Assembly: GCA_964431835.1 (NCBI GenBank)
Contig: CAYSKO010000001.1
Location: forward strand, 137,743-201,742
Direction: 5' to 3'
Length of the DNA: 64,000 bases
DNA from: an uncultured Planctomycetia bacterium
Lineage (GTDB): Bacteria > Omnitrophota > Gorgyraeia > 2-02-FULL-51-18
The first letter of the stretch is position 1, and every line of letters begins with the position of its first letter. This document shows, piece by piece, positions 1-64,000 of the stretch. The notes under the pieces were generated by a model, which was not told the DNA's origin, did not search any database, and saw only the letters and a list, made by a program, of their open reading frames with translations. Both the position numbers and the translations under genes were made by a program.

Positions 1-83
1 CGATCGTCGCCAAAAGCCGGAGCGGCGAGGGCGCGACTTTCGTTATCTCGCTTCCGGCGTGATCCTTTGATAGAATAGGGCCC

Positions 84-893
84 ATGTCCGAATCGATCCC
101 GCAACCCCTCGACCAGATCATGACGAAGCTTGGCCTCTCCAACGCCCAGCTCGTCAACGCTTCGACCGAACAGCTCACTTTCAAGATGGTCCAAAAGGGC
201 CGCCGCGGCCGCAGGCTCACGCCGAACGTCCAGGAGAAGATCCTGAACGCGCTCCACGCCGCCCACCCCGAGCTTCGCTTGCGCCGCCGCGATCTTTTCC
301 GGTACGAGATGAACCCGATCATGGTGGAGACGATCCGGCAATCGCTGGAACTCGCCACGAAAGGGGAAGTCACCTACCCGCAGCTGGTCGATCTATTGGC
401 CGCCGCGGGAATCACGGGATACAAAGCCGAAGTCGGGCCGAACCGCTATACTTTCTACGGAACCGGCGGCGAGGCGCACGTGGAAGAGGGGCCCGCGGTC
501 GTCGAGGGCTCGCTCGGAAGGTACGACGAGACCGCGCTCAAAGCCGTGGTCGCCGTCGCGAAGAAAAAAGTCATCGACCATCCCGAGTTTCTGCGGAAGA
601 TCCACGCGGCGGGAATTTCGGTTTACGACGTGAATATCCGGAAGCGCTTCATCGATTACAAGGGCGAAAAAGACTCGTACCGCGAGAACGTTCCCGTTTA
701 CGTTCCGGAAGCGCCGAAGGCAGCGGAACCCGCGGCCGAAAAGGCCGCACCCAAGGTTTCCGCCAAAAAACCCTCCAAGGCCAAGAAGAAGCGTCCGGGC
801 ATCGTCCGGACGACCCGGAAGCAAAGGCTCACCTTCCGCAGGAAACTTCGAGCTTCGAAAAAAGCGAAGCGTCCGAAGAAGAAGCGGGCGTAG
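84..893 (+). CDS. DUF1398-like protein with C-terminal lysine/alanine/proline-rich histone H1-like tail
   Basis: ATG at 84. Middle region YPQLVDLLAAAGITGY...YTFYG and the second half AAGISVYDV resemble the two-repeat DUF1398 fold. The last ~60 aa are KKPSKAKKKRP...KKKRA. Confidence 0.5.
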   Translation: MSESIPQPLDQIMTKLGLSNAQLVNASTEQLTFKMVQKGRRGRRLTPNVQEKILNALHAAHPELRLRRRDLFRYEMNPIMVETIRQSLELATKGEVTYPQLVDLLAAAGITGYKAEVGPNRYTFYGTGGEAHVEEGPAVVEGSLGRYDETALKAVVAVAKKKVIDHPEFLRKIHAAGISVYDVNIRKRFIDYKGEKDSYRENVPVYVPEAPKAAEPAAEKAAPKVSAKKPSKAKKKRPGIVRTTRKQRLTFRRKLRASKKAKRPKKKRA

Positions 894-959
894 CCGAAGC
901 AGTCCGTTCCTCCGCCGGCAATTCACGCGGGCGGCATTCCGTTTTCCCGAGGATCGCGC

Positions 960-3332
960 ATGGTCGTCCACATAGAAGTGTATTTCCGCAGGCTGAGGCG
1001 AGTCTTCAGCCGGAGCCAGTGGCTCGCGAAGCTGCTTCATCTGCCCGCGGAAAAAGGCGCGCCGACCCGGCCTGGTCTCGTGATGATCCAGATCGACGGC
1101 CTCGGACTCAAGCATCTCGAGCGCGGGATGAAGGAGGGGCGGATGCCTTTTCTTTCAAAGCTCGCCGGCCGCGAAGGATACAAGCTCTACCGTCATTACT
1201 CCGGAGTTCCCTCCAATACACCCGCCGTTCAGGGGGCGCTTTTTTACGGCGTGAAGGCGTGTGTGCCCGCGTTCAGCTTCAAAAAACGCGAGAGCGGCCA
1301 GATCCATATGCTCTTCAATCCCGTTTCGGCCTCGGCCGTGCAAAAATGCCTCGAGGAAAAAACCGGCAAGCCGGGGCTCCTGGACGGCGGCAGCGCTTAC
1401 GGCAACATTTTCACGGGCGGCGCGAAAGAAGCTCATTTCTGCGCCGCGGGGATCGGATGGGGGAGTATGTTGAAAGCGGTGAATCCCCTGGGTTTGCCGC
1501 TGACGATCGTCCTCAATCTCCACGTCGTGGCGCGTGCGATTTTATTCGTAGCGGTGGAATTCGTCATTGCGCTCGTCGACTGCGTGCGCGGCATCGCCGC
1601 GGGCAAAGCGGTCCTCAAAGAACTTGTTTTCATCCCGCTCCGCATGATGGTTTGCGTCCTTTTGCGCGACGCGAGCGCGGAAGGAGCGAAGATCGACGTC
1701 ACGCGCGGCCTCCCGGTCGTGCACGTTAATCTCGCGGGTTTCGACGAGCAGGCGCATCACCGCGGTCCGAGTTCCTCCTTCGCGATGTGGTCTCTCAAGG
1801 GGATCGACGACGTCATCCGCGGAATCCACCGGGCGGCGCTCGAGGCTCCGAACCGCGATTACGACGTTTTTGTCTATTCGGACCACGGGCAGGAAGACGT
1901 GCAGCCATACCGACAGGAATTTGGCCGGAGCATCCAGGAGGCCGTCACCGAAATTTTCAAGGAAAAGATCGAAACCGACAAGTGGCATGTCGACTTCGTC
2001 CGTTCGCCCAAGCGCAACCGCGCGTACCTCATGCGGAACCGCGAGCGCGCCGCGCGCTCTCCGAAGAGCCCCGTGCCACCCCAAAAGGAAGCTGAGAAAA
2101 AAATGCAGGTGATCGTGACGGCGATGGGGCCCGTCGGCCATATTTACCCGCCTGTTCCTCTCACGAAAGACGAAAAAAAGACGCTGGCGCGCGGGCTCGT
2201 GACCGCCGCGAAGATTCCATTCGTCATGACCGCCGCCGAGCCGGGCAAAGCGCTCGCCTGGAACGCCGAGGGCGAATTCACGCTTCCGGAAGACGGCGCG
2301 CGCGTGATCGACAAGGCGCACCCCTTTTTCGAAAACGTCGTGGCCGATCTCGTCGATCTGTGCCATCACGACGACGCCGGCGAGCTTCTTACGTTCGGAT
2401 GGCGCGACAAAGGAAAGCCGCTCACGTTCATGGGGGAGCTCGGCAGCCATGCGGGGCCAGGGATGGTCGAGACCACCGCGTTCGCTCTACTGCCTTCCGA
2501 CGCCCTGCCCCGGCGCAAAAAAGAATGGATCGACACGCTCGACCTACGCGCGGCCGCGGAGCGATCGCTCAAGCGCGACGACGACGGACCGTTCGGCGAA
2601 GAGGGGGACGAGCCGCCGGCGGCTTTCCGTCTTATGACCTACAACGTCCATGGATGTCTGGGGCGCGACGGGAAAATTTCCCCGACGCGCATGGCCCGCA
2701 TCGTGGCCCGCCAGCGGCCCGACGTGGTCTGCCTGCAGGAACTGGACCCGGTGGGAGAAGCGCACCAGGCGGACCTCCTCGCGAAGAAGCTGGGGATGAA
2801 TTTTCATTACTTTTCGCCGTTGAAAGGCGGCCGGCGTCGGAGTCTGGCGGTGCTCAGCCGCCATCCGCTCAAGCTCGTGAAGACCGGTTTTTTGCCTCGC
2901 CTGGCGAACACCGCTCTTTTGGAGCCGCGGGGCGCGATCTGGGTCGAGATCGAACTCGGCGGGAAGAAGATACAGCTCGTGAACACGCACCTCAGCCTCT
3001 CGCCGCATGAAGCGCTGCGTCAGGCGGACGCGCTCGTCGGCGCCGAATGGCTCGGCGGTTTCACCGGGGACGGCCCTCTCATCGTCTGCGGCGATTTCAA
3101 CGCGGAGCCAACCTCCGGCGTCTGCGGTAAAATATGTAAGACGCTGAAAAACGTGCAGGACGGACGGGGTTCGCGCATCAAGACGTTCCCGAGCTATTAC
3201 CCGCTCCGCGCGCTTGACCACGTGTTCGTCGGACCGGGAGTGAAAGCGCTCCACGTTTCCGCGCCTGCCACGGAACTCGAACGACTGGCGTCCGACCACC
3301 TGCCGCTCGTGACTGACTTGGAGATCGAGTGA
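960..3332 (+). CDS. Two-domain phosphoesterase: N-terminal alkaline-phosphatase-superfamily phosphodiesterase-like domain fused to C-terminal endonuclease/exonuclease/phosphatase (EEP) domain
   Basis: N-terminal motifs IQIDGLG...YSGVPSNTPAVQGALFYG and VYSDHGQ fit the AlkP/NPP family. C-terminal YNVHGCLG...VVCLQELD...NTHLS...DHLPL fits EEP. An alternative start is the ATG at 1083. Confidence 0.6.
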   Translation: MVVHIEVYFRRLRRVFSRSQWLAKLLHLPAEKGAPTRPGLVMIQIDGLGLKHLERGMKEGRMPFLSKLAGREGYKLYRHYSGVPSNTPAVQGALFYGVKACVPAFSFKKRESGQIHMLFNPVSASAVQKCLEEKTGKPGLLDGGSAYGNIFTGGAKEAHFCAAGIGWGSMLKAVNPLGLPLTIVLNLHVVARAILFVAVEFVIALVDCVRGIAAGKAVLKELVFIPLRMMVCVLLRDASAEGAKIDVTRGLPVVHVNLAGFDEQAHHRGPSSSFAMWSLKGIDDVIRGIHRAALEAPNRDYDVFVYSDHGQEDVQPYRQEFGRSIQEAVTEIFKEKIETDKWHVDFVRSPKRNRAYLMRNRERAARSPKSPVPPQKEAEKKMQVIVTAMGPVGHIYPPVPLTKDEKKTLARGLVTAAKIPFVMTAAEPGKALAWNAEGEFTLPEDGARVIDKAHPFFENVVADLVDLCHHDDAGELLTFGWRDKGKPLTFMGELGSHAGPGMVETTAFALLPSDALPRRKKEWIDTLDLRAAAERSLKRDDDGPFGEEGDEPPAAFRLMTYNVHGCLGRDGKISPTRMARIVARQRPDVVCLQELDPVGEAHQADLLAKKLGMNFHYFSPLKGGRRRSLAVLSRHPLKLVKTGFLPRLANTALLEPRGAIWVEIELGGKKIQLVNTHLSLSPHEALRQADALVGAEWLGGFTGDGPLIVCGDFNAEPTSGVCGKICKTLKNVQDGRGSRIKTFPSYYPLRALDHVFVGPGVKALHVSAPATELERLASDHLPLVTDLEIE

Positions 3333-5173
3333 AATCCATGGAAGCCCCCCTCAAATATCCTTACGGACTCATCGGCAACTGCCTGAGCGCGGCCCTCGTC
3401 TCGACCGACGGAAGCGTCGACTGGATGTGCATGCCTTATCTGGATTCCTCGTCCGTCTTTGCGAAGATCCTCGACACGGAAAAAGGAGGCTCGTTCAAGA
3501 TCGAGGGAGTGAACACGGTCCGCACGAGCCAGGAGTACGTGCGCTTCACGCCCATCCTCCGCACGCGTATCGAGACGACCGAAGGCGTCTTCGACGTCTA
3601 CGACTTCATGCCACGCTTCCTTTTGCCGGACGGAAATAATTTCTACTGCCCGTCCGAGATCCAGCGGAGCGTCCGGCTCATCTCGGGAAAGCCGAAGATC
3701 CGTGTCATCCTCGACGCGCGCCCGAATTACGGCGCCAGCGGCGTGCGGGTGGAAAACCACGGCGAGTTCCTGAAGTACGTCACCGACGCCGGTGAATACC
3801 ACAGTTATTACTTCTACACCGACGCCGATTTCGCGAACGTTCTAGAGCGCCGGGAGTTCGAGCTGACGCGCTCGATGTATTTCGTCCTTTCGTACCACCA
3901 GAAGATCCGGCCGTTCAACGCCGACCGCTCCTATGTGGAATTCGAACAGACGAAGAGCCACTGGCTGAGCTGGGCGAGCCGCACGAGCTACCCCGAGCGC
4001 CACCGCGAGCAGATCATCCGGTCGCTCATCACGCTCAAGCTCATGATGTACCAGCGGACCGGCGCGGTCATCGCAGCCCCGACCACCTCGCTTCCCGAGA
4101 TTGCAGGGAAGGACCGTAACTGGGATTACCGCTTCTGCTGGATCCGCGACGCGTCGATGATCATCGAGCTTTTTGCGCGTCTCGGCCACGGAGGCTCCTC
4201 GACCGGCTACATGAATTTCATCCTGGACCGGATGCTTCTTAAGAACGACGGCATCTCGGTTATGTACGGCATCCACGGCGAGAAGGTGCTCACCGAGAAG
4301 ATGCTGATGCATCTCGAGGGGTATCTCGGCTCGAAGCCGGTCCGCATCGGGAACGCCGCGCACACACAGACGCAGAACGACGTGTACGGCGAGCTCATCG
4401 ACGCGATCTACACGTTCTTCGAGGCTCAAGGGGGCGTGGGTTTCCATTTTGACCAAGAGCTTTGGACCGCGGTGCGTTCGCTCGTGAACTTTTCCCGCGC
4501 CACGTGGGAAACGCCCGACAACGGCATCTGGGAGTACCGCGGAGAGGTCCAGCACCACGTTTTTTCCAAGCTTATGAACTGGGTCGCGATGGACCGCGCG
4601 GGCCGGATCGCCCAGAGCATTGGCAAAAAGGCCTACGCCGAGGATTATTTCAAGACGGCCGAGCGCATCCGCGAAGACATCTTGAAGAACGGCTGGAATG
4701 AGAAGGTTCAGGCTTTCACGATGTACTACGGCTCGGACAACGCCGACGCGTCCGTGCTCCTCATGCTCCACTACGGTTTCCTCCCGAAAACCGACCCGCG
4801 CATGATTTCGACGGTGGATTTCTGCTACCGCGAACTTTTGCGCGATGGTGTCGTCATGCGTTACACGGCCTCCGATGACTTCGGCCGGCCGGAGAACGCC
4901 TTCCTCATCTGCACGTTCTGGATGGTGAACGCGCTTTACCTCGTCGGCCGCCAAAAAGAGGCCCGAACGATCTTCGATTCCGCGCTCGCCTCGGCCAACC
5001 ACCTCGGCCTCATGTCGGAGGGGCTTCAGCCCTCGACAGGCCGGCAGGTGGGGAACTTCCCGCAAGGCTACTCGCACATGGCGTTCATCCAATCGGCGAT
5101 GCTTCTCGAGACGGATTACGAATGGGGCTCGATGCGCGAGAAGTACGCGACGGGCCGAACCCGCGAAGAATAG
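3329..5173 (+). CDS. Glycoside hydrolase family 15 (glucoamylase/trehalase-like)
   Basis: N-terminus YGLIGNCLSAALVSTDGSVDWMCMP is the GH15 signature, and the size (614 aa) fits. GTG at 3329 overlaps the upstream stop; an ATG at 3338 is also possible. Confidence 0.8.
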   Translation: MKSMEAPLKYPYGLIGNCLSAALVSTDGSVDWMCMPYLDSSSVFAKILDTEKGGSFKIEGVNTVRTSQEYVRFTPILRTRIETTEGVFDVYDFMPRFLLPDGNNFYCPSEIQRSVRLISGKPKIRVILDARPNYGASGVRVENHGEFLKYVTDAGEYHSYYFYTDADFANVLERREFELTRSMYFVLSYHQKIRPFNADRSYVEFEQTKSHWLSWASRTSYPERHREQIIRSLITLKLMMYQRTGAVIAAPTTSLPEIAGKDRNWDYRFCWIRDASMIIELFARLGHGGSSTGYMNFILDRMLLKNDGISVMYGIHGEKVLTEKMLMHLEGYLGSKPVRIGNAAHTQTQNDVYGELIDAIYTFFEAQGGVGFHFDQELWTAVRSLVNFSRATWETPDNGIWEYRGEVQHHVFSKLMNWVAMDRAGRIAQSIGKKAYAEDYFKTAERIREDILKNGWNEKVQAFTMYYGSDNADASVLLMLHYGFLPKTDPRMISTVDFCYRELLRDGVVMRYTASDDFGRPENAFLICTFWMVNALYLVGRQKEARTIFDSALASANHLGLMSEGLQPSTGRQVGNFPQGYSHMAFIQSAMLLETDYEWGSMREKYATGRTREE

Positions 5174-5185
5174 AGCATACCCGCC

Positions 5186-7090
5186 TTGGCCCTCATCAGC
5201 ATCATCGAAGTCTCGCTCGCCCTCGGCGGCCCCCTCCTTTTCGACGGGGTGAGCCTGCAGGTGGAGTCCGGCGAGCGCATCGCTCTCCTCGGCCGCAATG
5301 GGGCCGGCAAGACCACTCTCATGAAGGTCATCGCCGGCGAGATGAAGGTCGACAAGGGCGAGATCGGCTATCAGAAGGGAATCAAGGTCGCGCACCTTCC
5401 GCAAGAGGTACCCACCGGCGTCACCGGCGTCGTGTACGACATCGTCCTCTCAGGGCTTCCGGAACGCGTGAAGCTCCTCGGCGAATTTCACCGCCTCCAT
5501 CACCGCCTCGAGACCGAACACACCGAGCAGCTCATGGGCCAGCTCGACGCGCTTCAGGCCGAGATGGACCGCACGAACGGCTGGGAGACCGAGCGCCAGA
5601 TCGAGGAAGTCCTTTCGCACATGAAGCTCGACCCCGACGCCGCGTTCGAATCGCTCTCCGGCGGTCAAAAAAGAAAAGTTCTCTTGGCTCGTGCGCTGGT
5701 TCTCCGGCCCGAAGTCCTCCTTCTCGACGAACCGACGAACCACCTCGACACCGATTCCATCGAATGGCTCGAAGGCTATCTCAAGGATTACCCCGGCACC
5801 CTCTTTTTCGTCACGCACGACCGCATGTTCATGACGCGTCTGGCGACGAAGATCGTCGAGCTCGACCGGGGCAAGCTCTACGCCTGGACCTGCGACTACC
5901 CGACGTTCCTCGAGCGCAAGAAGCTCGCGCTTCACACCGAGGCGATGGAGTGGGAGAAGTTCGACAAGAAACTCGCCCAGGAAGAAGTCTGGATCCGGCA
6001 GGGCATCAAGGCGCGGCGCACCCGCAATGAGGGCCGCGTGCGGGCGCTCGAGCGCCTGCGCGAAGAAAAGAAATCGCAGCGCCAGCTCATCGGCAAGGTC
6101 CGCATGAAGGCGCAGGAAGCCGAGCGTTCCGGCGCAGTCGTTACGAAAGCCGAGAACGTGTCGGTCGCGTTCGGCGAGAAGCGGCTCGTCCGCGATTTTT
6201 CGATCCGCATTCTCCGCGGGGACCGGATCGGGCTCATCGGCCCCAACGGCTGCGGCAAGACGACGCTCCTACGCACGCTCCTCGGGAAGCTCGAGCCGCA
6301 GTCCGGAACGGTGACGCTCGGCACGAACCTCGAGATATCCTATTACGACCAGCTGCGCGAGCAGCTCGACGAGAACAAATCGGTGACGGAGAACGTGAGC
6401 GGGGAAACCGACACGGTCGTGATCGACGGGCGGCCGCGCCACGTGCTCGGTTACCTGCAGGAATTCCTTTTCTCGCCGGACCGCGCGCGTACGAAGGTGA
6501 GGGTTCTCTCGGGCGGCGAGCGGAACCGGCTCCTTCTGGCACGTCTTTTCACGCGCACGTCGAACCTGCTCGTCATGGACGAGCCCACGAACGACCTGGA
6601 CGTGGAGACGCTCGAGCTCTTGGAAGAACTTCTAGTCTCTTATTCGGGAACGCTGCTCCTGGTCAGCCACGACCGCGCGTTTCTCAACAACGTCGTGACG
6701 TCGACCATCGTGTTCGAAGGAGACGGCGTCGTGTATGAACATCCGGGCGGTTACGACGACTGGCTGAACCGCCGCGAACTCGAGCCGGAGTCGCGAGAGC
6801 CGGAACGGAACGTCGAGAGCGCGCCCAAACGACCGGCTCCCGCGCCTGCCGTCGCCGCGGCGAAGCCCAAGAAGCTTTCCTCCAAGGAGCGCAAAGAACT
6901 CGAAGCGCTTCCGGCGCTCATCGAAAAGCTGGAAGCCGAGCAGGCTCAAATCGTCCAAAAGATGTCGAGCCCCCATTTTTCGATGAAGGACGTGGGAAAG
7001 ATCGCGGAGATCAAAGCGCGCCTGGCGGCACTGACGGAGGAGCTCAAGGCGGCGTACGCCCGCTGGGAAGCCCTGGAGGGTTCCGTATAA
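5186..7090 (+). CDS. uup: ABC-F family ATPase Uup (two ABC cassettes plus C-terminal coiled coil)
   Basis: Two Walker A motifs (GRNGAGKTT and GPNGCGKTT), LSGGQ/LSGGE signatures, and a charged coiled-coil tail. TTG start. Confidence 0.85.
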   Translation: MALISIIEVSLALGGPLLFDGVSLQVESGERIALLGRNGAGKTTLMKVIAGEMKVDKGEIGYQKGIKVAHLPQEVPTGVTGVVYDIVLSGLPERVKLLGEFHRLHHRLETEHTEQLMGQLDALQAEMDRTNGWETERQIEEVLSHMKLDPDAAFESLSGGQKRKVLLARALVLRPEVLLLDEPTNHLDTDSIEWLEGYLKDYPGTLFFVTHDRMFMTRLATKIVELDRGKLYAWTCDYPTFLERKKLALHTEAMEWEKFDKKLAQEEVWIRQGIKARRTRNEGRVRALERLREEKKSQRQLIGKVRMKAQEAERSGAVVTKAENVSVAFGEKRLVRDFSIRILRGDRIGLIGPNGCGKTTLLRTLLGKLEPQSGTVTLGTNLEISYYDQLREQLDENKSVTENVSGETDTVVIDGRPRHVLGYLQEFLFSPDRARTKVRVLSGGERNRLLLARLFTRTSNLLVMDEPTNDLDVETLELLEELLVSYSGTLLLVSHDRAFLNNVVTSTIVFEGDGVVYEHPGGYDDWLNRRELEPESREPERNVESAPKRPAPAPAVAAAKPKKLSSKERKELEALPALIEKLEAEQAQIVQKMSSPHFSMKDVGKIAEIKARLAALTEELKAAYARWEALEGSV

Positions 7091-7150
7091 ATTAATGTTT
7101 TTTTAATCGGATTCTAATGATTCATCGTTTAGATTAGTTCTTTCGCACCC
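7091..7150 (+). promoter_or_regulatory. AT-rich phased TAATC-hexamer module (copy A), uup to katE
   Basis: ATTAATGtttttTAATCGgattcTAATGA...: hexamers at 11-bp spacing, beginning directly after the uup stop TAA. Confidence 0.4.
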
Positions 7151-7181
7151 TCCCAAGTGTCAGGCTAACCGAAAGAAAACG

Positions 7182-9389
7182 ATGAAAAAATCCGATCGCA
7201 ACAATCCCGGTTCCAAGCCCATCCCCTACCTGAAAGACGCCAAAAAGAAACCGGTCACCAACGACAAGGTGGCGGACCTCCAGAAAAACACTGAAAAAGG
7301 AGTCGAAGATTCCTTTTTAACGACGAATACCGGCCTCCGGATTAACGACGATCAGAACTCGCTCAAAGCTGGGGACCGCGGCCCGTCCCTCCTCGAAGAC
7401 TTTCATTTAAGGGAAAAGATCACTCATTTCGACCACGAGCGCATCCCGGAGCGGATCGTTCATGCCCGGGGATCCGCGGCGCACGGTTTTTTCCAGGTTT
7501 ACGAATCTCTCGCGCCGTTGACCAAGGCGAAATTCCTCCAAGACCCCGCGGCAAAAACCCCGGTCTTCGTCCGCTTTTCGACGGTAGCTGGTTCGCGCGG
7601 CTCGACGGACTTGGCCCGTGACGTGCGCGGCTTCTCGGCCAAGTTTTACACCGAAGAGGGGAATTACGACCTCGTCGGCAACAACATGCCCGTGTTCTTC
7701 ATCCAGGACGCCATGAAGTTCCCGGATCTCGTTCACGCGGTCAAGCCCGAGCCGCATCACGAGATGCCTCAAGCGGCATCCGCCCACGACACCTTCTGGG
7801 ATTTCATCTCCCTGATGCCGGAATCCGCGCACATGGTCATGTGGCTTATGTCCGACCGCGCGATTCCCCGCAGTTACCGGATGATGGAAGGCTTCGGCGT
7901 CCACACCTTCCGCCTGATCAACGAAAAAGGCAAGGCGCGGTTCGTGAAGTTCCATTGGAAACCCGTTCTCGGCCTCCAATCGGTGGTTTGGGACGAGGCT
8001 CAGAAAATTTCCGGAAAAGACCCTGATTTTCACCGGCGGGATCTCTGGGAATCGATCGAGAACGGCGATTATCCGGAATGGGAACTCGGTCTCCAGATCG
8101 TCGAAGAGGAAGACGAGCACAAATTCGATTTCGACCTGTTGGACCCCACCAAGCTCATTCCCGAGGAGCTAGTGCCCGTTCGGCGGGTCGGCAAGCTCAC
8201 GCTGAACCGGAACCCCGACAATTTCTTCGCGGAAACGGAACAGGTGGCGTTTCATCCCGGCCACGTCGTCTCGGGGATCGATTTCTCGAACGACCCCCTT
8301 CTTCAGGGGAGGCTTTTTTCCTATACGGACACGCAGCTCATCCGGCTCGGGGGGCCTAACTTCAACGAGCTTCCGATCAACCGGCCGATCGCCCCGGTGC
8401 ACAACAATCAGCGCGACGGGTTCGGTCGGCAGACGATCAACCCCGGCTCGGTCAGCTACGAGCCAAATTCGATCGGCGGGGGGATGCCCGCCCAGGCGAA
8501 AGCGGCGATGGGCGGTTTCGTCAGCCATATGGAGAAAATAAGCGCGGCGAAGATACGCGGACGGAGCGAAAGCTTCCTGGATCATTTCAGTCAGGCGGCG
8601 CTTTTTTTCAACAGCCAGTCCGAAACGGAAAAAACGCACATGGTCCAGGCGCTCCGCTTCGAACTTGGGAAAGTGGAACGCCCGGAGATCCGGAAGCGGA
8701 TGGTGGGCATTCTTTCGCTCATCGACAAATCCCTCGCCGAACGCGTGGCCAAGGGCCTCGGCATCGAAGTGCCCGTCCCGGAGCAGCCGATCAACCACAG
8801 CGTCCCGGCGGACGCCGATCCGGCGAAACTGCAGCCGAAGCGCGTCAAAAAACAGCAGGCGCCTTCTCCCGCGCTCAGCATCGCCCGCGCTCCAAAGAAG
8901 GGAATCAAGACGCGGAAGGTCGCGTTTCTGGCCGCCGACGGCGTGGACGACGATTCGCTGGAGTCCGTGAAGGAGGCCCTTCTAGCCGAAGGAGCTCTCG
9001 TGAAGATCGTGGCGCCGAGGCTCGGGTTCCTGCGAAGCGCGAAAGGAAAGGAAATAAAGATCGATTTCAGTCTGCTCACGACCGCGTCGGTTCTCTTCGA
9101 CGCGGTGTACGTGCCGGGCGGCGAGAAGAGTGTCACGGCGCTCAAGGAAGAGGCCTCCGCGATCCACTTCGTCAATGAGGCGTACAAGCACTGCAAATCC
9201 GTCGCGGCGGCGGGGGCGGGTCTCAAGCTGATCGAGGCTTCCTTCATTGGCACCGGAAGTGAAGAGGCTGGCGTGGTTTTAAGCGCGGATCCGAAAGCAC
9301 CGAAGCTGGCTAAAGCCTTCGTGAAGGCGATCGAGGAGCAGCGCCACTGGAGCCGGGAAACGAAGGACGAGGTCCCCGTCCCGGCTTGA
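7182..9389 (+). CDS. katE: Large-subunit catalase HPII with C-terminal DJ-1/PfpI-like domain
   Basis: [33 protein letters not shown] and a 735-aa length are typical of HPII catalase. Confidence 0.9.
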
Positions 9390-9392
9390 GGT

Positions 9393-9456
9393 CTTTTTTA
9401 ATTTTTAATGTATTTCTAATCTATTTCTAATCCTTCTCTGCCATACTATTCGTTCT
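9393..9456 (+). promoter_or_regulatory. AT-rich phased TAATC-hexamer module (copy B), katE to BNR gene
   Basis: TAATGTatttcTAATCTatttcTAATCCttctc... followed by CATACT. Confidence 0.4.
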
Positions 9457-9487
9457 TTAGCGTTCGCTTACTATTAACAGCAGCGGG

Positions 9488-11761
9488 GTGAGTATGGATA
9501 GATTTGTTCGTTTCGTCGGTGCGGCCGTTCTCTTTTTCGGGTTTTTCGGTTCCGTGGCGGATGCGGCGGATCCGCGTCTGATTCTCTCGAAGGGGAAGGC
9601 GTCGTTCGGAACGCAGGACACGCGGCGCGGGGGCTCACCCGAAAGCCTGCAAGCCGCCGAAACCGCCCAAGCCGCCGCTATCTCGCACAAGAACGCACTC
9701 CAGGAACCTTCTAATTTTCTTTCCGCTCAAGCCGCCCCCTCTTTGATCGAGCCGTCCGTGACGGCACCGACCCAGGTCGGCTGGTCGGGCGGCAGCACGT
9801 ACCCCGCGATCGTCTACGATCCGAAAATCCGCGGCCGGGCGTATACGCTTTCGGATTCCTCCGGCTTCTATCGCTCCGAAAACGGAGGCGCTACGTGGCA
9901 AGCCGCCAATCAGGGCGTCGTGAACCTCGCGGTCGCGTCGCTCGCCATCGCCCCGTCAAATTCCAACGTTCTCTACATGGGTTCGACCGCCGGCGTGCAC
10001 CGCTCGAACGACGCCGGAAAGACCTGGACCTTCTCCGAGGCGTCGCGCGGGAAGATCCCGTTTAAAAGGCTCGCGAGTTACAAGGCGCTCGCCGTCGACG
10101 CGCTGAACGTCAATAAAGTGTACGCGGGCTCCTCGGCTGGCCAGGTGTTCCATTCCGCCGACGGGGGAACGAGCTGGACGCAGGTGGGAACGCTCGCCAT
10201 CGGCGTGCCGGTGAGCGCGCTCCACCTGACGCGCGACGGCAGGCTCTTCGCCGGTTCTTCGAAAGGCCTCATGACGTACCAGGGCGGGACGTGGCAAAAG
10301 GTCGCACTCAAGAGCGACCACGTGTACGACATCGTCTCGATCATGCACAACGGCAAGGAGACGCTTTACGTCACGAACGGCCGCAACGTCGCTCATTCGA
10401 GCGACCTCGGCGTCCCGACGGTGTGGTGGTACGCCGGCATGGTGCCGAAATTCAACGCCGCGACGGACGGATGGATCAACCGCATCGCGGTGAGGCAGCA
10501 TCCGAGAACCGGCAAGGTCGAGGTGCTCGCGTCGCTTAAAAAGGACTGGAACGGCCGCCTTTTCCTGGGTACGAACCACGGCGAGTCGTGGAAGGAGATC
10601 GGTCTCAATTTCAACAACGACCCTCTCGCGAATCCGACGCGCGAGTGGAAGAAAAGCGGCGCGAACCAGTGGCTCGCCGTCGCGTTCGACCCATTCAATA
10701 CCGAGACGTTCACGATCGCCGACGACTGGGGCCTCTGGAAGACGACCGACTCCGGCGCGAGCTGGAACGAAAGCATCGCGGGCACGCCCAACGTGATGGG
10801 GACCTCGATCGTTCGCGATCCGCTCACGGGCACTTATCTCGTGGGCACGATGGACAACGGCCTGGTCGAGCTGAATCCGCAGACGGGCGCGATGAAGGCG
10901 GTGTTTCCGAACGCCTCGACTCCCTGGCAGCTTCATGGCCACGTCTGGAAGGCGGAAGTGCTTCCGAACGGAAACCGGATTCTTGCGGTTTCGCCTTGGA
11001 ACAGTGCGTCGAACGTCGTGGTCGTGGTGCGTCCCGACGGAACGACGGCCCTCGCGAACGGCCTTCCGGCGCTCTATCCCAAGACGAACACCGTCTGGGA
11101 GAAGGGCTACATGCGCACGCTCGCGGTCGATCCGTCGAACCCGGATAAACTTTACCTGGGAATCGACGGCAACGACGGCGGCGGACTTTACGTCTCCACG
11201 GACGGGGGGCTCAACTGGGCGCGTTCCGCGGGTCAGCCCGCGTCGCTCCGTGTCTACAACGGCCTCGCGGTCGATCCCGTCGAAACGAACCGCCTTTTCT
11301 GGGGAGCGATGGGTTCCGGCGGTGGCGTGTACCGTTCGCTCGACGCGGGCGGTACGTGGACGCGCGTGTTCACCGGCTCCTACAACGTCTCGGACGTGGT
11401 CGTCGGCCCGGATCAAACGGTGTACGCCGGAGGCGATACCGGTGGCCCCGCGCTTTACGTTTCGCGCGACAAGGGCGCGACGTGGGGAATGCTTAAGAAA
11501 TTCGAAGGCACGGGCACGCTTCAGGCGATCACGATCGACCCGAACGATCCCAAGCGTATGGTCGTGAGCTCCCGCAAATGGGGCGACTCCACGGGCGCGA
11601 AAGTCTATTTCACGGCGGACGCCGGAAAGACGTGGAAGGAAGTCGCCGCAACCGGCCTGCCTAATACGTCCGGAGCCGCGGACGCCGTTTTCAGCCAGGA
11701 CGGAAAATCGCTGTATCTTCTCATGACCGCCGGTTCTCTTTACCAGGTACCGCTCCCGTGA
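9488..11761 (+). CDS. Secreted BNR/Asp-box repeat protein (sialidase/GH74-like double beta-propeller), paralog 1
   Basis: Signal peptide plus at least 8 S-x-D-x-G-x-T-W motifs (SENGGATW, SNDAGKTW, SADGGTSW and others). An ATG at 9494 is an alternative start. Confidence 0.65.
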   Translation: MSMDRFVRFVGAAVLFFGFFGSVADAADPRLILSKGKASFGTQDTRRGGSPESLQAAETAQAAAISHKNALQEPSNFLSAQAAPSLIEPSVTAPTQVGWSGGSTYPAIVYDPKIRGRAYTLSDSSGFYRSENGGATWQAANQGVVNLAVASLAIAPSNSNVLYMGSTAGVHRSNDAGKTWTFSEASRGKIPFKRLASYKALAVDALNVNKVYAGSSAGQVFHSADGGTSWTQVGTLAIGVPVSALHLTRDGRLFAGSSKGLMTYQGGTWQKVALKSDHVYDIVSIMHNGKETLYVTNGRNVAHSSDLGVPTVWWYAGMVPKFNAATDGWINRIAVRQHPRTGKVEVLASLKKDWNGRLFLGTNHGESWKEIGLNFNNDPLANPTREWKKSGANQWLAVAFDPFNTETFTIADDWGLWKTTDSGASWNESIAGTPNVMGTSIVRDPLTGTYLVGTMDNGLVELNPQTGAMKAVFPNASTPWQLHGHVWKAEVLPNGNRILAVSPWNSASNVVVVVRPDGTTALANGLPALYPKTNTVWEKGYMRTLAVDPSNPDKLYLGIDGNDGGGLYVSTDGGLNWARSAGQPASLRVYNGLAVDPVETNRLFWGAMGSGGGVYRSLDAGGTWTRVFTGSYNVSDVVVGPDQTVYAGGDTGGPALYVSRDKGATWGMLKKFEGTGTLQAITIDPNDPKRMVVSSRKWGDSTGAKVYFTADAGKTWKEVAATGLPNTSGAADAVFSQDGKSLYLLMTAGSLYQVPLP

Positions 11762-12666
11762 CGGATCCCGCCCGTTCCACCCCGATGCCGAAAGCGTCGA
11801 TTCTCATCGTCGACGACGTGCCGGCCAATCTCATTGCGCTGGAAGCGGTTCTTTCCGAATACGACGTCGTGTCGGCGAAATCCGGCCAAGAGGCTTTGGA
11901 TGTCTTGAAGGACCGAAACTTCAACGTGATCCTCCTCGACATCCAAATGCCGGGAATGGACGGCTTCGAAGCAGCGCGCCGCATGAAGCAGATGAGCACG
12001 TACCACGGCACGCCGATCATCTTCGTCACGGCGAACTTCAAGGACGACCCGTACGTGAAAAAAGGATACGAAGCGGGCGGCGTCGATTACTTCACGAAAC
12101 CTTTCGACCCGGACATCCTTCGGATGAAGGTCGGTATCTACGCGTCGTTCCATCAGAAGACGAGCCTCCTCAAGGAGCGCGAAGAAAGGATCCGGCAATC
12201 GGAGGAACTGTTGAAAGCGGGCCATAAGCTGGCCGGGGTCCTCGAATCGCTCCCCGTGGGGGTGATCATCTCAGACGCCAAGGGAGGCATTCTCCAGACG
12301 AACGACGCGGTGCTCCGGATTTGGAAATCCATCGATCCGTCGCGGAAGGATTCCGCCGGAGAATTCTTGAAATGGTGGACGACGGCGGGAACGGCCATGA
12401 AAGACGCGTTCGCGACGACGTTAAGCACCGGTAGCTCGTCCCACAACGAGGTGCTCGACATCCAGTGCTTCGACGGAACCTGCAAGGCGATCTTGGTTTC
12501 CGTCTCTCCGCTCCTGGGAATCGACGACCAGATGGTAGGCGCCGTCGCCGTCGCCCAGGACATCACCGAGCACCGGAAGATCGAAGCCCACATGGAGGAG
12601 AGCATCATGAAGCTCGTTTCTATCGGCGTCGAGCTCCAGCAGATCGGCCCCACCGCTCCCGCCTGA
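11758..12666 (+). CDS. Response regulator with receiver plus PAS domain
   Basis: ILIVDDVPANL...LLDIQMPGMDG receiver followed by a PAS-like segment. GTG at 11758 overlaps the upstream stop; an ATG at 11785 is also possible. Confidence 0.7.
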   Translation: MTDPARSTPMPKASILIVDDVPANLIALEAVLSEYDVVSAKSGQEALDVLKDRNFNVILLDIQMPGMDGFEAARRMKQMSTYHGTPIIFVTANFKDDPYVKKGYEAGGVDYFTKPFDPDILRMKVGIYASFHQKTSLLKEREERIRQSEELLKAGHKLAGVLESLPVGVIISDAKGGILQTNDAVLRIWKSIDPSRKDSAGEFLKWWTTAGTAMKDAFATTLSTGSSSHNEVLDIQCFDGTCKAILVSVSPLLGIDDQMVGAVAVAQDITEHRKIEAHMEESIMKLVSIGVELQQIGPTAPA

Positions 12667-12671
12667 CAGGC

Positions 12672-12765
12672 TTAGAATTAGCTTTTTTTAATCCGCTTCT
12701 AATCCCGCTTTAATCCGTCCTTTCGTATACTGATTTCATCGTCGGATCCGCCTTTTCGTATCATT
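12672..12765 (+). promoter_or_regulatory. AT-rich phased TAATC-hexamer module (copy C) with duplicated TTTCGTATACT / TTTCGTATCAT boxes
   Basis: TTAATCCgcttcTAATCCcgcttTAATCCgtccTTTCGTATACT, then CCTTTTCGTATCAT. Confidence 0.45.
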
Positions 12766-12801
12766 CCGGGCCGAGCTTTCCTTAGATCAACGGAGGATTT
12801 T

Positions 12802-13317
12802 ATGCCCGCTAAAAAAAGCTCCAACAGCTCTACCGCCAGCAAGAAGAAGTCCAAGACGTACATCGATCTTCTCATCGCCGACCACGACAAAGTACGCGCG
12901 CTCTTCAAGCGGTTCGAAAAGACCGAAGACGACGATCAGAAGCGCGAAATCGTCGAGACCACGATCCTCGAGCTCAAGATTCATGCGACGATCGAAGAGG
13001 AGATCGTGTATCCCGCCTTCCGTGAGAACGAGGTCGTGGAAGAGGACATGATGGACGAGGCGGACGTCGAGCACGAAGTCGCCAAAAACCTCATCGCCGA
13101 GCTCGAGAACATGAAGCCGGGCGACGAATACTACGACGCGAAATTCACGGTGCTTTGCGAAATCATCGAGCACCACGCCGAGGAGGAAGAGGAAGAGATC
13201 TTCCCCGAAGCGCGTAAATCGAAAGAGATCGACGCGGAAGACATTACGGGCCGCGTCGCGGACCGCAAGCAGCAGCTGATGCAGGAACTCGGCGCGGAGC
13301 TCGCGGAAGCAAAATAA
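12802..13317 (+). CDS. Hemerythrin HHE cation-binding domain protein
   Basis: Repeated H/E ligands (IADHDK, IHATIEEE, VEHEV, IIEHHAEEEEE). RBS is AACGGAGGA. Confidence 0.7.
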   Translation: MPAKKSSNSSTASKKKSKTYIDLLIADHDKVRALFKRFEKTEDDDQKREIVETTILELKIHATIEEEIVYPAFRENEVVEEDMMDEADVEHEVAKNLIAELENMKPGDEYYDAKFTVLCEIIEHHAEEEEEEIFPEARKSKEIDAEDITGRVADRKQQLMQELGAELAEAK

Positions 13318-13350
13318 TAACCGCTCCACCGAAAAGGGGAGGTTTCGTCC

Positions 13351-13545
13351 ATGGGCATTCTGAAGACTCTGGTCGCCGGAACCATCGCCGTTGGCGCCGC
13401 TCGTCTGGCGATGAAGAACAAGAAGTTGGGCCGCGTCACGCGCGACGCGAAAGCGAGCATCCGCAAGGCCGTTCGCTCCGCCGCTCCGAAGGCTCGCAGC
13501 CTGAAGAGCAAGGCCCGCGTCAAGGCGAGAACCGCCTCGAAATAA
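13351..13545 (+). CDS. Small basic protein (64 aa) with N-terminal hydrophobic segment
   Basis: RBS GGGGAGG, followed by an intrinsic terminator. Confidence 0.4.
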   Translation: MGILKTLVAGTIAVGAARLAMKNKKLGRVTRDAKASIRKAVRSAAPKARSLKSKARVKARTASK

Positions 13546-13568
13546 CCGCTATAGACGCAAGAAAAACG

Positions 13569-13603
13569 AACGCCCGCCGGTCCAGCCGGCGGGCGTTTTT
13601 GTC
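13569..13603. terminator. Bidirectional rho-independent terminator
   Basis: Hairpin ACGCCCGCCGG-tccag-CCGGCGGGCGT with a T-run on both strands. It lies between convergent genes. Confidence 0.7.
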
Positions 13604-13628
13604 GGTTCCGGATCTCGAGGAGGAGGCT

Positions 13629-14135
13629 CTAGGACGCTCTTTCCAGAGCGAGAAGAACGCGCTTCGTGTTCTTCGGCCCGGAATAGCCGCCGGTCTTGCC
13701 GGAAGCGTTGATCACGCGGTGGCAGGGAACGACGATGCAGAGGGGGTTTTTTCCGTTCGCGCCGCCGACGGCACGAACCGCCTTAGGGTTACGGATCCGC
13801 CGCGCGACGGCCGCGTAGGAGCACGTTTCTCCGTACGGGATCTCGCTCAGGGCTTTCCACACTTTTTTCTGGAAAGCGGAGCCTTCCGGGTCGAGCGGCA
13901 GATCGAATTCCCGTCGTTTTCCGGCGAAATAGTCTTCGAGTTGCTTCACCGCGCGGGCCAGCAGCTTGGCTTCGGCCGTACGGCCGTCCAGCGACCGAAT
14001 CACGGGAGCGTGCTGCTTCCGCCAGAACACGCCCTGAAGTCCTTTTGCGGACGCGACGAGATAAAGGGGGCCGATCTTCGATTTCATGAGCCACTGTGCC
14101 GCCATTTTTTCCTCCCAGCCTTCTCTTTTAGACAT
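13629..14135 (-). CDS. ogt: Methylated-DNA-protein-cysteine methyltransferase
   Basis: Active site motif IVVPCHRVI and helix-turn-wing PYGETCSYAAVA. Confidence 0.85.
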   Translation of the reverse strand: MSKREGWEEKMAAQWLMKSKIGPLYLVASAKGLQGVFWRKQHAPVIRSLDGRTAEAKLLARAVKQLEDYFAGKRREFDLPLDPEGSAFQKKVWKALSEIPYGETCSYAAVARRIRNPKAVRAVGGANGKNPLCIVVPCHRVINASGKTGGYSGPKNTKRVLLALERAS

Positions 14136-14378
14136 AAAAGCACTATAAGCTGCATCGCCGCCCCATCAAAGTCTTTATCTTATACCGTGTATAAATTCTC
14201 TTTCGAATCCGGTTGCCGTCCGGCGGGTCCGATGATAACCTAATCGCACTTACCGTGAGCCCACTTCCGACATGAACCTCGAGCATTTCGCGAGTATCGC
14301 CTCGCACGATCCCCTGAGCACGCCCGGCCAGGGTTCGACGTTCATTGCCGAGCTCCAGGCGAAGATCGTGATGAGCGC

Positions 14379-15290
14379 GTGAAGGACATCAATTTAGAGA
14401 TAGTGCGCGTCACGGAGGCGGCGGCGATCGCCGCGGCTTCGTGGGTGGGGAGCGGGAACAAGAAAGCCGCCGACAAAGACGCGACCGACGCGATGCGCGT
14501 GCGTCTCTCGGCAATCGACTTCCGCGGCCGCGTGATCATCGGCGAAGGCATCAAGGACGAGAGCGCGGGCCTCTTCGCGGGGGAAACGGTCGGATGCGGC
14601 GGGGAGAAGTCTAAGATCTACGACATCGCGGTCGATCCGATCGAGGGGACGCGGCCCACGGTCCAGTCCGGGCCGGAGGCGCTGAGCGTGCTCGCGGTGG
14701 CGGGCAAGGACGCGCTTTTTTCGACCGCCGAATTCTACATGAAGAAGTTCGCCTACGGCCCCGCGATTGCGGAGAAGACGAAGCTCTCCATCGCGGACCC
14801 TCTTCCCGAGACGATCCGGAAGATATCCGCGGCGACGGGGAAGGACCCCGGCCGGGTCATGGTCTGCGTGCTCGACCGCCCTCGCCATGAAGGCCTGATC
14901 GCTGAGCTGCGCTCGCTCGGGACCCGCATCAAACTGATCCAGGACTGCGACGTCTCGGGCGGCATCGCGACGTGCCTCGAGCGAAGCGGCATCGACCTTC
15001 TCTGCGGCATCGGCGGCTCACCGGAAGGCGTTATCACCGCCTGCGCGATCAAATGCCTGAAAGGGGACTTCCAGGCGCAGATCGTGAAGAAGGACGGCAC
15101 GGTGGAACAGCGCGTCCTCGGCCTCGAAGATCTCGTTAAGGGTCCGTGCGCATTCGCAGCGACGGGAATCACCGACGGCAGCCTTCTTCGCGGTGTCCGC
15201 TTCGATCCTTCCGGCCCCCGCACCCACAGCGTTTTCATGCGCTCGATCAGCGGAACGATCCGCTGGATCAGCGCCTCCCACGGAAACTAA
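14379..15290 (+). CDS. glpX: Fructose-1,6-bisphosphatase class II
   Basis: N-terminus LEIVRVTEAAAIAAASWVGSGNK and the metal-binding region are GlpX-like. Confidence 0.85.
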   Translation: MKDINLEIVRVTEAAAIAAASWVGSGNKKAADKDATDAMRVRLSAIDFRGRVIIGEGIKDESAGLFAGETVGCGGEKSKIYDIAVDPIEGTRPTVQSGPEALSVLAVAGKDALFSTAEFYMKKFAYGPAIAEKTKLSIADPLPETIRKISAATGKDPGRVMVCVLDRPRHEGLIAELRSLGTRIKLIQDCDVSGGIATCLERSGIDLLCGIGGSPEGVITACAIKCLKGDFQAQIVKKDGTVEQRVLGLEDLVKGPCAFAATGITDGSLLRGVRFDPSGPRTHSVFMRSISGTIRWISASHGN

Positions 15291-15396
15291 CGCCCTCACG
15301 ACCTCCGGCCCGAGTTTTCTCCTTCCGTTATATTAATATCCGCTTAACCGAGCCGTAACATGGCGCGGCTATACTCCACATCAGAAAGCGGAGATC

Positions 15397-16086
15397 ATGG
15401 AAGAAAAGCGTCAGCTCGAGGTTCTTTACCAAATCAGCCGGGAACTCGTGGGGAAGCAGGATCTCGACGCGATCCTGCAGCAGGTGGTCAGCATGACCTC
15501 GCAGTTGATCGATTCCAAGATTTGCTCTTTGATGCTCCTGGACACCAAACGGGAGCGACTCGTCATCAAGGCGACGCAGAGCTTGAGTCTCGCCTACAGG
15601 GATAAGCCGCCGATCCGCGTGGGCCAGAGCGTGAGCGGGCAGGTGGTATCGCGCAAGGAACCGATCCAGGTCGCCGACGTGTCGAAAGATCCGCTTTACG
15701 GGTACCCGGACCTCGCGCGGCAGGAGGGGTTCAAATCGCTGCTCTGCGTTCCGCTCCTTCTGGCAGACAGGGTGATAGGGGTGCTGAACTCCTACACGGA
15801 AGCGGAACGGACGTTCTCAAAAGAGGAGGTCCAACTTGTTCAGACGGTTGCGAATCAGGCGGCTATGGTCATCGAGCACGCCCGGCTTATCTCCGAGGAA
15901 GCGCAAGCCCGTCTCTCGCTCGAGACGAAAAAGGCGGTGGACGCGGCCAAGCGGCTCCTGATCAAGTCGCGCGGAATGTCGGAGGAGGACGCGCACCGGT
16001 TCATCCAGAAGGCCAGCATGGAGAAGAACAGGCCCCAGAAGGAAATCGCCGACGCGATCCTGATGGCGGCCGATCTGACGAAGTGA
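15397..16086 (+). CDS. GAF-ANTAR RNA-binding antiterminator-type regulator
   Basis: GAF core, then a C-terminal ANTAR helix region (AVDAAKRLLIKSRGMSEEDAHRFIQKASMEKNRP). TATACT at 15370-15375 gives a 21-nt leader. Confidence 0.7.
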   Translation: MEEKRQLEVLYQISRELVGKQDLDAILQQVVSMTSQLIDSKICSLMLLDTKRERLVIKATQSLSLAYRDKPPIRVGQSVSGQVVSRKEPIQVADVSKDPLYGYPDLARQEGFKSLLCVPLLLADRVIGVLNSYTEAERTFSKEEVQLVQTVANQAAMVIEHARLISEEAQARLSLETKKAVDAAKRLLIKSRGMSEEDAHRFIQKASMEKNRPQKEIADAILMAADLTK

Positions 16087-16198
16087 ACGGACGGTTTTAA
16101 AAGAACGAACGACCGATGGGGATAATGACGTCCTTATCTTGAAGAGGCCGAAGGCGGCTTCCTCGGGGTAAGGATTTTTTCATTCATAGGAGGCAGCG

Positions 16199-16342
16199 AT
16201 GAATAACGCGGTTTACGGTCTCACGGAAAAAGCGGTTTCGATCTGGATGCGGATCAACGAACGAATGGCGGAGGACGAACGGCGCCGGGAAAACGAAAGG
16301 GTGTGGATGATCTGCACGACCGACCGCGGAGCGAGAGCCTGA
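16199..16342 (+). CDS. Candidate 47-aa small ORF in the 290-nt leader between the ANTAR gene and the PII genes
   Basis: Strong SD TAGGAGG 7 nt upstream of ATG. Stop TGA is in frame with the downstream PII gene. Confidence 0.25.
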   Translation: MNNAVYGLTEKAVSIWMRINERMAEDERRRENERVWMICTTDRGARA

Positions 16343-16378
16343 GGTGCTCACCGGAGAGAAGGACGCGGGGCCGTCCGC

Positions 16379-16729
16379 GTGAAGGAAGTGATGGCTGTCG
16401 TGCGCCCCGGAAAAGCGCGCGAGACGATGGAAGCGCTTGCGCGGATGGGCTGCCCCGCCTCGACCTCTTTTCGCGTGTTCGGACGCGGCCGGCAGAAAGG
16501 CCTGCGCTACGCCTCCGCCGAAATCGGCGCCCAGGAGATCACGGTCCGGTATCTTCCCAAGAAAATGATTCTTTGCGTCGTGCCCGACCGGCACTGGCGC
16601 GCGACGGTGCAGACGATCATCCGAGTCAACCAATCCGGCCAGTTCGGCGACGGCAAGGTGTTCGTCTCCGATATCAGGGAAACCTGCCGTATCCGCACCG
16701 GCGAAACTCAGGATGCCGCGCTTCGATGA
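16379..16729 (+). CDS. PII-family (GlnB-like) signal transduction protein, divergent, member 1
   Basis: T-loop GRGRQKG and B-loop GQFGDGKVFVSDI. An ATG at 16391 is an alternative start. Confidence 0.7.
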   Translation: MKEVMAVVRPGKARETMEALARMGCPASTSFRVFGRGRQKGLRYASAEIGAQEITVRYLPKKMILCVVPDRHWRATVQTIIRVNQSGQFGDGKVFVSDIRETCRIRTGETQDAALR

Positions 16730-17043
16730 AGATGATCAAGGCCGTGATACGGCCCGAAAAGGAATTCGACGTGGTCGGAGGTCTCGAGAAAGAGGGGTTC
16801 AATTCGCTCACGAAGCTCGACGTGCTCGGCAGGGGTCGCCAGAAAGGCGTGCGCGTCGGCGGAGCCGTTTACGACGAGCTCGCGAAGCTCCTCATTTACA
16901 TCGTCGTCGAGGACAAAGACGCGTCGCGTGTCGTCGAGACGATCAAGAAGCACGCGCACACGGGAAACTTCGGCGACGGAAAGATATTTATCTCCGACGT
17001 CCGCGAAGCCTACACGATCCGGACTGGAAAAAACCGCCTTTAG
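16726..17043 (+). CDS. PII-family signal transduction protein, divergent, member 2
   Basis: MKMIKAVIRP, GRGRQKG and GNFGDGKIFISDV. ATGA overlap with the upstream PII stop. Confidence 0.7.
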   Translation: MKMIKAVIRPEKEFDVVGGLEKEGFNSLTKLDVLGRGRQKGVRVGGAVYDELAKLLIYIVVEDKDASRVVETIKKHAHTGNFGDGKIFISDVREAYTIRTGKNRL

Positions 17044-17103
17044 CATGATTCTGGTCGAAATGCGTCTCGGCCCCCTCCTCATCCTACCGCGCCTTGCCAC
17101 CGG

Positions 17104-18149
17104 ATGATCGGCTCCGAAGCGGCGCTCGCGGCGGTCCTTTCGCACGCGCCCCGTCCGAAATCCGTTTCTGCGCCACTTCTTGCCGCGCTCGGGCACGTCG
17201 CGGCCCGCGACGTGAAATCTCCGCAGCCTTCGCCTCTCTTCGATAATTACGCGATGGACGGTTTCGCTTTTTCATCGGCATCGTCGGCCACCGCGGCCGC
17301 CGGGTCGCCGGTGCGGCTCCGGGTGACGGGCGCCGTCCGCGCCGGAGACGCCGTCGGGCCTCTCGGTTCCGGCGAAGCGGTGCGCATCATGACCGGAGCG
17401 GCCCTGCCTTTCGGCGCGGACACCGTGCTCCCGAATGAACGCGTGCTGACCGACCGGGATACGCTCGTCCTCCTCGAACCTGTCCGAGCGGGCGAGAACG
17501 TGCGTTACCGTGCGGAGGAATTGAAGAAAGGCGACGTCCTGCTACGCAAAGGCGCTCCGATCCACGCCGCCGCGGTGGGGATTCTCGCGGGCTTCGGGAT
17601 CCGGACGGTGGAAGCGTACGAATTTCAGCGTGTCGCGGTGATCGCGACTGGAAATGAACTGCGCTCGCCCGGAGAGGCGCTCGGCCCCGCGCAGATCTAC
17701 AATTCGAATTCCTGGATGATCCACGCGGCGCTCGTCCAAATGGGTATCCGGCCGATGTTTTGCAAACGCGTGGGGGATCACGCGGTCCACATCAAGAGGC
17801 TTCTCAAGTTCGCGCTCGCCCAGGCCGACGTCGTCATTTTGAGCGGGGGCGTTTCCGTGGGGGGCGCGGATCCGGTGAAGCCCCTCCTCCGAGACCTCGG
17901 GGTGCGTACGCTCTTTTGGAAGGTGAGCCAGAAACCCGGGAAGCCCCTTTTTTTGGCAAGCTCTCGAAGACGCTCGTCTTCGGCCTTCCGGGCAATCCGG
18001 CGGCGGTGTTCACCTATTTTTACGAGTACGTTTATCCCGCGATCCGCCGCATGTCCGGATTCGAGGAGCCGCGCCTGCGCCGCGAAGAGCTCGCGGTGGA
18101 AGAGCCGGTCGCGTCCGATCCCGAGAAATCCCTCAGCGCGCGCGAATAA
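17104..18149 (+). pseudogene. moeA: Molybdopterin molybdotransferase MoeA, reading frame broken by a 1-nt indel in a T7 run (17948-17954)
   Basis: NYAMDGFAF, GDHAV, KPGKPL in frame 1, then FFGKLSKTLVFGLPGNP in frame 0. Restoring a T8 gives a contiguous MoeA. Confidence 0.6.
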
Positions 18150-18167
18150 AAAGAGGGACCTCAAGAT

Positions 18168-18232
18168 CCATTAGAATCCTCTAATCCGCGTTTAATCCCT
18201 CTCTAATGCGCACTGTGCAATAATCTTCTCGC
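18168..18232 (+). promoter_or_regulatory. AT-rich phased TAATC-hexamer module (copy D), moeA to BNR paralog 2
   Basis: TTAGAATCCtcTAATCCgcgttTAATCCctctcTAATGC, then TGTGCAATAAT. Confidence 0.4.
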
Positions 18233-18289
18233 TCGACAATTTCCAAACCCATTTACCAGCATCTACAGTCATCCACAGGGGCGCCCTCC

Positions 18290-20575
18290 ATGAAAAGAAA
18301 TTCAGCTCTTTTTCTCTGTCTGGTCGTCGGTCTCCTTCACGCCCAGCTCGCTTGGGCCGTCGATCCCCGCGAGCTTCTCCTGCGCAGCAAGAAACATTTC
18401 CTCCAACAGGAAGGTCCCCGCGGCGGAGGCGAGTCCCCGGATCAGCTCGTCGCGAAGGAGGGGTCGAAGCAGGAGCTCATGGACAAACAAAACGCGCTTA
18501 CCACGCTCGCGCCCGAGCCCATTCAGGTCCGCGCGTCGAACGAGCTGACGCAGGCCGCGGTCGCGCCACCTAAGCAGCTCGGCTGGTCGGGTGGCAGCAC
18601 GTACCCTACGATTTATTACGACCCCGTGATCCGCGGTCGCGCGTACGCGCTCTCGGACTCGTCCGGTTTTTACCGTTCCGACGACGGCGGCGCGAACTGG
18701 TACGCTTCCAACAAAGGCATCCATAACCTCACGATTTCGTCCCTTACGGTCGCGCAAACCGACCGCAACGTCCTGTATGCCGGTTCCAATTCGGGTATCC
18801 ACCGCTCGACCGACGGCGGACGCAACTGGACCTATTTCGCGAATACCTCGAACATCACGTTCCGCCGGCTCCAGAGCTACCGCGCGATCGCGCTCAGCCC
18901 GACGAACCACTGGACCGCGTACGCGGGTTCGGGCATGGGCCAGGTTTACGAGAAGCGAAGCGGACAGACGAATTGGACGCAGATGGGCAGCCTGCATCCA
19001 GGGGTCGCGGTCAGCGCCGTGCACGTGGCGCGCAACGGCCGCATTTTCGCGGGCTCGGCGAACGGGCTTTTCCTTTGGAACGCCACGAACAGCACGTGGC
19101 AGAAGATCGCACTCGAATCGAACGTCGGGGCGTTCGACGTCGTTTCTCTTTGGGAGAACAACGTCGAGACGATTTTCGTGACGAACGGGCTCAAGGTGGC
19201 GCGTACGACGGACACCGGCACGCCGGCCCAGTGGACCTACACGGCCGCGATGCCGCGTTACGACGCTTCCTCGGCGGGCGAGGCGAGCCGCTTGGCGGTG
19301 CGCCGCACGGCCAACGGGCAGCTTCAGATGTTCGTGGGCCAGAAACGCAGCTGGCAGGGCAAGGTTTACATGACGACCGACTCCGGCGCCACGTGGCGCA
19401 GCATGAACACCGGCTTCGTGAACGACCCGGCGCAGAATCCGACGCGTGTCTGGAAAAAGAACGCGGGCGTTCCGGTCTCAGTGTCGTTCGATCCGTTCAA
19501 CGCGAACACGCTTTATTTCTCGGACGATTGGGGAATCTGGAAATCCACCGACAACGGCGTGACGTGGCGTGAGAGCGTGAAGGGGACGCCGAACACGATC
19601 GGCACTTCGCTCGCGTTCGACCCGCGCACCGGCACTTACCTCGTTGGCACGATGGACAACGGCCTCGTCGAGGTGAATCCGACGACCGGCGCGACGAAGG
19701 CGGTTTTCCCGAACGCCTCCACGCCCGCGCATTACCACGGACACGTGTGGCGCGTCGAAGTGGCGGCGAACGGCAACCGCGTCCTCACGGTCTCTCCGTG
19801 GAACGCCGCTCAGAGTTACGTCGTCGTCATCAAACCGGACGGGACCACTTCGTTCGCGACCGGACTGCCGACGTGGTTCCCTAAAGTGAACACGGTTTGG
19901 GAGAAGGGCTATCCGCGCGGATTCGTGAAGGATCCCACGAACGGAAACCGCTTCTACCTCGCGATCGACGGCGACGACGGCGGCGGCCTGTGGGTTTCGA
20001 ACGACGCGGGGCTCAGCTGGTCGCGTCTGGGGAATCCGTCCTCGAAGAGAATCTACAACGGTCTCGCGGTCGATCCGTCCTCGCCGAACGTCCTCTATTG
20101 GGGGACGATGTGGGCGAAGGAGGCAGGCGGCATCTTCCGGTCGACAAACTCCGGCGCCACGTGGTCGAAAGTTTTTTCCGGGAATCCGAACATCGCGGAC
20201 ATCGTCGTCGGTCCGACCGGCGTCGTTTACGCGGGGGGCGAGGCGGCAGGCGTGGCGACGGTCTACGTTTCGAGGGACCGCGGAACGACGTGGAGCGTCT
20301 TAAAGACTTTTGCGGGCCAGACGGGCGGCCCGGCGCAGGGTCTCGCCATCGACCCCGCGAATCCTCAGCGGATGGTCGTCAGCCAGCGCAAATGGAACGA
20401 TTTCACGGGTTCGAAGATCTGGCTCACGGAGGACGGCGGAGTGAACTGGCGCGAAGTGGCTACGGCGACCCTTCCGAACACCGCCGGCCACGTCGAGGCG
20501 CAGTTTTCGGCCGACGGCAATTCGCTCTTCGCCCTTCTCAACAACGGCACGCTCTACCACGTGCCGCTGGTCTAA
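18290..20575 (+). CDS. Secreted BNR/Asp-box repeat protein, paralog 2 (same architecture as 9488-11761)
   Basis: Signal peptide and SDDGGANW, STDGGRNW, TTDSGATW, STDNGVTW repeats. Co-linear with paralog 1. Confidence 0.65.
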   Translation: MKRNSALFLCLVVGLLHAQLAWAVDPRELLLRSKKHFLQQEGPRGGGESPDQLVAKEGSKQELMDKQNALTTLAPEPIQVRASNELTQAAVAPPKQLGWSGGSTYPTIYYDPVIRGRAYALSDSSGFYRSDDGGANWYASNKGIHNLTISSLTVAQTDRNVLYAGSNSGIHRSTDGGRNWTYFANTSNITFRRLQSYRAIALSPTNHWTAYAGSGMGQVYEKRSGQTNWTQMGSLHPGVAVSAVHVARNGRIFAGSANGLFLWNATNSTWQKIALESNVGAFDVVSLWENNVETIFVTNGLKVARTTDTGTPAQWTYTAAMPRYDASSAGEASRLAVRRTANGQLQMFVGQKRSWQGKVYMTTDSGATWRSMNTGFVNDPAQNPTRVWKKNAGVPVSVSFDPFNANTLYFSDDWGIWKSTDNGVTWRESVKGTPNTIGTSLAFDPRTGTYLVGTMDNGLVEVNPTTGATKAVFPNASTPAHYHGHVWRVEVAANGNRVLTVSPWNAAQSYVVVIKPDGTTSFATGLPTWFPKVNTVWEKGYPRGFVKDPTNGNRFYLAIDGDDGGGLWVSNDAGLSWSRLGNPSSKRIYNGLAVDPSSPNVLYWGTMWAKEAGGIFRSTNSGATWSKVFSGNPNIADIVVGPTGVVYAGGEAAGVATVYVSRDRGTTWSVLKTFAGQTGGPAQGLAIDPANPQRMVVSQRKWNDFTGSKIWLTEDGGVNWREVATATLPNTAGHVEAQFSADGNSLFALLNNGTLYHVPLV

Positions 20576-20588
20576 AACCGATGCGCCC

Positions 20589-21470
20589 TTACCGGCGCCG
20601 CGGCGCCTCGAAAATTTCGAAGAACTCTTTCGGCGGGGGCGAATCGAATTCGAGGCGTCGGCGCGTGGAGGGATGGGTGAAGGATAAGCGGGTCGCGTGG
20701 AGCGCCATCCGACCGATCGGGTCCGTCTCCGCACCGTACTTATGGTCACCGGCGATCGGGCAGCCGAGGTCCGAAAGATGCACGCGGATCTGGTTCTTCC
20801 GCCCGGTTTCGAGCGCGAGCTCAAGCAGGGAATACTTGCCGTTCGTCTCGTGGACGCGGTAGCGGGTCGCCGACCATTTCGCTCCGCGCTCGCGGGCGGC
20901 CGCGCTGTAGACGCGCTTGAACGCGTCTTCCATGAGCCAGCTTTCGATCGTTCCTTCCGCTTCCTCCGGCGCGCCTTCGGCGACCGCCGCGTAGCGCTTC
21001 TCCGTCTTCTCCCAATTCTCCTCTAAATATTCTTTCGATTCCGGATCCTTCGCAAAGAGAAGCAGACCCGACGTGTCGCGGTCCAGGCGGTGAACGATGA
21101 ACGCCCGCTTGCCGCTTTTGGCTCTCAGATACGCGGTCAGCTCGAAGTAAAGCGTGTGCTCGCGCTCGCGGTCGGTCGCCGTTGTGAGGAGGCCGGCCGG
21201 TTTATCGACCACGACCACCGCGTCGTCCTCGTGCACGATCTGCCATTTCAAACGTGTTTTCATGCGCTCCGCCGCGGCGTCCCCTTCGGACAGGAAATCG
21301 ACGACGTCGCCCCGTTTCAGTTCGTGACGGTGAAGCGTCACGACGTCGCCGTTGACGCGCACGGAGCCGTGTTCGAGGAGCGCCTTGACCTGCGTGCGCT
21401 TGAGCGGAGAAAGCCGGTCCAGCAGATAGTCCAGGAGCTTGGAAGGCGCGTCGACGCGCAGTGGTTTCAT
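20589..21470 (-). CDS. RluA-family 23S rRNA pseudouridine synthase (S4 domain plus catalytic domain)
   Basis: HRLDRDTSGLLLFAKD catalytic Asp motif. Confidence 0.8.
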   Translation of the reverse strand: MKPLRVDAPSKLLDYLLDRLSPLKRTQVKALLEHGSVRVNGDVVTLHRHELKRGDVVDFLSEGDAAAERMKTRLKWQIVHEDDAVVVVDKPAGLLTTATDREREHTLYFELTAYLRAKSGKRAFIVHRLDRDTSGLLLFAKDPESKEYLEENWEKTEKRYAAVAEGAPEEAEGTIESWLMEDAFKRVYSAAARERGAKWSATRYRVHETNGKYSLLELALETGRKNQIRVHLSDLGCPIAGDHKYGAETDPIGRMALHATRLSFTHPSTRRRLEFDSPPPKEFFEIFEAPRRR

Positions 21471-21547
21471 GCCGCTTATTATAGGCCCTGCGAGGACGTT
21501 TGTGGTACAATACGCCGTTCGTTAAACCAGGCCAAGAAACGAGCCGG

Positions 21548-21988
21548 ATGCTGCAGCCCAATCCCAAACTGATTCTCGTTACCGAAGACGACGAAGACGA
21601 TTATATTCTTCTTCGAGACGCTTTCCAGGAACACCATCCCGACATCCAACTCGCCTGGACGCGCGACGGGGAAGAGACTCTCGCTTACCTCGCGAGAGTC
21701 GCCGACGACCCGGCCCAGTCCCTCCCGTTCATCATCATTCTCGATCTCAACATGCCGAAAGTCGACGGCCGCGAGGTTTTGAGGGAGATCCGCGCCACCG
21801 AACGCTTGAAACACATCCCGGTCGTCGTCTTCACGAATTCAGGCAACTGGCGGGACGCGATGGACGCCTACCGGCTCGGCGTGAACTCCTTCGTCCGTAA
21901 GCCCGCGGGCTACCGCGAACAGGTCGAATTCGTGCAGTGCTTCTACAAATACTGGTTTCATTTCTCGAAACTCGTGGCTCCCGTTTAA
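21548..21988 (+). CDS. Single-domain response regulator (receiver)
   Basis: KLILVTEDDEDD...LDLNMPKVDG...VVVFTNSG. The track start at 21500 overlaps the TGgTACAAT -10 box. Confidence 0.7.
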   Translation: MLQPNPKLILVTEDDEDDYILLRDAFQEHHPDIQLAWTRDGEETLAYLARVADDPAQSLPFIIILDLNMPKVDGREVLREIRATERLKHIPVVVFTNSGNWRDAMDAYRLGVNSFVRKPAGYREQVEFVQCFYKYWFHFSKLVAPV

Positions 21989-21989
21989 G

Positions 21990-22574
21990 ATGAAAAAGCG
22001 TCTTTCCTTTACGCTGGCCCTGTCCCTACTTTCAATCGTGGTCTCCGCGGCCGCAGTGGAACAGCCACGCGAATTCTCCGCTTCGATGTCCATGAAGGCC
22101 GTCGAAGGCGCGTACGAAGCACGGATATACGTCTCCGACAAGAAGACGCGCCTCGAGATGCCGCAGGCCACGATGATCGTGCGCATGGACCGCAACGTCT
22201 CCTACATGTTGATGCCCCAGGAGAAGATGTACATGGAACAGCCGGTCGATACGGGCACGGCCGCCCGCACCGGCGGCGAGATGCCCGGTGAGATCGAACG
22301 CCGTTCACTCGGCAAAGAAACCGTAAACGGCGTGGCCTCTGAAAAATTCCTTATCCGCTACGCCGCTCCGGGCGCGGGCGAGCAGTCGGTGTACCAATGG
22401 CTGGGCGAGCAGGGAATGCCGGTGAAGACCTCCGCGGTCGACGACACGTGGTCGGTCGAGTTCACGGACGTGAAGATCGGCCCTCAGTCCGAAGCGCTCT
22501 TTGAGCCGCCCTCGGACTACAAACGCTTCGAGATGCCGAACATGGCGGAGTTCATGAACTCCGCCGGGCAGTGA
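21990..22574 (+). CDS. Secreted protein (DUF4412/LolA-like fold suspected)
   Basis: Signal peptide. No catalytic motifs. Confidence 0.5.
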   Translation: MKKRLSFTLALSLLSIVVSAAAVEQPREFSASMSMKAVEGAYEARIYVSDKKTRLEMPQATMIVRMDRNVSYMLMPQEKMYMEQPVDTGTAARTGGEMPGEIERRSLGKETVNGVASEKFLIRYAAPGAGEQSVYQWLGEQGMPVKTSAVDDTWSVEFTDVKIGPQSEALFEPPSDYKRFEMPNMAEFMNSAGQ

Positions 22575-22587
22575 AGCGACTTTCCCG

Positions 22588-22645
22588 CATTAAAAAGGTT
22601 TAATCCAAATTTAATCGAAAGCTAACGGAAATACGCCTAGGATGA
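22588..22645 (+). promoter_or_regulatory. AT-rich phased TAATC-hexamer module (copy E)
   Basis: TTAAaaaggttTAATCCaaattTAATCGaaagcTAACGG. Confidence 0.35.
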
Positions 22646-22690
22646 AATCGGGTCGACTCGTTTACGGTCTCGAACCGCAAGGAGGCACCG

Positions 22691-23203
22691 ATGGATTTCC
22701 GACGCATTTCCCCCCACCGCAAGACCGAACGCCAGTTCTACGTTCTCGCCCTCAGTAAAAGCCACGTCCGTCTTTTCGCCTGCGACATGCACGGCTTCCG
22801 CGAAATGGAGCTGGGCGGCGCCGTGCCCGAAGGCATGTCCGAGGCGATGAAATACACGGACGCGGAGAAGCAGTCCCAGTCACACACGCTCTCGTCGCGC
22901 CCCGGCCAAAGCCCGCAGGGGATGGGACACGGCCACGGCGTCGGACGGGACGACGAAAAGATGCGCGCGGAGGAGTATTTCCGTGAAGTCTCCGCCGGCG
23001 TGGCCGACATCCTGCGGGGCGACCGCTCGCCGATGGTCCTTGCGGCGGTGGAATACCTGGTTCCGATTTACCGGAAAGTGAACCGTTATGCGCACCTCCT
23101 GGACGAATTGATCCACGGGTCTCCGGACCGTCTTTCGGGGCGGGAACTTCACACGAAAGCGGTCGAGCTCATGAGGCACCAGATTATGAAAGACCGCTTT
23201 TAG
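22691..23203 (+). CDS. Hypothetical protein (170 aa)
   Basis: SD AAGGAGG. Gly/His-rich internal stretch GMGHGHGVG. Confidence 0.45.
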   Translation: MDFRRISPHRKTERQFYVLALSKSHVRLFACDMHGFREMELGGAVPEGMSEAMKYTDAEKQSQSHTLSSRPGQSPQGMGHGHGVGRDDEKMRAEEYFREVSAGVADILRGDRSPMVLAAVEYLVPIYRKVNRYAHLLDELIHGSPDRLSGRELHTKAVELMRHQIMKDRF

Positions 23204-23258
23204 GATCGTCCTTGCGCTTTCGGCCCTCCGGCGCCTACAATCGGCGTCGGAGGGCCGT

Positions 23259-24545
23259 ATGAAGAAGGACGCGTTCGCACTCGTTTTCGCCGACGACAAG
23301 GGGAAGGTCTACGATTTTCCGGGCCTCGAAGCCACCGGCATGAAAGCGGGCCGATTTTTCGAGCTGAACGCGGCCACGCTCGTGCCGCTCCCGGAATCGA
23401 GCGAGCTTTTCCTTCTGCCGGGCCGTCTTCCGGTGGGCCGCGATCCCGAAACGGGCGCCTTCCGTACGCTCGAAGGCGATCCTTACTCCGCTGGATCCCC
23501 CTGTTCGGCGGTGGCCGCGTTCATCCCGCCCGGCTGGACTCTCGCGCACAGCGCGGCGTTCGCGGAAGTTCCGGGCGCCAAAGCGCTACCGCTCTTCGCA
23601 TACGGCGCCGTCGCGTTCCGTGACGGTCGTTTCTGGGTGTCCGCGGTGCGCGTGGACGAAGACGCCCGTCATGACGAGCGTCTGATTGATCCCTCCGCGG
23701 TGGCAAGCGGCATCGCGGGCCTCCGCGCGCTCTTTCCGAAAAACCGCCTCGTGCCTCATCTTGAGAACTGCGCGACCGTCAACGCCTGTGCGAACGCGAA
23801 GAATTTCTTCCTCGGCCGCTTCGAGGCTCCCGTGCCCACGTCTCCCGTCTGCAACGCCCAGTGCCAGGGGTGTATCTCTCTCCAGCCCGACGGCCGCGAT
23901 TTCCCCGCCACGCAGAAAAGAATTTCGTTCGTTCCCGATCCGGAGGAAATAGCCGAGCTCGCGCTCTTTCATATCGACCGCGAGTCCGCGCCGATCGTCA
24001 GCTTCGGCCAGGGATGCGAAGGGGAGCCGACGCTGGCGGCGGACACCATCGAGAAGGCGATCCGCCTCATCCGCCGCCGCACGTCGAAAGGCGCGATCAA
24101 CGTCAACACCAACGCCAGCCGCCCGGAGGCGCTCGCGCGCCTTTTCGACGCGGGCCTCACGAATGTTCGTGTGAGTCTGAACAGTGTGCGCGAGCCGTAC
24201 TACTCCCGCTACTACCAGCCGCGCGGTTACGACGTGACGCGGGTGGCTGAATCGGTGCGCGTGGCCAAGCGCGCCGGCGGTTTTGTGTCGCTCAATTACC
24301 TTTCGATGCCCGGCTTCACGGATTCGAAGCCCGAACACGAAGCGTTCCGCCGTTTCGTCGGGGAAAACGGCGTCGACATGGTGCAGTGGCGCAACCTGAA
24401 CTACGACCCCGTCCGCTATTTCCGTGAGCTCGGCCTCGAGGGCGCCGACGAAGAGCTTATCGGCGTTCCGGAGGCGCTCGAAAGCCTCCGCGACGCATTC
24501 CCGCATCTGCGCATGGGCTATTTCAATCCGGTTAAAAAAAATTAA
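23259..24545 (+). CDS. Radical SAM protein with ~190-aa N-terminal domain and atypical CNAQCQGC cluster
   Basis: CxxxCxxC at about aa 200, followed by a TIM-barrel-like region. Confidence 0.6.
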   Translation: MKKDAFALVFADDKGKVYDFPGLEATGMKAGRFFELNAATLVPLPESSELFLLPGRLPVGRDPETGAFRTLEGDPYSAGSPCSAVAAFIPPGWTLAHSAAFAEVPGAKALPLFAYGAVAFRDGRFWVSAVRVDEDARHDERLIDPSAVASGIAGLRALFPKNRLVPHLENCATVNACANAKNFFLGRFEAPVPTSPVCNAQCQGCISLQPDGRDFPATQKRISFVPDPEEIAELALFHIDRESAPIVSFGQGCEGEPTLAADTIEKAIRLIRRRTSKGAINVNTNASRPEALARLFDAGLTNVRVSLNSVREPYYSRYYQPRGYDVTRVAESVRVAKRAGGFVSLNYLSMPGFTDSKPEHEAFRRFVGENGVDMVQWRNLNYDPVRYFRELGLEGADEELIGVPEALESLRDAFPHLRMGYFNPVKKN

Positions 24546-24608
24546 TACGGCTTGAACGGCGCGAAACCTGCTGGCAAATCGCCGCGCGGTGCCCTACAAT
24601 AAGGGCGC

Positions 24609-26624
24609 ATGAACGATTCGAGCGACAAACGCTCCATGAGTTCCGTCCGGCGCCGCCCGCTGCGCGAGATCGCACCCGCGATCCTCGCGCTCCTCCTCTC
24701 TTTTTCCGCCGCGGTCTATCTCTGGGACACCGGCCGCAGCAACGCCGAGCGGCAGGTGCGCGAACGCTTCGAAACCCAGGTCAAGCAGATCGCGTTTCTC
24801 ATACTCCGCCGGTTCGAACTGTACGCGTATTCGTTGTACGGGACTCAAGGGCTCTTCGCCGCTGACGCCGACGGCGTCGATGCCGGCGAATGGGAAGCGT
24901 TCACGCGCACGGAGGATCTGCGCCGCCGGTATCCCGGCCTGACGGCGGTGCGCTACGCGGAAACCGCGGACGGAAAGATTTGGATCGTAAAATACGCGGA
25001 CCCCACGACGCTCGCGGGTTCGGCGCCGCCGCCGCGCGCGCTCGATGCGCTCGACCGCGCCGCCGCCGAAGGCCGTCCGGCCGCTTCGCGTCCGGTGCTG
25101 GAAGACGGCGACCAGGCGATCTCGCTCGTCCTGCCGGTATACGCCGCCGCCACCGAAACCGGCGCCGCTCCCAAAGGTTTCGTCGAGGCGGCGCTCCGTC
25201 TGCGGGAGCTGCTCCAAGCCACTTTCCTCGGAGTGGGCATGTCGCCCGATTTACGCCTCCGGATCCACGACGGTCCGCCCGATCCCGTGAATCTCGTGTA
25301 CGACACGCACGCCGGAAAAGCAACCGAGCCGCTGGGCGAGCGCTTCACGGCGGTGATCCCGATGGAGGTCGCCGGCCGTCCGTGGACGCTCGAATTCGCG
25401 GCGCTGAACGCGTATTTTCCGGCCGCCGAACGGCGTCTGCCTCTTTTTTACCTGGCAGGTGGGATGCTCATCGGAATTCTGTTCTCCGGAATCGTCTGGG
25501 CACTTTCGACTTCGCGGTCGAAGGCGGTCGCTTTCGCCGAACGGATGACCGAGGATTTGACGCGCGAGATCGCCGAACGCCGCCTCGCCGACGAACGCCT
25601 GCAGAAAGTGGTCGTCGATCTCGAGCGGAGGAACCGGGAGCAGTCACTTCTAGGAGAGCTCGGAGAGCTTCTCCAGAGCGCTTCCCGTCCGGAAGAGGCG
25701 TATCCGATCATCGGGCGCTTTGCGGCCGAGCTTTTCCCTGGCACGAAAGGAACATTGCACCTCATGAACTCCTCGAGGAGCCTCGTCGAAAACGTCACCC
25801 AGTGGGGAGACGCATTGCGCGCAGAACGCGTATTCGGCCCGGAGGACTGCTGGGCGCTCAAGCGCGGCCGAATGCATGCTTCCACGCCGGGGGACGCGGA
25901 ACCCGTCTGCAGGCACCTGGGTACGAATCCGCCGGAGAACGGCTATCTCTGCGTTCCGATGATGGCGCACGGGGAAGGGTTGGGAATCCTATACGTGGAG
26001 CTTCTTCCCGCGGCGCTCCGCCGCGATGTTCCGCCGCCGCGACCGGAGATCGCGGTCGCCGTGGCCGAGCAGTCCGCGCTCGCACTCGCGAACCTGCGTC
26101 TTCGCGAAGCGCTGCGCAACCAGTCGATCCGCGACAAGGTGACCGGCCTTTTCAACCGCCATTACATGGAAGAATCTCTCGAGCGCGAACTCGCGCGCGT
26201 CACGCGCGGGAAGGAGCCGCTCGGCATCCTTCTACTGGACATCGATTATTTCAAGAAATTCAACGACCTCTACGGCCACGACGTGGGGGACGAGCTTCTC
26301 TCGGCGGTGGGTAAATTCCTTTCGGGTCGTTTCCGTGGTTCGGATATCCCGTGCCGTTTCGGCGGCGAAGAGTTCGTCGTGATCCTGCCCGGGGCGACGG
26401 TCGCCGAAGCCACCGTGATCGCCGAGGCGGTGCGCGCCGGCGCGACGTCCGTGAAAGTGCATGCCGGGGACCGCATCGAAGGCGTCACTTTCTCCATCGG
26501 CGTATCCGCGTTTCCTGAACACGGGACGGCGGCGGAAACGCTCCTCAAGAGCGCCGATATGGCGCTCTATCAAGCCAAACACGACGGCCGCGACCGCGTA
26601 CGCATCGGCCAGCCCGTCGTATAA
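24609..26624 (+). CDS. Sensor diguanylate cyclase (CHASE-TM-GAF-GGDEF)
   Basis: CHASE-like periplasmic N-terminus, TM helices, GAF, and an RFGGEEF active site. Confidence 0.8.
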   Translation: MNDSSDKRSMSSVRRRPLREIAPAILALLLSFSAAVYLWDTGRSNAERQVRERFETQVKQIAFLILRRFELYAYSLYGTQGLFAADADGVDAGEWEAFTRTEDLRRRYPGLTAVRYAETADGKIWIVKYADPTTLAGSAPPPRALDALDRAAAEGRPAASRPVLEDGDQAISLVLPVYAAATETGAAPKGFVEAALRLRELLQATFLGVGMSPDLRLRIHDGPPDPVNLVYDTHAGKATEPLGERFTAVIPMEVAGRPWTLEFAALNAYFPAAERRLPLFYLAGGMLIGILFSGIVWALSTSRSKAVAFAERMTEDLTREIAERRLADERLQKVVVDLERRNREQSLLGELGELLQSASRPEEAYPIIGRFAAELFPGTKGTLHLMNSSRSLVENVTQWGDALRAERVFGPEDCWALKRGRMHASTPGDAEPVCRHLGTNPPENGYLCVPMMAHGEGLGILYVELLPAALRRDVPPPRPEIAVAVAEQSALALANLRLREALRNQSIRDKVTGLFNRHYMEESLERELARVTRGKEPLGILLLDIDYFKKFNDLYGHDVGDELLSAVGKFLSGRFRGSDIPCRFGGEEFVVILPGATVAEATVIAEAVRAGATSVKVHAGDRIEGVTFSIGVSAFPEHGTAAETLLKSADMALYQAKHDGRDRVRIGQPVV

Positions 26625-26693
26625 TCCGTTAGAAAAAATTAATATTTTTCTAACTCCTCGCTAATCCGCGGACGCTTAGAATCAATTCATAGT
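26625..26693 (+). promoter_or_regulatory. AT-rich phased hexamer module (copy F)
   Basis: TAATCCgTTAGAAaaaatTAATATttttcTAACTCctcgcTAATCC ... CATAGT. Confidence 0.35.
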
Positions 26694-26729
26694 CCGGTGG
26701 AGCCCTTAAAAAACAAAGCGAGGTCCCGA

Positions 26730-27101
26730 ATGCAAGCCCTTCATTCCGCGAACGCGCTCATGCGACGCTGCATCGCCAATTGTCTAAACGGGCACCAGAT
26801 ATGCCTCGAGACCGTAGATTATCTCCTTCAAAGGGGGGTTCGCCGGGGAGACGCAGCTTTTCTCAAGCTTTTGGAGGATTGCGCAGAAATTTGCGAGTTG
26901 AACGCGGATTTCCTGAGCCGCGACTCCGTGCTCCGGCGCGAGACAAGCGCTCTTTGCGCAAAGGTGTGCGCCGAAGTGGCCGCGGAATGCGACCGCGCCC
27001 AGGACGGGCAAATTCGTGCGCTCGCGGACGCCTGCCGGAGCTGCGTCGACTCGTGTCACGAGATGGCCGAGGCGACCGCGGACGAAACCGTGAACGCCTA
27101 G
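26730..27101 (+). CDS. Four-helix-bundle cysteine-rich metal-binding protein (DUF326-like)
   Basis: Repeated CxxxC pairs on predicted helices. Confidence 0.6.
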   Translation: MQALHSANALMRRCIANCLNGHQICLETVDYLLQRGVRRGDAAFLKLLEDCAEICELNADFLSRDSVLRRETSALCAKVCAEVAAECDRAQDGQIRALADACRSCVDSCHEMAEATADETVNA

Positions 27102-28060
27102 CGGTAGATGGCGCCGGCGAAAGAAACGACGCCGCCGCGCGGATCGTCAGCTTGGCCGTAAGCCAGAAGTTCCGCTTTTGCCTCGGGGGCCATGTCCTTC
27201 AAGAGTCGTACGGCTGTATAAACGGCCGAAAGGCCGCAGACTTTCCTCCAGCCGCCGCCCTTGATCGTCGAGAGGTAAAACGCGTCGGCGTTTCCGCCCA
27301 ACGCGTGCGTGATCGACACACGGTCTTCCTGTTCGATTTTTTTCCGCGTCGCGGCGTCCGGCGCGCGCTCGTCCCCAAAGCAAAGACCCACGTGCGCGAA
27401 ATCCACCCCTCCCAATACGAGCACCTTCTTTCCCGAATCCCGAAGGCGTTTCAGGATCTTCCCGGTCTTCACGAGCGTTCGTTCCAGTAGGCGCACGCGC
27501 GAGGGTGCCCGGCCGCCTCCGTAAGCCTCGAACGAGGAGCAGAGGATGGGAACCCACGGCGGCGTGCGCTCGCCCCAAAGATGGCGCAGCCACACGGCCT
27601 GAAATTCGAGCGAATGCTCCTCGAGGTGCGTCCATTCGTCGGCGAGCGGGTCGTAATCGAGGCCGGAGACGAGTTCTTCGTAGAGCGGCTCGTCGAGCGC
27701 GAGGTCGCCGAGCGGTGTGCGGTACGTTTTTCTGGAAAATGCCCAAGGAGAGGGCGGCGAAACGTGGGCGACGCCCAGCGCGACGATCGTGTCGGGCGGC
27801 GGGCATTCGGCCAGCGCGCGGTAGGCGTGCGCGTACGCGGTCCCGCCCCGGACGAAATCGATGTGCGGCGCCAAAAGACCGAGCGCCGGTTCGGGCCGGG
27901 ACGGCCGAGCGGGCAAGGGCGATCCGGGCCCGTCGGGATGAAGCAAGAATTTCGTAAGGAATGGGACGAGCGCGCGTTCGGCCGCGGGGTAACATGCATC
28001 CGCAAGCGCCGGCTCTCGGACGTCGGAACGACGGCTGGGCGGGCGGGAAGGTGCTTCCAT
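27098..28060 (-). CDS. MEMO1/AmmeMemoRadiSam system protein B family
   Basis: YPAAERAL...LLAPHIDFVRGG...VLGGVDFAHVG pattern. Confidence 0.65.
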   Translation of the reverse strand: MEAPSRPPSRRSDVREPALADACYPAAERALVPFLTKFLLHPDGPGSPLPARPSRPEPALGLLAPHIDFVRGGTAYAHAYRALAECPPPDTIVALGVAHVSPPSPWAFSRKTYRTPLGDLALDEPLYEELVSGLDYDPLADEWTHLEEHSLEFQAVWLRHLWGERTPPWVPILCSSFEAYGGGRAPSRVRLLERTLVKTGKILKRLRDSGKKVLVLGGVDFAHVGLCFGDERAPDAATRKKIEQEDRVSITHALGGNADAFYLSTIKGGGWRKVCGLSAVYTAVRLLKDMAPEAKAELLAYGQADDPRGGVVSFAGAIYR

Positions 28061-28113
28061 GCGGTTATTTTAACATGAAACGCGGAGTCTGATCGGCTAC
28101 AATACCGCACGAG

Positions 28114-28656
28114 ATGAACATCATCGTTCCCCCGGGAAAAAAAAGACGCTGGCCGTACGCGGCCCTAGCGGCGCTCCTTTTGGCAGCGGCCGCGGCCGGA
28201 GGCGTGTGGGTAGGTAGACGTGCGTCCATCCCTTCCTCGTCCGCCGCCGCCGCGGACAACGAGACGGCCGCGGAAAAAAGTCTCCGCTCGCGCGTTGAGA
28301 CGTTCGAAAACGAACTTCGGAGCCTCGGGGACGCCCTGCGCATGGCCGAAGAGTTCGGCGACAGGTCCAAATACATGGAAATCGTTTCCGTCTCCGCCGC
28401 CAAGCACGTCGAGGCGGACGAGGCCTGGCGGAAGTGGCAGGCGGAAAAACACGGGCTCCGCGACGGGCTCGAGGACGGGATCTTCGAGACCTGGATGAAG
28501 CGTTTCACCGCCGAAGACAAATTCCGCATGCTTTCCGAACGTCACGGACTTTCCGTGGACGCGCTTAAAGTCCTGAAAGGGGAGTTTGAAGTCCTTTTCG
28601 CCGAGGAAATGGCGGAAAAGTTCGCGGCTCCCGAAGAAACGGAGGCCGCCGCGTGA
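28114..28656 (+). CDS. Membrane-anchored hypothetical protein
   Basis: N-terminal TM helix, otherwise charged and helical. Confidence 0.4.
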   Translation: MNIIVPPGKKRRWPYAALAALLLAAAAAGGVWVGRRASIPSSSAAAADNETAAEKSLRSRVETFENELRSLGDALRMAEEFGDRSKYMEIVSVSAAKHVEADEAWRKWQAEKHGLRDGLEDGIFETWMKRFTAEDKFRMLSERHGLSVDALKVLKGEFEVLFAEEMAEKFAAPEETEAAA

Positions 28657-29093
28657 AGCTCGTATTTCGACTCTCGTGGGCCGCGGCGGGGAAGAAACGC
28701 TTCAAATCTGAAGGCGCGCGCCTTCTCTTCGAGGATTACGCGGAGCGACTTGCCCGTTTCGCGCCGGTGTCGGCCGAAGGCGCGTTATCCGCGCCGCTCC
28801 CTTCCGGAAGCCGCCTTTGGTTGTGCGACTCCGCGCAAGGCAAGCCGCTCGCATCGGAGGCCGCGGCCGGGCTCCTTCGGAAGCTTGAAGTGCAGGGAAC
28901 AAAGGAACTTCATGTCGCGATCGGGCCGACAGACGGTTTCTCGGCGGCGGACCGCGTCCGTCTCAAACCCGATCTCGTTTGGAGTTTCGGACCCCTCACG
29001 CTGCCGCACGAACTCGCCGCGGCCGTCGCCGCCGAGCAGGTCTACCGCGCCTACACGATCGTGCGCGGCCTTCCTTACCACAGCGGCCATTAA
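28653..29093 (+). CDS. rlmH: 23S rRNA (pseudouridine1915-N3)-methyltransferase
   Basis: SPOUT C-terminus LTLPHELAAAVAAEQVYRAYTIVRGLPYH. Confidence 0.8.
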   Translation: MKLVFRLSWAAAGKKRFKSEGARLLFEDYAERLARFAPVSAEGALSAPLPSGSRLWLCDSAQGKPLASEAAAGLLRKLEVQGTKELHVAIGPTDGFSAADRVRLKPDLVWSFGPLTLPHELAAAVAAEQVYRAYTIVRGLPYHSGH

Positions 29094-29117
29094 TTTTTCC
29101 TAATCCGGATTTAAGGC
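29091..29117 (+). promoter_or_regulatory. Short AT-rich TAATCC module (copy G) between convergent rlmH and tex
   Basis: TAAtttttccTAATCCggaTTTAAGG. There is no downstream + gene. Confidence 0.3.
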
Positions 29118-29121
29118 GCTC

Positions 29122-31353
29122 CTAGCGCGCGTCGCGTTCCCGGTCGGCTTTCAGGCGGAACGTGAGCGCGATGCGGTTTCGGGGGCGGTCGATCTCGAGC
29201 ACCCGCACTTTCACGGTTTGACCAGTGCGGACGACCTCGTAGGGATCGCGCACGAAGCGCTCAGCGAGCTGAGACACATGCACGAGGCCGTCCTGGTGCA
29301 CCCCGATATCCACGAACGCGCCGAAAGCAGCTACGTTCGTCACTGTGCCCTCCAAAATCATCCCCGGCTTCAAGTCGCTGATCGTGTTCACGCCTTCCGC
29401 GAAGGCCGCCGTACGGAATTCCGGACGCGGATCACGGCCCGGTTTTTCGAGTTCGGCGAGGATATCCTCGACGGTCGGCACGCCGAACCGCTCGTCCACG
29501 TATTCCTCGGGCGAGAGCGCGCGCAGGAACTGCGAATTTCCGAGGATGTCCCCCAGAGCGCGACTGTTCTTCGAGAGCATACGTTCGACGACGGGATACG
29601 ATTCGGGATGCACAGCGGAAGCGTCGAGAGGATTCTCGCCGCCGCGGATGCGTAGGAACCCGGCCGCCTGCTCGAAAGTGCGTGGCCCGAAGTCCGGGAT
29701 ATCCTTCAATCGTTCGCGGCTTTTGAACGCGCCGTGCGCGTCGCGCCAGGCGACCAGGTTCTCCGCGGCGCGGCGCGTGAGCCCGGAAACGTATGAAAGT
29801 AGCGACGGGGAAGCAGTGTTCAAATCCACGCCGACCCCGTTCACGCAGTCCTCGACCACGCCTTGAAGCGATTTGGCGAGGCGCGTCGGGTTGAGATCGT
29901 GCTGATACTGCCCGACTCCGATGGATTTGGGGTCGATCTTCACGAGTTCGGCCAAGGGGTCCTGAAGACGCCGCGCGATGGACACCGCGCCGCGGATCGA
30001 GACGTCGAGCGTGGGGAGCTCTTTGGTCGCCAGCTCCGAGGCCGAATAGACGGAGGCCCCCGCCTCAGAAACGACCGCCTTCAGCGCGGGTTTCCCCGAA
30101 CGGCGGATCGCGTCTGCCGCGAGTTTCTCGGTTTCGCGGGACGCCGTGCCGTTCCCGATTGCGACGAGCTCGACTCCGTAGCGTTCGATCATGGTCGCGA
30201 GAACGGAGGTCGACCGGTCCCAGTCGTTTTCGGGCGGATGCGGAAAAACGGTCGCCGTCGCGACCACCTTGCCGGTTGCATCGACCACCGCGCATTTGAC
30301 GCCGGTCCGGAAGCCGGGGTCCAGGCCGAGCGTCGGTCGCGGCCCCGCGGGAGCGGCCAAGAGCAGGCTCCGCAGGTTCTCGGCGAACACGCGGATCGCT
30401 TCGTCCTCGGCGCCGCGCCGCAGGCGCGACATCGCGTCGAGCTCGAGGTGGAGGCGGATCTTGTAGCGCCACGCGTGGCGCGCCGTGTCGAAAAGGAAGG
30501 GATCGCCGGGCCGGCGCGTCGGTTTCCAACCGAGACGTTTCAGGACGGGTTCGAGGTAATCGCGGTCTGCCGCCGCGGGGTCTCCGTACGCCTGCGGCTC
30601 GAGCGACACGCGCAGGATCTCTTCCTGGCGGCCCCGCAGGATCGCCAGCGCCCGGTGCGAAGGAATCTTCCGGATCGGCTCGCGGAAATCGAAGTAGTCC
30701 GAAAATTTCGCCGCTTCCTCGCGCTTCGAAGGCGGCGCGGAAGGAGACAAAGAAGAGGCGACCCAGATCGAATTCCAGAAGGTCTCGCGGAGCGCGCCCA
30801 CCAGAGCGGCGTCCTCGGCGAGCCACTCGGCCAGGATTTCACGGGCTCCCGCTAGGGCCCCCGCCGCGTCCGCGATGCCCTTCACCGGATCCGCGTACGC
30901 GCGGGCTTCGGTTTCGGGGTCGAGCATCGGATCGGCAAAGAGCCTGTCGGCCAGGGGTTCCAGGCCCGCGTCGCGAGCGGCCTGCGCTTTCGTATGGCGC
31001 TTGGGCCGGAACGGCAGATAAAGGTCCTCGAGCGCGGATTTCGTGGCGGCCGCTTCGAGAGCTTCTTGAAGAGTCGGGTTCATGCGGCCTTGCGACAGGA
31101 TCGACGCGACGATCTCGCCCCGCCGGGTCTCGAGTTCGCGCACTTCCTCGACGCGCGCGGCCAAAAGCCGCAGGTGCACGTCGGTGAGGCCGCCGGTGGC
31201 CTCTTTACGGTAGCGCGCGATGAACGGCACGGTCGCCCCGGAATCGAGCAGGCGGATCGCCGCGCGGACCTGATGGGCTTTCACAGCGATCTCGCCGGCT
31301 AGGAGGGACTCGATCGTGACGGAGGCGGCGGTTTCTTTTTCCATGCGCGCCAT
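29122..31353 (-). CDS. tex: Transcription accessory protein Tex (YqgF/HhH/S1 domains)
   Basis: C-terminal S1 domain GMILEGTVTNVAAFGAFVDIG. Start taken at MARMEKE (31353); the long upstream ORF extension is judged spurious. Confidence 0.85.
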   Translation of the reverse strand: MARMEKETAASVTIESLLAGEIAVKAHQVRAAIRLLDSGATVPFIARYRKEATGGLTDVHLRLLAARVEEVRELETRRGEIVASILSQGRMNPTLQEALEAAATKSALEDLYLPFRPKRHTKAQAARDAGLEPLADRLFADPMLDPETEARAYADPVKGIADAAGALAGAREILAEWLAEDAALVGALRETFWNSIWVASSLSPSAPPSKREEAAKFSDYFDFREPIRKIPSHRALAILRGRQEEILRVSLEPQAYGDPAAADRDYLEPVLKRLGWKPTRRPGDPFLFDTARHAWRYKIRLHLELDAMSRLRRGAEDEAIRVFAENLRSLLLAAPAGPRPTLGLDPGFRTGVKCAVVDATGKVVATATVFPHPPENDWDRSTSVLATMIERYGVELVAIGNGTASRETEKLAADAIRRSGKPALKAVVSEAGASVYSASELATKELPTLDVSIRGAVSIARRLQDPLAELVKIDPKSIGVGQYQHDLNPTRLAKSLQGVVEDCVNGVGVDLNTASPSLLSYVSGLTRRAAENLVAWRDAHGAFKSRERLKDIPDFGPRTFEQAAGFLRIRGGENPLDASAVHPESYPVVERMLSKNSRALGDILGNSQFLRALSPEEYVDERFGVPTVEDILAELEKPGRDPRPEFRTAAFAEGVNTISDLKPGMILEGTVTNVAAFGAFVDIGVHQDGLVHVSQLAERFVRDPYEVVRTGQTVKVRVLEIDRPRNRIALTFRLKADRERDAR

Positions 31354-31387
31354 TGTAGCATAGACGAAACACACCCCGGAGGGACTC

Positions 31388-31948
31388 GTGAAAAAAAGGA
31401 AATCGCGCGGAGGCTGGACGACACTCGGGCGCCGCGTCGTGTACCGGAACCCCTGGTTCGTCGTTCGAAAGGACGTCGTGACGCGCCCTGACGGAAAGCC
31501 TGGGGCGTTCCACGTGATCGAAACTAAAGGCGCCGCGGTGTTCATTGTCGCTTTGAACGCGCGCAACGAAGTCCTCCTCGTGAAATTGTTCCGGTATCCC
31601 ACCGAGCGTTGGTCGGTCGAGGTTCCGGGCGGCAATTCCGAAGGGCAGCGCCCGCTCGCGGCCGCCAAGCGGGAACTCGAGGAGGAGACCGGCTGGCGCG
31701 CCCGCCGCTGGAAGAAGATCGGCTCGTTCCAGTCCGTGAACGGACTCTCGAGCGAGCTTTCGTACGTGTACCTCGCGACGTCGCTCGAGCGCACCGGCCG
31801 CGACCGGCAGGCGGAAGAAGGGATCGTCGGCGCGTTTTTCGTGCCGTTCGCGCGTGCGCTCCGCGACGTCGCCGAAGGCCGAATCACCGACGGGAAGACG
31901 GTCTGTGCGCTTGCGTACGCCGCGCTCGCGAAACGCGCCCTTCATTAA
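31388..31948 (+). CDS. NUDIX hydrolase
   Basis: Nudix box GGNSEGQRPLAAAKRELEEETGW. GTG start with SD GGAGGG. Confidence 0.75.
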   Translation: MKKRKSRGGWTTLGRRVVYRNPWFVVRKDVVTRPDGKPGAFHVIETKGAAVFIVALNARNEVLLVKLFRYPTERWSVEVPGGNSEGQRPLAAAKRELEEETGWRARRWKKIGSFQSVNGLSSELSYVYLATSLERTGRDRQAEEGIVGAFFVPFARALRDVAEGRITDGKTVCALAYAALAKRALH

Positions 31949-31998
31949 CGAAATCTAATCTTTTTTTAATGCCCCCCTAATCGCCCCGGCGCTAGACT
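31946..31998 (+). promoter_or_regulatory. AT-rich phased hexamer module (copy H) ending in TAGACT -10 box 6 nt before the ATG at 32005 (leaderless)
   Basis: TAAcgaaatcTAATCtttttTTAATGcccccCTAATCG...GCTAGACT. Confidence 0.45.
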
Positions 31999-32004
31999 GG
32001 GAAC

Positions 32005-32799
32005 ATGGAAAAAGACCGCCTCCGCATCGCCGCAGTGGGCGACCTCCATTGCCACAAGGACTCGCAAGGGGTCTTCCAGCCCTTTCTTGCGCGTGTGAAC
32101 GAGGTCGCCGATTGCCTTCTTCTCCTCGGCGATCTCACCGATTACGGGCATCCCGAAGAAGCGCACGTTCTCGCACGCGAGCTCACCGCTTCCGTGAAGG
32201 TCCCGATCCTCGCAGTTCTCGGAAACCACGATTACGAATCTGGGCACGAAGTCGAGGTGAAGCGCATCCTGACCGAGGCCGGCGTGAAGATTCTGGACGG
32301 AGACGTCTATGAGATCTGCGGCGTCGGATTCGCGGGGGTGAAAGGATTCTGCGGCGGTTTCGACCGCGCCTCGCTCCAGCCGTGGGGCGAAGCGACGATC
32401 AAACGCTTCGTGCACGAAGCAGTCGAAGAAGCGCTCAAGCTCGAATCCGCACTCGCCAAGCTCCGCACGGAAAAGCGCATCGTTCTCCTTCATTATTCGC
32501 CGATTCGGCAGACCGTCGAAGGGGAGCCTCTCGACATCTACACATTCCTGGGTTCCAGCCGTCTCGAGGATCCATTGAACCGTTATCCGGTCGACGCGGT
32601 CTTTCACGGGCACGCGCATCACGGCGCCCCCCAAGGTTTCACGAAGACCGGTACGCCCGTCTACAACGTCGCTTTGCCGCTTATGAGGAAGTTGTTTCCC
32701 GAACGGCCGTTCCGCGTTTACGAGATCCTAAAGGAGGCCCCATGCCCTTCACCGACGATCCCGAGCACCGCTTTTATCACGACGTCCTCGTCCTCCTGA
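32005..32799 (+). CDS. Calcineurin-like metallophosphoesterase
   Basis: GDLHC...LLGDLTDYG...GNHDYE. Confidence 0.7.
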   Translation: MEKDRLRIAAVGDLHCHKDSQGVFQPFLARVNEVADCLLLLGDLTDYGHPEEAHVLARELTASVKVPILAVLGNHDYESGHEVEVKRILTEAGVKILDGDVYEICGVGFAGVKGFCGGFDRASLQPWGEATIKRFVHEAVEEALKLESALAKLRTEKRIVLLHYSPIRQTVEGEPLDIYTFLGSSRLEDPLNRYPVDAVFHGHAHHGAPQGFTKTGTPVYNVALPLMRKLFPERPFRVYEILKEAPCPSPTIPSTAFITTSSSS

Positions 32800-33566
32800 G
32801 CGAAAAGAAGGCTTCCTTTCTCGTCGGGGGGGCTTTCGCGTTCCTTCCTTACACCGGCATATCCCGCGACACCAAAGACCTCGATCTTTTCTGCCGCCCG
32901 GAAGACGTGGACGGCATCATGGAAATTTTAAGTGATGCCGGCTACCGGACGGAGATCACCTTCAAGCACTGGCTCGGAAAAGCCCATGGCGAAGGGGACC
33001 GGTTCGTCGATTTGATCTACTGCTCGGGGAACGGACTTTGTCCCGTGGACGACTCCTGGTTCACGCACGCGCCGCAGGGCGAGGTGTTCGGCGTGCCGGT
33101 GCGTCTCATGCCGCCCGAGGAAATGATCTGGCAAAAGGCGTTCATCATGGAACGCGAGCGCTTCGACGGCGCCGACGTGGCGCATCTGTTGCGTGCCTGC
33201 GGCCCGCGGCTAGACTGGAAGCGTCTTTTGACCCGTTTTGGCGACGAACACTGGCGGGTACTTTTGACCCACCTCGTTCTTTTCGGATTCACGTATCCCT
33301 CCGAGCGCGCGGCGATTCCGGAAGACGTCCTTTTTGGCCTAGTGATGCGCCTCTGCGAGGAGCACGGTCCCGGGGAAGCGGCGAAAATCTGCCGTGGCAC
33401 GTTCCTTTCACGCGCGCAGTATCTGCCGGACATCGAGTCGTGGGGCTACGCGGACCCGCGTCTCAAGCCCGGCGGCAACATGAGCGAAAGCGACGTGCGC
33501 CGGTGGACGGATCCCGTCGACGAGACGAACAGCCACCCACACATCGCGCCCGTCCGGAACGGTTAA
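32742..33566 (+). CDS. Hypothetical protein (nucleotidyltransferase-like?)
   Basis: Internal ATG in a longer ORF. The first 120 codons of the track ORF are Arg/Ser-rich junk. Confidence 0.45.
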   Translation: MPFTDDPEHRFYHDVLVLLSEKKASFLVGGAFAFLPYTGISRDTKDLDLFCRPEDVDGIMEILSDAGYRTEITFKHWLGKAHGEGDRFVDLIYCSGNGLCPVDDSWFTHAPQGEVFGVPVRLMPPEEMIWQKAFIMERERFDGADVAHLLRACGPRLDWKRLLTRFGDEHWRVLLTHLVLFGFTYPSERAAIPEDVLFGLVMRLCEEHGPGEAAKICRGTFLSRAQYLPDIESWGYADPRLKPGGNMSESDVRRWTDPVDETNSHPHIAPVRNG

Positions 33567-33658
33567 GTTCTTCCTCAAGAGAGACCGCTCCGTGCGCGAA
33601 TGGCTTCAGGCACTGATGCTGGAGCTAGAGAAACCGAAGTTGAAGGAGAAGGAACCCG

Positions 33659-34753
33659 ATGAAATTGCCCACGCGTTACGCGCAAGCCGAATACGAATTG
33701 ACCGACCTTCTCGGGCAACCCGATTTGGACGGCACGCTTCGTGACCGCCCGTCGCTGGTTTTTTCCATCGAGAAGGCGCTCTCTTCGGCCGTGGGGCAAG
33801 CGTACGGTCTGGGTGAGGGGATCGGCGTCGACGACGCGCGCCTTTTTCTCCAGCGCGTCCTCTTTCACTGCAACCGCCTGGGATTTTTTCGCTTCGACGA
33901 CCCCGCGCGTTATTTGAACGAGAATTCGGAGTACGTCTTCCGCTTGCGTCGCCGGATCGAGGAAGCGTGGCAGGCACGCGAGCTCTCCCGCATCGACGTG
34001 CCCGCGCTCAAGCGTCTCGACACCCGCCGCGCGCTCGTGGATCGCGTGGCCGCGGATTCGGATCTCGAACCCTCCCCAACGTCCCTGTTCTTCCGCAAGG
34101 ACGCGTCCCCCCGGGGTTGGCACCGGGCGGCGGGAGTCACCGCGCTACGCTCGTTCTATACGTTGGGCTGCGCTTGGAAGGCGCTCGGCGGTCCCGAGCA
34201 CCGCGTGCGCGCGTCCCTAGCGCGTCTCCTGGCCGAAACGGGCGAGGCGAGCTCGCCCCAGAGGAAACTCTCCGAAGGGCTTCTTTCCACGCTCCAATGC
34301 GCGGGTCTGAAACCCGATCCCGAAGCGTACGTCAGTTTCGCTCCGTGGGAGTCGCTTTCCGAGATCAACGAGGCTTTCCATCTTTCGTCTCTGAGCCGTC
34401 AATTCCTGAAAATGGCCGGAGCACTCCTTTTTTGGGAGGCGTCCGGGCCCGCGGAGTTGGCGGACCACGACGCGGCCGCGCGGCGGCTGGGCCTGGGCGG
34501 CCGCCCGCAGGGAAATCCTTTTTACGAGGAACGGCGCTGCAGGCTTCTTCTTAACGAGATCGCGCTGCCGCTCGTCGACGCCTACCCGGACGAGTCGTGG
34601 CAGGTACTCGCGGGCTACGACATCGCGCGTCTCATGCGCCGGAGGTCGTCCGAGGCGTTGGCTCGCGCCGCGCGCGAAGCCGACGCCCTTTCCGGCGACG
34701 ACCGCGAGTTGCCGCGGATGGTCCCGAAGGCGTCGCTTTCGCCGCGCCCTTGA
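33659..34753 (+). CDS. Hypothetical protein (364 aa, helical)
   Basis: Long ORF. The antisense ORFs over it are rejected. Confidence 0.45.
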   Translation: MKLPTRYAQAEYELTDLLGQPDLDGTLRDRPSLVFSIEKALSSAVGQAYGLGEGIGVDDARLFLQRVLFHCNRLGFFRFDDPARYLNENSEYVFRLRRRIEEAWQARELSRIDVPALKRLDTRRALVDRVAADSDLEPSPTSLFFRKDASPRGWHRAAGVTALRSFYTLGCAWKALGGPEHRVRASLARLLAETGEASSPQRKLSEGLLSTLQCAGLKPDPEAYVSFAPWESLSEINEAFHLSSLSRQFLKMAGALLFWEASGPAELADHDAAARRLGLGGRPQGNPFYEERRCRLLLNEIALPLVDAYPDESWQVLAGYDIARLMRRRSSEALARAAREADALSGDDRELPRMVPKASLSPRP

Positions 34754-34806
34754 ATGCGCGTCCGTGAAATGGTAGATTTCAAGAGAACCCATCCTACGGA
34801 GGCACG

Positions 34807-35037
34807 ATGAGAACTTGTACCGCTTGCCGGGCGAAAGTCGAAGAGGAAGAGGGCACGATGAACGCGGCCGCCCGTTTCGTGTGCGCCGAATGCGCCGAAG
34901 ATGAACGCGCGGGAGCCGGAGAAGCGGCGGAATGCCCCGAATGCGGAGATCCCATCGAGGACAAGAAGGCCGAATCTTGCGTTTCCTGCGGCGCCGAGCT
35001 CAAACCCGGCGACGACGAGGAAGAAGAGGAAGTCTGA
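34807..35037 (+). CDS. Small acidic zinc-ribbon protein with four CxxC pairs
   Basis: CTAC...CAEC...CPEC...CVSC with a poly-Glu tail. SD ACGGAGG. Confidence 0.45.
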   Translation: MRTCTACRAKVEEEEGTMNAAARFVCAECAEDERAGAGEAAECPECGDPIEDKKAESCVSCGAELKPGDDEEEEEV

Positions 35038-35042
35038 CCGCC

Positions 35043-35408
35043 GTGAATCCACGAACCCGTCTCATCCCTCTCGCCGTCGCCGGCCTGATTCTCGCCGCCG
35101 GTCTGGGCTTGAGCCTCGGACAAAATGCCGAGCTCCGGAGGCGGCTCGATTCGTACGAGGCGACCACTGATGCGCGCCGCATCGCCAAGCGGAACCAGGA
35201 TAATTTACGCCGGACGCTTCTAGGGAATCTCGGAGAACTGCACCGCCTCCGCGTCGAAAACCGGGAGATGACGCTCGAGAATGGGATGCGCGCACAAGCC
35301 GAAAAAAACTCCGAACGGGAGTGGCGGGCGCGCGAGCAGGCGGAAGGCGGCCGCATCGAAAAGCTGGAGGCTGAACTTTTGGCCGCCCGCGCGGTGAATC
35401 CTCGGTGA
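35043..35408 (+). CDS. Membrane-anchored coiled-coil protein
   Basis: GTG start 5 nt after the upstream stop. TM helix then coiled coil. Confidence 0.4.
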   Translation: MNPRTRLIPLAVAGLILAAGLGLSLGQNAELRRRLDSYEATTDARRIAKRNQDNLRRTLLGNLGELHRLRVENREMTLENGMRAQAEKNSEREWRAREQAEGGRIEKLEAELLAARAVNPR

Positions 35409-35410
35409 CT

Positions 35411-36052
35411 TTAGCCGAGCTGGGTGTCGTGGGTTTTCTCGAACGCGGCGATCGCGGCTTCCTCGCGTAACGTGCGGCCGATGTCGTCGAGGCCGTGGAG
35501 GAAACGTTCTTTGACCGCGGGGTCCATCTCGAATCGATAGATGGTCTCGGAGCCGGGTGCGTGGATTTTCAGCGTCTCGGTCTCGACGTCCGCGGTCGCT
35601 TCGAGACCCGGATGCTCCACGACGAGCTCATGGATCTGCCCGACCTCGACGTCCGAAAGCTCGATCGTCAGAAGCCCGTTCTTCGAGGAATTGTTGCGGA
35701 AGATGTCCGCGAACGCCGGGATGAACGAGCCGTCCTTTTGTTTGTTCTTCGGAGCGACGACCACTTCGAACCCGAATTCCTTCACCGCCCACACCGCGTG
35801 CTCGCGGCTCGAGCCGCAGCCGAAGTTGTTTCCCGCCACGAGGATCGAAGCCCCCTGAAAGCGCGACTGGTTGAGAGGGAAGTCCGCGACCGGCTTCTCG
35901 TTCGCATCGAAGCGCCAATCGTGGAAAAGGTGCGGGCCGAATCCGGTGCGCGAAATCGATTTTAAAAACTGTTTCGCGATGATTTGGTCGGTGTCGATGT
36001 TCGAGCGGTCGAGCGACACGAGCTTGCCGCGGTGCTGGCGGAGAGCCTTCAT
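35411..36052 (-). CDS. leuD: 3-isopropylmalate dehydratase small subunit
   Basis: Overlaps the leuC stop by 4 nt. Conserved LeuD core. Confidence 0.9.
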
Positions 36053-37458
36053 TTTTCATTCCCCCACGAGCGCAAATCCACGAACTTGCCGGTGACCGCG
36101 GCGGCCGCGGCCATGCCGGGGCTGACGAGATGCGTGCGGCCGCCCTTGCCTTGACGCCCTTCGAAATTGCGGTTCGAGGTCGACGCGCAGCGCTCGCCCG
36201 GCTGGAGGAAATCCGGATTCATCGCCAGGCACATGCTGCAGCCTGACTGGCGCCAGTCCGCGCCGGCTTCCCTGAACACGCGGTCGAGCCCTTCGGACTC
36301 CGCCTGCTTCAAAACCTGCTGGGAACCGGGAACGACGAGGACGCGCATCCCCGACGACACTTTCCGCCCCCTCATCACGGCCGCCGCCTCACGAAGGTCT
36401 TCGATGCGCGCGTTTGTGCAGCTTCCAATGAAAACCGTGTCCACCTTCACGTCCGTAATCGGGGTGCCGGGAGTCAATCCCATGTACGCGAGCGCCTGCT
36501 CGACGTCCGTGCGGCTGTAGCCGGGAACGGAACCGGGCTCGGGGATGCGGCCCGTGACGTCCATCACCATGCCGGGGCTCGTCCCCCACGTGATCTGCGG
36601 CGCGATCTTGTCAGCTTCGATCGTGAGGCAGCGGTCGAACACCGCGTCCGGATCGGAGGGGAGCGTCTTCCAAAACCGCATCGCCCGCTCGAGCGCTTCG
36701 CCTTTGGGCGCGAAGTGCCGGCCGGGTTTCGAGACGTACTGGAAAGTGGTTTCGTCGGGAGCGACGAGGCCCGCGCGCGCGCCGGCCTCGATAGACATGT
36801 TGCACACGGTCATGCGCGCCTCCATGGAAAGCGCGCGGATCGCCTCGCCCGCGTATTCGAGAACGTAACCGGTCCCGCCGGCGGTGCCTATCTCGCCGAT
36901 GAGCTTAAGAATCAGATCCTTCGCGCCGACGGGAGACTTCGGGCGTCCGGTGAATTCCACGCGGAAGGTCTTCGGTTTCGTCTGGGCGAGGGTCTGCGTC
37001 GCGAGGACGTGCTCCACTTCCGAAGTCCCGATACCGAGCGCGAACGTGCCGAACGCGCCGTGCGTGGACGTGTGCGAGTCGCCACAGACGATGGTCATTC
37101 CGGGGAGCGTGATTCCCATCTCGGGACCGATGATGTGGACGATGCCCTGGCGGTCGTCGTTCAAGTCGAAAAGGCGGACGCCGAATTCGGCGCAGTTATG
37201 GCGGAGCGCTTCCACCTGCGCGCGCGAGATCGGATCCTTGATGACCGTACGGTCGTCCGTGGGCACGTTGTGGTCCATCGTCGCGAACGTGAGCTCGGGC
37301 CGGCGCGTCTTGCGGCCGGAAAGGCGGAGGCCCTCGAACGCCTGCGGGCTCGTGACTTCGTGCACGAGATGCCGGTCGATATAAAGGAGGGCGGTCCCGT
37401 CCTTGAGCGTCGCGACGAGATGCCGGTCCCAGATTTTCTCGAAAAGAGTTTTAGCCAT
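36049..37458 (-). CDS. leuC: 3-isopropylmalate dehydratase large subunit
   Basis: Aconitase-family motifs including the CMAMNPDF Fe-S cysteines. Confidence 0.9.
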
Positions 37459-37468
37459 AAGGCTTTAC

Positions 37469-37497
37469 AGTATAGCCACGCGGGCGACGGTCCTCAA
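37469..37497 (-). promoter_or_regulatory. Predicted leuCD promoter TTGAGG-17-TATACT, 10 nt upstream of the leuC ATG
   Basis: Read on the minus strand. Confidence 0.4.
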
Positions 37498-37540
37498 GTG
37501 TAATTATGGAAGGACGGGCGGGTTTCGGCTATAATGAGCC

Positions 37541-37750
37541 ATGATTCTTTCAGAAGCCACGATGACGTGCCCTGCCTGCGGGGCAGTGAAACTCGAAACG
37601 ATGCCGGCCTGCGGACTCCAGATGGAGTACGACTGCGCCGCCTGTGGCGTCCGGTCGGTGCCCCGTACCGGGGATTGCTGCGTGTACTGCTCGTATTCGG
37701 ACATCATCTGCCCGACCCAACAGGGCAAGCGCGATTGCTGCCACGAATGA
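37541..37750 (+). CDS. GDCC-motif cysteine-rich small protein
   Basis: CPACG...CAACG...GDCCVYC...CPTQ. TATAAT at 37530-37535 lies 5 nt before the ATG. Confidence 0.5.
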   Translation: MILSEATMTCPACGAVKLETMPACGLQMEYDCAACGVRSVPRTGDCCVYCSYSDIICPTQQGKRDCCHE

Positions 37751-38160
37751 AAATAGCGGTCCTCTTCCTCGCTTTCTCTTTTCTTTCTTCTGCGGCCTGG
37801 GCGGTCGAAGCGCCCATAGGCTACGACTCGGAAGCCGGCGCGCTCCCGGCGCCCGAACCCCGTCCGGCGGTCGTCGAAGCGGCGAGCCCGCCCGTTTTCG
37901 CGGATTCGGCGGGTCCGGTCGAGGTTTCTCCGGCCCGTTCGGCGCGCCCGGCGGCAGCGCCCGCCCAAGCCTCCGCACCGACGCTCGGCACCGCGCTCAT
38001 GTCGTTCGAGTCCGACCGCCCGCAGGATCGAAAGTTTCCGGCCGGAGTTTTCGTTTCGATGGAACGCGTCGTGACACCTCCGCCCGTTTCGTTTCCGCTC
38101 GGTCAGTACGACGTCGAAGAAGAGCCGCTTCCGGCCCGCCGCGTACCGCCCACAGATTAA
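37747..38160 (+). CDS. Secreted Pro/Ala-rich protein
   Basis: Signal peptide MKIAVLFLAFSFLSSAAWA. ATGA overlap with the upstream stop. Confidence 0.45.
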   Translation: MKIAVLFLAFSFLSSAAWAVEAPIGYDSEAGALPAPEPRPAVVEAASPPVFADSAGPVEVSPARSARPAAAPAQASAPTLGTALMSFESDRPQDRKFPAGVFVSMERVVTPPPVSFPLGQYDVEEEPLPARRVPPTD

Positions 38161-38215
38161 AAAGTCCTAATCCCTTTCTAACCTCTCGTTAATGCCCGCT
38201 TTGCTACCATATCCT
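38158..38215 (+). promoter_or_regulatory. AT-rich phased hexamer module (copy I)
   Basis: TAAaaagtccTAATCCctttcTAACCTctcgtTAATGC. Confidence 0.4.
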
Positions 38216-38252
38216 CGGATGGTAAATAAACCATTCAAAAGGAGGAAATCCG

Positions 38253-38405
38253 ATGAGCACTCTACTTCTGGTTCTTCTCGTGCTTCTTCTGATCGGCGCG
38301 CTTCCGACGTGGGGATACAGCAACGGTTGGGGATACTTCCCGAGCGGCTTTTTCGGGGTTATCCTCATCGTCCTGGTCGTCCTCGCGGCTACCGGGCGCA
38401 TCTGA
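38253..38405 (+). CDS. DUF3309-family small membrane protein (50 aa)
   Basis: Not in the ORF track. SD AAGGAGG. LLLIGALPTWGYSNGWGYFPSG then a C-terminal TM segment. Confidence 0.55.
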   Translation: MSTLLLVLLVLLLIGALPTWGYSNGWGYFPSGFFGVILIVLVVLAATGRI

Positions 38406-38454
38406 TCGAAGGAAATACGTCCGCCGGGGCCGAACGCTCCGGCGGACGAGTTTC

Positions 38455-39540
38455 ATGTCCGCCCCTCTAAAGACCGCCGCGATCGTTGCGGCGGTTTCGT
38501 TTGTTACTCTTCTGGTTCTCGCCGCGGCGCTTCTGGCCGTCGAAGGCTACCCGGCGATGGCGTCCGTCGTCCGGGAATGGTCTGCACCGCGCCCCTCGGC
38601 CGAACGCCTGCACACCGGGTTCGATCCCGATCTCGGATGGATCAATCTTCCGAACCTGCGCTTGAAGGATCTGTACGCCCCGGGTGCTTCGCTTTCCACG
38701 AACGCGCGCGGCTTCCGCGGGCTCCGGGAAACCTCCGACCGCCCGTCCCCCCGAAAGTTTCGCGTGATTTGTTCCGGCGATTCGTTCACGCTCGGCTACG
38801 GCGTCGACGACGCAGAAACCTGGCCCGCGGCGCTTGAGCGACTGGAACCGCGCGTGGACACCGTGAATCTGGGGCTCGGCGGCTACGGCGTCGATCAGTC
38901 GTACCTGCGCTTTCGCCGCGACGCCGCCCCACTCCAACACGACCTGCACGTTCTGGCTTTCATCTACGCCGATTTCGAGCGCATGAAAAGCCGCCAGTTC
39001 TTCGGCTATTCGAAGCCGCACTTGAGCGTCGAGCACGGCCGCTTGCGCGTCGAGCCTCCGCTGGTTTCCGATGGGGAGCCCGGGCCGCCGTCCCGTCTTT
39101 CGCGGATGCTCGTGGCGTTGCACCGGCTGGAAACCGTCCGGTTCTTCGAGAGCTTCGCGCGTCGCCACGTGCTCTCCGCCGACGACGCGGAGGTTCGGGC
39201 CGTGGCGCTGGCCATCTTCGAGGAGCTCGACCGCGAAAGCCGCCACCGGGGCGGCCGCTTCGTGGCCGTGTACCTGCCGACGCTCATGGACGAGGATCCG
39301 ACCCGGCTCGACGGGCTCCGGGCCTTCCTCACACGGGAACTCGGCAATCGCGGAATCCCGTTTATCGATTTGACGACGGAGTTCCGCCGTCTTCCCGGAA
39401 AACGGCTTGAAAGCCTTTTCATCGACGGCCGAGATTCCAAGTTCCTGGGCGCCGACGGCCATTACACTCCCGCCGGAAACCGCCTCGTCGCGCGGCTCCT
39501 CCGCGACCGTCTGCCTCTCCCAAAGAAGCGCCCCGCTTAA
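38455..39540 (+). CDS. Membrane-anchored SGNH/GDSL hydrolase
   Basis: TM anchor and ICSGDSFTLGYGV block I. Confidence 0.65.
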   Translation: MSAPLKTAAIVAAVSFVTLLVLAAALLAVEGYPAMASVVREWSAPRPSAERLHTGFDPDLGWINLPNLRLKDLYAPGASLSTNARGFRGLRETSDRPSPRKFRVICSGDSFTLGYGVDDAETWPAALERLEPRVDTVNLGLGGYGVDQSYLRFRRDAAPLQHDLHVLAFIYADFERMKSRQFFGYSKPHLSVEHGRLRVEPPLVSDGEPGPPSRLSRMLVALHRLETVRFFESFARRHVLSADDAEVRAVALAIFEELDRESRHRGGRFVAVYLPTLMDEDPTRLDGLRAFLTRELGNRGIPFIDLTTEFRRLPGKRLESLFIDGRDSKFLGADGHYTPAGNRLVARLLRDRLPLPKKRPA

Positions 39541-39647
39541 AATCTTCTAACGCGCGCGAACGCGTGGCGCGGCAGTTGGAGGAAATCCAAAAAACGCACA
39601 CCGCGATGAGCCAGCTCCAGAGCGAACTTAAACGCTAGAAAACCCCC

Positions 39648-39676
39648 TTGTATTTTGAACGAACGTTCAATATAAT
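39648..39676 (+). promoter_or_regulatory. Promoter TTGTAT-17-TATAAT with embedded palindrome TTGAACG-AA-CGTTCAA (Cheo/LexA-like GAAC-N4-GTTC). ATG is 6 nt downstream (leaderless)
   Basis: Palindrome at 39655-39670, inside the spacer. Confidence 0.5.
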
Positions 39677-39682
39677 GGAAGC

Positions 39683-40747
39683 ATGGTCCTCCAGAACAAA
39701 CCCCTCAGAGGCCGCGGAGCCGCGGAAAACCCTAAAAACCGTTTCGTGGAGTCGTCTTTCGAGCGGGACGACGAAGCCTGGGAGGACCCCGAGGCGCCCT
39801 CTCCGCAGACCCGTTTCTTCGAGAGCAAGGCGCGCACGGCCGTCACGTTCAACGACAGTCCCGACGTGGGACCTGGCGCAACCCTCAATCCTTACCGAGG
39901 ATGCGAGCACGGTTGCATCTATTGCTACGCACGGCCCACGCACGAGTACTTCGGTTTTTCGGGCGGACTGGATTTCGAAACGAAAATTCTCATGAAGCCG
40001 GATCTTCCCGAGACGCTCCGGAAAGAGCTTTCGTCGAAACGGTGGAAGCCGCAGACGATCGCGATGAGCGGCGTCACCGACTGCTACCAGCCCGCCGAGC
40101 GGCAATTCGGCCTCACGCGCCGCTGTTTGGAAGTGCTCGCCGAATTTCGGAATCCGGTCGTCGTCGTCACGAAGAATTTCCTCGTGACGCGCGACGCCGA
40201 TCATTTGGCGGCCTTGGCCGTCCACCGCGCGTCCCTCGTCGTCCTTTCCGTCACGACCCTCGACCCGGACTTAAGCCGCGTCATGGAACCGCGTGCGTCT
40301 CATCCCAAAAAAAGGCTAGAAGCGATCGAGGCGCTCACTCGCGCGGGAATTCCGGTGACCGTGAACATCGCACCCGTGATTCCGGGGCTCACGGATCACG
40401 AGATCCCCGCGATTCTCGCCGCGACGCGGGCGGCCGGAGCGCTTTCGGCCTCGTTTATTCCCGTGCGGCTGCCGCACGGCAACGCCGCTTTGTTCGAGGA
40501 GTGGCTGGGCCGCCACTTTCCCGGCCGTAAGGATAAGATCCTCAACCGCATCCGCGAAATGCGCGGGGGAAAGCTCAACGACGCGCGTTTCGGTTCCCGG
40601 ATGTCGGGGGAGGGGCTTTTCGCGGATCAAATGGCGAGTCTGTTCGACGTCGCTTACCGGAAGGCCGGTTTTCCGGAGGAAGGTCCGCGGCTGTCGGTGG
40701 CCGCGTTCCGGCGGCCCTCTCCACCGGACCTCTTTCCCGGGTTTTGA
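39683..40747 (+). CDS. Radical SAM DNA-repair-type protein (SplB/COG1533-like)
   Basis: NPYRGCEHGCIYCYA cluster and size. Confidence 0.75.
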   Translation: MVLQNKPLRGRGAAENPKNRFVESSFERDDEAWEDPEAPSPQTRFFESKARTAVTFNDSPDVGPGATLNPYRGCEHGCIYCYARPTHEYFGFSGGLDFETKILMKPDLPETLRKELSSKRWKPQTIAMSGVTDCYQPAERQFGLTRRCLEVLAEFRNPVVVVTKNFLVTRDADHLAALAVHRASLVVLSVTTLDPDLSRVMEPRASHPKKRLEAIEALTRAGIPVTVNIAPVIPGLTDHEIPAILAATRAAGALSASFIPVRLPHGNAALFEEWLGRHFPGRKDKILNRIREMRGGKLNDARFGSRMSGEGLFADQMASLFDVAYRKAGFPEEGPRLSVAAFRRPSPPDLFPGF

Positions 40748-40800
40748 TTAAAAAAAATTAATCCAAAATTAAGCTCTCCTTAATCGCTCCGGGAGTATGC
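40747..40800 (+). promoter_or_regulatory. AT-rich phased hexamer module (copy K) ending in TATGCT
   Basis: TGATTAAaaaaaatTAATCCaaaatTAAGCTctcctTAATCG...GAGTATGCT. Confidence 0.4.
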
Positions 40801-40820
40801 TGTCGAGAGGAGGTCCAAGA

Positions 40821-41921
40821 ATGACGAGAGCCTCGCTCGGCGAAGCTAAAAGCTTCTTCGCCGCCATGTTCAAGGAATTCATGGCCGACAAATGCTTCCA
40901 TTTGTCGGCTGCGCTCTCGTATTACACGCTATTCTCGCTCGCGCCGTTTCTGATCCTCGTGATCGCGGTGGCGGGCCTTTTTTTCGGCCGTGAAGCGGTG
41001 ACCGGTGAGATCTTTCAACAGCTGCGCGGGCTGATCGGCGCCGAGGGAGCCGCCGCGATCCAGGAGATGATCGAGAAGGCGGGCGCTCCCAAGGCGGGGC
41101 GGTGGGCCGCGGCGCTCGGAGCGGGAACCCTTCTTTTGGGCGCGACCACCGTCTTCATTCAGCTCCAAGACGCGCTGAACATGATTTGGAGCGTCAAGGC
41201 GAAGCCGAAGCGCGGAATTTTCAAGATGGTGCGGGACCGACTCCTATCCTTCGGGATGATCCTCGGGGTGGGTTTTCTGCTGCTCGTTTCTCTCGCCGCC
41301 CACGGGCTTATCACCATTCTTTCGCGCTGGCTCGAGCACGCGCTCCCGTATTTTCCGGTCGCGGTAGTCCGCGCGATAGAAATCGCCGTCTCGTTCGGCA
41401 TGACGGGTCTTCTCTTCGCGATGCTTTTCAAGTTCCTTCCCGACGCGAAAGTGCGCTGGCGCGACACATGGATCGGCGCGTTCGCGACGGCCGGACTTTT
41501 TTCAGCAGGCAAGGTGATGATCGGCCTTTACCTGGGTCAAAGCAACCTCGCTTCGACGTACGGGGCCGCCGCCGCCATCGTCCTGGTCATCCTTTGGGTG
41601 AATTACTCCTCGCTGATCCTTTTTTTCGGCGCCGAATTTACGCAGGTCTGGGCTTGCCGCTACGGCACCGAGATCGTTCCCCGCGATTACGCGGTCCGCG
41701 TGAAAAAGCTCGAGGAAGTCGTCGAAGCCGGGCCGGACGCCGAACTGACCCCGCCGCCGCCGTCCCCGCCGCCGCGCCGCACAGGCTTCCGGGACCCGGA
41801 GCTCGACCGGAAAATTGTCCGCTCGGCGATGGAGCTTGCGGCGCTTTCCGCGTTGTCCCGCGTTCTCCTTCGATGGAAAGAACGCCGCGAACGAAAACGC
41901 GGCGGACGTTCGGCCGCGTGA
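40821..41921 (+). CDS. YihY/BrkB family inner membrane protein
   Basis: ALSYYTLFSLAPFLIL and multiple TM helices. SD GAGAGGAGG. Confidence 0.75.
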   Translation: MTRASLGEAKSFFAAMFKEFMADKCFHLSAALSYYTLFSLAPFLILVIAVAGLFFGREAVTGEIFQQLRGLIGAEGAAAIQEMIEKAGAPKAGRWAAALGAGTLLLGATTVFIQLQDALNMIWSVKAKPKRGIFKMVRDRLLSFGMILGVGFLLLVSLAAHGLITILSRWLEHALPYFPVAVVRAIEIAVSFGMTGLLFAMLFKFLPDAKVRWRDTWIGAFATAGLFSAGKVMIGLYLGQSNLASTYGAAAAIVLVILWVNYSSLILFFGAEFTQVWACRYGTEIVPRDYAVRVKKLEEVVEAGPDAELTPPPPSPPPRRTGFRDPELDRKIVRSAMELAALSALSRVLLRWKERRERKRGGRSAA

Positions 41922-42844
41922 AGCGGCCCCTGGGCGACGCCGTCTGGGACGTGATCGTGGTGGGCGGGGGTCCTGCGGGTCTTTCCGCAGCGCTCATTCT
42001 CGGCCGCTGCCGCCGGCGCGTCTTGGTTCTCGACTCCGGCGAATACCGGAACGCGGCGATCCACGCCATGCACGGTTTCCTCTCGCGCGACGGAATCGAC
42101 CCCGCAGAACTCCGCCGGACCGCCCGCGAGCAGCTAGCCGCCTATGACGGCGTCGAGCTTCGAAGCGTCGAAGCCGTCGACGCAGAGATGCAGGGAGGAC
42201 ACTTCGACGTCTCGCTCGCGGACGGATCGACCGAGCGGACGCGAAAACTCCTTCTGGCGACCGGGATGAGCGATGAGCTTCCGCCCATCCCGGGAATCCG
42301 CGCGTTTTACGGAACGAGCGTTTTCCATTGTCCGTACTGCGACGGTTGGGAGGCGCGCGACCGCCCGGTTTCCGTGTACGGCTGCGGAGAGAAGGGCGTT
42401 TCCTTCGCGCAGACCCTCTCTTTTTGGACGAGGGATCTCACGCTCGTCACCGACGGCGGCGAGCCGCCGGACGACGCGGGCCTAAAAAAATTGGCCGCCC
42501 GTGGGATCGCCCTGAAAACGGAGCCGATCGAGCGTCTCGTCGGCGACGCCGGACGTCTCCAATCGCTCCTCTTCAGCGACGGTTCGCGTCTCGAGAGCGA
42601 GTTCCTCTTTTTTTGCACCGGGAAATGGCAGCGCTCGGGTCTGCCCGAAAAGCTCGGCTGCAAATTCCTGCCCGGCGGCGACGTCGCGACGCGTCGCGAC
42701 CAATCGGCGCGTCAGCCCGGATTGTTCGTGGCCGGCGACGCCGCGGAGGATCTCAAGCTCGCGATTGTCGCCGCCGCCGAAGGCGCGAAGGCTGCCTTTT
42801 CCGTCCATTCCGAGCTCATGAACGAGGATCTGGGGGAAGCCTGA
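41918..42844 (+). CDS. NAD(P)/FAD-dependent oxidoreductase (thioredoxin-reductase-like, CxxC)
   Basis: VIVVGGGPAG Rossmann fold and HCPYCDGWE redox motif. GTG overlaps the upstream stop. Confidence 0.7.
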   Translation: MKRPLGDAVWDVIVVGGGPAGLSAALILGRCRRRVLVLDSGEYRNAAIHAMHGFLSRDGIDPAELRRTAREQLAAYDGVELRSVEAVDAEMQGGHFDVSLADGSTERTRKLLLATGMSDELPPIPGIRAFYGTSVFHCPYCDGWEARDRPVSVYGCGEKGVSFAQTLSFWTRDLTLVTDGGEPPDDAGLKKLAARGIALKTEPIERLVGDAGRLQSLLFSDGSRLESEFLFFCTGKWQRSGLPEKLGCKFLPGGDVATRRDQSARQPGLFVAGDAAEDLKLAIVAAAEGAKAAFSVHSELMNEDLGEA

Positions 42845-42888
42845 TACCCGAACTGCCCTCGCTGCCAAAAGCCCTGACGGGTGGTACA

Positions 42889-44379
42889 ATGGCGGTCCCT
42901 ATGGAAAAGACGCTTCCTCCCAAGATGCCCAATCCTTTCGCCCCGCGTACGTACGGCGAGCTCCAGCGCGTGTCCGAACGCGTGTGGATCGTCCGCAACA
43001 TCACGAATTCCTCTTTCGTCGTGGGGGACCGGGGCGTCGCGGTGATCGACACGCAGGTGAACAAAGCCTCGGCCGAGCGCCTGGCGGCGTTCGTCAAGGA
43101 AGTCACCGACAAGCCGGTTCTTTACGTGGTGAACACGCACTACCATTGGGACCACACGAACGGGAACGCCCTTTTCAAGAAACAGGGGGCCGCGGTCGTC
43201 TCCTCGAAGCTCACGAAGGAGTTCATGACCGTGCGCGCACCGCGTCAGAAGGAATTTCTCGCCGGCCGCGGCTTCGAGCTGGGGAACGACCCTCTCCTTC
43301 CCGACGAAACGTTCGAAGGCGAGACCACGCTCGACTTGGGCGGCGTGACGCTGCGGCTTTTCTTCGCGGGGAAAGCCGAATCCGACGATGCGACCGCCGT
43401 GTGGGTCGACCCCGATCGCGTACTCATGGCGGGCGATACCATTATGACGGGGAGTTTTCCGATTTTCGGCCAGCCCGTCTGGGACGAGGGGCTCCAGGGC
43501 GACGGCGCATGGCAGGAGGCGGTCCGTCGCTTGTCGGCGCTCGACCCTTCGCGAATCGTTCCCGGGCACGGCCCTCTCGCTACGAAAGAAGACGTAAATA
43601 GGCTTCTCGAGATCGAAGATTACTTCTGTGCGGAAGTCGCCGCGTGCGTGAAGAAAGGCCTTTCGCTCGAGCGGACGATCGCCGAGCTCGAGCCGCGGCT
43701 TCCCGCGTGGATGCGCGGAATTCCGGTGGTTTGGGGCTCACCGCGGTATGCGATCCTGCGCGTCTGGCGCGGGCTGACACGCCCGTCCGCCGACGCGGAG
43801 CCCGGCTGGCAGAAGATGAAGCCGAGCGCCGTCCCGTCCGCGCCGGAAGCCACGGTCGCTTCGAAAACGGCAAACGCCCGTGAGCTCGGCGATTATTCGC
43901 GGATGGCCGAAGAGGCGGGTGAAGGCGGAGACGCGGGGCTCAAACTCGCGCTCCTCGAGAAAGCCGCGGACGCAAGCGGCCGCGCGCCGGAGGCGCTCTG
44001 CGCGTGGGCCGAGGCGCTCATCGACGAATCGCGCCGGGAGCCATCGGTTCTCGAGAAAGGCGATTTCTTTTCGCGCGCCCGTGCGCTTTGGGACGAGGCC
44101 CTCGCGCGCCGTACCGATCATGGCGGCGCGCTCCTGGGGAAGGGTCGCTACCTCACGATGATGGCGTTCCGCGGCGGCGACGATCCTTCGGAAGGCATGC
44201 GGTTCCTCGAAAAAGCCGCGGCTCTTTCAGAGGCGGGCCGCCCGCGCGCGGAGGCGGAATTTTATCTCGGGATCGGTTTCCGGCGGCTCGGCGACGAGTC
44301 TCAGGCTCGCGAGCGTTTCCGAAGAGCGCTCGCGTTCGATCCTTCCTTCGTACCGGCGGCGCTCGCGTCGCAATCCTGA
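42889..44379 (+). CDS. MBL-fold metallo-hydrolase with C-terminal TPR-like region
   Basis: HYHWDH and GHG motifs. C-terminal helical repeats. Confidence 0.65.
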   Translation: MAVPMEKTLPPKMPNPFAPRTYGELQRVSERVWIVRNITNSSFVVGDRGVAVIDTQVNKASAERLAAFVKEVTDKPVLYVVNTHYHWDHTNGNALFKKQGAAVVSSKLTKEFMTVRAPRQKEFLAGRGFELGNDPLLPDETFEGETTLDLGGVTLRLFFAGKAESDDATAVWVDPDRVLMAGDTIMTGSFPIFGQPVWDEGLQGDGAWQEAVRRLSALDPSRIVPGHGPLATKEDVNRLLEIEDYFCAEVAACVKKGLSLERTIAELEPRLPAWMRGIPVVWGSPRYAILRVWRGLTRPSADAEPGWQKMKPSAVPSAPEATVASKTANARELGDYSRMAEEAGEGGDAGLKLALLEKAADASGRAPEALCAWAEALIDESRREPSVLEKGDFFSRARALWDEALARRTDHGGALLGKGRYLTMMAFRGGDDPSEGMRFLEKAAALSEAGRPRAEAEFYLGIGFRRLGDESQARERFRRALAFDPSFVPAALASQS

Positions 44380-44445
44380 TCAATTAAAAATTTTTAATAA
44401 TATTCTAACCCGTCCTTAACGTCCTTTCGGTTATCCTAACTCTCG
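44380..44445 (+). promoter_or_regulatory. AT-rich phased hexamer module (copy L)
   Basis: TAAaaattttTAATAAtattcTAACCCgtccTTAACG...TATCCTAACTC. Confidence 0.4.
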
Positions 44446-44595
44446 TAAACCGAAAAGGAGCGTCCGTGAGAGAATCTCTCCGTTTTCGCGTTCCTGCCGT
44501 GAAGCCGCCGCGCCGGCCGCAATTCCCCGATTCGTTTTCTCTAGACAACGACGTTCGCGAACCCGGCTTCATACGGCCGGAGAAGGGAATGCCCC

Positions 44596-44886
44596 ATGCT
44601 GATGATCATGACCGTGGTTCCCGTAGGCAAAAAGGCGGCGCAGCGAGATCTCACTCAGGCGTTCGACATCCAAGACCCGGCGGGCCGCAGCGTGGAGGAA
44701 AGGCTCACCGCCGAAGGCGGGTTGGATGAAATCCTTCAGTTCGTAGCGCGCTGCCAGCACCGCTTCAGCGATGTGCTGGGAGAATCGGTCGTCTTCGTCA
44801 ATTTCCAGGAACCGGAGGACGGGGACGGCTGGCTCGTCCGCGAAGATCCGGAAACGCCGGACGAGTTCGCTCCCTCGCTCAACTGA
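44596..44886 (+). CDS. Hypothetical small protein (96 aa)
   Basis: Acidic and plausible, but about 150 nt from the module. The alternative Arg/Pro-rich ORF at 44466-44729 is rejected. Confidence 0.3.
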   Translation: MLMIMTVVPVGKKAAQRDLTQAFDIQDPAGRSVEERLTAEGGLDEILQFVARCQHRFSDVLGESVVFVNFQEPEDGDGWLVREDPETPDEFAPSLN

Positions 44887-45055
44887 GGGGGCGCTTCCCT
44901 AACACCGCTTACAAAGCGCGTTACCCGGGCTACGACTCCCTCTCGGAGCCGTAGCCTTTTTTTTGGCCCCCTTTTTTCATTGTATCCGCCGCGAGGGAGG
45001 GGTATAAAGGGAGAACACCGCGCGAGACGGCGCACCTACTCTGGATGATAAAAAA

Positions 45056-45445
45056 ATGACGACGACCCGTAACGTGAAGCTTCTTTTGATCGAAGACGAC
45101 CAGGACGACGCGCTGCTTTTCGAAGAAACCCTCTCGAGCGTCGACGATTCGCTGAAAGTGAAGATGGAGTGGGTGGACAGTCTAGAGGAAGGCCTCGAAC
45201 GCATCGTGGGCGGCGGTTACGACGTGATCTTCCTGGATTTGTCGCTGCCGGGTACGCATGGGATCGACACTTTCCTCACACTACACAACCAGTACCCCAT
45301 TTTGCCGATCGTCATCCTCACGGGCTTCACGCACGACTCGTTCGCGGACGAAGCCCGGCGCCAGGGCGCCCACGATTATCTTGTCAAAGGCGACATCGAC
45401 GGCGACGCGCTGACCCGCGTGCTGACCTCCCTCTTCGAAGACTGA
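45056..45445 (+). CDS. Single-domain response regulator (receiver)
   Basis: KLLLIEDDQDD...FLDLSLPGTHG...LTGF. Confidence 0.75.
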   Translation: MTTTRNVKLLLIEDDQDDALLFEETLSSVDDSLKVKMEWVDSLEEGLERIVGGGYDVIFLDLSLPGTHGIDTFLTLHNQYPILPIVILTGFTHDSFADEARRQGAHDYLVKGDIDGDALTRVLTSLFED

Positions 45446-45450
45446 CCGCG

Positions 45451-45505
45451 ATTAGAATTTTCTAATCGGATTCTAACCCGCCTTTAACTTCGCTTTTCGT
45501 ATACT
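45451..45505 (+). promoter_or_regulatory. AT-rich phased hexamer module (copy M) with TTTAAC-11-TATACT
   Basis: ATTAGAAttttcTAATCGgattcTAACCCgccTTTAACttcgcttttcgTATACT. Confidence 0.45.
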
Positions 45506-45555
45506 CTCCTCTAAATCGAGGTCCGCATTCGCGGGCCCTGAAAAAGGGGGGCACA

Positions 45556-46173
45556 ATGGTCACACGAAAGATCCAGCACGCCGCGTTCGCGGCATTCACC
45601 TTGGCCGCACTTCTTCCGTTCTCCGATCCCGCGCTGTCCTTTTGGAACGCGCGCATGGACGTATTGACGCCCGCTCCGGCTCCGCCGGTACCGATGCGCC
45701 TGTACGAGCCGCCCGCGCGACGAGCCATCTTGGTCGATGCCGACGGCCTCGCTCAAAAGACCGCGGACGGTATCTGGATGACCAAGCGCGACCGTAGCCG
45801 CGTATTGATCGAGGACCGGCGTGAAACCCGCCGCGGAATCCCGGTGTACGTGCATCCGGAATCTTCCCCCGTGCTCACCCGGGGAGACGGAAGCGCAGAG
45901 TACACAGCGGCGGAACGCCGTATCGACGTCACCGAACCCGCGGAAGCGCCCGTGTCGGACGAAGTTCTCGCCGCGCGTGTCCGCGAAGCGGTGACCGCCG
46001 AGGAGGCGCTTTATATCGCGGCGCTCAACGTGCGCATTGAAGCCTCCGCTGGGGTGATCACGCTCGCCGGCCGCGTCAATTCGGAAGCCGAGCGACTTGA
46101 AATCCTCGAGAAGGCGCGTCAAACGTCCGGCGTCGCCGGCGTGAACGACCGTCTCGAAACGGCCGCGCTCTAA
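45556..46173 (+). CDS. BON-domain secreted/periplasmic protein
   Basis: Signal peptide and C-terminal BON domain (ITLAGRVNSEAERLEILEKARQTSGVAGVNDRL). Confidence 0.65.
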   Translation: MVTRKIQHAAFAAFTLAALLPFSDPALSFWNARMDVLTPAPAPPVPMRLYEPPARRAILVDADGLAQKTADGIWMTKRDRSRVLIEDRRETRRGIPVYVHPESSPVLTRGDGSAEYTAAERRIDVTEPAEAPVSDEVLAARVREAVTAEEALYIAALNVRIEASAGVITLAGRVNSEAERLEILEKARQTSGVAGVNDRLETAAL

Positions 46174-46186
46174 AGAAAGTTTGTGA

Positions 46187-46224
46187 AAGACCCGCTGGCT
46201 TTCGGGCTGGCGGGTCTTTTTGTG
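46187..46224 (+). terminator. Rho-independent terminator
   Basis: GACCCGCTGGC-tttcgg-GCTGGCGGGTC + TTTTTG. Confidence 0.7.
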
Positions 46225-46232
46225 CGTGTGCG

Positions 46233-46261
46233 TTGACGCACGCGCACCGCGGCGCTAGGAT
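46233..46261 (+). promoter_or_regulatory. Promoter TTGACG-17-TAGGAT, 6 nt before the ATG at 46268 (leaderless). Overlapped by a near-palindrome
   Basis: Canonical 17-nt spacing. Confidence 0.45.
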
Positions 46262-46267
46262 GAATCC

Positions 46268-46579
46268 ATGCGCACCCGCACCCTCGTCCTCGCTTTTTTG
46301 GCCTTCGCCTCCTCGGTCTCGGCCGACGCCGAAAAACTCGCCGGCCGGCAGTGGAAAGGGCTCAGCGAACAGCGCCGGATATACTACGTCTTCGCGATGC
46401 GCGAGAAGCTCCAGGAGAAAGGAATCGTTTTCTCCGTTCCCGCAGGCGATTATCCCGAGATGATCTCCGCAACTCTCCGAAAAACCCCCGCTTTCCTCGA
46501 CCTCGACCTCGACGACGCTTTTCTAGAGACCGTCGCGACGGTCGAGCCCGGCGCCCGCGCCATCCTTAAAAAAAACTAA
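46268..46579 (+). CDS. Small secreted protein (103 aa)
   Basis: Signal peptide. The stop codon sits inside the TAATC hexamer of module N. Confidence 0.45.
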   Translation: MRTRTLVLAFLAFASSVSADAEKLAGRQWKGLSEQRRIYYVFAMREKLQEKGIVFSVPAGDYPEMISATLRKTPAFLDLDLDDAFLETVATVEPGARAILKKN

Positions 46580-46619
46580 TCTGATTTTAACCGTTCTCTA
46601 AGGCCCCGTCGGCTAGACT
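46565..46619 (+). promoter_or_regulatory. AT-rich phased hexamer module (copy N) ending in TAGACT
   Basis: TTAAaaaaaacTAATCTgatttTAACCGttctcTAAGGC...GCTAGACT. Confidence 0.4.
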
Positions 46620-46649
46620 CTCTTTATTCCCTCGCCAATGGAGACCATC

Positions 46650-46769
46650 ATGAAAAAAGTAATGGTTGTCGACGACGTGGTCATCACCCGCGGTTTCTAC
46701 AAAGAGCTTCTTTCGCAGCAAGAATCCGCCGAGGACTCCTCTGCGGAAGAATCGATAGCCGGCCACTAA
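46650..46769 (+). pseudogene. 39-codon remnant resembling the N-terminus of a receiver domain (MKKVMVVDDVVITRGFYKELL), followed by a terminator
   Basis: CheY-like first beta-strand and helix, then a premature stop. A hairpin overlaps the stop. Confidence 0.3.
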
Positions 46770-46796
46770 GCCGGCATCGAAGGTACGATAACGGAC

Positions 46797-46834
46797 GGCC
46801 TGCGGGTGCATCACCCGCAGGCCACGTTTTTTTC
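46797..46834 (+). terminator. Rho-independent terminator
   Basis: GGCCTGCGGGTG-catc-ACCCGCAGGCC + T7. Confidence 0.7.
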
Positions 46835-46857
46835 AACTTAAAACGGGAGACGTAAAA

Positions 46858-47724
46858 ATGAAATCCATGAAAATGACGGGCTGGCTCGTGGCAGCGGCAC
46901 TTTTGGCTTCTACTCCGGTGTGGGCCGAACCGACTGCCGCACAGGCGGACCGGATCAAGCAGGCTCAGCAGGACATCGACGGAATCGCGTCCAAGTCTAC
47001 GGACGACCGGCACGTGCAGGCACTGAAGGGCAAACTGAACGTGAACGACGAAGCGGTCACGCGTCTGCGTGAAAAGAATCAGTCGAAGGGTTGGGGCGAA
47101 ATCGCCGCACAGGCCGCAATGGCGAAGGAGCTCACCCGGTTCAATCCGGGCGCGTACGCCGACACGAACACCGCTCTCGGCGCGATCGAAGAACGCCGTG
47201 CGCAGGGAAAGAATTGGGATGAAATCGCGCGTGACATCGACGCCGCCCAGTTCGATCTCTCCAAGGTGGCTGATGACGTGAACGCCGTCCGCGACGAGTT
47301 CCGCAAAGCGGGTGAAGAGGGTGCTTCGCAGGCTTCGGCGAACGTCGACGGCGCCGCTCAGGAGCTTCGCCAGACCCAGCAGGACATCGACAGAACCGCT
47401 TCGACGCTCGCCTCGGACGAGGAACGCCAGCAAGCGATCGCCACGGCCGTCGGCGCGCCCGCCGAGGACGTGAAAGAAGTGCGTGAGGAGAACAAGAGCG
47501 AAGGTTGGGGCGAGGTCACCGTCCAGCTTGCGCTCGCCAAGGAAATGCACCAGTCGAAATCGGCCGAGTACGCGTCCATGCAGGCTGCGATGGACAAGGT
47601 CGAAGAGCTGCGTAACCAGGGCAAGCGTCTCGAAGAGATCGCCCGCGAACAGAGCATCGAGCTCCGCCCGGTCCTGGACATGGCCAACCGCGTCCGCGAC
47701 GCGTTCAAGACTCGCGCTGCTTAA
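46858..47724 (+). CDS. Secreted protein with internal two-fold repeat
   Basis: Signal peptide. The repeats share QQDID...S and N.SKGWGEI..Q.A.AKE. Confidence 0.5.
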   Translation: MKSMKMTGWLVAAALLASTPVWAEPTAAQADRIKQAQQDIDGIASKSTDDRHVQALKGKLNVNDEAVTRLREKNQSKGWGEIAAQAAMAKELTRFNPGAYADTNTALGAIEERRAQGKNWDEIARDIDAAQFDLSKVADDVNAVRDEFRKAGEEGASQASANVDGAAQELRQTQQDIDRTASTLASDEERQQAIATAVGAPAEDVKEVREENKSEGWGEVTVQLALAKEMHQSKSAEYASMQAAMDKVEELRNQGKRLEEIAREQSIELRPVLDMANRVRDAFKTRAA

Positions 47725-47881
47725 GTCTATGTTTTAAAACGGTTTAGGAAGGTCGGTAGGGAATGCGAATCGTTTTTCTCGCACGCGTTTGGTGGAGATT
47801 CGAATTCTCTACCGATCGGCCGTTCCGTTTTTCGGTTGATTTTCGGGCTCAGGCGAGCTAGTTTATAGGCTCTGAGCCAAA

Positions 47882-48337
47882 ATGAACAAAGAAGCGGGCC
47901 CCCCGCCGCCCTCCAACGTCATATTGATCGCCGAAGACGACGAGGACGATTTCGTTCTTGCGAAAGAGGCGTTCGGGCAGCATTGTCCGATGAGCGATCT
48001 CCGCTGGGTGCGTAACGGCGAAGAGCTGATGGACTACCTGCACAAGCGCGGCCGCTTCGAGAAAGTGCCCGATCCCGCGATCATCCTACTCGATCTCAAC
48101 ATGCCGAAGATGGACGGCCGTGAAGCGCTGAAAGAGATCAAGGCGCATCCCGTACTCAAAAAAATTCCGATCGTCGCCCTCACCGGTTCCAACGACAAAG
48201 AGGACGTTTTCTTCGCCTATTCGAACGGCGTCAATTCCTTCATCCGTAAGCCGGTTGGTTTCGGCGAATTCGTCGATTTCATGAAAGTCTGTTACGAGTA
48301 CGGACTGGACCTCGTCAAGATCCCGAAGCTCGACTGA
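47882..48337 (+). CDS. Single-domain response regulator (receiver)
   Basis: ILIAEDDEDD...LLDLNMPKMDG...VALTGS. Confidence 0.75.
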   Translation: MNKEAGPPPPSNVILIAEDDEDDFVLAKEAFGQHCPMSDLRWVRNGEELMDYLHKRGRFEKVPDPAIILLDLNMPKMDGREALKEIKAHPVLKKIPIVALTGSNDKEDVFFAYSNGVNSFIRKPVGFGEFVDFMKVCYEYGLDLVKIPKLD

Positions 48338-48368
48338 TCCACCCCCTAAAAAACTAAAAAGTAAAATC

Positions 48369-49454
48369 TTGTCCGACGTTTACGACGTCTTCATTGCGGG
48401 CGGAGGCCCGTCCGGCAGCGCGCTTGCGCGTTCGCTGGCTCGCGCCGGTTTACGGACGCTGCTCGTCGAGCGTTCGTCGCCCGGCAGCGGCCGGGTGTGC
48501 GGCGGCTTCCTCGGTCCGGAGACCGCTTCCGCGTTCGAGGCGCTCGGTCTTCCGCCTCCGCCCTCGGCGCCGCTCGATACGCTCGTCCTCTCCGCGCCCC
48601 GGGTGAACGCGTTCGAACGCGCCATTCCCGGCCGTGCGTTCGGCGTGCGACGGGACGCGTTCGATGCCTGGCTCTTCGCCTCGGCCCGCGAAGCGGGCGC
48701 CGAGACGCTCGAGTCCGTTTCGTTTTCCGGCGCCGAGCGGGACGGTGGTTTATTTCGCGTGGCCCTCGCGGCTCGGAAAGGGGAGCGGTGCGTACGCGCA
48801 CGGCTCGTCGTAGTGGCCACCGGGCGCCGGCCCCACGCGCCCGGCGGCGCGGTGTCCTTCGGATCGAAAGCGCTTTACTCCGGAGTGGAGAAAATCGAAG
48901 GAAGGATCGCCTTGCATTTCGTCCGTGGCGGAAACGTGGGCTTGAATCCCGTGGGCGGCGGGCTCACGGCGCTTTGCTTTTACGTCGCGTCCAGTCGACT
49001 GCGCGAGACGCGCGGCTCGCTCGATGCGCTCGTGGAAGCTTTCGCCCGGGAAAACCCCTCTTTGGCCGCGCAGCTGGGCGCCGCGCGCCGCGAAGGAGAG
49101 TGGACGTCGTGCCAGGCGGAACCCGACGGCAGGAAAATACTGCGTTCCGAAACGGCCGTCCACGCGGGCGACTCGGTTTCGATGATTCATCCGCTCGTCG
49201 GCGGCGGGATTTCGCTCGCGCTGGCTTCAGGCGTCCTTCTTGCGGGATCGATTCGGCGAGAGGGTCCCGGCGAGCGTGCGGTTCGGCGCTACGCTGCTGA
49301 ATGGCCGCGGCGGTTCGGCCCCTCCTTCCGCTGGGCTGGCGCGGTGGGCCGCTTGCGCCGCTCGGAACGTCTCGCCGCACTCGCCCTGGGTCTTCTCCGC
49401 TCTTGTCCCGCCGCGCTGGATCCGCTCGTGCGGCGAACGCGCCCTTCAGGTTAA
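48369..49454 (+). CDS. FAD-dependent oxidoreductase (geranylgeranyl-reductase/monooxygenase-like)
   Basis: VFIAGGGPSGSALA dinucleotide-binding motif. Confidence 0.7.
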   Translation: MSDVYDVFIAGGGPSGSALARSLARAGLRTLLVERSSPGSGRVCGGFLGPETASAFEALGLPPPPSAPLDTLVLSAPRVNAFERAIPGRAFGVRRDAFDAWLFASAREAGAETLESVSFSGAERDGGLFRVALAARKGERCVRARLVVVATGRRPHAPGGAVSFGSKALYSGVEKIEGRIALHFVRGGNVGLNPVGGGLTALCFYVASSRLRETRGSLDALVEAFARENPSLAAQLGAARREGEWTSCQAEPDGRKILRSETAVHAGDSVSMIHPLVGGGISLALASGVLLAGSIRREGPGERAVRRYAAEWPRRFGPSFRWAGAVGRLRRSERLAALALGLLRSCPAALDPLVRRTRPSG

Positions 49455-49504
49455 AAATTTCTAATCGTATTTTAACCGTCCTTTAATCGCGTTTTTTGTA
49501 TCAT
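49451..49504 (+). promoter_or_regulatory. AT-rich phased hexamer module (copy O) with TTTAAT-11-TATCAT
   Basis: TTAAaaatttcTAATCGtatttTAACCGtccTTTAATcgcgttttttgTATCAT. The stop TAA lies inside the first TTAA. Confidence 0.45.
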
Positions 49505-49550
49505 GTGAAGCGTCGGGGCTCCCGCCCCGTATCCGACGCAAAGGATACCC

Positions 49551-50084
49551 ATGAATAAGTCGACACACCTTACGATTCTTTCTGCTCTGGCCCTTCTCGT
49601 GCCTGCCGTGCTTTTCGCTTCCGAAATCGATTCCATGTCGCGCATCGACGTGCCCGCGGGCTGGCAGACGGCTGAGCGCATCGGCTCGAGCGTGGCCCTC
49701 GCTTACAGAGCCCCTGCCGTGGCCGGCGACCACTTCGAGGAAAACGTGAATTGGGTGGTGAGCCCTCTTGAGGCGGAAACCGGGTTCGAGGAATACTCCC
49801 GCCGCGCCGTCGCCGAGGTTCTCGGAGGTGTACCCGATGCGCGCCTCCTGGAGTCGGCGCCCGACACGCTCGCCGGCGATCCGGCTTACCGGATTGTCTT
49901 CACGGGCCGGCTGGGCGCGAGGCCCATGAAATGGCTTCAAACATGGACGTTTCACGACGGGAAGATTTACGTCGCCACTTACAGCGCGGACGTCGCCGAT
50001 TACGAGTCTCGGCTGGCGGACGCCAACGAAGCGATCCGGTCCCTGCGTTTTAGGGATCCGGTCAACCAAAGGAGAACCAAATGA
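49551..50084 (+). CDS. Secreted hypothetical protein
   Basis: Signal peptide. Confidence 0.45.
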   Translation: MNKSTHLTILSALALLVPAVLFASEIDSMSRIDVPAGWQTAERIGSSVALAYRAPAVAGDHFEENVNWVVSPLEAETGFEEYSRRAVAEVLGGVPDARLLESAPDTLAGDPAYRIVFTGRLGARPMKWLQTWTFHDGKIYVATYSADVADYESRLADANEAIRSLRFRDPVNQRRTK

Positions 50085-50251
50085 ACAAACGTATCGGTGT
50101 GTTCGCCGCTGTGCTCGCAGTCGCTGGATTCGTCGGCCTTCAGGGTTGCGACAACCGCAGCGATCTCGAGAAGAATATGGACAAGGCGGGCAATAACATC
50201 CAGGAAGGTGTGAACGACGCCGGCCGGGGAATCAAAGATGCGACGGATTAA
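50081..50251 (+). CDS. Mini-lipoprotein 1 (56 aa, lipobox LQGC)
   Basis: Not in the ORF track. ATGA overlap with the upstream stop. MNKRIGVFAAVLAVAGFVGLQGC. Confidence 0.45.
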   Translation: MNKRIGVFAAVLAVAGFVGLQGCDNRSDLEKNMDKAGNNIQEGVNDAGRGIKDATD

Positions 50252-50399
50252 CGCGTTCCACTGGACCGCGCTCTCCCTCGTGCTCGCGACCGCCGTCGTG
50301 ACCTCCGGATGCGTGGCGGCCGCCATCGGCGCGGGTGCCGCGGGCGGTTACGTCGCGGCCAAGGACATGGAAGACGGTAAACTGATCGACTCACAGTAA
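50238..50399 (+). CDS. Mini-lipoprotein 2 (53 aa, lipobox TSGC)
   Basis: Not in the ORF track. MRRINAFHWTALSLVLATAVVTSGC, then a Gly/Ala-rich segment. Confidence 0.4.
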   Translation: MRRINAFHWTALSLVLATAVVTSGCVAAAIGAGAAGGYVAAKDMEDGKLIDSQ

Positions 50400-50410
50400 A
50401 GGAGCCAGAC

Positions 50411-50563
50411 ATGAAAAAGAACCTGACTCTGGCGCTGGCGCTCATCGCCGTCGCTTCCGTCGCCCTTCAGGGATGCGGTCCTCAGACCCGCGACTCCATG
50501 AAGCGGGACGTCAACTACGCCGCGGACAAGATCGACGGCAAGGTCGACGACGCGCGGGATTAA
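50411..50563 (+). CDS. Mini-lipoprotein 3 (50 aa, lipobox LQGC)
   Basis: Not in the ORF track. MKKNLTLALALIAVASVALQGC. The C-terminus DKIDGKVDDARD parallels copy 1. Confidence 0.45.
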   Translation: MKKNLTLALALIAVASVALQGCGPQTRDSMKRDVNYAADKIDGKVDDARD

Positions 50564-50569
50564 GCCGTT

Positions 50570-50610
50570 CCCCGGGAGCGCTTTTTCGCGCGCTCTCGGG
50601 GCGTTTTTTC
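50570..50610 (+). terminator. Rho-independent terminator
   Basis: CCCCGGGAGCGC...GCGCTCTCGGGG + T6. Confidence 0.65.
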
Positions 50611-50633
50611 TTGATCTTCAAGTGAGGAGAGCG

Positions 50634-51224
50634 ATGGAATCCCTACTCGCGACCCTGATCCTTTTCCTGGCGTCTTCCGCGGCCTTCGCGGAGGAGGCGC
50701 CCGCCGTTCCCGAAACGTTCGAGGGTGAGATCGCCGCCGTCGCGCCGGAGCAGAACGTCTTCAGCGTCACCACCAACCCCGGCTCCGAAGAACCCGACGT
50801 GCGCGTTCTGACGGACGAGGCGACCCGTTTCGTCGGTGTGGAGTCGCTTGGGGAGCTGCAGTTGGGGGACAAGGTCGAAATCGCCGCGGTCGAAGATCCC
50901 GCCACGAACTCGTGGGATGCCGAGAATATCACACTCGAGGAGCGTCCCGAGGAAGATCCCGCGCTCGCGATCGCCCGTGAAGTCATCAACGACGAGACAA
51001 TCCGGGGAGACCGTTCGAGTCTGGCACGCACCGGGACCGAACCGCGCGCCGAAACGGAACGAGCACCCCGACCCGCCGAAGTGAACCCCGAAAATGCGGT
51101 CCCGGCCGCCGCATCACCCGCCCCCGAAAACGCCCCCGAAGACACACCCGAAGACATCCGTCCGGAAGAAGGAGGCCCGCCTCGCCGGCCCACCGGAGAC
51201 GATCAGAGAAATTTTTCGCGGTAG
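50634..51224 (+). CDS. Secreted acidic Pro/Glu-rich protein
   Basis: Signal peptide MESLLATLILFLASSAAFA. SD GGAGAG. Confidence 0.45.
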   Translation: MESLLATLILFLASSAAFAEEAPAVPETFEGEIAAVAPEQNVFSVTTNPGSEEPDVRVLTDEATRFVGVESLGELQLGDKVEIAAVEDPATNSWDAENITLEERPEEDPALAIAREVINDETIRGDRSSLARTGTEPRAETERAPRPAEVNPENAVPAAASPAPENAPEDTPEDIRPEEGGPPRRPTGDDQRNFSR

Positions 51225-52255
51225 ATTTTTAAGAGGACGAAGAAGAGCGACAGCACGACCGGGGCAAGAAACATTCCCATGAGGCCGTACACCTGGACGC
51301 CGCCGAGAATGCCGAGGAAAAGAAGCAGATAGGGAAGCTTCGTTTTCCCCCCGATCAGGACGGGCTTGAGAAAATTATCCACGAGGCTGATTCCGAAGGC
51401 TCCCAATAGGAAAAGCACGATCGCCTTGGCGATCGCTTGCTTGAAAACGAGATAGAGGGTGAGCGGGAACCAGACCATGGGCGCTCCGAGTACCGGGATG
51501 AGGGCGGTCAGGAAAGTGACCGACGCGAAGAAGATCGGCAGCGGGATGCCCAGGGACCAAAAAATGATTCCGGCCAGAAGCGCCTGGATGAGCGCGGTCA
51601 GCAGCTGTCCGCGGATGACCGCTTCGAACGTCCCTGTCACGCGCTCGAAAACGTCGTGCCGGTCCGGTTCCTCTAGAGGCGTCGCGTCGTACACGAACGC
51701 GTAAATTTTCTCTCCGTCGCGCAGGAAGAAGAACACCAGGAAGAACGTCAGAAGGAAGTTGAGAGGAAAAAGAAGGATTCCGCGGGTCACCACCGCCGCC
51801 GGTGTGCCTGCCGCCGCCACGATCGAGCGGAAAGCCGCCGCGATCCACCCTTTGTAATTGGTCTGTACGACCTCCCATTGACCGACGATCGCTTCGATAC
51901 GCCGCATCGGCCGCAGGTCCATCAGCCGGTCCCACCACGCCTCGTACCGGTGCTCCCTTACCGCGTCGATCGCCCACTGGTAGAGTTTCACGGATTCGCC
52001 CGCGAGGCTCAGAACGATCACGAGAACCAGCGGCACGAACGCGAGGAAGATCACGGCGGTCGTCAGGAACGCCGTCCAACCGTCGTGTCCGTTCAGGTGG
52101 CGGCGGATGCGTACGTGCACGGGATAGAATCCGAACGAAAGGATCGCGGCCCAGAAGATCGGCTGCGCGAACGGCGACAGGATCCGGAGTGCTTGAAAGA
52201 CGACGAACCCGAAGAAGAAGAGGAAGAACCCGGTGACGAGCTGATGGCGATTCAT
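51203..52255 (-). CDS. AI-2E family transporter (PerM/YhhT-like)
   Basis: 8 TM helices and the conserved pattern. Start at MNRHQLV. Confidence 0.75.
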   Translation of the reverse strand: MNRHQLVTGFFLFFFGFVVFQALRILSPFAQPIFWAAILSFGFYPVHVRIRRHLNGHDGWTAFLTTAVIFLAFVPLVLVIVLSLAGESVKLYQWAIDAVREHRYEAWWDRLMDLRPMRRIEAIVGQWEVVQTNYKGWIAAAFRSIVAAAGTPAAVVTRGILLFPLNFLLTFFLVFFFLRDGEKIYAFVYDATPLEEPDRHDVFERVTGTFEAVIRGQLLTALIQALLAGIIFWSLGIPLPIFFASVTFLTALIPVLGAPMVWFPLTLYLVFKQAIAKAIVLFLLGAFGISLVDNFLKPVLIGGKTKLPYLLLFLGILGGVQVYGLMGMFLAPVVLSLFFVLLKIYREKFL

Positions 52256-52342
52256 GGGCTCCACTATAGCGTACGGCGCCCGGGCCGACAAGGGGGACCG
52301 CCGCGATTGACCGTGACGGGCGCATGGCTTAAGCTGGAAGGC

Positions 52343-53485
52343 ATGCGAAGGAAACTCCCCACTCTCATCACGGCCGTCCTTCTCTGCGCCCTTCCGGCGC
52401 TAGCGGAAACGCGCCTGCGCCTGGAGCCCGCCTTCCCGAAGCTCGAGTTCGAACGGCCCGTCGCGATGGAGGAGCCGCGTGACGGTTCGAAGCGGCTTTT
52501 CGTGGTCGAACAGCGGGGCACGATCCGTGTCTTCCGGCGAGATGTCTCGGAAAAAAGCGAGATCTTCCTCGATATTCGCGACCGCGTCGAATACGACCAA
52601 AGCGAAATGGGCCTTCTCGGACTCGCCTTTCATCCAAAATTCGCCGAGAACGGTTTTTTTTACGTCAATTACACGGCCGGCTCCCCGATGCGCACGGTGA
52701 TCGCGCGCTTCCGCGTCGATCCGAAGAATCCCGCGCTCGCCGACCGCGCGAGCGCGAAGACGATTCTTGAGATCGCCCAGCCTTACTCGAATCACAACGG
52801 CGGCCAAGTATCCTTCGGCCCCGACGGTTACCTGTACGTCGGTATGGGGGACGGGGGAGCGGCCGGCGATCCCCACGGCCACGGTCAAAACCGGAAGACG
52901 CTCCTCGGCGATTTGCTTCGCATCGACGTGGACCGCCCGACGGGAGGCCGCGCGTACGGAATTCCGCCGGACAATCCTTTCGTGGGCAACCGTGACGGTT
53001 GGCGGGAGGAAATCTACGCCTGGGGCCTTCGCAATCCCTGGCGTTTCGGTTGGGATGCCCAAGGCCGCCTGTGGCTCGCGGACGTGGGGCAGAACCGGCG
53101 CGAGGAGATCGATCTCGTCGAAAAGGGGAAGAATTACGGCTGGAACGTCATGGAAGGAAGTCTTTGTTTTAAGCCGCGCGAAGGCTGCGACAAAACCGGG
53201 CTCGAGCCTCCCGTCGCCGAGTACGGACGCGACGAGGGCGGCTGTGTCACTGGCGGCTACGTCTACGCGGGTCGGCGGGCACCGTCCCTCGCGGGCGCCT
53301 ACGTGTACGGCGATTTTCTTTCTACCCGGATTTGGACCTATCGCGCGGCCGCGCCCGGCGGCGCCCGGAACGACCTTCTCTTCGAAAGCGGCAAACAGAT
53401 CGCCTCGTTCGCGCTGGACGCCGACGGAGAGCTTTACGTGCTTGCGTTCGACGGCCGCATCTACGGCTTCACCGAAGGCCCATGA
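52343..53485 (+). CDS. PQQ-dependent soluble sugar (glucose/sorbosone) dehydrogenase-like beta-propeller
   Basis: Signal peptide. HNGG and GDGG motifs, NYGWN. Confidence 0.7.
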   Translation: MRRKLPTLITAVLLCALPALAETRLRLEPAFPKLEFERPVAMEEPRDGSKRLFVVEQRGTIRVFRRDVSEKSEIFLDIRDRVEYDQSEMGLLGLAFHPKFAENGFFYVNYTAGSPMRTVIARFRVDPKNPALADRASAKTILEIAQPYSNHNGGQVSFGPDGYLYVGMGDGGAAGDPHGHGQNRKTLLGDLLRIDVDRPTGGRAYGIPPDNPFVGNRDGWREEIYAWGLRNPWRFGWDAQGRLWLADVGQNRREEIDLVEKGKNYGWNVMEGSLCFKPREGCDKTGLEPPVAEYGRDEGGCVTGGYVYAGRRAPSLAGAYVYGDFLSTRIWTYRAAAPGGARNDLLFESGKQIASFALDADGELYVLAFDGRIYGFTEGP

Positions 53486-53787
53486 CTCCGGACGACGACG
53501 AACCGAAGGATTGGGAGCCCGTCGAAGAGGAAAAAATCCCCGAATCGCTCCAGCGCCGCTGGAACGATTACGTAAAGGAAGGCCTGCGTGCCGGCGTCTG
53601 CCGCTCGTGCGGGCATCTTTTCACCGAGGACGACCTCTCTTGCCCCGCTTGCGGCACCTGGACCGATATTCCGCGCCACGGCGTCGTTGTAGGTCTCTGG
53701 AAGTTCCTCACCGCCACGCCGTGGGGCTTCGTCACCCTGCTTCTAATCATCACCGCGGTTGCCGCCTACCTTTTTTCCGCGTACTAA
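53482..53787 (+). CDS. Zinc-ribbon protein with C-terminal TM helix
   Basis: CRSCG...CPACG. ATGA overlap with the upstream gene. Confidence 0.45.
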   Translation: MTPDDDEPKDWEPVEEEKIPESLQRRWNDYVKEGLRAGVCRSCGHLFTEDDLSCPACGTWTDIPRHGVVVGLWKFLTATPWGFVTLLLIITAVAAYLFSAY

Positions 53788-53794
53788 AACCTCT

Positions 53795-53855
53795 CATTAA
53801 AAAATTCTAATCTCATTTTAACCTCGCTTTAAGGTCGACGGGCGTATTCTCAAAT
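53795..53855 (+). promoter_or_regulatory. AT-rich phased hexamer module (copy P)
   Basis: TTAAaaaattcTAATCTcatttTAACCTcgcTTTAAGG...GCGTATTCT. Confidence 0.4.
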
Positions 53856-53973
53856 CAGCAACCGCCGACCCGATGAACGACGCGTTCATGCCTTTACCGG
53901 CCGGAGAAGAGCGCAGCGTGTCCGGGCCTACGGCGGTTTTCTTGTTTGTTTCCCGCCTCATACAAGAGGAGCG

Positions 53974-54282
53974 ATGACCATGCAGAAGAAACTGTACGTC
54001 GGAAACCTGAGTTTCAACGCGAAGGAAGAGGAAGTGCGCACGCTTTTTTCGGCCTGCGGGCCGGTCGAAGAGGTGAGCATCATCACCGACCGCCAAACCG
54101 GCCGACCGAAAGGCTTCGCGTTTGTCCGCATGGCGGACGACGAGGGCGCACGCAAAGCGCTCGAGCTGAACGACCGCGATTTCATGGGGCGCAACCTTCA
54201 GATCGCCGAAGCGCGCTCGGAGGGGCCCTTCGGCGCGGGCAGCGGTGCGCGCACGTCGGGACGAGGTTCCTCGGAATACTAA
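53974..54282 (+). CDS. RRM-type RNA-binding protein with Gly-rich tail
   Basis: RNP2 LYVGNL and RNP1 KGFAFVRM. Confidence 0.75.
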   Translation: MTMQKKLYVGNLSFNAKEEEVRTLFSACGPVEEVSIITDRQTGRPKGFAFVRMADDEGARKALELNDRDFMGRNLQIAEARSEGPFGAGSGARTSGRGSSEY

Positions 54283-55356
54283 ATGGCGCGCCGCGCGTTC
54301 GCCCTGGCGGCGGCGGCTCTGCTGGCCCTGCAAGCGGCCGCGTGGACCGAACCGACGTTCGTCGGAACGACCTACAGCCACCGGCAAAGCGGGTATTTCG
54401 ATCTCGACGCGAAACAGACCTACCTCGAGATCCTGAAGCTTGATTTCTACGTGATCCGACTGGGCGCGTACTGGGACGAGATCGAACGCGAGAAGGACCA
54501 CTTCGATTTCTCCACGCTTGATTGGCAGATCGCCGAAGCGAAGAAGCGCAACGTGCCGATCGTTTTGACCGTCGGTATGAAGGCGCCGCGCTGGCCCGAG
54601 TTCTTCATCCCCGAATGGCTCCGCCCCGCCGCACCGGTCGGCGGAGACGTGTCGAAAGACCCTTATCTGCGTGAACGGACGCTCAAGTTCGTGGAACAAG
54701 TCGTTCTCCGGTACAGGAACGAGCCCACCGTCCGCTACTGGCAGGTGGAGAACGAGGCGCTCGACCGCTCGGGTGCGCGTTACTGGTGGATCGGAAAAGA
54801 TTTTCTCAAGACCGAAGTCGATCTCGTCCGCCGTTTGGACGGCGGCAAGAGGCCGATCATCCTGACCGCCGCCACCTTCCCGAATGCGTTCCTATTTTTC
54901 CTCGCGCGGTTTCGCTTCGACGTGAATCCCATCTACGACAACCTGGAGATGTGCGACATCCTGGGGATCAATATCTATCCGGTGGTCGGGCAGATGTTCT
55001 GGGGCAAGAAACTCTACTTCTGGTCGACGCGCGGGGAGCGCGCCGAATATTTCACGAAGCTCCTGCGGCTCGCCAAGAAGCGCGGCAAGGACGCCTGGAT
55101 CATGGAGCTGCAGGCGGAGCCGTGGGAGCCCGGCATGCTCGTACACAAGACAAAGGAACGCGTGCCCAGCGGCTGGCCGGAGCCGGTGCGCGAAAGCTTC
55201 CGCGAGTTCAGGCAGCTCGGCTACAACGCTATTTTTCTATGGGGCGCGGAGTACTGGTATTACCGGAATTTCGTTCACGGAGATTCGAATTGGTGGGAGA
55301 TGGTCGGCGATCTCATGAAGGAAAGAGTGGCTGATTGGAAAGAGAATCACGTTTGA
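54283..55356 (+). CDS. Secreted TIM-barrel glycoside hydrolase (GH5/GH42-like, catalytic NE motif)
   Basis: Signal peptide. WQVENEA. Confidence 0.55.
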   Translation: MARRAFALAAAALLALQAAAWTEPTFVGTTYSHRQSGYFDLDAKQTYLEILKLDFYVIRLGAYWDEIEREKDHFDFSTLDWQIAEAKKRNVPIVLTVGMKAPRWPEFFIPEWLRPAAPVGGDVSKDPYLRERTLKFVEQVVLRYRNEPTVRYWQVENEALDRSGARYWWIGKDFLKTEVDLVRRLDGGKRPIILTAATFPNAFLFFLARFRFDVNPIYDNLEMCDILGINIYPVVGQMFWGKKLYFWSTRGERAEYFTKLLRLAKKRGKDAWIMELQAEPWEPGMLVHKTKERVPSGWPEPVRESFREFRQLGYNAIFLWGAEYWYYRNFVHGDSNWWEMVGDLMKERVADWKENHV

Positions 55357-55370
55357 CGAAGGAGGCTCGA

Positions 55371-56252
55371 GTGGGATTATTCGGTTCTGGAGGAGGCAGT
55401 GAAGAGGAGTTGGCCGCCTCGCGCTGCATCGAGTGGCAGGCGGACGCGCCAGACACGCTGGTCTCGCGCTTCCCGCTCAAGCGCGAGATCCGGATGGGCT
55501 CCTCTTTATTCGTGCGCGAGGGCCAGCGCGCGGCGTTCGTGGCGGACGGCCGCCTCGCCGACGTGTACGGTCCGGGACGCTACCGGCTCTCGGCCGCAAA
55601 CATGCCCGCGCTCACGGCGCTGCGCAATTGGAACTCGGGCTACAACGGCTCGTTCCGCTCGGACGTGTATTTCTTCAACGCCCGCAATTTCCCCGACCTC
55701 CCGTGGTCCTCTCCCGAGGAGCTCACCGTGAACGACTCTAAATTCGGCACGTTCCGCATCCGCGTGGCGGGCGTGTATACGGTGCGAGTCAACGACGTTG
55801 AGCGTGTCCTCCCGCTTTTTTCCGGGAAGATGGAGGACGTCTGCAAGATCAGCCGTATGGAAAGCCATCTACGGCAGACGATTCTTTCCGCGCTGATCGC
55901 CATTCTCGCCGACGGCGACGTGTCATTTTCCGATTTCGGGTGGGACTTGGGACTTCTCTCCGACAAGCTTTGGTTCATGATCGACCCCGCTTTCAAAGTG
56001 ATGGGTTTCAAGCTTGTGAAGTTCGCGGTCGAGGACCTTTGCCTGCCGGCCGACGTCCAGCGTACGCTCGACCGTAAGGCCGTCTCCCGTTACGCGGGAG
56101 CCGCGCCTGCCAAGCCTCCGTCGGCCGCACCCGCCGTCGCGGCCCCCGGCGCCGTCAAGATCGTGATCCGCTGCACGCAGTGCGATTGCCTGGCCCCGGA
56201 GCAGGCCAAGTTCTGCGCCGAGTGCGGCACGGCCCTCCGTAAGAAGGCATGA
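55371..56252 (+). CDS. SPFH/Band-7-like protein (PF13421-type) with C-terminal zinc ribbon
   Basis: GTG start with SD GAAGGAGG. MGLFGSGGG...IEWQADAPDTLVSRFP. C-terminal CTQCDC...CAECG. Confidence 0.6.
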   Translation: MGLFGSGGGSEEELAASRCIEWQADAPDTLVSRFPLKREIRMGSSLFVREGQRAAFVADGRLADVYGPGRYRLSAANMPALTALRNWNSGYNGSFRSDVYFFNARNFPDLPWSSPEELTVNDSKFGTFRIRVAGVYTVRVNDVERVLPLFSGKMEDVCKISRMESHLRQTILSALIAILADGDVSFSDFGWDLGLLSDKLWFMIDPAFKVMGFKLVKFAVEDLCLPADVQRTLDRKAVSRYAGAAPAKPPSAAPAVAAPGAVKIVIRCTQCDCLAPEQAKFCAECGTALRKKA

Positions 56253-56305
56253 CGCGCAGCCGTTTCTGTATTACAATCCCCTCTATCTAAAGAAAAGGGG
56301 AAACC

Positions 56306-56542
56306 ATGCCTTACGACGCGAGTCTCGACAAGAAGCTGTTCTCGAAAGAATGGGAAGACGACGGCGGACGCCTGGTTGTCAGCGTGTTCTCCTACAACGC
56401 AGGCACGAAGAAACTTCAGATCTCGCGCGAGACGCGGGACGCTGAAGGGGAGTTCCGTTTCGCGAAGCTCGGCCGCATGACTAAGCCCGAGCTCGAGGCC
56501 GTCCTGCCTTACCTCAACGAAGCACTTCAGCACATGGATTGA
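56306..56542 (+). CDS. Hypothetical small protein (78 aa)
   Basis: SD AAAGGGGA. ATGA overlap into malQ. Confidence 0.4.
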   Translation: MPYDASLDKKLFSKEWEDDGGRLVVSVFSYNAGTKKLQISRETRDAEGEFRFAKLGRMTKPELEAVLPYLNEALQHMD

Positions 56543-58359
56543 CGATGCCACGCGGCGGCGCTTACGCGTCCTTTCTCCGTTCGCCCGCGGCGCGCCAGTG
56601 GAAGCGCGTCGGCGCGAGGCGCCGTTCGGCCGTCGCGACGCCCCTTTTTTCTATCCGCTCCGAAGCGAGCGTCGGCGTGGGGGAGCTTCCGGATCTCAAA
56701 CTCCTGGCGGATTGGTGCGGTAAAACGGGAATTGGGATCATCCAGCTTCTACCGATGAACGACATCGGTTTTTCGTTTCGTCCGTACGACGCGGAAAGCT
56801 CGTTCGCCCTCGAACCGATGCATCTTTCGCCCGAATCGATCGCCGGAGTCCCGCGCGGCCGCTTCGAACGCGAGATCGCCGCGCTTCGCAAACGCTTTCC
56901 CGCCCAGCGCCGCTTCGACGTTTCCGTGAAGCGCGCCAAACTCGAGCTTTTCGCCCGCATCCACGAAGCCTTTCCTTCCGACGACTCCGCCGATTTCCAG
57001 CGTTTCCGCCAGAATAATACGGCGTGGCTCGATCCCTACGTCGCTTACCGCCTCTTGAAGGAAAAAATGAACGACGAAAGCTGGGAGCGCTGGCCCGCGG
57101 CTTACCGTGATCCCGCCGCCGGGAGTTCGGTCGAAAGCGAGAACCCCCGCCGCGCGGCGTTTCACCGCTGGCTCCAGTGGCAGCTTTTCCTCCAGCTCGC
57201 CGACGCTCGCCGCCACGCGAACGCGCGGGGCGTTCTCCTCATGGGAGACCTGCCGCTCCTGGTCTCGCGCGACTCCGCCGACGTCTGGGCGGAGCCCGCG
57301 GCTTTCAAGCTCGACCTCGCGGCCGGCGCGCCGCCGGACCTGTGTTTCGCGGGCGGTCAGAAATGGGGAATGCCGCCGTACGACTGGAGCCGCATCGAAT
57401 CGGACGATTACGGTTATCTCGTGCGGAAGCTGCAATACGCCGAGAATTTCTACGACCTTTTTCGTATCGATCACTTCGTGGGGCTCTTCCGCATCTGGTC
57501 GATTCCCAAGGACGCCTCGGGCGCGGAAGGATTCTTCGATCCTCCGGACGAGAGCGTCTGGGAGGAGCACGGACGGAAAATTGTCTCGACGGCGCTCGAC
57601 CGGACCGAGATGCTTCCGTGCGCCGAGGATCTGGGCACGGTGCCCGAATGTTCGTTCAAGATCCTGCGTGAGTTTGGGCTACCCGGCATGGACGTCCAGC
57701 GCTGGACGAAGACGGGCTGGGAGACGTACGACTTCCGCGCTCCCACCGCCTACCGCCTGAACTCCATGGCGACGTTGTCCACGCACGACCTCACGTCCTT
57801 CCGCGCGTGGTGGGAGTTCGAGGCGGGCACGGTCGACGCGATCGTGTTCGAGGCGAAATGCCGCAACCGCGACATCGACCCGCAATGGGCGCGCGAGCGT
57901 CTCTTCGACGAATCGCGCTCGGCGTACGGCCGCCTGCGCTGGAAAGCCGAGCTCCGCGATCCGGACGTGATTCCCGGCCTCCTACACCGCACCGAAAACG
58001 AAACGGGCGAAGTCGTGGATCTTTTCCGCTCGACGTTCGACGAGCGCGAGAAATTCTGGCGTTTTGCCGGACTTCCCGGAGATTTCGAAGGGCTCATGAG
58101 GCCCGCGCTCGCCGCCGCCGCGCTCCTGCGCTTGAACGAGGCAAGCTCCGTTTTCTCGAGCGCGCTCCTCCAAGACTGGCTATCGCTCGGCGACGCGCTC
58201 GCGGCTGAAGATCCCTGGAGCTTCCGGATCAATTTCCCGGGAACGGCCGACGCCGCGAACTGGCGGATGGTCCTGCCGCTCACTCTCGAAGAAATGCTCG
58301 ACCTGCCGATCAATTCCGAAATCCTAAAAATCAATCGAGCGACCAAGCGCGTTTCCTAA
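56539..58359 (+). CDS. malQ: 4-alpha-glucanotransferase (amylomaltase, GH77)
   Basis: LPMNDIG, RIDHFVG, GEDLG motifs. Confidence 0.85.
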   Translation: MTMPRGGAYASFLRSPAARQWKRVGARRRSAVATPLFSIRSEASVGVGELPDLKLLADWCGKTGIGIIQLLPMNDIGFSFRPYDAESSFALEPMHLSPESIAGVPRGRFEREIAALRKRFPAQRRFDVSVKRAKLELFARIHEAFPSDDSADFQRFRQNNTAWLDPYVAYRLLKEKMNDESWERWPAAYRDPAAGSSVESENPRRAAFHRWLQWQLFLQLADARRHANARGVLLMGDLPLLVSRDSADVWAEPAAFKLDLAAGAPPDLCFAGGQKWGMPPYDWSRIESDDYGYLVRKLQYAENFYDLFRIDHFVGLFRIWSIPKDASGAEGFFDPPDESVWEEHGRKIVSTALDRTEMLPCAEDLGTVPECSFKILREFGLPGMDVQRWTKTGWETYDFRAPTAYRLNSMATLSTHDLTSFRAWWEFEAGTVDAIVFEAKCRNRDIDPQWARERLFDESRSAYGRLRWKAELRDPDVIPGLLHRTENETGEVVDLFRSTFDEREKFWRFAGLPGDFEGLMRPALAAAALLRLNEASSVFSSALLQDWLSLGDALAAEDPWSFRINFPGTADAANWRMVLPLTLEEMLDLPINSEILKINRATKRVS

Positions 58360-58374
58360 ACCTCCTCGTAACGT

Positions 58375-59208
58375 GTGGTATACTCGAAAGATATGAACGA
58401 AGAGGCCCTGCGGCGTGAACTGGAAGAGACGAAGAAGGCGCTGAACGACACGCGTGACGAGCTGGCCGCGCACGAAGGTCTCGTCCGTGTGGCGATGGAC
58501 GACATGCGCCGTATCTACGACGATTTTTTAGCGACTCAGACCCACCTGCACCACTCCGACAAACTCGCCACCGTCGGTCTTCTCACGGCCGGCATTGTTC
58601 ACGAGATCAATAACCCGCTCACCATCGTGCACGGCAACCTGACGCTTCTGCGCGACTCCGCGCTTTCGACCGAACAGGCCGAGCGGGTCGCGGATTCGAT
58701 CGAGGCGATCGAACGCATCATGGCGATTGTACGCGACATCCGCACGTTCTCCCGAACCGACAAGGGCGAGAGCGCTCCGCGGAATCTTAACGACGTTGTC
58801 GAGAGCGTCATCCGCCTGGTCACAAGCCAGATCAAGCACAAGGCCGCCACCGAGAGCACGTTCGGGAATTTGCCTCCGGTGAAGTGCAACGCTCAGCAGC
58901 TCTCGCAGGTCTTTCTGAATCTCCTCGTGAACGCCGCGCAGGCCATCCGGGACAGCGGCACGATCCGCGTGACCACGCGCGTCGAGGGCGCCCATGCCGC
59001 CGTCGACATCGCCGACGACGGCTGCGGCATGACGCCCGAGGTCAAGGCCCGGCTCTTCGAACCGTTCTTCACCACGAAGCCCGCGGAGCAGGGGACCGGG
59101 ATGGGTCTCATGATCTCCGCCGACATCGTCAAGCGGCACGGCGGCGAAATCCGCGTCGAAAGTACGCCCGGAAAGGGAACCGTCTTTACGGTACTCCTTC
59201 CGCTCTGA
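58375..59208 (+). CDS. Cytoplasmic sensor histidine kinase (HisKA plus HATPase_c)
   Basis: H-box SDKLATVGLLTAGIVHEINNPL, with N, G1 and G2 boxes. The true start is probably the ATG about 58393, 7 nt after the extended -10 TGTGGTATACT. Confidence 0.75.
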   Translation: MVYSKDMNEEALRRELEETKKALNDTRDELAAHEGLVRVAMDDMRRIYDDFLATQTHLHHSDKLATVGLLTAGIVHEINNPLTIVHGNLTLLRDSALSTEQAERVADSIEAIERIMAIVRDIRTFSRTDKGESAPRNLNDVVESVIRLVTSQIKHKAATESTFGNLPPVKCNAQQLSQVFLNLLVNAAQAIRDSGTIRVTTRVEGAHAAVDIADDGCGMTPEVKARLFEPFFTTKPAEQGTGMGLMISADIVKRHGGEIRVESTPGKGTVFTVLLPL

Positions 59209-59254
59209 CGCAAAGCGCTCCCCGCGCGCCGCGCTTTGTGTTAAAATCCACTCG

Positions 59255-62020
59255 ATGACCATCGCCCAATCTCGCAAAGAACGAACCGACAAAAAAGAAG
59301 ACACGCTCGCTCCGCTCAAAAAGGACGTCCGTTTCCTGACGACGCTCCTAGGCGACGTCATCCGCGAGCGCGAGGGTGACAAACTCTTCCAGAAGATCGA
59401 GTCCATCCGGAACCTCGCCAAAAACGTCCGCCGCGAGTCGACCTCCGAATGGATAGCGGAGCAGAGGCGGCTCGTGCGTTCGTTCACGCCCGAAGAGGCG
59501 TTCAAGGTCGCGCGCGCTTTCACGATCCATTTTCAGCTCGTCAACATCGCCGAGGAAATGCACCGCGTCCGCCGCCTACGCGAATACGCGAAGGATCCGT
59601 CCCGTCCCCCCGAGATGTCCCTGCGCAAGCTGTTCCAGGATTTGAAGAAGGAGGGCCTCACCGCCGCCGAGGTCCGCCAATTCTTCTCGCGCATGGAAGT
59701 CGAACTCGTCCTCACCGCGCACCCCACCGAGGCGAAACGCCGCACTGTGCTCGATCATCTGCTTCGAATCGCCGGCCAGCTGCCGCTTTTCGGGGACTCG
59801 GACCTCACGGTGCGCGAGAACGATGAGATTTGCGAGAACATCAAGGAATCGCTCGAGATCCTCTGGCAGACCGCCGAGATCCGCCAGCGCAAGGTCGAGG
59901 TGATCGACGAAGTCTCCCAGACGCTCTTTTATTTCCAGCGCACGATCCTCGCGCTTCTGCCGGACCTCCAGCGGAACGCGCGCCGGGAGTTCCGCCGCGC
60001 CTTCGGCGAGGAAGGCGATCTTCCGCCGTTCGTCGCGTTCGGCTCGTGGGTCGGGGCGGACCGCGACGGTAATCCGAACGTCACCTGCGACGTGACCCGG
60101 CAGGCCGCGGGCATGCAGCAGGAGCTGATCTTTAAGAATTACCTCTCCGCGATCGAAAGCTGCATCCTGCGTTTCAGCCAGTCGCAGGACATCGCGCCCG
60201 TCTCCAAGCGCCTGCTCGAATCGATCGAAGCCGACCAGCGGCAGATGCCCGAAGAAGCCCGCGTCCTCCGCCGTTTCGAGTCGAACGAAGTGTATCGCCG
60301 TAAATTTTCCTTCATCCACCAGAGGCTCCTGAATTCGCTGGCCAACCGTTCGTCCAAAAAGCGTCTGCCCGGCTACGCCTCAGCCGAAGATTTCCTAGCC
60401 GATCTCGAGATCGTTCGCGAGAGCCTTGCTTCCAACGGAGGAGAGCTCGCCGCGCGCGAGCTCGGCCGGCTGACGGACCAGGTCCGTTCATTCGGGTTTC
60501 ATCTGGCCAGGCTCGATTTCCGCGACCACGCCAAGAAAGTGAACAAGGCCATGGCCGAACTCTTCCCTGGAGAGAACATCGACGAGGATTTCCTCGTGAA
60601 GAAAATCCTCTCGTCCGCGCCGCTTCCGCTCGGAGCGAAGCTTTCCGCCGAGTCGAAGGATATCCTCGACCAGCTCGAGACCATGCGCGAACTGCAGGAC
60701 CGCCGCGACGCGCGCTTCGCGGACGACTACATCTTGAGCATGACCGAATCGCCGAACGATCTTTTGGCGCTCTTCTACCTCGCGGCCCGGAAGGGCCTCA
60801 TCCGCGTGTCGAAGGGGAAGGTGGTCGAAGCGCGCGTGGGCATCGTCCCGCTTTTTGAAACCATCGGCTCGCTCGGTCGCGCGCGTGGCATCATGGAAAA
60901 GCTCTACGCGATACCGGTCTACAAGTCCTACCTCAAAGCGCGCGGCAATTCGCAGGAAGTCATGCTCGGTTATTCCGACAGCTCGAAGGACGGCGGTTAT
61001 CTCTCGGCTAATTGGAAACTCTACCTCGCCCAGAAGGATCTCGCGCGTTCCGCCGAGTCGCTCGGAATCCGACTCGAACTTTTCCACGGCAAGGGCGGTT
61101 CGATCGACCGCGGCGGCGGGGAATCGCACCGCGCGATTTTGGCCCAGCCGTATTCCGCCGCCGCCGGCCGCCTCAAGATCACCGAGCAGGGAGAGGTGAT
61201 CGCCCAGAAATACGCCAATCCCGTAATCGCCGAGCGCAACATCGAGCAGCTCGTCTCGGCCGTCGCCTGGACGAATCTCGTTTCGCGGCGTGAAGTCGAG
61301 AAGAACAAAAAATTACCGGTGTGGGAGAGCCGTCTCGAGGCGCTTTCCGAGCACTCGTTCACTTTTTACCGCGAACTCGTTTTTGGCACTCCCGGCTTCC
61401 TCGAGTTCTATTACCAAGCCACCCCGATCGGAGTCATGCAGATGACGAAGATCGGTTCACGGCCCGCAACCCGCGGCGGCAAGAAAGGCTTCGAAGACCT
61501 ACGCGCGATCCCGTGGGTTTTCAGCTGGATCCAGTCACGTTACATCATCTCCGCCTGGTACGGCATGGGCCACGCGCTCGAGGAATACGTGCGCGAGCGG
61601 GGGGAGTCCGCGATGGCGGAGCTGTGCGAGATGTACGAGGAGTGGCCGTTCTTCCGCTCACTCGTCCACAACGTCCAGACGTCTCTGGCGAAAACGGATC
61701 TCTCCATCGCCGCACAGTACACGGAACTGGTCGAGGACGCGGCTCTCCGGAAAACGATCCACGGACGCATCGCTGCCGAACACAAGCGTGCGGTGGAACA
61801 GGTTTTACGCGTTTCCTCCCAAAAAGAGCTCCTGGATTTCAACCGGACCCTGAAGGATTCTATCCGTCTCCGGAATCCCTATATCGACCCCCTCCACTAC
61901 CTTCAGATGCGCTGCTTGGCCGAAGTCCGGGCCGACGGCGCCCGCCCGGAATCGCTCCTCGAAGAGACCCTCCTTCTGACCGTAAACGGTATCGCCTTTG
62001 GAATGAAAAGCACCGGCTGA
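59255..62020 (+). CDS. ppc: Phosphoenolpyruvate carboxylase
   Basis: 921 aa. VLTAHPTE and GRGGSIDRGGG signatures. Confidence 0.9.
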   Translation: MTIAQSRKERTDKKEDTLAPLKKDVRFLTTLLGDVIREREGDKLFQKIESIRNLAKNVRRESTSEWIAEQRRLVRSFTPEEAFKVARAFTIHFQLVNIAEEMHRVRRLREYAKDPSRPPEMSLRKLFQDLKKEGLTAAEVRQFFSRMEVELVLTAHPTEAKRRTVLDHLLRIAGQLPLFGDSDLTVRENDEICENIKESLEILWQTAEIRQRKVEVIDEVSQTLFYFQRTILALLPDLQRNARREFRRAFGEEGDLPPFVAFGSWVGADRDGNPNVTCDVTRQAAGMQQELIFKNYLSAIESCILRFSQSQDIAPVSKRLLESIEADQRQMPEEARVLRRFESNEVYRRKFSFIHQRLLNSLANRSSKKRLPGYASAEDFLADLEIVRESLASNGGELAARELGRLTDQVRSFGFHLARLDFRDHAKKVNKAMAELFPGENIDEDFLVKKILSSAPLPLGAKLSAESKDILDQLETMRELQDRRDARFADDYILSMTESPNDLLALFYLAARKGLIRVSKGKVVEARVGIVPLFETIGSLGRARGIMEKLYAIPVYKSYLKARGNSQEVMLGYSDSSKDGGYLSANWKLYLAQKDLARSAESLGIRLELFHGKGGSIDRGGGESHRAILAQPYSAAAGRLKITEQGEVIAQKYANPVIAERNIEQLVSAVAWTNLVSRREVEKNKKLPVWESRLEALSEHSFTFYRELVFGTPGFLEFYYQATPIGVMQMTKIGSRPATRGGKKGFEDLRAIPWVFSWIQSRYIISAWYGMGHALEEYVRERGESAMAELCEMYEEWPFFRSLVHNVQTSLAKTDLSIAAQYTELVEDAALRKTIHGRIAAEHKRAVEQVLRVSSQKELLDFNRTLKDSIRLRNPYIDPLHYLQMRCLAEVRADGARPESLLEETLLLTVNGIAFGMKSTG

Positions 62021-62107
62021 AATTGCCGATTTACGCCCGCCTTTAAGCGTTGTATATTTAGCTGCTGTCTTAAGTTAGGGGGGATAGCCACTCATCAAGG
62101 AGGCATC

Positions 62108-62722
62108 ATGAAACGTACGGCAATGATCACCATGCTCTCGCTTTTCCTCGGCGCGTCTGCGTACGCCGAAACCATCGTGACGACGGACTCCGGTTCGAGC
62201 GTCGCGTACGACCGCGTCGGTCGCGTCGACTGGGGTATCCTGGGCGGCGGCGCGTTCAACGACACGATCGACGAGGCCGGCTACGTGCAGACCAGCGTTT
62301 CCTACGGCGTCACGCCGTGGATCGCGATCGGCGTGGAAGGCGGCTGGCAGCAGGCGGACGGCGCGGCGTCTCACGAAGAAACGGGTATCGTTCAGGTCAT
62401 GGGCGACATCATCGTCCGCGTCCCTGAGCACCCGTTCCACGAAGCACTCGTTCCGTACGGCGTGCTCGGTCTCGGCGTCATCGGTGTTTACACCGAAGCG
62501 GAGCCGACTGCCACGACGCAGAACGGCGACGATGCGGACGACACCGTGTTCGGCTGGAAGCTCGGCGCCGGTTTCGACTGGTTCCTCAACCAGAACTGGG
62601 CGATCAACTTCGAAGTCGCTTATTTCGACTCCTCGGAGCTCGATCTTGCTCCGACGTCGATGGGCAACAATGCCGAAATCGACTTCTGGACGGTCGGCGG
62701 CGGTCTGAAGTGGGTTTGGTAA
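62108..62722 (+). CDS. Outer-membrane beta-barrel protein (OmpW/OmpA-like)
   Basis: Signal peptide. Alternating beta pattern. C-terminal GGGLKWVW. Confidence 0.6.
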   Translation: MKRTAMITMLSLFLGASAYAETIVTTDSGSSVAYDRVGRVDWGILGGGAFNDTIDEAGYVQTSVSYGVTPWIAIGVEGGWQQADGAASHEETGIVQVMGDIIVRVPEHPFHEALVPYGVLGLGVIGVYTEAEPTATTQNGDDADDTVFGWKLGAGFDWFLNQNWAINFEVAYFDSSELDLAPTSMGNNAEIDFWTVGGGLKWVW

Positions 62723-62737
62723 AGTAAGATTTAAAAA

Positions 62738-62776
62738 AGAAACCCCCGGAGGGAAACCTCCGGGGGTTTTTTATTT
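62738..62776. terminator. Bidirectional rho-independent terminator
   Basis: AAACCCCCGGAGG-gaaa-CCTCCGGGGGTTT flanked by T/A runs. It lies between convergent genes. Confidence 0.75.
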
Positions 62777-62785
62777 CTCCGCGCG

Positions 62786-62998
62786 TCAGCCCGGGCGCCG
62801 CCGGGGATCTTCGAGCAGGTAGCGCACTTCAGTTTCCGTCGCACCGAATTCGCGGGCCGTGGTGACGAATTCCGCGCAGTTTTCGTATCGTTCCTTCTGA
62901 AGCGCTTCCCGCAAGTACAAGAGCGCCGTAAGCCCAAGCGGGTGGCGCGTATTCCGTGCCGGGCGAGGGGAGTCGGCGTTCGGAGCCGTCTTCAACAT
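62786..62998 (-). CDS. Hypothetical small protein (70 aa)
   Basis: Minus-strand SD AAAGGAGG 8 nt upstream of the ATG. Ends at the shared terminator. Confidence 0.5.
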   Translation of the reverse strand: MLKTAPNADSPRPARNTRHPLGLTALLYLREALQKERYENCAEFVTTAREFGATETEVRYLLEDPRRRPG

Positions 62999-63035
62999 GT
63001 TCGTTCCTCCTTTTTATTCGTTTAAATATACCCCA

Positions 63036-63066
63036 ACAAAAAAACCCACTGCCTACAGGCAATGGG
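63036..63066 (-). terminator. Minus-strand intrinsic terminator/attenuator just upstream of the 62998 start
   Basis: On the minus strand: CCCATTGCC-tgtag-GGCAGTGGG + T7. Confidence 0.6.
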
Positions 63067-63094
63067 TCGTCGGAACTCCTTATGGGAACGAAAC

Positions 63095-63226
63095 CTAAAC
63101 TGCTACGTTCCCCTCCCGACCCACCGCCTTGCGCGACTTTCGCGCAATCAGAGCACAGCCCATCCACACCGGCGTTCCGGCGCGATACGCGAGTACTTCA
63201 TGATGGATCGTGAAATAGGATTTCAT
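63095..63226 (-). CDS. Candidate 43-aa leader ORF between the minus-strand promoter and the terminator
   Basis: ATG about 10 nt after the predicted TSS. Followed by hairpin GGGAACG...CGTTCCC and the terminator. Confidence 0.25.
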   Translation of the reverse strand: MKSYFTIHHEVLAYRAGTPVWMGCALIARKSRKAVGREGNVAV

Positions 63227-63240
63227 TTTTTACCTGAATT

Positions 63241-63269
63241 ATTTTATCACGCCGCGGCCGGTCGTTCAA
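63241..63269 (-). promoter_or_regulatory. Minus-strand promoter TTGAAC-17-TAAAAT
   Basis: Read on the minus strand. Canonical spacing. Confidence 0.45.
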
Positions 63270-63351
63270 GCGAGTTTTAGGACCGTCGTTTTTGCGCGTT
63301 GACTCACGGGGAACGTAACCGGACGCTGCACACGTCGTCCCGGCCGGGTGC

Positions 63352-63380
63352 TTGACAGACGCGCCCGCGCCGCTTATGCT
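63352..63380 (+). promoter_or_regulatory. Promoter TTGACA-17-TATGCT, 6 nt before the ATG at 63387 (leaderless)
   Basis: Consensus -35 and 17-nt spacer. Confidence 0.55.
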
Positions 63381-63386
63381 CGCCGA

Positions 63387-63977
63387 ATGACTCTTAAGCC
63401 GTCCGTCCGCCGACCTTTGTTTTCCGCGCTCCATCTCGTGACGCTGGGTGTCGCCGCCGTCGCCGCAGCCACGTTCGCTTTCGCACCGAAATCCCGTGCG
63501 GACCTTCCCGTGTATGGCCAGATCCCCGATTTCGCGCTCACTGGACACGATGGCGGGCCGCTCACGACCTCCTCGCTGGAAGGGAAGCCGTGGATCGGGG
63601 ATTTCATTTTCACCGGATGCCAAGGCCAATGCCTCGTGATGAACGAGCAAGTCGCGGGCCTGCGGGACGAGCTTTCCGGTGTGCGCTTCGTTTCGTTCAC
63701 CGCCGATCCGGAGCGTGATACCCCCGAAGTCCTCGCGCGTTACGCCGGGAAATACGGTGCGGACGTCGCCCGCTGGACGTTCGCGACGGGCCCGCGCGGG
63801 GAGCTCGACCGCGTCTCCGCGGCGCTCAAATTCGGACGTCTCGGGGATCCGCTCTTCCACAGCACGCGCCTCGTTCTCGTGGACGCCGCCGGCCGTGTGA
63901 GAGGGTATTACGATTCGAACGAACCTTCCGAGATCGACCGCCTCAAATCCCACGCTCGCTCGCTTGCCTCCTCCTAA
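63387..63977 (+). CDS. SCO1/SenC family thioredoxin-like copper chaperone
   Basis: TM anchor. CQGQC (CxxxC) and the downstream His region. The track start at 63348 overlaps the -35. Confidence 0.75.
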   Translation: MTLKPSVRRPLFSALHLVTLGVAAVAAATFAFAPKSRADLPVYGQIPDFALTGHDGGPLTTSSLEGKPWIGDFIFTGCQGQCLVMNEQVAGLRDELSGVRFVSFTADPERDTPEVLARYAGKYGADVARWTFATGPRGELDRVSAALKFGRLGDPLFHSTRLVLVDAAGRVRGYYDSNEPSEIDRLKSHARSLASS

Positions 63978-64000
63978 AGAAAACCCCCGTTCGTTTTTTT

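What the first reader, a model, noticed from the sequence alone, without database searches (positions are those of the whole stretch)
62786..63269. Minus-strand attenuator-like leader: promoter, 43-aa uORF, hairpins, intrinsic terminator, then a 70-aa gene
A good promoter (TTGAAC-17-TAAAAT, 63241-63269, minus strand) is followed by a 43-aa ORF (63226-63095). Next comes a 7-bp hairpin with a 15-nt loop (GGGAACG...CGTTCCC). Then a clean terminator (63036-63066) sits about 30 nt before a strong SD and the ATG of a 70-aa unknown protein (62998-62786). That gene ends at a bidirectional terminator.

A terminator placed between promoter and gene start implies conditional read-through. This could be a riboswitch, a leader-peptide attenuator or a protein-dependent antiterminator. 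I could not match the leader to a known riboswitch class.
Basis: seen in the sequence. Interest (0 to 1): 0.5.

Follow-up and report, generated by a model that had tools for sequence, protein, structure and literature searches.

The report
Conserved leader-ORF transcription attenuator in Omnitrophota
The stretch is a real gene switch: a short translated reading frame plus an RNA that folds either into a stop signal for transcription or into a competing shape that lets transcription continue. It sits in front of a small unknown protein gene and is conserved in about 70 uncultured Omnitrophota bacteria, but it is in no RNA database.

Summary

The 70-aa protein is a conserved stand-alone family, mostly in Omnitrophota. 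In 73 distinct related loci with different neighbouring genes, the gene follows the same leader.

- **Switch:** The terminator's 5' arm (B) can pair with its 3' arm (A') or with a copy of that arm about 90 nt upstream (A). Both pairings covary, which shows a terminator/antiterminator switch.
- **uORF:** 71 of 73 leaders keep an ATG ORF (median 47-48 codons) that runs through A and stops in the A-B loop, against 14% of shuffles. Its amino-acid sequence is not conserved and all three reading frames cross A.
- **Promoter:** No promoter lies between terminator and gene.
- **No aptamer:** There is no Rfam match, no conserved aptamer core and no run of regulatory codons.

Best reading: a ribosome-mediated (leader-ORF) transcription attenuator that reports how far the ribosome has progressed. 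It works most like B. subtilis bmrB. The signal and the direction of control are inferred. The protein's function is unknown.

The parts
63241..63269 (-). Sigma-70-type promoter of the leader: -35 TTGAAC at 63269-63264, 17-nt spacer, TG-extended -10 TAAAAT at 63246-63241. The -10 ends 14 nt before the uORF ATG, so the 5' UTR is only about 8 nt.
   Evidence: In relatives, 39 of 60 leaders have a promoter match of at least 9/12 within 70 nt upstream of the uORF, against 17 of 512 control pieces.
63095..63226 (-). Leader ORF (uORF): 43 codons plus TAG. It has a weak SD (AGGT). It reads through strands B0 and A and stops in the loop between A and B.
   Evidence: An equivalent ATG ORF is present in 71 of 73 distinct leaders (2 more start with GTG), against 14% of shuffles; the median length is 47-48 codons. 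Substitutions show no amino-acid constraint. The SD is weak, with a median of -3.8 kcal/mol.
63202..63210 (-). Strand B0 (CGATCCATC, uORF codons 6-9): the upstream partner of A, i.e. the anti-antiterminator (segment 1).
   Evidence: It pairs with 63125-63117 in the MFE fold. Across the family the pairing is 75% paired with covariation 0.31, against 0.09-0.16 when slid. It is energetically weak.
63129..63197 (-). Two internal hairpins between B0 and A, the second being UUGCGCGA-AAG-UCGCGCAA at 63147-63129. Their sequence is clade-specific in relatives.
   Evidence: No columns in this part of alignment A3 are invariant.
63116..63129 (-). Strand A (AGGCGGTGGGTCGG): a near-copy of the terminator's 3' arm. 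It pairs with B to form the antiterminator (segment 2).
   Evidence: The A:B duplex is -23.4 kcal/mol against -15.1 for shuffles, with 0 of 100 shuffles reaching it. Covariation is shown.
63110..63117 (-). SD-like GGGAGGGG just after A and about 19 nt before the uORF stop codon. It is conserved but its role is unexplained.
   Evidence: Present between A and the stop codon in 54 of 59 leaders. It also appears in the A4 consensus.
63084..63112 (-). It is specific to this window.
   Evidence: It is not conserved: the loop region has a median z of +0.14 in 59 leaders.
63058..63068 (-). Strand B (GACCCATTGCC): the terminator's 5' arm, shared between the terminator and the antiterminator (segment 3).
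63038..63053 (-). Strand A' (GGCAGTGGGTT, the terminator's 3' arm, segment 4) and the T-run TTTTTTT (63044-63038).
   Evidence: The terminator is 95.9% paired with 103 double-change cells. RNAalifold predicts it on its own. The covariance model R1 scores 63036-63136 at 42.7 bits, E = 3e-10.
62786..63010 (-). The regulated gene: SD GGAGG at 63010-63006, ATG at 62998, and a 70-aa protein with a disordered basic N-terminus and a three-helix core.
   Evidence: SD duplex -10.0 kcal/mol. No Pfam, NCBIfam, PADLOC or PDB relative.
62740..62769 (.). Bidirectional intrinsic terminator that ends the 70-aa gene (- strand) and the OMP beta-barrel gene (+ strand). It makes the small gene monocistronic.

Best explanation
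This is a ribosome-mediated (leader-ORF) transcription attenuator that controls a monocistronic gene for a 70-aa protein.

Transcription starts about 8 nt before a 43-codon uORF. The nascent RNA has four interacting strands:
- B0, at uORF codons 6-9.
- A, near the end of the uORF.
- B, the terminator's 5' arm.
- A', the terminator's 3' arm, followed by a U-run.

B pairs either with A' (terminator: RNA polymerase stops at 63038-63044 and the gene is off) or with A (antiterminator: read-through and the gene is on). A can also be held by B0.

Because the uORF runs through B0 and A and ends in the A-B loop, the position of the leading ribosome when B emerges decides the outcome.
- A ribosome that keeps pace and is finishing the uORF covers or abuts A, so the terminator forms.
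- A ribosome that lags or stalls in the first 30 or so codons leaves A free and keeps B0 away from it, so the antiterminator forms.
- With no ribosome at all, B0:A can favour termination.

The uORF has no run of a particular codon, so the leader most likely reports general translation progress (starvation, ribosome shortage or inhibitors) and not one amino acid.

Shown: the conserved architecture, both alternative pairings, conservation of the ORF without conservation of the peptide, and dependence of the gene on the leader promoter. Inferred: that the uORF is translated, the direction of control, and the signal.
For: - **Conserved module.** The 70-aa gene has homologues in more than 100 loci with unrelated neighbours. 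Model R1 finds the leader's 3' module on the same strand just upstream of the gene in most of the 100 loci searched (87 full-length plus-strand matches). It finds the module only once in the 64-kb window.
- **Terminator.** B:A' is 95.9% paired, with 103 double-change cells and covariation 0.49; 0 of 500 shuffles reach this. RNAalifold predicts it without guidance.
- **Antiterminator.** A:B is 84% paired, with 94-95 double-change cells and covariation 0.34-0.36, against 0.06-0.12 when slid; 0 of 500 shuffles reach this. The duplex median is -21.8 against -12.2 kcal/mol for shuffles, and 52 of 62 loci are reached by at most 1 of 100 shuffles.
- **Folding.** The full-length MFE has the terminator in 57 of 62 leaders, with A paired upstream in most. 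Truncated before A', the MFE has A:B in 42 of 62.
- **Anti-antiterminator.** B0:A is 75% paired with covariation 0.31, against 0.09-0.16 when slid.
- **uORF.** It is kept in 71 of 73 leaders against 14% of shuffles, and in 62 of 67 against 8.6%.
- **Spacing.** It is tight: median 48 codons (IQR 46-50); A's GGG ends 25 nt (IQR 21-26) before the stop; the stop ends 33 nt (IQR 31-37) before B's CCC.
- **Peptide not constrained.** Differences by codon position are 406/423/527 and the synonymous fraction is 0.22. In the same pairs the 70-aa gene gives 357/207/700 and 0.59. All three frames read through A (37/12/10).
- **Ribosome-footprint simulation.** On transcripts truncated before A', the antiterminator is lost only when the P-site is within about -4 to +7 codons of A (0-39% of leaders). 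It is present in 76-94% when the ribosome is further upstream.
- **Promoters.** One lies before the uORF in 39 of 60 leaders. None lies between terminator and gene in 0 of 62.
- **Precedents.** bmrB in PMC4191407 and the duf1127 uORF in PMC12218461.
Against: - There is no experimental or transcript evidence; every locus comes from an uncultured MAG or metagenome.
- The uORF SD is weak (median -3.8 kcal/mol against -10.0 for the main gene), and the 5' UTR is only about 8-20 nt. Translation is therefore inferred from ORF conservation alone.
- B0:A is barely more stable than chance (median -16.5 against -14.8 kcal/mol; 3 of 62 loci are reached by at most 1 of 100 shuffles).
- At equilibrium on the complete leader the terminator wins wherever the ribosome is masked. 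The model therefore needs kinetic, co-transcriptional control.
- A ribosome parked exactly on the stop codon does not cover A by footprint alone (68-78% of leaders still form the antiterminator). Termination by a fast ribosome therefore needs steric hindrance or an SD-like tether, which is speculative.
- The downstream protein gives no clue to the signal.
Confidence: 0.68

Rival explanations
1. The terminator/antiterminator switch is driven by a ligand or a protein that binds the leader RNA, possibly the 70-aa protein itself acting in autoregulation. On this reading the uORF is not the sensor.
For: The switch itself is solid. The leader is highly structured (z = -5.3). The uORF SD is weak. The 70-aa protein has a basic, disordered N-terminus that could bind RNA. 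The conserved GGAGG after A has no assigned role.
Against: No nucleotide is invariant outside A, B, A' and the start codon at which the sequences were cut (alignment A3). The 5' hairpins differ between clades. No Rfam family matches in the window or in 20 diverse loci. This reading does not explain why an ATG ORF of about 48 codons with a fixed stop position is kept in 71 of 73 leaders while its peptide drifts.
Confidence: 0.15
2. The 190-nt transcript is a gene in its own right: a trans-acting or dual-function small RNA, or an mRNA for a 43-aa micro-protein with its own terminator. On this reading it merely sits next to the 70-aa gene.
For: It has its own promoter and an efficient-looking terminator. 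The RNA is stable and structured. Terminated attenuator RNAs are known to act in trans (rnTrpL, abstracts listed).
Against: No promoter lies between terminator and gene in 0 of 62 loci, and the median spacer is only 39 nt, so the gene needs read-through. The conserved antiterminator has no purpose in a plain sRNA gene. The peptide is not under amino-acid selection. A trans role for the terminated product could exist in addition and is not excluded.
Confidence: 0.08
3. The terminator is a constitutive, leaky 'dimmer' that only sets a fixed low level of the 70-aa protein, with no conditional control.
For: Terminators inside operons can fix stoichiometry. The full-length MFE favours the terminator in 57 of 62 leaders.
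Against: A fixed dimmer needs neither a covarying competitor strand A nor a conserved uORF with constrained spacing.
Confidence: 0.05

Closest known systems
bmrB leader of the Bacillus subtilis bmrCD operon (ribosome-mediated transcription attenuation; PMC4191407)
   Same: Both have a long leader ORF: bmrB is 162 nt, and here the median is about 48 codons. Neither has a run of regulatory codons. Both carry anti-antiterminator, antiterminator and intrinsic terminator structures. The logic is the same: efficient translation gives termination, and slowed translation gives the antiterminator and read-through.
   Different: In bmrB the terminator lies inside the leader ORF. Here the uORF stops in the antiterminator loop, 33 nt before the terminator's 5' arm. 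The regulated gene is a 70-aa unknown protein, not a drug exporter. There is no sequence similarity, the phylum is different, and nothing here has been tested experimentally.
Classical amino-acid operon attenuators (trpL, hisL, leuL, thrL, pheL; Rfam leader families)
   Same: Both have a promoter-proximal leader ORF, overlapping 1:2 / 2:3 / 3:4 pairings and an intrinsic terminator before the first structural gene.
   Different: There is no run of cognate codons. The ORF is about 2-3 times longer and reads through segment 2. The downstream gene is not biosynthetic. Rfam's His, Thr and other leader models match only the downstream bidirectional terminator, below their gathering scores.
uORF-dependent attenuation of a small DUF1127 protein gene in Sinorhizobium meliloti (PMC12218461)
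   Same: [quoted passage not shown] C-rich codons early in that uORF form part of the control element; compare the CCC of B0 here.
   Different: That system is proposed to use Rho-dependent termination at a split rut site. This one uses an intrinsic terminator with a covarying antiterminator. The proteins are unrelated.
Riboswitch expression platforms (terminator/antiterminator)
   Same: Both have mutually exclusive terminator and antiterminator helices that share one strand.
   Different: There is no conserved aptamer core and no Rfam match. A conserved translated ORF overlaps the switch strands.

Membership tests
Leader-peptide (ribosome-mediated) transcription attenuators | A short ORF at the 5' end of the leader, downstream of the promoter | tested here: met
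   Window uORF at 63226-63095. Present in 71 of 73 leaders against 14% of shuffles. A promoter lies 9-30 nt upstream of the ATG.
Leader-peptide (ribosome-mediated) transcription attenuators | An intrinsic terminator between the leader ORF and the structural gene | tested here: met
Leader-peptide (ribosome-mediated) transcription attenuators | An antiterminator helix that shares a strand with the terminator | tested here: met
   A:B energy and covariation.
Leader-peptide (ribosome-mediated) transcription attenuators | An anti-antiterminator (1:2) whose 5' strand lies in the translated region | tested here: inconclusive
   B0:A is 75% paired with covariation 0.31, against 0.09-0.16 when slid, and A is paired upstream in most full-length MFE folds. 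However, the duplex energy is close to the shuffles.
Leader-peptide (ribosome-mediated) transcription attenuators | Translation of the leader ORF changes the frequency of termination | not testable with these tools
   This needs reporter or in vitro assays. Only a footprint-masking simulation was possible.
Amino-acid operon attenuators (trpL/hisL type) | A run or cluster of codons for the amino acid made by the operon | tested here: not met
   At most 3-4 (once 5) copies of one residue occur in any 8-codon window, and the residue differs from leader to leader (A, K, G, S, T).
Amino-acid operon attenuators (trpL/hisL type) | The downstream genes encode amino-acid biosynthesis enzymes | tested here: not met
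   The downstream gene is a single 70-aa protein with no Pfam or NCBIfam match.
bmrB-type antibiotic-responsive attenuator | The terminator and antiterminator lie inside the leader ORF | tested here: not met
   The uORF stop lies 33 nt (IQR 31-37) upstream of B; only A is inside the ORF.
bmrB-type antibiotic-responsive attenuator | Induction by ribosome-targeting antibiotics | not testable with these tools
   The organisms are uncultured and no expression data are available.
Metabolite riboswitch | A conserved aptamer with invariant core nucleotides upstream of the expression platform | tested here: not met
   Invariant columns of A3 lie only in A, B, A', the T-run and the ATG at which the sequences were cut. 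There is no Rfam match at gathering or E-value thresholds.
Independent sRNA gene | The neighbouring gene is transcribed from its own promoter | tested here: not met
   0 of 62 loci have a promoter match of at least 9/12 between the terminator and the gene. The median spacer is 39 nt.

The most novel reading that the evidence does not exclude
The leader is a phylum-wide 'translation speedometer'. A codon-neutral uORF of about 48 codons reports whether ribosomes keep pace with RNA polymerase. The conserved SD-like GGAGG just after strand A tethers the finishing ribosome so that it blocks the antiterminator. When ribosomes lag, the switch turns on a previously unrecognised three-helix, basic-tailed small protein that acts on the translation or transcription machinery during stress.
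Probability: 0.25. Interest if true: 0.7.

Novelty: new variant of a known kind. Interest (0 to 1): 0.55.

Why it matters
This would be the first gene-control element described for Omnitrophota, a large uncultured phylum.

It is also a clean, comparatively validated case of leader-ORF attenuation outside amino-acid biosynthesis and antibiotic resistance. About 70 independent leader sequences show covariation for two competing helices, and an ORF that is conserved only as an ORF.

It marks a family of small proteins as something the cell switches on according to translation status. The family has 320 clusters at 50% identity and no known domain. That gives a concrete handle for finding the protein's function.

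The element is missing from Rfam and could be added as a family.

Tried and rejected
- **Rfam.** I searched the region at E <= 10, the whole window at gathering thresholds, and 20 related loci. Nothing matched in the leader. The weak His_leader and trpB hits are the downstream bidirectional terminator.
- **T-box or metabolite riboswitch.** Rejected: no match and no invariant core.
Rejected: the loop region is not structured in relatives.
- **Regulatory codon runs, including a Met sensor.** Rejected. The in-frame ATGs come from the CCCATGAC and GTCATGGG pairing strands and are replaced by GTG in other clades.
- **uORF as a conserved micro-protein.** Rejected by its substitution pattern.
- **Own promoter for the 70-aa gene.** None found.
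- **Second copy in the window.** The only other model hit, 62688-62775(+), is the shared terminator.
- **Protein function.** Pfam, NCBIfam, PADLOC, PDB sequence search and PDB fold search gave nothing significant; the best Foldseek E-value was 2.8. The afdb50 fold library was unavailable.
- **Equilibrium folding with ribosome masks on the full-length leader.** It did not discriminate between states, because the terminator nearly always wins. Only the truncated, kinetic proxy was informative.
- **First plain MAFFT alignment of four leaders.** It was uninformative, as was nhmmer with the window leader.
- **Literature.** Two searches found no description of this element.

Full report
**Observation**

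- A sigma-70-type promoter, TTGAAC-17-TAAAAT, at 63269-63241 (9/12 matches, with TG before the -10). Three promoter-like sites were found in 62000-64000, where shuffles give 0.3.
- A 43-codon ATG ORF at 63226-63095.
- A 7-bp hairpin, GGGAACG/CGTTCCC, at 63112-63084.
- An 11-pair terminator stem at 63068-63043 followed by seven T.
- GGAGG at 63010-63006 and the ATG at 62998 of a 70-aa ORF that ends at 62786.
- A bidirectional terminator at 62769-62740.

The 207-nt leader folds at -89.2 kcal/mol, against -66.0 +/- 4.4 for dinucleotide shuffles (z = -5.3). No Rfam family matches it at E <= 10, and nothing in the whole window reaches a gathering score.

**The gene is real and the module is conserved**

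The 70-aa protein has homologues with invariant LTALLYLREAL..E.YE.C....A.EFGA...E...LLEDPRR.P. Scans of genome and metagenome collections gave 112 further loci, nearly all labelled Candidatus Omnitrophota or mis-binned 'Planctomycetia'.

A profile search finds 320 clusters at 50% identity. The 150 best-scoring are nearly all stand-alone proteins of about 50-130 aa. Neighbouring genes differ from locus to locus: SCO1/OMP, MscS/response regulator, DAC, T2SSE. Yet a strong intrinsic terminator lies less than 90 nt upstream of the gene in 60 of 82 distinct loci.

**A terminator/antiterminator switch**

Lining up the terminators showed three things:
- A conserved 5' arm, B, close to GCCCATGAYC.
- A conserved 3' arm, A', close to GRTCATGGGC followed by a T-run.
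- About 90 nt upstream, a copy of the 3' arm, A, followed by GGAGG.

The copy changes together with the terminator. For example, L008, L009, L024 and L047 have GGTGGGTTGTG paired with CACAACCCACC.

On an alignment of 62 leaders (A3):
- The terminator B:A' is 95.9% paired, with 103 double-change cells and covariation 0.49. None of 500 shuffles reaches this.
- The competing A:B helix is 83.8% paired, with 95 double-change cells and covariation 0.34, against 0.06-0.08 when the partner is slid. None of 500 shuffles reaches this.
- The A:B result repeats on a second alignment, A4.

RNAduplex gives A:B a median of -21.8 kcal/mol against -12.2 for shuffled upstream sequence. In 52 of 62 loci at most 1 of 100 shuffles reaches the observed value. 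The window itself gives -23.4 against -15.1. RNAalifold on its own predicts the terminator.

Full-length leaders fold with the terminator in 57 of 62 cases, with A paired to upstream sequence in most of them. Truncated before A', 42 of 62 form A:B.

A third, weaker pairing joins A to an upstream strand, B0. B0 is CCCRTGA in most leaders and CGATCCATC (63210-63202) in the window. This pairing is 75% paired with covariation 0.31, against 0.09-0.16 when slid. Its energy barely exceeds the shuffles.

**The uORF is conserved as an ORF, not as a peptide**

Leaders were defined independently by covariance model R1, built from A4 with the terminator as its structure. With that definition, 71 of 73 distinct leaders have an ATG ORF that starts upstream, reads through A and stops in the A-B loop. 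The other two have the same ORF with a GTG start. Shuffles give 14%. An earlier heuristic gave 62 of 67 against 8.6%.

The geometry is tight:
- The uORF has a median of 48 codons (IQR 46-50).
- A's GGG ends 25 nt (IQR 21-26) before the stop codon.
- The stop codon ends 33 nt (IQR 31-37) before B's CCC.

In 31 locus pairs the uORF differs about equally at the three codon positions (406/423/527), with a synonymous fraction of 0.22. The 70-aa gene in the same pairs gives 357/207/700 and 0.59.

A is read in all three frames in different leaders (37/12/10), giving VMG, GHG or RSW. No residue is clustered beyond 3-4 (once 5) copies in 8 codons, and the residue involved differs from leader to leader. 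The open frame is therefore selected, but the amino-acid sequence is not. That is the signature of a regulatory leader ORF.

**Transcription units**

A promoter match of at least 9/12 lies within 70 nt upstream of the uORF in 39 of 60 leaders, against 17 of 512 control pieces. The -10 usually ends 9-30 nt before the ATG.

Between the terminator's 5' arm and the start of the 70-aa gene, no locus (0 of 62) has such a match, and the median spacer is 39 nt. The gene therefore depends on read-through.

R1 finds the module once in the window (63036-63136, 42.7 bits). Its only other window hit is terminator-only, at the shared terminator. In most of the 100 loci searched (87 full-length plus-strand matches) it finds the module on the gene's strand just upstream of the gene.

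**Mechanism**

Shown:
- A conserved two-state switch with a possible third state.
- An ORF that overlaps strands B0 and A.
- The gene's dependence on the leader promoter.

Inferred: the position of the leading ribosome selects the fold.

In a footprint-masking simulation on transcripts truncated before A', the antiterminator is lost only when the P-site lies within about -4 to +7 codons of A (0-39% of leaders). It forms in 76-94% of leaders when the ribosome is further upstream. I conclude that a ribosome keeping pace with RNA polymerase favours termination, and that a lagging or stalled ribosome favours read-through.

This is the logic shown experimentally for bmrB (PMC4191407). It is also the logic proposed for a uORF that monitors translation efficiency upstream of a small DUF1127 gene (PMC12218461).

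Caveats:
- The uORF SD is weak (-3.8 against -10.0 kcal/mol).
- On complete leaders the terminator wins at equilibrium wherever the mask is placed, so the control must be kinetic.
- A ribosome sitting exactly on the stop codon does not cover A by footprint alone.
- The conserved SD-like GGAGG lies 3-6 nt after A and about 19 nt before the stop (54 of 59 leaders). It might tether the finishing ribosome, but this is speculation.

**What it is not**

- **Metabolite riboswitch:** unlikely. The only invariant columns lie in A, B, A', the T-run and the ATG at which the sequences were cut. The 5' hairpins are clade-specific. Rfam finds nothing in 20 diverse loci.
specific to this window.
- **Independent sRNA gene:** this does not fit the missing promoter or the conserved antiterminator.

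**The protein**

AlphaFold2 (pLDDT 80, above 90 in the core) predicts a disordered basic N-terminus and three helices at residues 20-34, 38-50 and 55-62. There is no significant fold match in the PDB (best E-value 2.8) and no Pfam, NCBIfam, PADLOC or PDB sequence relative.

Distant family members replace the LLEDPRRxP tail with basic tails ending in RRRF or RPRF. One of them (L119) has no leader. Another (L120) has a diverged version with a promoter, a 29-codon uORF, GGGAGG and a terminator. The protein's function remains unknown.

**Verdict**

This is a real and strongly conserved leader-ORF transcription attenuator. It is a new variant of a known kind: a new family, in a new phylum, in front of a new target gene. 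It has no regulatory codons, and its uORF stops inside the antiterminator loop. The signal it senses and the direction of control still need an experiment.

Noticed in passing
window 59966-60057 (+): ARAGORN calls a 'tRNA-???' with a two-base anticodon inside the PEP carboxylase ORF (59255-62020). It is almost certainly a false positive.
   Followed up: no
window 63352-63380 (+): A good divergent promoter (TTGACA-17-TATGCT, 10/12) for the SCO1/SenC gene lies back-to-back with the leader promoter. It overlaps the listed GTG start at 63348, so the true start of that gene is probably a downstream ATG (MTLKPS...).
   Followed up: no
L027 2748-2835 and L095 2634-2807: c-di-GMP-I riboswitches (RF01051, 72 and 49 bits) lie about 1.1 kb downstream of the small gene in two related loci. 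A DAC gene lies upstream in L005 and a GGDEF gene upstream in L120. This may be coincidence, or a link between the small protein's neighbourhood and second messengers.
   Followed up: no
window 63110-63117 (-); alignment A4 columns about 24-31: A conserved SD-like GGAGG lies 3-6 nt after antiterminator strand A and about 19 nt before the uORF stop codon (54 of 59 leaders). No start codon follows it. Its role is unknown: it could tether the ribosome, pair with an upstream CCUC, or do something else.
   Followed up: partly
L119 1-300; L120 1260-1640: Distant members of the protein family have basic C-terminal tails ending in RRRF or RPRF. L119 has no leader. L120 has a diverged leader: a promoter, a 29-codon uORF ending just after GGGAGG, the terminator GGACCACCG...CGGTGGTTTTTT, then about 150 nt to the gene. 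Model R1 does not detect it.
   Followed up: partly
L016, L063, L078, L104, L087, L097, L100: Two clades of the protein family gave no R1 hit and no clear terminator upstream. They are the MSPTMNPLS... clade and the clade whose proteins end in ...NILEDPRRMPV. Their leaders may be lost or strongly diverged.
   Followed up: no
uORFs of all leaders (for example L029, L106, L094): Met is 5.4 times enriched in the uORF frame compared with the other two frames. The cause is that the ATG of the pairing strands CCCATGAC and GTCATGG lies in frame (P-M-T..V-M-A). Other clades have GTG (Val) at the same places, so this reflects RNA pairing (A-U versus G-U) and not a requirement for Met codons.
   Followed up: yes
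window 62740-62769: A single hairpin with T-runs on both strands ends both the 70-aa gene (- strand) and the convergent OMP beta-barrel gene 62108-62722 (+ strand). It produces sub-threshold Rfam hits to His_leader, trpB and other terminator-containing families on both strands.
   Followed up: yes
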